This document shows positions 1 to 21,484 of a DNA stretch of 21,484 nt, one piece after another. Position 1 is the stretch's first letter; each line of letters starts with the position of its first letter. The notes below the pieces were generated by a model, which was not told where the DNA came from, did not search any database, and saw only the letters and a program-made list of their open reading frames with translations. The position numbers were made by a program, and so were the translations under genes. The DNA comes from Promethearchaeota archaeon Loki_b32 (GTDB taxonomy: Archaea; Asgardarchaeota; Lokiarchaeia; Sigyniarchaeales; SOKP01), in contig NJBH01000050.1 in NCBI GenBank assembly GCA_005223125.1, positions 1-21,484 of the forward strand, written 5' to 3'.

Positions 1-5
1 GATTT

Positions 6-563
6 TTGATTAGACTTTTTGGATTTCAAATAAATCTTAGAAAACTTTCACATTGGACAATCCCAGATGTAATCTTCAATTATATTGATTTACATTTTGG
101 TTTAAATTCTCGAATCCTACTACTTATTACAGATTTAAAGAGTGATAAGGATATAAAAATTTCTCGAGAACACTTTTCTAAAAATGCGTGTAAACATGCG
201 ATTTTATTAGAATTTGAAGAAAGTACTTTGATAATAATGAGAACAATTAGTAAGGAAGAACTTTTTTCAAGCGCTTATGGTTCAATAAATTCAATTAAAA
301 AAGCTCTAACAGAAAAATTTGGAACACCTTCAGCTGTAATTTGCGTTGATAAATTTCTACTTGAGAATATAGTTGAAAACTATATTTTTAAACACTCGAA
401 ATTTACTCTTTTCCCTCACTTTAAAACATTGAAGTTATTGGGGAATAAGAAATATTTAGTAATATATCCTGAATTTTCAACCATTAACTTCATTAGAAAA
501 AAGAAACCAATCTCATTACTAAAACTTCTATTACCCATTTTAATTGATAAACATGAGTTTTAA
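6..563 (+). CDS. Hypothetical protein, possibly 5'-truncated by the window edge
   Basis: 185-codon ORF in very AT-rich DNA. The frame stays open to the window start, so the TTG start is uncertain. Converges on asd with a 6-nt gap. No recognisable motif. Confidence 0.5.
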   Translation: MIRLFGFQINLRKLSHWTIPDVIFNYIDLHFGLNSRILLLITDLKSDKDIKISREHFSKNACKHAILLEFEESTLIIMRTISKEELFSSAYGSINSIKKALTEKFGTPSAVICVDKFLLENIVENYIFKHSKFTLFPHFKTLKLLGNKKYLVIYPEFSTINFIRKKKPISLLKLLLPILIDKHEF

Positions 564-569
564 TAACTC

Positions 570-1658
570 TTAATTAATATAGCCTTTAGCTACTAATAAT
601 TCAGCATTCAAAATTGCGCCACCAGCAGCACCTCTTATTGTGTTATGGCTTAATGATACGAATTTATAATCAAATACATTATCTTCTCTCAGTCTACCTA
701 CTGTTACCGCCATCCCTTTATCGTTATCTCTATCCTTTTTTGGTTGAGGCCTATTAATATTTTCTAAATAAATTATCGGCTGTTTAGGCGCAAAGGGTAA
801 ATCTAATTCTTGAGGTAAAGATTTAAAGTCTTTCCAAACATCAATAATTTCTTCTTTTTTAGGTACTTCACGTTTAAATTTTACATTAACACTTGCGGTA
901 TGGCCATAGGATACTGGAACTCTTGTACATGTTGCACTTATTCGGATGGAATTATCCTTCTCAATTCCACTTTCTCCAATCTTTCCAAGAATTTTTAACG
1001 GTTCTTCTTCTGTTTTTTTTTCTTCTCCACTAATATATGGAACAATATTATCAACAATATCTAAAGATGGAACTCCAGGATAACCTGCTCCAGAAACAGC
1101 TTGTAAAGTAGTTATAATTAGTTTATCCACTTTATAACCTGCTTTTTCTAAAGCATAAATTGGAGTTAGATAACTCTGAAGTGAACAATTAGGTTTTACT
1201 ACTATAAATCCTCTTGTGAAACCATTATTTTTTTGTTGAATTGGTATAACTTTTGCATGCTCAGAGTTAATTTCACCAATAATCATGGGTACATCAGGAG
1301 TCCAGCGGTGGGCAGAATTATTACTGATTACGGGAATACCATTTTTAGCATATTCATATTCTAACTCTCTAATTTGTTCTTTCTTTGGCATATTAATAGC
1401 AGAAAAAACAAAATTAAGATTTTCAGGTACCTTCTTAAAATCTTGAACATCTCTTACTATTAAATCTTTTATTTCTTTAGGAATCGGAATCGACAACTGC
1501 CATTTTTCTTTAACAGCTTCTCCAAAAGACTTTCCCGCTGATCTAGGGGATGCCGCGATATCTACAATTTCAAACCATGGATGTTCTTGTAAAAGCTTAA
1601 TGTAGTTTTGTCCAACGGTCCCCGTAGCACCAAGGATACCAACACTAAATTTTTTCAT
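570..1658 (-). CDS. asd: Aspartate-semialdehyde dehydrogenase (archaeal/fungal-like type)
   Basis: N-terminal GILGATGTVGQ Rossmann motif, SNNSAHR, catalytic PNC, QAVSGAG, RVPV.GH, HNTIRGAAGGAILNAE. Confidence 0.97.
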   Translation of the reverse strand: MKKFSVGILGATGTVGQNYIKLLQEHPWFEIVDIAASPRSAGKSFGEAVKEKWQLSIPIPKEIKDLIVRDVQDFKKVPENLNFVFSAINMPKKEQIRELEYEYAKNGIPVISNNSAHRWTPDVPMIIGEINSEHAKVIPIQQKNNGFTRGFIVVKPNCSLQSYLTPIYALEKAGYKVDKLIITTLQAVSGAGYPGVPSLDIVDNIVPYISGEEKKTEEEPLKILGKIGESGIEKDNSIRISATCTRVPVSYGHTASVNVKFKREVPKKEEIIDVWKDFKSLPQELDLPFAPKQPIIYLENINRPQPKKDRDNDKGMAVTVGRLREDNVFDYKFVSLSHNTIRGAAGGAILNAELLVAKGYIN

Positions 1659-1885
1659 TAGAATCTTTGTAGAGATTAATTATATTTCTAATTTTGAAAA
1701 TTTTATTTAATTTTTAGATAATAATCAATTTCAGATTAAAAGTTTTTCTGGATAGAAAACAAATCACATCCTCAAAAATTCTAAATTTGTTATATTTTTA
1801 TTTTTTAAAATCTTTAAGTAAATAGAAATCATGAACTTATTCGATAAACTATAGTATTATTAATTATTATTATTATGTGATACTT

Positions 1886-2416
1886 ATGCCGGGACCTTTT
1901 GATGAGCTAGAAAAAGAAGCAGAAACCTTAGAAAAACAATCTAAAGAAGAGTTTAATAAGAAAAGTTTTGTTTTAGCAATTTCATTATTGGTGGAAGCAA
2001 AAGAAATTTATTCAAAATTGGGATATCAAGGGAAGATTAACATGATTGACAAACGAATAGCCCAATTAAAAAATTTAGTTAAATTTGAGAAACAAAATAC
2101 AGTTGTCAAAACTAAAGGTGAAATTAAGTTTCAAAAACGTGTTGATAAAGTCTTACATGAAAAAGATAGATCTCAAAGATATAAATTAGCAGAACAGAAA
2201 ACTCTTCCTCCTGAAGTGAGGCAAAAACTTGAAAGGATCAATCTACTCCATGAGAAAGCAGTAAAAGAAGAAAAATTAGGTCAATATCCCAGAGTATTAG
2301 GAAGATATGAATTTCTTTTAGAATTATATAAATCAATCCCTAAAGAAATAATGAATTTCACGAAAGAAATTTATGAAACTGAGAATAAAATAGAGTCAAT
2401 TCGGGAAAAAATATAA
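1886..2416 (+). CDS. Hypothetical helical protein with two MIT/TPR-like segments
   Basis: Track start is GTG 1877; in-frame ATG 1886 (MPGPF) is preferred. Two helical segments (AETLEKQSKEEFNKKSFVLAISLLVEAKEIY; AVKEEKLGQYPRVLGRYEFLLELY) joined by a charged linker. Confidence 0.7.
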   Translation: MPGPFDELEKEAETLEKQSKEEFNKKSFVLAISLLVEAKEIYSKLGYQGKINMIDKRIAQLKNLVKFEKQNTVVKTKGEIKFQKRVDKVLHEKDRSQRYKLAEQKTLPPEVRQKLERINLLHEKAVKEEKLGQYPRVLGRYEFLLELYKSIPKEIMNFTKEIYETENKIESIREKI

Positions 2417-2461
2417 TCTTTTTTCTCTTTATCTTAAAATAAACAATATTTTTGATTTTTT

Positions 2462-3502
2462 ATGAAAAATCCTTTTGATGGATTCTATCACGTCCCAAGT
2501 TCAAAGGAATTATTAGATATTGCTTTTAAAAGGGCAATGAAGAGTTCTGCGCAAGTTTCAAAAAATGCTCCAATAATTATTAAAGCCAAGAAAAAAGAAT
2601 CTAAGCGAATTAAGGTAGCTATTGAACAACTCATTAATAGAATTCTAAGGATCATAAAAATGGTACCAATAATCGATGATCTTCCAGATTTTTATAAAGA
2701 GTTGGCATCTATTTTAGTTGATATTGATAAATTAAAATTAACCTTAGGAAAATTAAATGGAATTCTCCCTATCCTTAGTCAAATTGGAAGAGAACATCGT
2801 TCTAATTTAAATAGAATAGACGCACCAAAGGAAGGGGATCGTTTACGTAGAGCTGCTTTTGGGAGGGTATCCTCCATTATTAATAAACAAAATAAAAATC
2901 TCAAATACTTAAATGAGATTAGAGGACGTTTGAGGGAAATACCTTCAATTAATTATACGATGCCCTGTGTTGTTGTAGCAGGTTATCCAAATGTAGGGAA
3001 AAGTAGCATTGTTAAAAATATCTCAACGAATAAAAAGATTGAAGTTCAGGAATATCCATTTACCACTAAAAAGTTAAATATGGGACATTTAGAGCTTGAA
3101 AGAAGATTTGATAAAATAAGGATACAGTGTTTAGACACTCCAGGGATTCTAGACCGTCCTATGGCTAAGAGAAATAATATAGAATTACAGGCAATATTAG
3201 CATTAAGATTAATCTCGGATTTGATTCTTTTCATTTTTGATCCAACTCCTGCTTCCGGGTATAATGTTGAATCACAAATTGAATTATATAATGAGATAAA
3301 GCAAAATTTTTCTAAAGAAAGACATATAGAAATTGTAGTTGTATTTAATAAAATGGATTTAGCTAAAGATTCGGAAATTCGATATTTAAAAGATACATTA
3401 AATCTGAAGGATGATGAATTTTATTTGACCAATGCTCTTACAGGAGAGAACTTAGATAAATTAATCACCGATTTAAAGAAAAGATATGAGAGGGATGAAT
3501 AA
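2462..3502 (+). CDS. NOG1-family GTP-binding protein (OBG superfamily, ribosome biogenesis)
   Basis: NOG1-type N-terminal helical domain (ELLDIAFKRA...LPDFYKEL); G1 GYPNVGKSS, G2 YPFTT, G3 DTPGILDRP, G4 NKMD. Confidence 0.95.
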   Translation: MKNPFDGFYHVPSSKELLDIAFKRAMKSSAQVSKNAPIIIKAKKKESKRIKVAIEQLINRILRIIKMVPIIDDLPDFYKELASILVDIDKLKLTLGKLNGILPILSQIGREHRSNLNRIDAPKEGDRLRRAAFGRVSSIINKQNKNLKYLNEIRGRLREIPSINYTMPCVVVAGYPNVGKSSIVKNISTNKKIEVQEYPFTTKKLNMGHLELERRFDKIRIQCLDTPGILDRPMAKRNNIELQAILALRLISDLILFIFDPTPASGYNVESQIELYNEIKQNFSKERHIEIVVVFNKMDLAKDSEIRYLKDTLNLKDDEFYLTNALTGENLDKLITDLKKRYERDE

Positions 3503-4572
3503 TATTTATTTTAGGATTGGATATTGGTGGTGCAAATACTAAAGCTGCTTTACTCTATTTTCAAAACAAAAGAATTGTTGAATCCTATTCATATATAGAA
3601 TACTTTCCATTCTGGGAAAGAAATATTCCAGATATCTCAAATATGTTAACACAAGTTGTAAAAAATTTAATTGAAAAGAATAATATTAGCCTTGAAATAG
3701 TTAACTATTTTGCGGTTACCATTACAGCGGAACTTTCTGATGCTTTTCAAACCAAAAGAGAGGGAATTTTAACAATTTTAAATGCACTTGACAAAAGTTT
3801 TGATAAAAATAAATTACATTTCATAACTAATGAAAATAAATATATTGATTATATTACTGCAAAATCTGATTATTCTTCAATTGCAGCTGCCAACTGGGCC
3901 TCTACAGCTTTATTTCTAGGACAATTTCTTTCTAACTGTATTTTAATTGATGCGGGATCAACTACTGTTGATATAATTCCTATATTAGAATCAATCCCAG
4001 TACCAAAAGGAAAAGATGATATCTCACGTCTAGTAAATCATGAATTGATCTACACAGGCGGATTAAGAGCTACAATTCCTTCTATAACCCACCATGTTCC
4101 CTATAAAGGAAAAAATGTCCGTATTTCGTTTGAAAAATTTGCTTTAATTTCAGACGTTCACAGAATTTTGAACTACATTTCAGAGGAAGAATATATTAAC
4201 GATACTGCTGATAATCGTTCAAAATCCTTAGAAGATTGCTATGCTCGACTTTCGAGAATAATATGTATGGATATTGAAACCATTTCAAAAGAAGACTTAA
4301 ATATAATAGCAAATTACATTTATGAAAAACAATTAGATATCATTTCTCAAGAAATAAGACTTTTTATGGATCATCTTACCACAAGATTTAAAGAATTTGA
4401 AAATAATCCGAAATTCATAATAACTGGGTTATCAGCAGATTTCTTGATTAGAAAACCTTTACAAATATTGGGTTATGATAATATAGCTTCTTACGAACAA
4501 ATCACACAAATTCCAGATGCTATAAGTTCATCTGCTTTTGCTGTGGCTGGAGCTTTTTATTTTCAATTATAA
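3499..4572 (+). CDS. mfnF: MfnF-like methanofuran biosynthesis protein (hydantoinase/oxoprolinase family, H4MPT-linked C1 pathway protein); start codon uncertain
   Basis: ILGLDIGGANTK, TITAELSDAFQTKREG, AAANW, LIDAGSTTVDIIPI, RL..ELIYTG.LR, TADNRSKS..DCYARLSRIIC.D; adjacent to mfnE. The frame is open from 3499 (ATA); the track's TTG at 3517 falls inside the conserved first strand. Confidence 0.85.
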   Translation: MIFILGLDIGGANTKAALLYFQNKRIVESYSYIEYFPFWERNIPDISNMLTQVVKNLIEKNNISLEIVNYFAVTITAELSDAFQTKREGILTILNALDKSFDKNKLHFITNENKYIDYITAKSDYSSIAAANWASTALFLGQFLSNCILIDAGSTTVDIIPILESIPVPKGKDDISRLVNHELIYTGGLRATIPSITHHVPYKGKNVRISFEKFALISDVHRILNYISEEEYINDTADNRSKSLEDCYARLSRIICMDIETISKEDLNIIANYIYEKQLDIISQEIRLFMDHLTTRFKEFENNPKFIITGLSADFLIRKPLQILGYDNIASYEQITQIPDAISSSAFAVAGAFYFQL

Positions 4573-4587
4573 TTAAAACTAAAAAAA

Positions 4588-5310
4588 ATGAAGTACACTA
4601 CAACAATATTTAAGATTGGAGGGAAAATTTTAGATAATTTTGATGATCTAAATTCGACGATTTCTCAATTAAAACAATTATTTGAAGAAAAACTTATTCA
4701 AAAAATAATTATAATCCCTGGAGGTGGCTCTTTTGCAAATTTTATACGAAAAATATATAGGGAATTAAAATTTACTGAAGAAATTGCTCATTGGATGGGG
4801 ATTATTTCTATGAACTATAATGGATTAGAAATAAGTAAGAAATTTCCTGATTTACAAGTTGTTGAAAAATATGATAAATTAAAAGAAATAAGAAATACTT
4901 TCTGTATATTTTTGCCTTATGAATTTTTAAAAGAGAATGATAAATTGCCTCATAGTTGGGATGTTACCTCTGATTCTATCGCATTATATCTAACTAAAGA
5001 ACTAGGACTAAATGAGTGTTTTTTAATAAAAGATGTCGACGGTATTTTAAATGAGAAAAATGAAGTTATTAAAGAAATCTCAGCTTCAGATTTCAGAGAA
5101 ATAAGAGAATTGGGTGAACTAACTAAAGTTGAATCAAATCTTGAAGATTTAAAAGAAAGATCGCAACCAATTGATCATTATATAACAACTCTGATTGAAA
5201 AACATAGAATCTCTTGTATTATTTTGAATGGTTCTAAAAACAAGGCAAGAATCTTAAACTACTTTAAATCGGCTAGTACAGAAGAAAAAATTTTTACTAA
5301 AATAAAATAA
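4588..5310 (+). CDS. mfnE: MfnE-like [5-(aminomethyl)furan-3-yl]methyl phosphate kinase (amino-acid kinase family)
   Basis: KIGG, IIPGGGSFANFIR, AHWM.I.SM, LPHSWDVTSDSIA, KDVDGI; 15 nt downstream of mfnF. Confidence 0.85.
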   Translation: MKYTTTIFKIGGKILDNFDDLNSTISQLKQLFEEKLIQKIIIIPGGGSFANFIRKIYRELKFTEEIAHWMGIISMNYNGLEISKKFPDLQVVEKYDKLKEIRNTFCIFLPYEFLKENDKLPHSWDVTSDSIALYLTKELGLNECFLIKDVDGILNEKNEVIKEISASDFREIRELGELTKVESNLEDLKERSQPIDHYITTLIEKHRISCIILNGSKNKARILNYFKSASTEEKIFTKIK

Positions 5311-5449
5311 AAAGCTTCTTGTGTAAACTTACTTGAATTTAATGATATTTTTGTTAAATTTCATAATTAAAATTAAAGTTTTAATTAAATTGAACTTAAA
5401 TTATAATTAATATAATATTTAAAGTTATAAAATCAAGAGTGAAAGCAAT

Positions 5450-5950
5450 ATGGATATTGACGAAATGAAAAAGAATGCAGACTTTTTAATAAACAATATG
5501 AAAGGGATGGAAATTCCGGGATCTACAACTGTAAATATTAGATATAGAAATATGGTTAATTTTGCTAAAGTCTATGGAATAACAGATCCTAAATATATTG
5601 GATCAGAGGAAGAAGGCGTTGTTGCGTGTCATGCGTTCGCAAATTATTTTACAATTAAAGCTATATATAAACTACTATTAGGCTTTAAACTAAATCAAGA
5701 TGGTAAAGAACGCGGAATTATGCTTGATCCAGGCAAACTTTTACACGCAGGGAATCGATATAATTGGGAAGGATGCGTTGATGTTAAACCTGGAGATAAA
5801 TTAACAGTAACGGGAAAATGCACTGATGTTAAGTTAGTAGAGAAAAATATGATGTTATTTGCTGATTTTTTAGTACATGTTAAAAATCAAAACAATGAAC
5901 CAGTATGCAATATTACTATTTCTGCTGGTTTTCGTAAAGGAGGGTATTAA
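5450..5950 (+). CDS. MaoC-like hotdog-fold dehydratase, N-terminal/non-catalytic-type subunit (HadA-like)
   Basis: FAKVYGITDPKY, LLHAGNRYNW...VKPGDKLTV, NQNNEPVC pattern of the MaoC_dehydrat_N family; lies 1 nt upstream of a MaoC catalytic gene. Confidence 0.8.
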   Translation: MDIDEMKKNADFLINNMKGMEIPGSTTVNIRYRNMVNFAKVYGITDPKYIGSEEEGVVACHAFANYFTIKAIYKLLLGFKLNQDGKERGIMLDPGKLLHAGNRYNWEGCVDVKPGDKLTVTGKCTDVKLVEKNMMLFADFLVHVKNQNNEPVCNITISAGFRKGGY

Positions 5951-5951
5951 A

Positions 5952-6500
5952 ATGGTTAATATTTCAGACCTAAAAGTTGGACAAGTATTAAAAAATGAAT
6001 TTGAAGGAATAAAGAGAGATTTACTAAAACAATACGCAAAAGCATCGGGGGACACGAACCCTATTCATACTAATGATGCTGTAGCTGAAAGAGCAGGACT
6101 TAAAGGTGTTATTGCTCATGGATTACTGAGTTTTGGTTTTATTTCAAAATTATTCGAAGATTTTCTCGAACATGGGAAATATGGAACGATTATCGATATT
6201 GCTGTGCAAATGAGGGGCATGGTAAGGGTCGGTGACCTTTTAATTACTGAAGCAACAGTTAATAAAATTGAGGGCAAAAGAGTTTATTTTGATGTAAAAC
6301 AGATAACTATAACCAGTGTGGATATAAAAGATAAAGATGGTACTATTGTAAAACAATTTGAGGCAGGTGAAAGAGGTTATATCTCTGAAAAAGATATTGA
6401 AAGAGGTTTAGTAAAGACAAAAGAAGTCCCGGAAGGGATACTAACTTACCGAGAAAGAATAGCAACTCCGGGTCAAGCAATCATTGAACTTAATGATTAG
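5952..6500 (+). CDS. MaoC-family (R)-specific enoyl-CoA hydratase/dehydratase (HadB-like)
   Basis: Hydratase-2 motif YAKASGDTNPIHTN..A...GL.GVIAHG. Start moved to ATG 5952 (in frame, GGAGGG at 5939-5944, 1 nt after the upstream stop) instead of 5877. Confidence 0.88.
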   Translation: MVNISDLKVGQVLKNEFEGIKRDLLKQYAKASGDTNPIHTNDAVAERAGLKGVIAHGLLSFGFISKLFEDFLEHGKYGTIIDIAVQMRGMVRVGDLLITEATVNKIEGKRVYFDVKQITITSVDIKDKDGTIVKQFEAGERGYISEKDIERGLVKTKEVPEGILTYRERIATPGQAIIELND

Positions 6501-6532
6501 AAATAAAGAAGTTTCCTAAAAATTCTAACATC

Positions 6533-6649
6533 TTATTCTTTTTTTGATAAATCTTTTACTTTTAATTCAATTTCTTTTATTCCTTCGAAATCGTTTACAT
6601 TTTTAGCAGCAAAGTACGCTTTTTTAAAGTATTCCTCTGCATTATTCAA
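6533..6649 (-). pseudogene. TPR-like gene remnant or 38-aa small ORF
   Basis: Minus strand reads (TAA)-D-L(TTG)NNAEEYFKKAYFAAKNVNDFEGIKEIELKVKDLSKKE-stop. This resembles a TPR helix B (A..YF.KA) plus a capping helix. Confidence 0.45.
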
Positions 6650-6824
6650 ATCTTACTTTAAAAAATGAACAAACTGCTTAGAGTTTATAGTTCTTGAAGT
6701 ATCAAATTCTTAAATAGAAAATTTTTTTGTTCTTCACATAATTATTTTAAAAGATATTTATACTAGTAAATAGAAGTGATATTTGAAGGATTAATTTTTA
6801 AATAAATTAATTATACCTACCACC

Positions 6825-9767
6825 TTGACAACCCAAGAACCCTTAGACTCCAAAGAGCCATTAGATACCGAAAAAATTGAGACCTTAATTTTAAATGGTT
6901 ATAATGAAAAAGCGTCAGAAGAAATATTTAGTATTATTGAAAGATATGAAAACCATTCAAATAAAGAAATTATATATCGAAGTCTTAGTTTATTAAATTT
7001 AATTTGTGATAAATCACCGGAAATCTCAGAGAGAACAATAAAATCTATTAATCATTTTGTTAATGATTCTGATTCGTGGATTAGATTAGTTTCATTAGAA
7101 ATTTTATATCAAATAAGTCTCTTTAGACCGAATTTATTAATAGAATTGTTAAATAAAATTCGAGGGCGTGTTTACGACCATGATTCTTCTGTAAGGAGAT
7201 TGGCTGTAAAAATTATTGGTAATTTAATTTTATCTCTACATATAGATATATATGAATTACGAGAAATTATTGAAGAGTATACAGAAAAATTAATGGATAA
7301 TGATTGGAAAGTAAAATTAAATGTAATTAGAACAATTCAAAAGATTTTAAATCAGGACTATACTAAGATTAGGAATCTAGAACCGCTTTTATCAATGGTG
7401 ATAATAAATCTTAGAGATGAAGATGATGATGTTGCAAGAGCCGCCGCAGAACTCTTAAAAATTCATGGAACATATTTCTTAACAAAAGAAAAAATATTTT
7501 ATATTTTATTAAATCTTCTTTATAACGAGGAAAACAGAGTTAAAGAACTCATAATTTGGTTATTTGGAGAAATTGGGAAAGAAAAGTCATCAGAAATAAT
7601 ATCAATAATCCCAAAATTGATTAGTTTACTAAAGGAAAAAGATTATCGCATTCAATTAAAAGTTATTGAAGCTCTTGTTAATATTGCAGAAAATAACTTT
7701 GACCAAATCTGGGCAAATCTATTGCATTCAATATTAGAAGCTAATGATTCTAATTATAGAAATTCACTAATAAATGCTGTATTTCACCTATGCCGTCAAA
7801 ATATTACTGAAATATTTCCATATTTATTTGAAGAATTAGAAAATCCCTCTGAAAATATTAGAGAGAGCATTGCCTTAGTATTCAAACGATTGTTTGAAGA
7901 ATTTCAGATCGAAATAGAAAACGAAATAACCAAAATTTTATATCAACTGGAATCACGGTTTTGGAGAGAGAGAAAGAAAACCATAATATTATTACAAAAT
8001 ATATGTTTCATCTTAGAAAGTAAAAAGATCGCTATTTGGATTACGATTGAATTGACTAAAGCTTTAAAAATTGAAAAAGATCCAGAAGTTAAAGATGAAA
8101 TCATATATACATTGAAGAACATTCATACAAATTTTACTAATATTGATGAGGCTATTGGTAGAATTAATAATGAGTTATCTTTATTCCATAAGAGAATTAT
8201 TGAATTTCAGAAGATTCCCGCTCAATTTAGAGAAAAATTGAATTCCTATATTCAGGATTTTAAATTTAATGTTACAGAAATTCAACTGAATGAAAAATAC
8301 AATAAAATTTTAAAAAAAATCAAGAAATTTAATCATTTTATTAATAAATTCGATTATAAGAGGTTAGCTTTTGATTTAATTGAAGAATGGGACGAAACTC
8401 GAGTACAAATTATTGAGGAATTAAGTATTATTAAAGGGTTTATTTCAGAAATTTGTGAGGAAAAAAAAGCAGAATTTGTTTCAAATTTGAAAGAAAAAAT
8501 TAAGACTATAAGTAATCGTGTAGATGTATTGAAAGCCGAGTTTGATCACATAAAAGAGAATAAATTTGATAGTATTTTAAATGATCAAATATCGGATCTT
8601 GAACCTACCAATATTAGTGATGATAGACTTGGATACGTAACACAGATAAGAAAAAAATTATTCAATTTGGATAATAATATTAGAGATTTATTAATTGATA
8701 ATGTAGAATTTAACGAAATTTTTAAAATTCTTTTACAAAAATGGGTTGCAGTCAAAATTGAAATTCAAGAATATTTGAATGATTTAGATCGGCAAATTAA
8801 ATTAATGAAAGATAGATTATTTGAAACTGAAATTCCCGCTTCAATCAATGGGATAAATAATGAACTAAGCTTTCAACTGCTTCAAGGACATATCCAATCT
8901 ATTATTACCGAGAGAATAGAGGGGATGAAAAGATTTAATGAGGACTTTGATAAACTAGGTGATAAAATAGAAATCCTAATAAAAAAAAATGAATTTTCAG
9001 ATACAAAAATATTAATAGAATTGAATTCTACGCATATCCAGACCTACATTGAAGAAACAGAGAGACAGATTGATGTAATTCTAGGTAAGGAAAATTTTTT
9101 TGAAGATAATAACATATTTAACCTGTATATTAGACCTTTTCTTAACAAATTCAACGCTTCAAAAGAATTATTGATTAATAAATTAAAGCATTTTGTTAGA
9201 AAATCAAACAATAAGTTATATTTGAATCAAATTAAATATTATCTTAATGTTATTAATCCCATTAAATTAGATCTACTTGCTAATTATATCAAAATAGATG
9301 TCGAACCATTAAAAGACTTAGTTTTTAAATTCATAAGTAAAAATAAGCTAAAAGCTAAAATTATCAATGAGAAACTGTATTACCAACAAATTGGATCTGA
9401 AATCCTAGATTCTAAAGAAATTCTTTTTTTTAAGAACATAAAAACAATAGGTAACGAAATTTACCTGAATTTTAAATTAACAAATCCTTCTAATTTTGAT
9501 TTTAAAGATTTACAAATATCACTTAAAGTCCCATCTTACCTGAATCTCCAACGAAAAGAAAGTTTTCCGAAATTCCTTCAAATTAATGAATTGAAACCAG
9601 GTAAAATTTTTAAGTTCAATTATGTACTAAAAGTAGATAAACAAAAAGAGCTTAAAAAGAATTTATTTGATCCTACTGCCGATGAGATAAAACTTGATCT
9701 ATATTATAGGGACCAATTTGATATCGCTCGAAAGACCACTAAACACATTGATCTATTTATTTCATAA
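6825..9767 (+). CDS. Large HEAT-repeat protein with coiled-coil middle, PCI-like winged helix and C-terminal Ig-like (adaptin-ear-like) domain
   Basis: HEAT motifs (DSDSWIRLVS, DHDSSVRRLA, DNDWKVKLNV, DEDDDVARAA, EKDYRIQLKV, NPSENIRES); long helical middle; IKLDLLANYIKID.EPLKDLVFKFISKNKLKAKI; terminal beta pattern LNFKLTNPS...LKVPSYL...LKPGK...IKLDLYY. Confidence 0.85.
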   Translation: MTTQEPLDSKEPLDTEKIETLILNGYNEKASEEIFSIIERYENHSNKEIIYRSLSLLNLICDKSPEISERTIKSINHFVNDSDSWIRLVSLEILYQISLFRPNLLIELLNKIRGRVYDHDSSVRRLAVKIIGNLILSLHIDIYELREIIEEYTEKLMDNDWKVKLNVIRTIQKILNQDYTKIRNLEPLLSMVIINLRDEDDDVARAAAELLKIHGTYFLTKEKIFYILLNLLYNEENRVKELIIWLFGEIGKEKSSEIISIIPKLISLLKEKDYRIQLKVIEALVNIAENNFDQIWANLLHSILEANDSNYRNSLINAVFHLCRQNITEIFPYLFEELENPSENIRESIALVFKRLFEEFQIEIENEITKILYQLESRFWRERKKTIILLQNICFILESKKIAIWITIELTKALKIEKDPEVKDEIIYTLKNIHTNFTNIDEAIGRINNELSLFHKRIIEFQKIPAQFREKLNSYIQDFKFNVTEIQLNEKYNKILKKIKKFNHFINKFDYKRLAFDLIEEWDETRVQIIEELSIIKGFISEICEEKKAEFVSNLKEKIKTISNRVDVLKAEFDHIKENKFDSILNDQISDLEPTNISDDRLGYVTQIRKKLFNLDNNIRDLLIDNVEFNEIFKILLQKWVAVKIEIQEYLNDLDRQIKLMKDRLFETEIPASINGINNELSFQLLQGHIQSIITERIEGMKRFNEDFDKLGDKIEILIKKNEFSDTKILIELNSTHIQTYIEETERQIDVILGKENFFEDNNIFNLYIRPFLNKFNASKELLINKLKHFVRKSNNKLYLNQIKYYLNVINPIKLDLLANYIKIDVEPLKDLVFKFISKNKLKAKIINEKLYYQQIGSEILDSKEILFFKNIKTIGNEIYLNFKLTNPSNFDFKDLQISLKVPSYLNLQRKESFPKFLQINELKPGKIFKFNYVLKVDKQKELKKNLFDPTADEIKLDLYYRDQFDIARKTTKHIDLFIS

Positions 9768-9943
9768 TTACTTAAAACTTTTTGAAAAGTAATAGTAAAT
9801 TTTCTGACTATAGAATTTTATATAAGAATTACTTATAAAATGATATTGTTTATCCAAAAATTTAATAAATTATATGGAAAAAATTAATATATTCAACTAT
9901 TCTATATAATTCTACTAAAATTAACCTATCAAAATTACAGTTT

Positions 9944-9950
9944 GAGGTGA
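9944..9950 (+). promoter_or_regulatory. Shine-Dalgarno sequence of selD copy 1
   Basis: GAGGTGA ending 3 nt before ATG 9954. Confidence 0.8.
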
Positions 9951-9953
9951 ACA

Positions 9954-10988
9954 ATGCAAGAGTTAGAGAGTTATCGATTGACATTGCAAACAAAACTTTT
10001 TGGATGAAACTGTAAATTATCAGCTGATAAATTAGAAAAATTACTGACGAATGTTGGATTAAAAGGTGATATTGAAGATTCTGCTGTAATTCCTGTTCCA
10101 AATACTGATCTCCTTATGGTAAAAAATATCGATATTTTCACGCCGATTCTAGATGAACCTGAAATCATGGGAGAGATTGCCGCTGCTAATGTTGTTAACG
10201 ACGTCTTTGCTTTAAATGTCCAAGAGATATCAGGTATGCTTGTATTCTTGGGATTAAAGAAAAATATGCCAATGTACATTGCTGAAGGATTGTTAAAGGG
10301 AATTAAAAACTTCATGGAGAAAAAGATTCACTCCAAAGTTCTTGGAGGTCATACCATTTACTCGGAATGGCCGCTTATTGGAGGAGAGGCAAGCGGATTT
10401 GTGGAAAAGGACAAGCTTATCAAAAAAGATTTCGTAAAAGAAGGTGATAAATTAATCCTAACTAAACCAATTGGAAACCAAGCAATAATGGCAGCATACA
10501 GATTACAAAAAAACAATCCTGACCTATTAGAAAATTTTTCTATGAATGAAATTGAAGATTCTATAGATTTAGCTGTAAAATTAATGATAATGCCGCTTCA
10601 AGATGTCGTAAAAACAATACATACTTACAATGACATGTCATTCATTCATTCTATGACTGATGTAAGTGGTTTTGGTCTCGCGGGACATCTAAGAGAAATG
10701 CTTCAAAATTCAAAATTTTCAGCCATTATAGAGAAAATTCCTAGTATTAAACTGGCAAGTGAATTAGCTTATGAATTTAGTTATAAATATGATGACTGTG
10801 AGATGCCTGAAACCGCTGGGGGGATGCTTCTATCTGTAGATCATCAATACGCAGAAGAATTTTCACAAAGACTTAGTAGTGAATACGATGTGAAAAATTG
10901 GATTATAGGTACAATCGATAACATAAATAAACCTAATCATGTTCGCGTTTCTAAAAACGCCGAACATATTGAAATAATAAAAATCTAA
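9954..10988 (+). CDS. selD: Selenophosphate synthetase, selenoprotein (Sec18, TGA at 10005-10007), copy 1, 344 aa
   Basis: ATG 9954 is in frame with the track ORF at 10116: MQELESYRLTLQTKLFG-U-NCKLSADKLEKLL...EDSA...NIDIFTPI...ANVVNDVFA...GGHT...TDVSGFGLAGHL...ETAGGMLL. The TGA aligns with the catalytic Cys/Sec of SelD. SECIS follows the stop. Confidence 0.95.
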
Positions 10989-11060
10989 TGATGTCAATGA
11001 GATAAGCAAAAACACATTTTTGTGGGAGCTTATTGAGAAATCTGTTGTACAACAGCATCA
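10989..11060 (+). promoter_or_regulatory. Eukaryote-like SECIS element (3' UTR of selD copy 1) with an extra hairpin
   Basis: TGATG/CATCA basal helix; ATGA(G) 10997-11001 opposite TGAG 11034-11037 (tandem G.A core); ATAAGC/GCTTAT helix; unpaired A run 11008-11012; apical mini-stem CACA/TGTG; extra hairpin CTGTTG-TA-CAACAG 11042-11055. Confidence 0.88.
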
Positions 11061-11332
11061 AAGAATATTATTTTGTTTTTATTCCTCTGTTTTTTTATTA
11101 TATTTTAATATTTCTTTATCTATCGAGTTTTTCGATAAGTAATTTCGAAAAAATTAATAAATAATAAAAATTTATTCAATTACTTCTTGATTAAGAACTT
11201 TTTAGATGATTAGGAAAGTAGCTATTATATTCTCATAATTAAAATATTAAGTGTCTTAATGAATTATTTAAATAATTAAAAAATAGTTTTATAAACTTAA
11301 AATTCTAATAAAATAGATTAAGTAATCAGTGT

Positions 11333-11339
11333 GAGGTGA
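11333..11339 (+). promoter_or_regulatory. Shine-Dalgarno sequence of selD copy 2
   Basis: GAGGTGA ending 2 nt before ATG 11342; a TATA-like TTTTATAAA at 11287-11295 follows an A-rich tract. Confidence 0.8.
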
Positions 11340-11341
11340 AA

Positions 11342-12367
11342 ATGGAAAAATCAGAATATAGGCTTACCAAGGATGTAAAAATACACGGATGAAGCTGTAA
11401 ACTTGGACAAAACGATTTGAATGATTTGTTAGCCAAAGTAGGATTAGCAGGAGATATTGAAGATGCTGCAATAATACCTATACCAAATAGTGATTTGCTC
11501 CTTATCAAAAACATTGATATTTTTACTCCCATTATTGATGAGCCTGAAATAGCTGGAGAGATTGCTGCTTGTAATGTGACAAATGACATTTTTGCGATGA
11601 ATGTTCCTGAGATATCGGGTATGCTTGTTTTCCTTGCAATAAGCAAAAAAACTCCAATGAAAGTCGCAGAAGGAATTTTAAAAGGAATAAAATACTTTAT
11701 GGAAGAAAAGATAAATTCTAAAGTTGTTGGTGGACACACTATTTATAGTGAATGGCCATTAATAGGTGGAGAAGCTTCGGGGTATGTAAATAAGGATGCA
11801 ATTATTCAAAAACAAGGAGTTAAAAAAGGAGACAAACTAATTTTGACCAAGCCAATAGGACTGCAAGCTATTATGGCAGCATATAGGATTCTTAAAGATG
11901 TTCCTGAAATCTTAGAAAATTATTCTCAAAATGAACTTCAAAAATCAATCGATCTTGCTGTAAAAATTATGACAACTCCTAATCAAAATGTTGTAAAAAC
12001 AATACATTCGTACAAGGATTTTTCATTTATCCATGCATTAACTGATATTACAGGATTCGGCTTAGCTGGACATACTGCTGAAATGCTTCAAAATTCAGAT
12101 TTATCTGCGATAATTGAGACTGTTCCATCAATTAGGTTTTCTAAGGAATTATCTGATGAGCTAGGATATGCTTTTGATGATTGTTATTGCCATGAAACTG
12201 CGGGAGGAATGCTTCTTGCTGTTGATCCAGAAAAAGTGGAAGAATTTACGACTAGACTTACAAGTAATAGGATCTCTAACTGGATTGTTGGAAAAATCGA
12301 CAAAATTCAGCCGGGATTAGTCAGAGTTTCGGAAAATGTTCAAAATATTGAAATTACAAATATTTAA
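11342..12367 (+). CDS. selD: Selenophosphate synthetase, selenoprotein (Sec17, TGA at 11390-11392), copy 2, 341 aa
   Basis: ATG 11342 is in frame with the track ORF at 11417: MEKSEYRLTKDVKIHG-U-SCKLGQNDLNDLL...EDAA...NIDIFTPI...ACNVTNDIFA...GGHT...TDITGFGLAGH...ETAGGMLL. The N-terminus resembles the archaeal (Methanococcales-type) HGUxCKL motif. Confidence 0.96.
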
Positions 12368-12368
12368 A

Positions 12369-12438
12369 GATGTTAATGATATAAGCTTAAACATTATAAA
12401 TGGGGGCTTATTGAAAATTCCACCTGCGAGGTGGCATC
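12369..12438 (+). promoter_or_regulatory. Eukaryote-like SECIS element (3' UTR of selD copy 2) with an extra hairpin
   Basis: GATG/CATC basal helix; ATGA(T) 12376-12380 opposite TGAA 12412-12415; ATAAGCTT/GGGCTTAT helix; AAA 12389-12391; apical mini-stem CATT/AATG; extra hairpin CCACCT-GCG-AGGTGG 12420-12434. Confidence 0.9.
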
Positions 12439-12448
12439 AAAGGAATTA

Positions 12449-13240
12449 TTATCTCTCTTTTATTTTACCTTTAAGTTTTATAACAATTTCTCTTATTTCA
12501 TTTAAAGCTTTATCTATCAATTCTTCTCCATTCTCTACATTAAAGGCAGTTATGGAAACCTCTACCTCGACAGATAAACCAATCTTTGGATGGGTTTTGA
12601 TCCAAAGTTGAGGATATTTCTTTTCCATTTCAGTTGTATAAGCCGCAATCTGACTCTCTCCAATTCCTGAGAAAAGAAACCCTTTTTCTATGAATTTTCC
12701 CTTCTTTTCTCTTAAAATTGGCGTGATTATATTTCTGAACATTGCTTTCATCTCAGCAGGTACACCAGGTAATATGAATATGTTAGTTTTTTCTTCTTCA
12801 ATTTTAACTCCCGGGGCTGTACCTACTGTATTGGGTAAAGGTACAGATCCTTTAGGCAGATAAGCCATTTTTTTTCTTTCTTTTGTCATTCCTTCAAGTT
12901 TTAAAAGACCTCTATGATGTGCATGTTCATATACTTTTTTGATCGAATTATAAGCATGTTGATTTAACTCCAAATTTCTATTCAACCCATTCGCTATCCC
13001 TTGTAAGGTCATATCATCGAAAGTTGGGCCAATTCCTCCTGAAGTTATAACAGTGTCTGGAGAACGTTTTAATATTGCTCTAATTGTAGAAGATATAATT
13101 TCTAAATCATCTCCTATAGTTGTTATTCTCTTAACTCTGTGCCCATATTTCGTAATTCTTTTTGCCATCCAATTTGAATTTGTGTCTTGAGTCTTTCCAA
13201 TAAGAATTTCGTTTCCAATCATTAAGAGTTCTATAATCAT
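12449..13240 (-). CDS. CinA-like molybdopterin-binding-domain protein (COG1058-type; probable ADP-ribose/FAD pyrophosphatase)
   Basis: IGNEILIGKTQDTNS.WMA, GDD, TSGGIGPTFDDMT, KMAYLP.G...LPN.VGTAPG, LPGVPAEM. ATG 13240 preferred over TTG 13246. No PncC domain. Confidence 0.9.
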   Translation of the reverse strand: MIIELLMIGNEILIGKTQDTNSNWMAKRITKYGHRVKRITTIGDDLEIISSTIRAILKRSPDTVITSGGIGPTFDDMTLQGIANGLNRNLELNQHAYNSIKKVYEHAHHRGLLKLEGMTKERKKMAYLPKGSVPLPNTVGTAPGVKIEEEKTNIFILPGVPAEMKAMFRNIITPILREKKGKFIEKGFLFSGIGESQIAAYTTEMEKKYPQLWIKTHPKIGLSVEVEVSITAFNVENGEELIDKALNEIREIVIKLKGKIKER

Positions 13241-13341
13241 TAACAAATTACCAAGAATCTATTATTATCTTTAATTTTATAAAACTTGATATTTTTTAAT
13301 TAATTTACTCAATAACAAGCGAAATAATTTTTTTTTATAGA

Positions 13342-13884
13342 ATGACGATTGAAATAGATGATGCAGGCACAGGTGATCTTGTAGGAAATGCCTTTATAGG
13401 CCTTCTGAGAAAAGAAACGGGGAAACTAATATTTCGAACACTCTCACTGGAATTATTTAAGGGGGAAAATTGGAAAAATAAACACTATTTAGAAAAAACA
13501 GTAGAGTTAGTAAAGGATGGATTAAGAGAACTAAAATTCCAAAAAGAAAGTGAATTAGTGCATCTTTGCCGTGGTAATATCTTTAACCACGTTCGAAATT
13601 ATTTTATAGATGAAGGAATAAATTATGAAGACGCTATAGTTGAGGGTAAATTGCAAGATGCTGTAGAGGGAAAATTAATTGATCATCTTCGATATGATTT
13701 AGGAGTAAGATCAAAACGATTAACTAAGAGAAGTGGCGCCAAACGTTTTTTTGTGTTATTCAATTGGGTTTGTTATGATTTTTATAAGAGAGAAAAATAT
13801 GTGAAGTCAGGTTTTAAGAAATGGAACACTGTATGGAGAGCTCGTGCAATTGAAAAATATGAAAAAATAAGAAATCCAAATTGA
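13342..13884 (+). CDS. Conserved hypothetical protein with an RNase H(II)-like N-terminal motif
   Basis: IEIDDAGTGDLVG resembles the RNase HII GIDEAGRG motif; the remainder is not a typical RnhB. Confidence 0.7.
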   Translation: MTIEIDDAGTGDLVGNAFIGLLRKETGKLIFRTLSLELFKGENWKNKHYLEKTVELVKDGLRELKFQKESELVHLCRGNIFNHVRNYFIDEGINYEDAIVEGKLQDAVEGKLIDHLRYDLGVRSKRLTKRSGAKRFFVLFNWVCYDFYKREKYVKSGFKKWNTVWRARAIEKYEKIRNPN

Positions 13885-13918
13885 AAAATTTATATCTCTG
13901 AAAATAAAGAGGAATTAC

Positions 13919-14602
13919 ATGAAAATTGTTGTTTTTGCTCCTCATCCTGATGATGAAATTTTTGGATGTGGCGGTAGCATCTTAAGATGGATGGATGAAG
14001 GTCATGATGTCCATATTGTTTATGTCACCGATAATTGTGTACTAATAACTTGGGGAAAATTACATGGACAATTATTGGAAGAAGAAGCGAAGGATTACAT
14101 GAAATTAAGTGAAGAAGAAATAGGTAGAATTGGCTTAGAAGAGACGTTACATGTATCTAAATCATTTGGTTTTCCAGAAGGGAATGTTCACTTGTTTAAA
14201 TTCCACGATCAAGATGCTAATAATCAAATCGTTGAGGGTGTTAGATTAGCTAAAGATTTTATCAAAGATGCTGATCGAATTGTCTTACCAAGTGATAATA
14301 ATAATCATTCTGATCATCAAGCAACTCATACTATGGTTAAAAAAGCTGCTAGAGAACTTCAAATACAAAAAGTTGAATTTTATGTGTATGCATTGTATAA
14401 TATATTAAAAGCACCAAAAGAAAAACAAATTAAAATCAATATTGTAGAATACCAAGATCATCTATATAACTTAATGAAAGGTTATAAGACGCAATTATGC
14501 CTTAAAGATACTCGAGTTGGATGGCAATTATTAAAAAGAAAGAGAACAGAAAGATTTGGAATCTTCAGTTTTGAAGATATGAATAAATTTGAAAACTTCT
14601 AA
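13919..14602 (+). CDS. PIG-L/LmbE-family Zn-dependent N-acetyl deacetylase
   Basis: FAPHPDDEIFGCGG and HSDH metal-binding motifs. Confidence 0.93.
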   Translation: MKIVVFAPHPDDEIFGCGGSILRWMDEGHDVHIVYVTDNCVLITWGKLHGQLLEEEAKDYMKLSEEEIGRIGLEETLHVSKSFGFPEGNVHLFKFHDQDANNQIVEGVRLAKDFIKDADRIVLPSDNNNHSDHQATHTMVKKAARELQIQKVEFYVYALYNILKAPKEKQIKINIVEYQDHLYNLMKGYKTQLCLKDTRVGWQLLKRKRTERFGIFSFEDMNKFENF

Positions 14603-15288
14603 TTGAGTTCTATTCCACAATTTTTACAAACTTTATCCTTTATAGTATTTTTATCATAACCACATGCAAAACAAATCAAATTATTTCCATTTTTTGGTTG
14701 TTCAAAATCTACCCTTGTTACTGGTTTAGGGTCTTCTTCCGAAGCCTTTTGTTTTCCTGGCTTAAAAAAACCCTTTTCTGAGGCTTTTGCATGTTGCTTT
14801 TTAACAAAATCTTCATCATGAGGAGTAATTATAGTAAACTCATCTGAAGTTTCAATCTCCTTAAATCCTTTTGTTAAGTTTTTTAATTCGGAATCTTCAA
14901 CAATACTAAGTTGACTTTTATTAGTTGATTTAATTGCTGAAATTTCATCTATTTTTTCCTCATGTAAATGAGGTTCCTCAGTTTGAGCAATCTCGGGTAA
15001 AACTTCTGTATCAGAAACTTCTTGTGGCACTTGTGAATTTTGGATATATATTTCTTCTTTAATTTGATTCTCTTTTAAGTTTTTTATATGAGCAAAGATA
15101 CCTTTTGTACGATTAATAATCATATTTTTGAACAGTGGGTCGATTTTCGGAGATTTTGAAAAATTAAGTGCCATTTCAGATATTTTTATCCATTGTTGGA
15201 TTGCTGCTTGAATCTCACCCTTTATTTCATATGTCTTAGCAATTGCAATCATTTTTCCAAGCTCTTTATTAAAATTCGTAATGTCCAT
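14599..15288 (-). CDS. Hypothetical protein: N-terminal MIT-like three-helix domain, acidic linker, C-terminal zinc ribbon
   Basis: AIAKTYEIKGEIQAAIQQW...KNMIINRTKGIFAHIKNLK follows the MIT pattern; C-terminal CFAC-x10-CKNC. Stop overlaps the deacetylase stop by 4 nt. Confidence 0.75.
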   Translation of the reverse strand: MDITNFNKELGKMIAIAKTYEIKGEIQAAIQQWIKISEMALNFSKSPKIDPLFKNMIINRTKGIFAHIKNLKENQIKEEIYIQNSQVPQEVSDTEVLPEIAQTEEPHLHEEKIDEISAIKSTNKSQLSIVEDSELKNLTKGFKEIETSDEFTIITPHDEDFVKKQHAKASEKGFFKPGKQKASEEDPKPVTRVDFEQPKNGNNLICFACGYDKNTIKDKVCKNCGIELN

Positions 15289-15446
15289 AAGGGAATCTCT
15301 TAAATCTTCTTTAAAATATAATTTTTACAAATAAATTCTAACTATTAAATCTGATGATGATACATAATTTAATATTTATAATCACTATTAGTTATATAAG
15401 AATATTTACTGTCTCTGAGACTTTTAATTACCTAAGAGCAATTGGT

Positions 15447-17336
15447 ATGTCAATTAATCAATTTTCAATTAATGAGATTAAAACATTAAGGGAATTTATT
15501 GAAAAAAATGGATGGAAGATAGAGGGACACATTGAAAATTACTTTCGATATAGTATAAAAAAGAAGAAAATGGTTCTTTTCACCATCAAATTTCCTATAA
15601 CTCTGCCTATAAGAATTAATATCCCATTTGAAGTTGTAAGCTTTCGAATTTCATTAGCTTTTCAATTTTGGAATTTAAATAAGGATATATATACAAATAT
15701 TCTTTATTTCATGAAAACATTAAGGAATTTAGCCATATCTTTAACTCTTGAACATAATTTCCCTATAGATGGAAAAAAAGAACAGATTAATAATTTATTA
15801 AATCTAATAATTCCAGAACTTATCCATAATGAAAATGAAAGCTCATGGTTAAATCGGATAAGGATATCACTTATGAATAAAAGAGACAAGCTAAAAAACT
15901 TTTCAGAAGAAGAATTAAGCAAAATAAGAGGATCTCTTCAAAATGTAGGATTAAAACCAAGTTTTAAAATACCTTGGGAATTAAAATATGGAATTCCTAA
16001 GATTAGAACCTCTGAAACTTTATTTTTTTCGAATGAAAGTAATCTTGATGAATTCTTTATTTTAGAAAAAGGTTATTTTACTTATTTCAAAGATATTGAA
16101 TATGATAAATTTAGTCTACGGGGTTTATTTGATAGTTATACTCCGTATATTTTAAATGATTTATTTAGTGATATACCAGAGTTTAAATTAGAATTGTTTG
16201 TTGAAAATTGGATTAAATTTACACGCTTAATTTTAAATTCACTAGTAGAAATTATTAAATCAAGAAGTTTTAACCAAACTGAATTGATTAAATTTCGTCC
16301 AACAAAAGAGCTTATATATAATAATCAGGATTTCATAGAAGATAAAAATAATTTCCCCTTCTCAGCATTAAGTTATGAAAGTTCAATTACAAAAGAATTG
16401 TTTAACATTCATAGTGATCTATTTAACAAACCACCATCTAATTTTGAAGTAATAGAATCTATAAACCAATATATTGAAGCCGAAGAATTAATTAAAAACT
16501 ATAGATTTAAAGAAGCGGCTAACATTCTCAATAACGCTTTAATAGTATTTAATAAAAATCAACAAAAGAAAATAGTCGTATCAATCTTACTTAAATTAAG
16601 AAGAATCGCAAAACTTTTAAACCACGAAGACACAGCACTTAATTACTTACAAAATGCACTAGGTGTAGCTAAATCAGGTGAAATTGCAATAGATTTTATT
16701 ATAAAGGTGCACCATAAACTGGGAGTTACTTATTATAAAAGGAAAGAATTTCAAGAAGCGTTAAATCATTTTGAAATTATAATAAATTTTTTAGAAAATG
16801 AAGAAATTTCATTTAATAAAGAGGAGTTCTTAGGTTTAGCATTTCTCTATATTGGACTTATCTATCTTGAAACAGGAAAAGTTGATGAATCAAAAATCTA
16901 TTTCAAAAATGCTTTTCAAATTGGAAACGAAAATTTACAAGTAAAATTAAAATATTGCCTTCTTCGTGCTGTTTACTATAAAAAACAAGGAAATCTAGTA
17001 TTAACTCAAAAATTTTTAAAAGGTGGTTTAGACGCGGTTGGATTAAATTTCGAACACAAAGAGATTCTTAAAGATCAAATAGATATTATTCTTGAAGCTT
17101 CTGAATTCTATATTCATTACAAGAAAGATGCTAAAAAAGCTCATTCCCTGCTAAAGGATCTTGAGAATCGCATATTACTTAAAGAAATAAGTAATATGAA
17201 GAGAGCTATACGTTGGAATCTATTGATGAGCGATTTATATAGAAATTTTAGCGAGAGTCGTGATAAAGCGCTGTTTTATCTGAAACAAAGTCAGAAGTTA
17301 AAAACTCAACTCAACACAATAGGGGTTAGTGAATAA
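15447..17336 (+). CDS. TPR-repeat protein with an uncharacterised, apparently duplicated alpha/beta N-terminal region
   Basis: TPR motifs (HKLGVTYYKRKEFQEALNHFE; LYIGLIYLETGKVDESKIYFKNAF). ATG 15447 (MSINQF) preferred over 15354, whose extension is AT-rich and promoter-like. Confidence 0.8.
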   Translation: MSINQFSINEIKTLREFIEKNGWKIEGHIENYFRYSIKKKKMVLFTIKFPITLPIRINIPFEVVSFRISLAFQFWNLNKDIYTNILYFMKTLRNLAISLTLEHNFPIDGKKEQINNLLNLIIPELIHNENESSWLNRIRISLMNKRDKLKNFSEEELSKIRGSLQNVGLKPSFKIPWELKYGIPKIRTSETLFFSNESNLDEFFILEKGYFTYFKDIEYDKFSLRGLFDSYTPYILNDLFSDIPEFKLELFVENWIKFTRLILNSLVEIIKSRSFNQTELIKFRPTKELIYNNQDFIEDKNNFPFSALSYESSITKELFNIHSDLFNKPPSNFEVIESINQYIEAEELIKNYRFKEAANILNNALIVFNKNQQKKIVVSILLKLRRIAKLLNHEDTALNYLQNALGVAKSGEIAIDFIIKVHHKLGVTYYKRKEFQEALNHFEIIINFLENEEISFNKEEFLGLAFLYIGLIYLETGKVDESKIYFKNAFQIGNENLQVKLKYCLLRAVYYKKQGNLVLTQKFLKGGLDAVGLNFEHKEILKDQIDIILEASEFYIHYKKDAKKAHSLLKDLENRILLKEISNMKRAIRWNLLMSDLYRNFSESRDKALFYLKQSQKLKTQLNTIGVSE

Positions 17337-17349
17337 AACAAAAATTTTC

Positions 17350-17556
17350 TTATCTTCTTTTAAATCGAGCTCTTTTCGCTCCAAGACTCTCTTTTTGACC
17401 TCCAAATCGACCTTTTACAATTCTTTCTGTATATAATTCCCGGAATCGCATTCTTGGAGGCTTTTTCTTGGTAGCATTCACTCCCGTTCGCTGAATCTTA
17501 GGAGTTTGCATCTTGACTTTTCCAGCTTTTGTTAAGGAACCGTGAGAACCAGGCAT
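17350..17556 (-). CDS. rps30e: 30S ribosomal protein eS30
   Basis: HGSLTKAGKVKMQTPKI signature; basic 68-aa protein with no ubiquitin-like fusion. Confidence 0.95.
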   Translation of the reverse strand: MPGSHGSLTKAGKVKMQTPKIQRTGVNATKKKPPRMRFRELYTERIVKGRFGGQKESLGAKRARFKRR

Positions 17557-17734
17557 TTTTTTTATTAACCTATTTTATAATTTGCTTAGTATGATAATAT
17601 TAAAAATTTTTAACTCTTAAATTTTGTCATCTCGCACACTTTTCTTAAAAATTGGTCTCCTATTTTTTATTAAAGTCATTTAATATATTCTTAATTATAC
17701 TTTATTCTATTCTAAAGAGTGATGATAATTTTCT

Positions 17735-17893
17735 ATGTATGATCAAAAAAAAAGTAATGATAATATAGATAAATTAGAAAATAATGAGGAAAAGATTTTG
17801 TATCGTGTTGATAAAATTGTGTGTTTTGCATGTGGAGAAAAAATAAATAAAGATATTACAGAATGTCCCTATTGTAAAATAACTATTAAATGA
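17735..17893 (+). CDS. Small zinc-ribbon protein (52 aa), absent from the ORF track
   Basis: MYDQKKSNDNIDKLENNEEKILYRVDKIVCFACGEKINKDITECPYCKITIK-stop; CxxC-x10-CxxC. Confidence 0.8.
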   Translation: MYDQKKSNDNIDKLENNEEKILYRVDKIVCFACGEKINKDITECPYCKITIK

Positions 17894-17972
17894 CTTTTTT
17901 ATCCGAATATCTTAAAGTTAAAGAAAAATTATGATTTATACAAATTAAATTATTAAAAAAAAAGGCAATTCT

Positions 17973-18467
17973 GTGAGCTATAGTAGTGGAAGGATAAATA
18001 AAAAAAGAAATTTGAGTGTTTGGCTTCTAATCTTTATTGTAATTACAGCCCTCTCTTTTATATTATATCTATTAATCAATCCGATTTGGTGGGTTTTACT
18101 CCCAATAGCTATATTATTAATTGTTGTTATTCAAATGATGTCTCATTATTTCTGGTTAGAAAAGAAAATTTGCCCACGCTGTAATGCCCCTATAACTAAA
18201 TATGGTGATTTTTGTAGAAATTGTGGTCTTAAACTATGGTTTAAGTGTATTTCATGTGGAAAATATATACAATCAAGTACAAAATTTTGCGATAATTGCA
18301 ACATTGAACTTGAACATACTGTAGAAGAAAGAGAAACCTTTGATTATGAAATAGTAAAAGAAGGTTCTCCTTTACCTAAAATGAATAATTATTGTCCTAA
18401 TTGTGGTTCCAAATTAAGCAACCAGGAAAATATTAAATTTTGTGAAGAATGTGGAGAAAAACTATAA
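17973..18467 (+). CDS. Membrane-anchored multi-zinc-ribbon (DZR-like) protein
   Basis: Two N-terminal TM helices, then CPRC/CRNC, CISC/CDNC and CPNC/CEEC pairs. Confidence 0.85.
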   Translation: MSYSSGRINKKRNLSVWLLIFIVITALSFILYLLINPIWWVLLPIAILLIVVIQMMSHYFWLEKKICPRCNAPITKYGDFCRNCGLKLWFKCISCGKYIQSSTKFCDNCNIELEHTVEERETFDYEIVKEGSPLPKMNNYCPNCGSKLSNQENIKFCEECGEKL

Positions 18468-18477
18468 AAATAAATCT

Positions 18478-19050
18478 CTAAGTAATAGATCCATTATTTC
18501 TCTCAGCTCTAAACAAAAATGATAAGATAATCCATAAGACTACATAAATGAAAATATTTCTAATATAGATCGGTAATTCTTCACTATAATAAGCCAACTT
18601 AAGAAAATAAACTGAAAACAGCCAAGAGATATTAATTAGAATTATATAAAAAGCGAACTTTTGTGAAAGAGTCTTCCTTTTCTTCCATATCAAGTAAATA
18701 TCTATAAATATTGGAGTTATATGAATATAGTCATAATAAAGGTGTAAAAAAAACAATTCATAAAAAACTATTATTCCTAAAGGAACAATCGAATAAATTA
18801 GAAAATTGTTTATATATGGATTGTCGCGGAAAATAAGCCATGCTATTGAAAATGAGAAATACCATTGACTTATCGTAAATATAATTATGTTTGTGCCAGG
18901 ATCTCCATGTTGCCTAATTCCATAAAGAAAAGTATCTAAAGGTTGCCATGAGAAAGGGATTAAGAATTGAAAAATTAAGGAAATTACAGTAGCAATCGTT
19001 ATTTGTATTACTGTTATTGTTTTTATATCTAATTTATTAGATTTTACCAT
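18478..19050 (-). CDS. Multi-pass integral membrane protein, unknown function
   Basis: About six hydrophobic segments in 190 aa. Confidence 0.75.
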   Translation of the reverse strand: MVKSNKLDIKTITVIQITIATVISLIFQFLIPFSWQPLDTFLYGIRQHGDPGTNIIIFTISQWYFSFSIAWLIFRDNPYINNFLIYSIVPLGIIVFYELFFLHLYYDYIHITPIFIDIYLIWKKRKTLSQKFAFYIILINISWLFSVYFLKLAYYSEELPIYIRNIFIYVVLWIILSFLFRAERNNGSIT

Positions 19051-19161
19051 TGAAATTCCAATTTTTATATGAATATTATTATTACCAATTTATCTTATAT
19101 ATAAGATTAACAAGAAAAAGATATTTATTTCATACATTCTTTAATAAATTAACTGCTCTAA

Positions 19162-19295
19162 GGGGACTTGGTGTAGTTTTCCAAGCAATATCGCTTAGTA
19201 AGCACAACCCGGTGGCACAGCAGGCTCCAGATCCTACAAGCAAAAGCTGTTCCGTGGACACCTGTCGGTCGGGGGTTCAAATCCCTCAGTCCCCA
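19162..19295 (+). tRNA. trnW: tRNA-Trp (CCA) with two introns (19177-19207 in the D-loop; 19231-19259 or 19232-19260 in the anticodon loop)
   Basis: Acceptor GGGGACT/AGTCCCC+A; D stem GTGT/GCAC; anticodon stem GCAGG/CCTGT with loop CT-CCA-GA; variable CGGTC; T arm GGGGG-TTCAAAT-CCCTC. Removing 31 + 29 nt gives a 74-nt cloverleaf. CCA end not encoded; a T-tract follows. Confidence 0.88.
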
Positions 19296-19323
19296 CTTTT
19301 TCAAATTACTTAGAAAGAAATAT

Positions 19324-19345
19324 TCGTGAAAGCTCGATTTCACGA
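19324..19345. repeat. Inverted repeat (8-bp arms) downstream of the tRNA; possible terminator hairpin or protein-binding site
   Basis: TCGTGAAA-GCTCGA-TTTCACGA followed by T-rich sequence. Confidence 0.45.
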
Positions 19346-19600
19346 TCATTTTATTTTTCATAGCACATTTTTTTTCCAGGACTACTTTTTGAAAGATCTC
19401 TAAGAAAGATTGGAAAAAAACTAAACTTTTTGATAAATTGGAAATAAAAAATTCTCTAGTTTAATAATATTAAGGTTTCTTACTAACACCATTTCCTATA
19501 GTTTTATTTTTATCTTTTTAAAATTGATCTTAAATGATAAAAAAAATAAAGCAATCTGTTAAATATTAATATTAAAAGCAAAAAAAATTATTTTTAAGTC

Positions 19601-19981
19601 ATGTATAAAATTGAAAAAATAGGAGAATTTCACTTTTATTTAAAAGTACTTGGTACTTTTCCTCCTTCTGTTGCGGAAAGATTTATCGAGGATTTTAATG
19701 AAAAGACAAATCAATTGGAAAAATTTTCTGTTATAATTGATGGATTAGACTTTATATTGCTAAACCTTAAATCTTTTGAAATTATATTAGATTTCCTAAA
19801 AAAAAATAATGAGAGGTTAGTTCGATCTTCCTATATTGTTGCAGATAATCCTGTTTTAAATACGGAAATCCAATTTTTATTAGACAGAGCAGAATCTCCT
19901 AAAAGAAAACTTGTCAATAATTTTGATGAAGCAAAAGAATGGATTGGTATAGAAAAAATTGTTATTAAGAAGGATCAATGA
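19601..19981 (+). CDS. STAS/SEC14-like (SpoIIAA-like) domain protein
   Basis: 126 aa; FSVIIDG strand and terminal FDEAKEWI motif typical of the SpoIIAA-like family. Confidence 0.7.
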   Translation: MYKIEKIGEFHFYLKVLGTFPPSVAERFIEDFNEKTNQLEKFSVIIDGLDFILLNLKSFEIILDFLKKNNERLVRSSYIVADNPVLNTEIQFLLDRAESPKRKLVNNFDEAKEWIGIEKIVIKKDQ

Positions 19982-20037
19982 AAATTTTTTAAATAATAAG
20001 TGTTAAAATTTTACCGAATTTATGGTAAATATATATT

Positions 20038-20838
20038 TTAACTTATGTTTAATCTTTTTTTGCATAACTCAATTGCTTTTGGATTATTATCAACGCCAAT
20101 CCAATTTCGATTTAGCCTTTTGGCTACACTTAATGTAGTTCCTGAGCCACAAAAAAAATCAGCTACAAAATCTCCCTCATTTGAAGAGGCTAAGATGATA
20201 CGTTCTAATAATTTTTCTGGTTTTTGAGTAGGGTAGCTAAGATATTCTTTTGATCTAGTGGTTGTTTGAAACGAATAGATATCATTCCAGACATCTCCTA
20301 CTGCATTTCCTGGCTTGTGATCTAAATACTGTTTTCCTCCTCGTCTTTTTCTATAAAGTCGTCCATCCTCATCTTTATAGCGAAACATTTTTTTAATGTA
20401 TTCATCTTTATAAGGAGTAAATTGCTTGTTAAAAGTAAAAATATTTGATTTTGTATAATACAAAATTGTATCATGCTGTCTCACCCATCCTTTTACTTGG
20501 CTTTTAAAACCTGAAACACTCCCTACATTCCATATAATTTCTCTTCTGAAATATTTTCTTCCAAAAACTTGATCACATAAAATTTTTAATTCAAAAACAG
20601 CATTATGATCACAATGGCAATAAAAACTACCTATTTCTTTCAGAGATCGATACATTTCATTAACTCGTATCCTCATAAAATCTAAATACTCATCTAAGGA
20701 GTTCCATAAATCAGAAAATTCCTTATAATCTACTCCACTAAAAAATGGAGGATCTATGTAAATTAAATCAATTGTTTTAGTTTTTAAATTCCTTAAAAGT
20801 TCTAGATTATCTGTTAAGTAAACTGTGTTTAATTTCAT
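20038..20838 (-). CDS. Amino-DNA methyltransferase (N6-adenine/N4-cytosine), beta class
   Basis: Motif IV IYIDPPF at the N-terminus, YPTQKPEKLLERII, and motif I DFFCGSGTT at the C-terminus. Confidence 0.93.
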   Translation of the reverse strand: MKLNTVYLTDNLELLRNLKTKTIDLIYIDPPFFSGVDYKEFSDLWNSLDEYLDFMRIRVNEMYRSLKEIGSFYCHCDHNAVFELKILCDQVFGRKYFRREIIWNVGSVSGFKSQVKGWVRQHDTILYYTKSNIFTFNKQFTPYKDEYIKKMFRYKDEDGRLYRKRRGGKQYLDHKPGNAVGDVWNDIYSFQTTTRSKEYLSYPTQKPEKLLERIILASSNEGDFVADFFCGSGTTLSVAKRLNRNWIGVDNNPKAIELCKKRLNIS

Positions 20839-21261
20839 ATGAAAGTTAAAAAATTATTGAGATTAAATTATATTAGGGAAAAAGAACGATTAAATAAGAA
20901 TTTCTTGCATGAATTCAAGGAGTACGATTTTTCACATATAGATGAATCTAAAATTTTTTTAGTCGGATCTATTAAATTCAGAGATTATTTTGTTAAAATC
21001 GAATCTATTTTACAAATACTTTATGATAAGTTAGTAACGATTTGTTCTATCGATGGGCTCTTAAACAAAGAGAAATTTGCTTCTAAAGAATGGGATATTT
21101 TACAGAAGATAGCTCTAAAAAAGTTACAATATCAAGAAGCAATTCTAGTTTTGGACGTTAATGATTATGTAGGAGAGCACTCAAAAGAAGAAATAGAATA
21201 TTTTAGCGTAAAATTGAAAAGGCCAATTTATTATTTGTCAAAATTAAAAAAACCCAAATAG
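20839..21261 (+). CDS. Nucleoside 2-deoxyribosyltransferase-like protein
   Basis: KIFLVGS..F, KKL...EAILVLDVNDYVGEHSKEEIEY, K.PIYYL match the NDT-superfamily pattern, including the putative catalytic Glu. Confidence 0.6.
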   Translation: MKVKKLLRLNYIREKERLNKNFLHEFKEYDFSHIDESKIFLVGSIKFRDYFVKIESILQILYDKLVTICSIDGLLNKEKFASKEWDILQKIALKKLQYQEAILVLDVNDYVGEHSKEEIEYFSVKLKRPIYYLSKLKKPK

Positions 21262-21357
21262 CCTTATATCTAATTTTATTTTAAGTCGGTTAGGCGAAAT
21301 AAATCATTAAATTGAGTATCTCGCTATATTTTAAATTAAAGGTTGAATTTAAGATGT

Positions 21358-21484
21358 ATGGAAATGTTCCAAATTTTTTGGGACGAACATAATAAACTAT
21401 TTTTAGAATTCAAGAAAACTCAAGAAGAACAACTTTTATTTCTTCCTGAAACAATAAAACGATTATCATTACAATTTGAAATTT
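21358..21484 (+). CDS. Partial ORF, runs off the window end
   Basis: ATG 21358: MEMFQIFWDEHNKLFLEFKKTQEEQLLFLPETIKRLSLQFEI..., open to the end of the window. Confidence 0.5.
   Translation, partial: MEMFQIFWDEHNKLFLEFKKTQEEQLLFLPETIKRLSLQFEI

Follow-up and report, generated by a model that had tools for sequence, protein, structure and literature searches.

SelD is both a selenoprotein itself and the enzyme that enables selenoprotein synthesis, and it is the one Asgard selenoprotein family that is widely shared with eukaryotes. The stretch of 21,484 nucleotides of Lokiarchaeial DNA analyzed here (referred to as the window) carries two selD genes in a row, each with an in-frame TGA. Are both of them functional Sec-encoding genes, and what might a second copy be kept for? 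We consider it probable (roughly 80%) that selD1 and selD2 are two functional selenoprotein genes of the SelD/SPS2 type that arose from one old duplication inside a family of the Lokiarchaeia (Promethearchaeia), with selD2 as housekeeping and selD1 as accessory copy.

The initial annotation of this locus started from the view that prokaryotes usually have one selD. This holds in general but not for 51 Loki- and Thorarchaeia organisms, for which at least two selD genes are given in the available passages of a recent survey (Huang, Xiao & Zhang 2024, ISME J, PMC11227280). The same passages describe the multi-copy Sec-encoding selD genes of Asgard archaea as mostly accompanied by type-II eSECIS-like elements, and raise the possibility of a more active role or of a novel function. 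The pair described here is alike in that at least two Sec-encoding selD genes per Asgard genome go together with type-II SECIS. The word 'tandem' is not found in the main text of that survey as available to us, and its accessible passages contain nothing on adjacency, on two orthogroups, on dN/dS or on the uneven way in which the copies diverged and were lost, all of which are described below. Multi-copy selD in Asgard archaea is already published, and the present analysis mainly refines known biology.

Organization of the selD gene pair

Both genes start with ATG (at 9954 and 11342), end with TAA (10986-10988 and 12365-12367) and contain, at full length, one in-frame TGA each (Table 1). Both paralogs lie exactly where the initial annotation had placed them, and both have the upstream ATG and the in-frame TGA noted there. 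At the protein level selD1 and selD2 share 65% identity (222/342, E 1e-168), and at the nucleotide level 66%. A hand alignment had yielded 76 identities in a block of 99 residues; the best 99-residue window has 77, and windows starting from residues 45-56 have 76-77. The pair had been regarded as diverged paralogs and not as an assembly duplicate, which is borne out by the 65% identity, the location on one contig and the recurrence of the pair in relatives. The oligo-T runs of the spacer suggest separate transcripts for selD1 and selD2, which are probably separate transcription units.

Table 1. Features of the selD gene pair and their positions in the window
Feature	Position	Strand	Basis
SD-like GAGGTGA and spacer upstream of selD1	9936..9953	+	sequence; SD-like motif ≤20 nt from ATG in 21/21 selD1 orthologs
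selD1, derived paralog, selenophosphate synthetase with Sec18, 344 aa	9954..10988	+	TIGR00476; clade with 26 orthologs; dN/dS
selD1 Sec codon TGA, codon 18, motif F-G-U-N-C-K	10005..10007	+	sole codon in column, 46 genes
selD1 SECIS, type II	10990..11059	+	comparative folding; covariation; CM R1 96.4 bits
AT-rich spacer with oligo-T runs after SECIS 1, then SD-like GAGGTGA before selD2	11060..11341	+	sequence
selD2, ancestral-type paralog, selenophosphate synthetase with Sec17, 341 aa	11342..12367	+	TIGR00476; G-U-S-C-K common to all single-copy relatives; dN/dS
selD2 Sec codon TGA, codon 17, motif H-G-U-S-C-K	11390..11392	+	codon alignment; ortholog motif
selD2 SECIS, architecture as selD1 SECIS	12369..12438	+	comparative folding; covariation; CM R1 86.3 bits

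Membership of the SelD family, which has the PurM-like AIRS fold, was supported by TIGR00476 (NCBIfam, cut-off 125), with scores above the cut-off for selD1 (180.9 bits) as well as selD2 (195.3 bits). With the archaeal model NF010705 the scores (251.7 and 286.1, respectively) were slightly below the cut-off of 291. The domains PF00586 (AIRS) and PF02769 (AIRS_C) were above gathering score in both proteins. The G-U/C-x-C-K loop is present in both and is kept in every ortholog with a readable N-terminus. Residues D41, D59, N78, D82 and D235 of selD2 align with D69, D87, N106, D110 and D265 of human SEPHS1, and selD1 carries the same metal- and ATP-binding Asp and Asn residues, in agreement with the intact Lys/Asp/Asn motifs reported earlier for both copies. 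The nearest solved structures are SEPHS1, Leishmania SPS2 and the SelD proteins of E. coli and A. aeolicus. Both selD1 and selD2 are predicted to be catalytically active.

The longest ORFs under table 11 begin 3' of the TGA, at 10116 in selD1 and at 11417 in selD2. A truncated selD2 product of 316 aa is deposited at NCBI, and an equivalent selD1 product of 290 aa was not found in the collection. The expectation that gene callers truncate both genes is therefore confirmed for selD2 only. Standard pipelines would make wrong calls on selenoproteome and pathways in this lineage, since the deposited annotation truncates selD and the catalytic Sec and Lys are lost with the missing part.

Conservation of the recoding signals

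The TGA occupies the same alignment column, as its sole codon, in 46/46 genus-level genes. Replacement of Sec/Cys, by which SPS1-type proteins are recognized, was found neither in these genes nor in the sister genus, where the TGA is present as well. Each of the 46 genes has an SD-like motif no more than 20 nt 5' of the upstream ATG, and the peptide encoded ahead of the TGA is under purifying selection (pN/pS 0.06 in selD1 and 0.31 in selD2). Invariant TGA, SD-like motif and constrained peptide together argue for a recoding of UGA that is beyond chance. Both copies are under purifying selection too: the dN/dS values of 0.075 (selD1) and 0.097 (selD2) are far from 1, the value that the initial annotation had named as a sign against one of the copies. 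The median dS within each clade is above 1, i.e. saturated. UGA would be decoded as Sec in selD1 and selD2 alike.

SECIS elements

A homologous structured element begins 2 nt past the stop codon in both 3' UTRs. The core of the selD1 element consists of AUGA (10997-11000) and GA (11035-11036) within the outer helix GAUG/CAUC; it is followed inwards by an upper stem of 6 bp and an A-rich bulge with a ministem (type II). A further hairpin occupies positions 11042-11055 on the 3' side. The selD2 core is found at 12376-12379 (AUGA) and 12413-12414 (GA). The 3' hairpin is compensatory between the copies, with CCACCU/AGGUGG in selD2 and CUGUU/AACAG in selD1. Outer helix and 3' hairpin together give the element the form of a closed three-way junction.

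RNAalifold and covariation back this structure. Of the cells, 98.8% were paired, and the covariation was matched in 0/500 shuffles. The G-A on the 5' side, the G-A on the 3' side and the AAA are invariant, the base following the 3' G-A is G or A, and the 3-bp ministem shows 11 double changes from CG to UA. Moreover, a covariance model trained on the genus located the element at the stop codon in 22 selD genes from outside the training set. Folds of the single UTR sequences were not significantly better than shuffled ones (z = -1.4 and -1.0), so that the support for the elements rests on comparative evidence. A scan of the window against Rfam gave no match to a SECIS family, even at E ≤ 10. We also considered a SECIS of the bacterial type inside the coding sequence and rejected it, because folds just 3' of the UGA were no better than shuffled sequence. 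The claim that each selD has its own SECIS was thereby substantiated, both elements being conserved, co-varying and of the Loki-style type II. They are predicted to direct Sec insertion at the upstream UGA.

Both elements contain the Asgard eSECIS-like core (GA...[G/A]A after AU/GU, in the 3' UTR) of the model of Huang et al. 2024. According to the accessible passages of that paper, the 6-bp upper stem fits its search pattern (6-14 bp) and is below its stated model of 7-15 bp. For the SPS gene of Lokiarchaeota, the passages available from Mariotti et al. (2016, MBE, PMC4989117) describe a lokiSECIS built on an AUGA...GA core, in which the main stem is short, A-rich nucleotides are present and a further stem is found at the apex; the gene is treated there as single-copy and was known as a fragment only. 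Sec at the homologous position and a 3'-UTR element resembling type II are common to that gene and ours. As far as these passages go, the extra apical stem is the only addition described, whereas we find an outer helix and a co-varying 3' hairpin. The elements share with eukaryotic type II SECIS the kink-turn-type core of AUGA and GA, the unpaired adenines over the upper stem, the ministem and the 3'-UTR site. They differ in the far shorter upper stem (6 bp), the start 2 nt past the stop codon and the additional hairpin that separates helix I from the 3' core strand. The selD pair also resembles the Asgard selenoprotein pairs HdrA-VhuD (FrhD), which are adjacent genes on one strand, but those share one SECIS after the second gene, whereas selD1 and selD2 have one each. 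The element is compact, conserved and of type II with an additional hairpin, which makes it a candidate for reporter assays on the transition from archaeal to eukaryotic Sec recoding.

Sec machinery of the genome

The genome is a MAG with 95.5% completeness and 4.6% contamination. The Sec machinery, on whose presence the initial annotation had made its reading depend, was found in it. SepSecS is present (370.4 bits), together with an EFSec/SelB-like factor that scores 241.9-242.5 bits with TIGR00475, right at the cut-off of 242.25. A PSTK-like kinase reached 137.9 bits with TIGR03574, which is well below the NCBIfam cut-off of 290.5; a PSTK is likely present, though not certain.

An intron-containing tRNA-Sec(UCA) adjoins the SepSecS gene (G000:C57, approximately 28519-28656, minus strand). 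Its precursor of 153 nt folds into a structure in which the acceptor stem has 9 bp and the D stem 6 bp; the anticodon is UCA, the variable arm is long and the end is G-CCA. Because of the introns its RF01852 score is only 23.9 bits. ARAGORN missed it with and without the intron mode, and the top match of RF01852 in the whole genome was an intron-containing tRNA-Gly(UCC) and not tRNA-Sec. The gene was recovered only by scanning the contig that carries SepSecS and EFSec.

A division of labor between Sec synthesis and the supply of selenouridine or a Se-cofactor had been offered as a reason for the second copy. This finds no backing here, since SelU (TIGR03167), YqeB and YqeC were not found and SenB gave no match above cut-off in the 95.5%-complete genome.

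Distribution and phylogeny of the two copies

The order selD1-then-selD2 was found in about 38/48 selD-bearing genomes of the genus and in about 22/41 of the sister genus. Among 24 same-genus genomes examined in detail, 20 had the tandem pair, the closed chromosomes G006 and G023 included. Across a sample of 400 genomes, a true double Sec-selD was restricted to two genera of one Lokiarchaeia family. Second selD matches in family f31 turned out to be SelD-like proteins of approximately 760-780 aa that match residues 3-270 of selD2 and have no TGA, and were rejected as Sec paralogs.

Genomes with selD2 only exist and retain SepSecS. A genome with selD1 only was not seen among the selD-bearing genomes, and selD1 is lost or broken in some species. 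One such case is G021, where an insertion of 32 nt after the TGA shifts the frame; checked by hand for a bulge-helix-bulge intron, it had no 3-nt bulge and 4-bp helix and was treated as a disruption. Absence calls are soft, since most of the genomes compared are MAGs with 3-9% contamination. Six members of the genus had no selD match. Loss of the Sec trait was considered for them and rejected, because five of the six keep SepSecS; the missing genes are probably MAG gaps.

The duplication is old and its two products have diverged asymmetrically. The selD1 clade (26 orthologs besides that of the window) had a support of 100/100 and a stem length of 0.24 substitutions per site, while selD2 has almost no stem branch. 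The motif is G-U-N/D-C-K in selD1 and the ancestral G-U-S-C-K in selD2. Fixed changes of selD1 comprise S19N, A233S, T238S, N215L and L175N, and TD-x-S-GFG is fixed in place of TD-x-T-GFG. The AU test did not reject a single duplication (p = 0.21), which leaves one duplication in the common ancestor of both genera compatible with the data. The family forms a polytomy, in which selD1 took no firm place relative to the single-copy genera; that it grouped with a long-branched sequence from one of these was discarded as not trustworthy.

Putative roles of the two copies

An ancestral housekeeping copy next to a derived, dispensable and specialized copy is the best reading of these data. Translation of each selD would start at the SD-led ATG, and the UGA 16-17 codons downstream would be read as Sec by the organism's own tRNA-Sec/PSTK/SepSecS/EFSec system, steered by the type-II, eukaryote-like SECIS right past the stop of the respective gene. 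SepSecS would be fed by selD2, the ancestral enzyme with a housekeeping role. selD1 would be a derived accessory copy with all catalytic residues kept and with fixed changes beside the Sec and the metal-binding Asp; most likely it still produces selenophosphate, under other conditions or with another selenium delivery partner. Its specialization is suggested by sequence comparison, and the asymmetric divergence, the long stem, the fixed changes adjacent to the active site and the repeated loss make a subfunctionalization of the pair plausible.

One alternative is an origin of the pair as an artefact. A strain mixture or assembly duplicate, a UGA that is a true stop, or a pseudogene among the two could be argued from the truncated deposited product, the 4.6% contamination of the MAG and the frameshift in G021. 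Yet two copies that are only 65% identical share one contig, the pair recurs in both closed chromosomes and in more than 25 other genomes, upstream peptide, SD motif, TGA and SECIS are all conserved, and the truncated protein would be without its catalytic Sec and Lys. The comparative data effectively refute this explanation. Plain redundancy, i.e. a duplicate kept merely to boost the SelD supply for a large selenoproteome, would account for the catalytic features in both copies, for their similar dN/dS and for the dispensability of selD1 in several species. However, redundant duplicates are rarely kept across two genera with saturated dS, and the marked asymmetry of divergence with clade-specific fixed residues speaks against it as well, so that we regard it as improbable.

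It is conceivable, though we doubt it, that selD1 is a neofunctionalized Sec-enzyme, or else tied to selD2 in an obligate heterodimer, and channels selenium from a distinct donor or into a new pathway, maybe together with an HGD-D-family gene. The more specific proposals are weaker still. SelD is dimeric, and its ATP site is placed between the two chains. An obligate or preferred selD1:selD2 heterodimer, with selD1 as a modulatory subunit and not an independent enzyme, would fit the adjacency of the genes in two genera, the absence of selD1 without selD2 where selD2 alone is common, and the dimerization of SelD via an 8-stranded barrel with an active site shared between the chains (PMC7595633). 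A purely regulatory subunit, however, would not need the strongly constrained Sec, Lys, Asp and Asn of selD1, and an accessory selD1 explains the co-occurrence equally well; we think the heterodimer unlikely. As improbable as redundancy is a selD1 that supplies activated selenium (or sulfur) in a Sec-dependent manner to a pathway other than that of the Sec-tRNA, comparable to SenC or to a SelD that serves SelU. The long stem is consistent with it, as are the changes fixed at Sec+1 and within the TD-x-T-GFG motif, an acquired new function is raised in the accessible passages of Huang et al. 2024 (PMC11227280), and an orthologous HGD-D-family gene lies between both copies in five genomes from two genera. 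On the other hand, the known alternative consumers of selenophosphate (SelU, YqeB, YqeC, SenB) are absent or below cut-off, the HGD-D ortholog is missing from the window's own genome, and the exchanges in question (S to N, T to S, A to S) are conservative ones.

Returning to the housekeeping and accessory copies, a parallel exists in animals. Metazoan SPS1, the derived copy, has Thr, Arg, Gly or Leu instead of Sec and has lost selenophosphate synthesis (Mariotti et al. 2015, Genome Res, PMC4561486). There as here, a Sec-containing SPS was duplicated and one copy diverged asymmetrically, but Sec, Cys+2 and Lys+3 are retained by both Lokiarchaeial copies in every species examined. If selD1 were indeed a neofunctionalized enzyme or an obligate heterodimer partner, which we doubt, it would be an Asgard counterpart of the SPS1/SPS2 splits that occurred repeatedly in animals, with Sec in both copies. 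A Sec-containing paralog pair maintained for so long is a natural experiment on further roles of SelD, the question that stands behind animal SPS1.

Finally, the spacer between selD1 and selD2 measured 213 to 411 nt among the members of the genus, and approximately 1.68 kb where the HGD-D gene is inserted.

Two selenoprotein selD genes in tandem

The two selD genes, here named selD1 and selD2, lie on the same strand and are separated by a gap of 353 nt (Table). As the initial annotation had proposed, both contain an in-frame TGA for selenocysteine (Sec, U) within G-U-N-C-K and G-U-S-C-K, respectively, and standard gene calls cut off the catalytic N-terminus. With translation table 11 ORFs start only at 10116 and 11417, 3' of the catalytic loop, and the NCBI entry, checked for selD2, is a truncated product of 316 aa.

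The proteins shared 65% identity (222/342); in the central block, for which 76 of 99 identical residues had been claimed, we obtained 76-77. Both exceeded the NCBIfam SelD equivalog cut-off of 125 bits (selD1 181 bits, selD2 195 bits) and contained the AIRS and AIRS_C domains. The nearest solved structures were human SEPHS1, Leishmania SPS2, E. coli SelD and A. aeolicus SelD, with which all four Asp residues that bind metal, as well as the Asn, are aligned. No further selD was found in the 4.13-Mb assembly. Directly 5' of selD1 an ORF encodes a eukaryote-like solenoid protein of 980 aa that contains HEAT repeats and weakly matches Adaptin_N and Cnd1.

Coordinates of features in the window and in compared genomes (G000, assembly of the window; other G numbers, other archaeal genomes; C, contigs; L, loci)
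Feature	Location	Strand	Remarks
HEAT-repeat protein	6825-9767	+	
selD1	9954-10988	+	344 aa with TGA as Sec; U18 in F-G-U-N-C-K
Predicted SECIS of selD1	10990-11059	+	70 nt, starts 2 nt after stop codon
selD2	11342-12367	+	341 aa with TGA as Sec; U17 in H-G-U-S-C-K
Predicted SECIS of selD2	12369-12438	+	70 nt, starts 2 nt after stop codon; homologous to selD1 element
Weak tmRNA match	19162-19298	+	E 0.0019, 17 bits
tRNA-Sec(UCA) precursor	G000:C57 about 28519-28656 = L019:10505-10656	-	153 nt
tRNA-Gly(UCC)	L004:1500-1601 = G000:C29	-	
HGD-D gene between selD1 and selD2	L056:4172-5461 (G007); L054 (G005); L058 (G008); L129, L130 (sister genus)		
HGD-D gene upstream of selD2	L074:4177-5475 (G024)		
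Insertion in selD1	L071:2981-3012 (G021)		32 nt
selD2 ortholog with two TGA	G233:C1:758857-759903		362-aa open frame

Distribution and divergence of the copies

In 20 of 24 same-genus genomes analyzed in detail, selD1 was followed by selD2 on one contig, two of these being single-contig assemblies, and both genes were intact in 19. One further genome had the pair split by a contig break and three carried selD2 alone at a contiguous locus. In a sample of 400 genomes of the phylum, both copies were present in about 38 of 48 selD-bearing genomes of the genus and about 22 of 41 of the sister genus. Outside these two genera, in the rest of the family as in other families, there was a single Sec-selD, with the G-U-S-C-K motif. 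Second matches in another archaeal family (f31) were rejected as Sec paralogs, being SelD-like proteins of ~760-780 aa without TGA.

The broken selD1 of G021 carried a frameshifting insertion directly after the Sec TGA, containing a 7-bp palindromic hairpin. A canonical bulge-helix-bulge motif was not found at this site; probably the gene is disrupted, or the insertion arose during assembly. The additional in-frame TGA in selD2 of G233 (same genus) may encode another Sec or stem from an insertion.

The selD1 clade had 100/100 support and a stem of 0.24 substitutions per site; a common stem was essentially lacking for the selD2 sequences. The AU test did not reject a single duplication in an ancestor shared by both genera (p = 0.21). 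Within clades, dN/dS was 0.075 (selD1) and 0.097 (selD2); dS was close to saturation or past it. Among the derived residues fixed in selD1 are N (or D) instead of S immediately following Sec, S instead of A and S instead of T within H-A-x-T-D-x-T-G-F-G around the metal-binding Asp, as well as N215L and L175N.

Judged from these sequence comparisons, selD2 appears as the ancestral copy, sufficient on its own, and selD1 as a derived, constrained and dispensable copy which has kept every catalytic residue. Genomes with only selD2 retained SepSecS, and no genome with only selD1 was seen among those examined. This pattern fits a specialisation of selD1 better than pure redundancy. The proposed split between Sec synthesis and selenouridine or Se-cofactor supply gained no support, as searches for its markers SelU, YqeB and YqeC were negative; that for SenB returned generic glycosyltransferase matches only. 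A putative selD1/selD2 heterodimer is possible.

The pair is real, yet already known in kind, since passages of Mariotti et al. 2016 (PMC4989117) describe a Lokiarchaeota Sec-SPS with its own type-II-like SECIS and those of Huang et al. 2024 (PMC11227280) at least two selD genes in 51 Loki-/Thorarchaeia organisms. The latter also consider multiple selD rare in prokaryotes, selD elements mostly type-II and a new function for the extra selD possible. Animal SPS duplicates diverge through Sec replacement, according to a passage of Mariotti et al. 2015 (PMC4561486), whereas both Loki copies kept Sec. To these accounts our analysis adds that the genes lie in tandem and fall into two asymmetric orthogroups, together with estimates of selection; none of these points occurs in the passages of the three papers drawn on here.

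Recoding elements and start signals

That each gene has its own SECIS, as initially annotated, was borne out by a homologous, covarying element of 70 nt after each stop codon. It has an outer helix (GAUG/CAUC), the core AUGA...GA, an upper stem of 6 bp, and an invariant AAA with a 3-bp ministem after it; this AAA and ministem architecture is type II. An additional hairpin separates the outer helix from the 3' strand of the core. Folding of single UTRs was unremarkable (z = -1.4 for selD1, -1.0 for selD2) and Rfam gave no match to either element.

Comparative support, drawn from an alignment of 45 UTRs of the genus, appears strong. RNAalifold returned the hand-drawn structure and added two base pairs to its 3' hairpin. 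Pairing held in 98.8% of cells, double compensatory changes occurred at six pairs and none of 500 shuffles matched the observed covariation. Among the G000 candidates scored, the derived covariance model matched only the two selD sites, both training sequences. In 22 held-out selD genes, from the sister genus and further genera of this family, it also located the element precisely at the stop codon.

An SD-like motif was present at most 20 nt 5' of the ATG preceding the TGA in 46/46 genus-level selD genes. The short peptide before the TGA had a pN/pS of 0.06 in selD1 and 0.31 in selD2, pointing to purifying selection in both.

The SECIS of selD2 in G013 (L063) differed considerably in sequence with unchanged architecture: outer helix CUCCAAA/UUUGGAG, AUGA, 8-bp stem, 13-nt A-rich loop, GA and 3' hairpin. 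This suggests a wholesale replacement with preserved structure. In the selD2 3' UTRs of G015 (L065) and G020 (L070) the 3' hairpin had the selD1-type sequence (CCGUUGCACAACGG), suggesting that gene conversion has acted locally between the UTRs of selD1 and selD2.

Sec machinery of the genome

The Sec machinery expected by the initial annotation was found in G000: SepSecS (370 bits), an EFSec/SelB-like factor scoring at the cut-off on the same contig, a PSTK-like gene, whose 138 bits fall short of the curated cut-off, and tRNA-Sec. The latter adjoins SepSecS, ~5 kb from EFSec. Its anticodon is UCA, its acceptor stem measures 9 bp and its D stem 6 bp; it has a long variable arm, ends in G-CCA and contains inserted hairpins in the D loop and T loop. 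Because of these introns it was overlooked by standard tools, reaching only 23.9 bits with RF01852 and not being reported by ARAGORN. Its layout agrees with that described for Lokiarchaeum in a passage of Mariotti et al. 2016.

The top RF01852 match of the genome was a false lead, a tRNA-Gly(UCC) whose T-loop region carries an insertion of 36 nt. ARAGORN reported only 11 intron-less tRNAs across the 4.1-Mb assembly, therefore most G000 tRNAs carry introns. It reported no tRNA anywhere in the window. The weak tmRNA match there, from a permissive Rfam scan (tmRNA belongs to the tRNA clan), may be an intron-containing tRNA.

A gene between the copies

In five genomes of two genera a gene of the HGD-D family (PF06050, 429-432 aa) sits between selD1 and selD2, and in G024, without selD1, directly upstream of selD2. 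The orthologs are 77-87% identical across genomes; G000 has none (best match 29% identity). The order selD1-HGD-D-selD2 may be the ancestral layout or may reflect a functional link.

Follow-up and report, generated by a model that had tools for sequence, protein, structure and literature searches.

SECIS elements of Asgard archaea carry a side hairpin that forms a three-way junction below the core

Introduction

Asgard archaea have no SBP2, according to the text of two surveys (PMC4989117 and PMC11227280), which raises the question of how their SECIS elements are recognized. Published models of these elements end at the G.A core and treat the lower part as an unconserved internal loop. Two adjacent selD genes of Promethearchaeota archaeon Loki_b32 are each followed by a SECIS element, and a preliminary description of the locus proposed that both elements have an extra, co-varying hairpin between the 3' half of the core and the basal helix. 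Is this branch real, does it extend beyond selD, and what might it do? We addressed these questions by comparative sequence analysis. The window below is the whole stretch of DNA that was analyzed (contig NJBH01000050.1, positions 1 to 21,484; 21,484 nucleotides).

Results

Tandem selD genes and the selenocysteine machinery

The window contains a tandem pair of selD genes:

9954 to 10988, + strand: selD copy 1, a selenophosphate synthetase of 344 amino acids with AIRS and AIRS_C domains
11342 to 12367, + strand: selD copy 2, 341 amino acids, with AIRS and AIRS_C domains

Each gene has a single in-frame TGA, at the conserved Sec position. In copy 1, this is codon 18 (10005 to 10007) in the motif G-U-N-C, which homologues keep as G-U-S-C. 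In copy 2, it is codon 17 (11390 to 11392) in the motif G-U-S-C. Directly upstream of copy 1 is a gene for a HEAT/adaptin-like repeat protein of 980 amino acids whose C-terminal part weakly matches PCI (6825 to 9767, + strand). Further downstream, the window has a tRNA-like RNA (19162 to 19294, + strand) with a 7-bp acceptor stem, a T arm, and a long interior. It is possibly an intron-containing tRNA, and it has a weak partial match to the tmRNA model (E = 0.0019).

Elsewhere, the genome encodes EFSec, SecS, a PSTK-like protein (a match below the curated cut-off), and a tRNA with a UCA anticodon beside secS. EFSec is of the archaeal type. Its 472 amino acids align end to end with Methanococcus SelB, and the comparison with archaeal SelB revealed no bacterial-style winged-helix extension. 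The L7Ae family has only two members in this genome, L7Ae and eL30, so we rejected an extra L7Ae-domain gene as a stand-in for SBP2. A 99-amino-acid Cys/His protein encoded near EFSec was also rejected as a partner because it occurs in families without selD and so is not Sec specific. The UCA-anticodon tRNA (contig C57 of this genome, approximately 28500 to 28655, − strand) adjoins secS, is about 5 kb from EFSec, was missed by ARAGORN, and apparently has two introns, in the D loop and the T loop. The loop of its variable arm starts with U-G-C-G and, by sequence, appears to resemble the side hairpin loop described below.

Anatomy of the two SECIS elements

SECIS elements lie directly 3' of both selD genes, and every part named in the preliminary description was found behind both copies. 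The features of copy 1 are as follows, all on the + strand:

10989 to 11060, +: whole three-way-junction element (covariance model, 88.8 bits, with copy 1 itself in the model's source alignment)
10989 to 10993 / 11056 to 11060, +: basal helix P1 (comparative alignments)
10994 to 10995, pairing with 11037 to 11038, +: 2-bp canonical kink-turn helix, UC/GA
10996 to 11001, opposite 11034 to 11036, +: 3-nt bulge ending in U, then the 5' strand of the tandem G.A core
10997 to 11000, +: AUGA; 11035 to 11036, +: GA
11002 to 11033, +: upper stem, A-rich bulge, and mini-stem (the published type II part)
11002 to 11007 / 11028 to 11033, +: upper stem, 6 bp
11013 to 11016 / 11021 to 11024, +: apical mini-stem
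11042 to 11055 (11042 to 11046 / 11051 to 11055), +: side hairpin P3, 5 bp
11047 to 11050, +: P3 loop GUAC, with G-pyrimidine (G-Y) at 11047 to 11048

Those of copy 2 are also on the + strand:

12369 to 12438, +: whole three-way-junction element (sequence, folding, and covariance model)
12369 to 12372 / 12435 to 12438, +: P1
12373 to 12374, pairing with 12415 to 12416, +: 2-bp canonical kink-turn helix, UU/AA
12376 to 12379, +: AUGA; 12413 to 12414, +: GA
12381 to 12411, +: upper stem, A-rich bulge, and mini-stem
12381 to 12386 / 12406 to 12411, +: upper stem
12392 to 12395 / 12399 to 12402, +: apical mini-stem
12420 to 12434 (12420 to 12424 / 12430 to 12434), +: side hairpin P3, 5 bp
12425 to 12429, +: P3 loop UGCGA, with G-Y at 12426 to 12427

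The upper part consists of six Watson-Crick pairs plus the 3b-3n pair, the A-rich bulge, and the 4-bp mini-stem, and it covaries in the alignment. By comparison of elements, P3 branches from the 3' strand, separated from the kink-turn above it by 2 bp, and abuts P1. The sequence and the covariation of the 2-bp helix reveal the standard features of a kink-turn: a 3-nt bulge, then G.A and A.G, with a canonical helix before them. By sequence rules, we infer that the core adopts a kink-turn to which an L7Ae-family protein binds. A convergent cinA-like gene ends 11 nt after copy 2 (12420 to 12449), where P3 may do double duty.

Some details of the preliminary description had to be revised. The extra hairpin has 5 bp, not 6, with a loop of 4 nt in copy 1 and 5 nt in copy 2, because only 2 nt would be left in the copy 1 loop if a sixth pair formed; the G assigned to that pair is the conserved loop G. 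The changes between the copies are indeed compensated, but they affect four of five pairs rather than five of six. The spacer before AUGA had been given as three unspecified nucleotides (N3); two of its bases pair with two bases after the 3' GA. This is the 2-bp helix, which had been overlooked and which completes a canonical kink-turn above the junction. The trailing AAAG, described as a shared element, is not conserved among relatives in the alignment of 95 close elements.

Comparative evidence for the junction

The junction flanks scored above all 100 dinucleotide shuffles in both copies, and for 190 of the 199 homologous elements the real score was equaled or exceeded by at most 5 shuffles in 100. 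Folding of single sequences gave a weak signal (z scores of -1.57 and -0.96). The minimum-energy fold of copy 1 is another register, with a P3 pair probability of about 0.25, because G.A pairs are not scored in folding. The support for the junction is comparative.

We gathered selD 3' regions from the class and the phylum and aligned them with MAFFT by sequence alone, in one set of 95 close elements and another of 31 distant ones. RNAalifold recovered the three-way junction unprompted on both. Pairing was present in 96% of the cells in the close set and 94% in the distant set (0 of 500 shuffles), and all five P3 pairs had double changes in both alignments. For covariation, we used our own tree-based, R-scape-like null over 3,240 column pairs. 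In the close set, the three best of the 3,240 were one pair in P1 (E = 0.007) and two in P3 (E = 0.003 and 0.011). In the distant set of 31, no single P3 pair was significant (best E = 0.26).

Parsing yielded 207 elements, of which 11 fell below the score cut, leaving 196. By eye, ten of those 11 had a P3-like hairpin, and the other, a vhuD region (L243), had no element. The counts from the 196 elements are biased towards the model, because the parser rewards both pairing and G-Y. The MAFFT-alignment results, the tree-null test, and a set of 54 elements picked by their cores are free of this bias. Within the 196, the two positions of the 2-bp helix were paired in 193 and 181 elements, each with four Watson-Crick types, and the SelD tree had 17 and 13 same-branch compensations for them. 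These positions are set by the G.A anchors, although the choice of core itself used pairing of the same helix.

In the distant family that supplied the set of 31 (L114 to L156), the 5' strand of P1 lies within the last five selD codons, and synonymous changes there are matched within the 3' untranslated region (UTR), with 5, 1, and 3 same-branch compensations. The selD stop codon of this family is the UGA of the SECIS core. The family is probably Thorarchaeia, judging from its GUGA core.

A covariance model built from close selD elements found only 16 distant elements and no type I element, and it was too narrow for a census. A loose genome-wide descriptor (P3 plus G-Y) gave 16 real matches, versus 8 to 9 in shuffled genomes.

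The side hairpin occurs across selenoprotein families

P3 was present in 242 of 247 Asgard SECIS elements from six selenoprotein groups, including 51 of the 54 elements chosen by core alone. In this genome, all eight of the other SECIS elements found have it, behind prxL, hdrA, hdrA-vhuD, and two unlisted families of selenoprotein candidates. Sec-vhuD genes across Asgard families also have it. As a control, we scored 48 regions behind Cys-vhuD genes. None exceeded 46, whereas most Sec-gene elements scored 48 to 69. Together, the alignments, the covariation, and this 247-element survey uphold a branched SECIS element with a short upper helix across Asgard archaea.

Some selD genes have a type I SECIS that also bears the arm, and some copy-2 selD genes have a copy-1-type P3 (L057:2304, L059:2448, L065:2448, and L038:3448; L075, L036, L042, L161, L163, and L169, for the two kinds together). 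This suggests that whole SECIS elements have been exchanged between genes with the arm attached.

Both unlisted families have branched type I SECIS elements. One is a protein of approximately 145 amino acids with no Pfam match, a tandem TGA-TGA (G-C-U-U, A-D-U-U), and a conserved read-through tail (L101:332-766, − strand, and L103, on contigs C24 and C32 of this genome; L261 to L290). Of 98 Lokiarchaeia genomes, 93 have a match, with two TGA codons in nearly every case, and the family is outside the seven published Asgard selenoprotein families. The other is a small single-helix membrane protein with the motif G-G-U-x-C (L106:1426-1668, + strand, on contig C70 of this genome; L291 to L310). 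It has matches in 36 of 98 genomes and is a candidate unlisted selenoprotein. Among vhuD 3' regions, five (L212, L216, L231, L243, and L245) have cores that deviate from the tandem G.A consensus. Four of these have a P3-like hairpin, and L243, behind a vhuD with two UGA codons, has no recognizable SECIS. In relatives, RNA contigs extended over no more than the 5' halves of the genes and did not reach the SECIS elements.

The P3 loop has a nearly invariant G-Y

The stem sequence of P3 is unconstrained, and the constant of its loop is G-Y. This dinucleotide was found in 237 of 242 P3 loops (C in 200, U in 37), compared to 61 expected on the basis of downstream windows and 158 on the basis of shuffling within loops. 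A purine followed the G in 3 of 242. The loop G is invariant in both MAFFT alignments. Its position also appears fixed in parser-assisted measurements: it is 9 nt before the 3' strand of P1 in 140 of 196 elements and 8 to 10 nt before it in 183, the linker between P3 and P1 is absent in 160 of 196, and differences in loop length fall on the 5' side. The most frequent loops are GCAA and GCGA, but G-Y is retained in loops of 5 to 11 nt and in non-GNRA loops.

No covariation was found between P3 loop positions and any other column of the element. Among bases that do not vary, this neither shows nor excludes a contact. We rejected a GNRA tetraloop/helix receptor because GYRA accounts for only 133 of 237 loops and 0 of 33 in the UU family, and the copy 1 loop is GUAC. 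A GYRA/receptor rule was also rejected, since a purine at loop position 3 had no link to the second mini-stem pair. In the core, the last base of the bulge is U in 245 of 247 elements. By the rules of PMC5061560, the 3b-3n pair is predicted to allow folding in Mg2+ alone in only 59 of 247.

Discussion

The branched junction is a real and general part of Asgard SECIS elements, judging from the comparative analysis, and it refines a known element. Each of the two elements described here would be the SECIS through which the N-terminal UGA of its selD is decoded as selenocysteine by the ribosome. We propose that P3 is an integral arm of the SECIS, displaying a site for recognition in trans next to a kink-turn occupied by an L7Ae-family protein, and we give this reading a probability of just under 0.6. 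The core would adopt a standard kink-turn and be bound by a housekeeping member of that family, L7Ae or eL30. Such a binder is proposed because Asgard archaea do not have SBP2, and eL30 has already been suggested as a SECIS binder in the text of PMC4989117. P3 would stack on P1 and hold the G-pyrimidine at a set height above the junction. There it might be read base specifically by EFSec domain IV, a ribosomal component, or another factor, which would supply SECIS specificity beyond what a generic kink-turn binder can give. EFSec is one candidate among several, because it has no bacterial-style extension and because Methanococcus SelB did not bind its cognate SECIS, as reported in the text of PMC11881835.

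P3 is a plausible and, we believe, good candidate docking site for an archaeal recognition factor. The preliminary description had also suggested a docking site, acting in place of SBP2. The near-invariant G-Y at a fixed position agrees with docking. However, the SBP2-like site, the kink-turn, is intact, and so P3 looks like an additional site and not a replacement. One extension of this idea is that the G-Y loop links the SECIS to the ribosome by contacting rRNA, tRNA-Sec, or EFSec, taking on the tethering job of SBP2, and that the eukaryotic internal loop is a remnant of the junction. We consider this improbable.

Might the G-Y instead act within the element, docking on invariant bases of the same SECIS and locking the kinked fold with no partner in trans? 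It could target the C-G pair on the upper side of the A-rich bulge, the adenines, or the bulge of the kink-turn. The fixed position of G-Y would suit such a strut, as would the prediction that most cores cannot fold in Mg2+ alone. An invariant partner exists, since 154 of 164 selD elements open the mini-stem with a C-G or U-G pair. GYRA loops are known helix-docking motifs, and they make up more than half of the loops (133 of 237). However, the UU family has none in 33, the loop does not covary with other columns, and its third position is not linked to the second mini-stem pair. Furthermore, junction linkers range from 0 to 5 nt, which should upset a rigid internal contact. We regard the internal contact as rather unlikely, but worth keeping in view. 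If P3 were just a stable hairpin, kept for the energy of the overall fold and capped by a GNRA-type loop that contacts nothing specifically, this would fit the high frequency of GCAA and GCGA. Loops of the GAAA type are just as stable, though, and a purine almost never follows the G, while G-Y persists in the longer and non-GNRA loops, so we give this idea little credence.

The remaining explanations place the role of P3 outside recoding or confine it to selD. P3 and P1 might form or protect mRNA 3' ends, as a terminator-like structure or an exonuclease barrier. U-rich tracts follow both elements, and P3 of copy 2, read on the opposite strand, matches the pattern of a terminator that would serve the convergent cinA-like gene. 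However, copy 1 has no convergent neighbor, and P3 is enclosed by P1, whose partner strand lies upstream of the core and, in the distant clade, inside the coding region. P3 is also found at SECIS elements within apparent operons, shortly before the next gene, and is absent from Cys-vhuD 3' regions, and a barrier has no need of an invariant loop G-Y. A purely 3'-end role is very unlikely for these reasons. The preliminary description also raised a selD-specific regulatory arm, which would give feedback on selenophosphate synthesis. The distinct type II upper part of selD elements is in its favor, but the arm is also on prxL, hdrA, vhuD, and the two unlisted families, and some selD genes combine it with a type I SECIS. 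This contradicts selD specificity, and we find the idea hardly credible.

The recognition reading that we prefer bears on how archaea recognize SECIS elements without SBP2. The eukaryotic SECIS has been proposed to descend from the Asgard element, and a third arm with a near-invariant loop dinucleotide alters the ancestral model. Constructs that contain only the core may be incomplete. G-Y offers mutagenesis and pull-down work an exact target of two bases, and P3 together with G-Y gives extra features for finding unlisted Asgard selenoproteins.

Comparison with known systems

Eukaryotic type II SECIS elements, which are bound by SBP2, share the kink-turn core with AUGA, the apical adenines, the mini-stem, and a lower helix. 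They differ in the length of the upper helix (12 to 14 bp, versus 6 to 9 bp here and 6 to 7 bp in the two selD copies) and in having an internal loop below the core, where the Asgard elements have the 2-bp helix and the branch. Rfam gave no SECIS family match up to E = 10 and no other relevant family. The k-junction of TPP riboswitches (Wang, Daldrop, Huang and Lilley 2014, PMC4005666) has the same three-way topology, with the third helix on the non-bulged strand. A k-junction, however, has that helix inserted right across from the loop, and bases of the loop are paired into the C-T stack. In the elements described here, the G.A pairs and P3 are kept apart by a covarying 2-bp helix and a linker of 0 to 5 nt, and we rejected this assignment. 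We read the element as a simple kink-turn that has a junction immediately beneath it.

The SECIS elements of Methanococcales and Methanopyrus are also archaeal, lie in the 3' UTR, and function with the same type of EFSec. According to the text of PMC4989117, methanogen vhuD SECIS elements contain AUGA and GAC/AAC. The minimal functional methanogen SECIS described in the text of PMC11881835 is an unbranched stem with a GAA/A bulge; this bulge followed by consecutive G-C pairs is absent from both copies. The same text reports no activity for a Loki vhuU SECIS placed in M. maripaludis, with construct boundaries not given there. Bacterial SECIS elements, read by the winged-helix domains of SelB, offer a functional analogy for P3: a short hairpin with a loop G as determinant (one or more G in the loop, according to the text of PMC4989117). 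They are in the coding region beside the UGA, and Asgard EFSec does not have the winged-helix extension.

The closest relatives are the SPS lokiSECIS (Mariotti et al. 2016, PMC4989117, cited in the preliminary description for its report of eukaryote-like SECIS elements in Lokiarchaeota) and the Asgard type II eSECIS-like elements (Huang, Xiao and Zhang 2024, PMC11227280). As far as their texts describe, both have the short-stem type II core of selD. The main text of the latter reports conserved lower-stem pairs in selD, at least two selD genes in 51 organisms, and no highly conserved nucleotides around the core. The main texts of both do not mention the side hairpin, the three-way junction, the 2-bp helix, or the loop G-Y. 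The text of a 2026 review (PMC13188914) describes SECIS types I and II only and does not mention the branch, and our search of the open-access literature yielded nothing further. The branch is likely to be previously undescribed. The position in the 3' UTR adjoining the stop codon, the AUGA...GA core, the short upper stem, the A-rich bulge, and the apical mini-stem are all shared with the published elements, and both elements of Loki_b32 directly follow a selD with an in-frame UGA. By these sequence features, the two elements are members of the Asgard type II/SPS lokiSECIS family.
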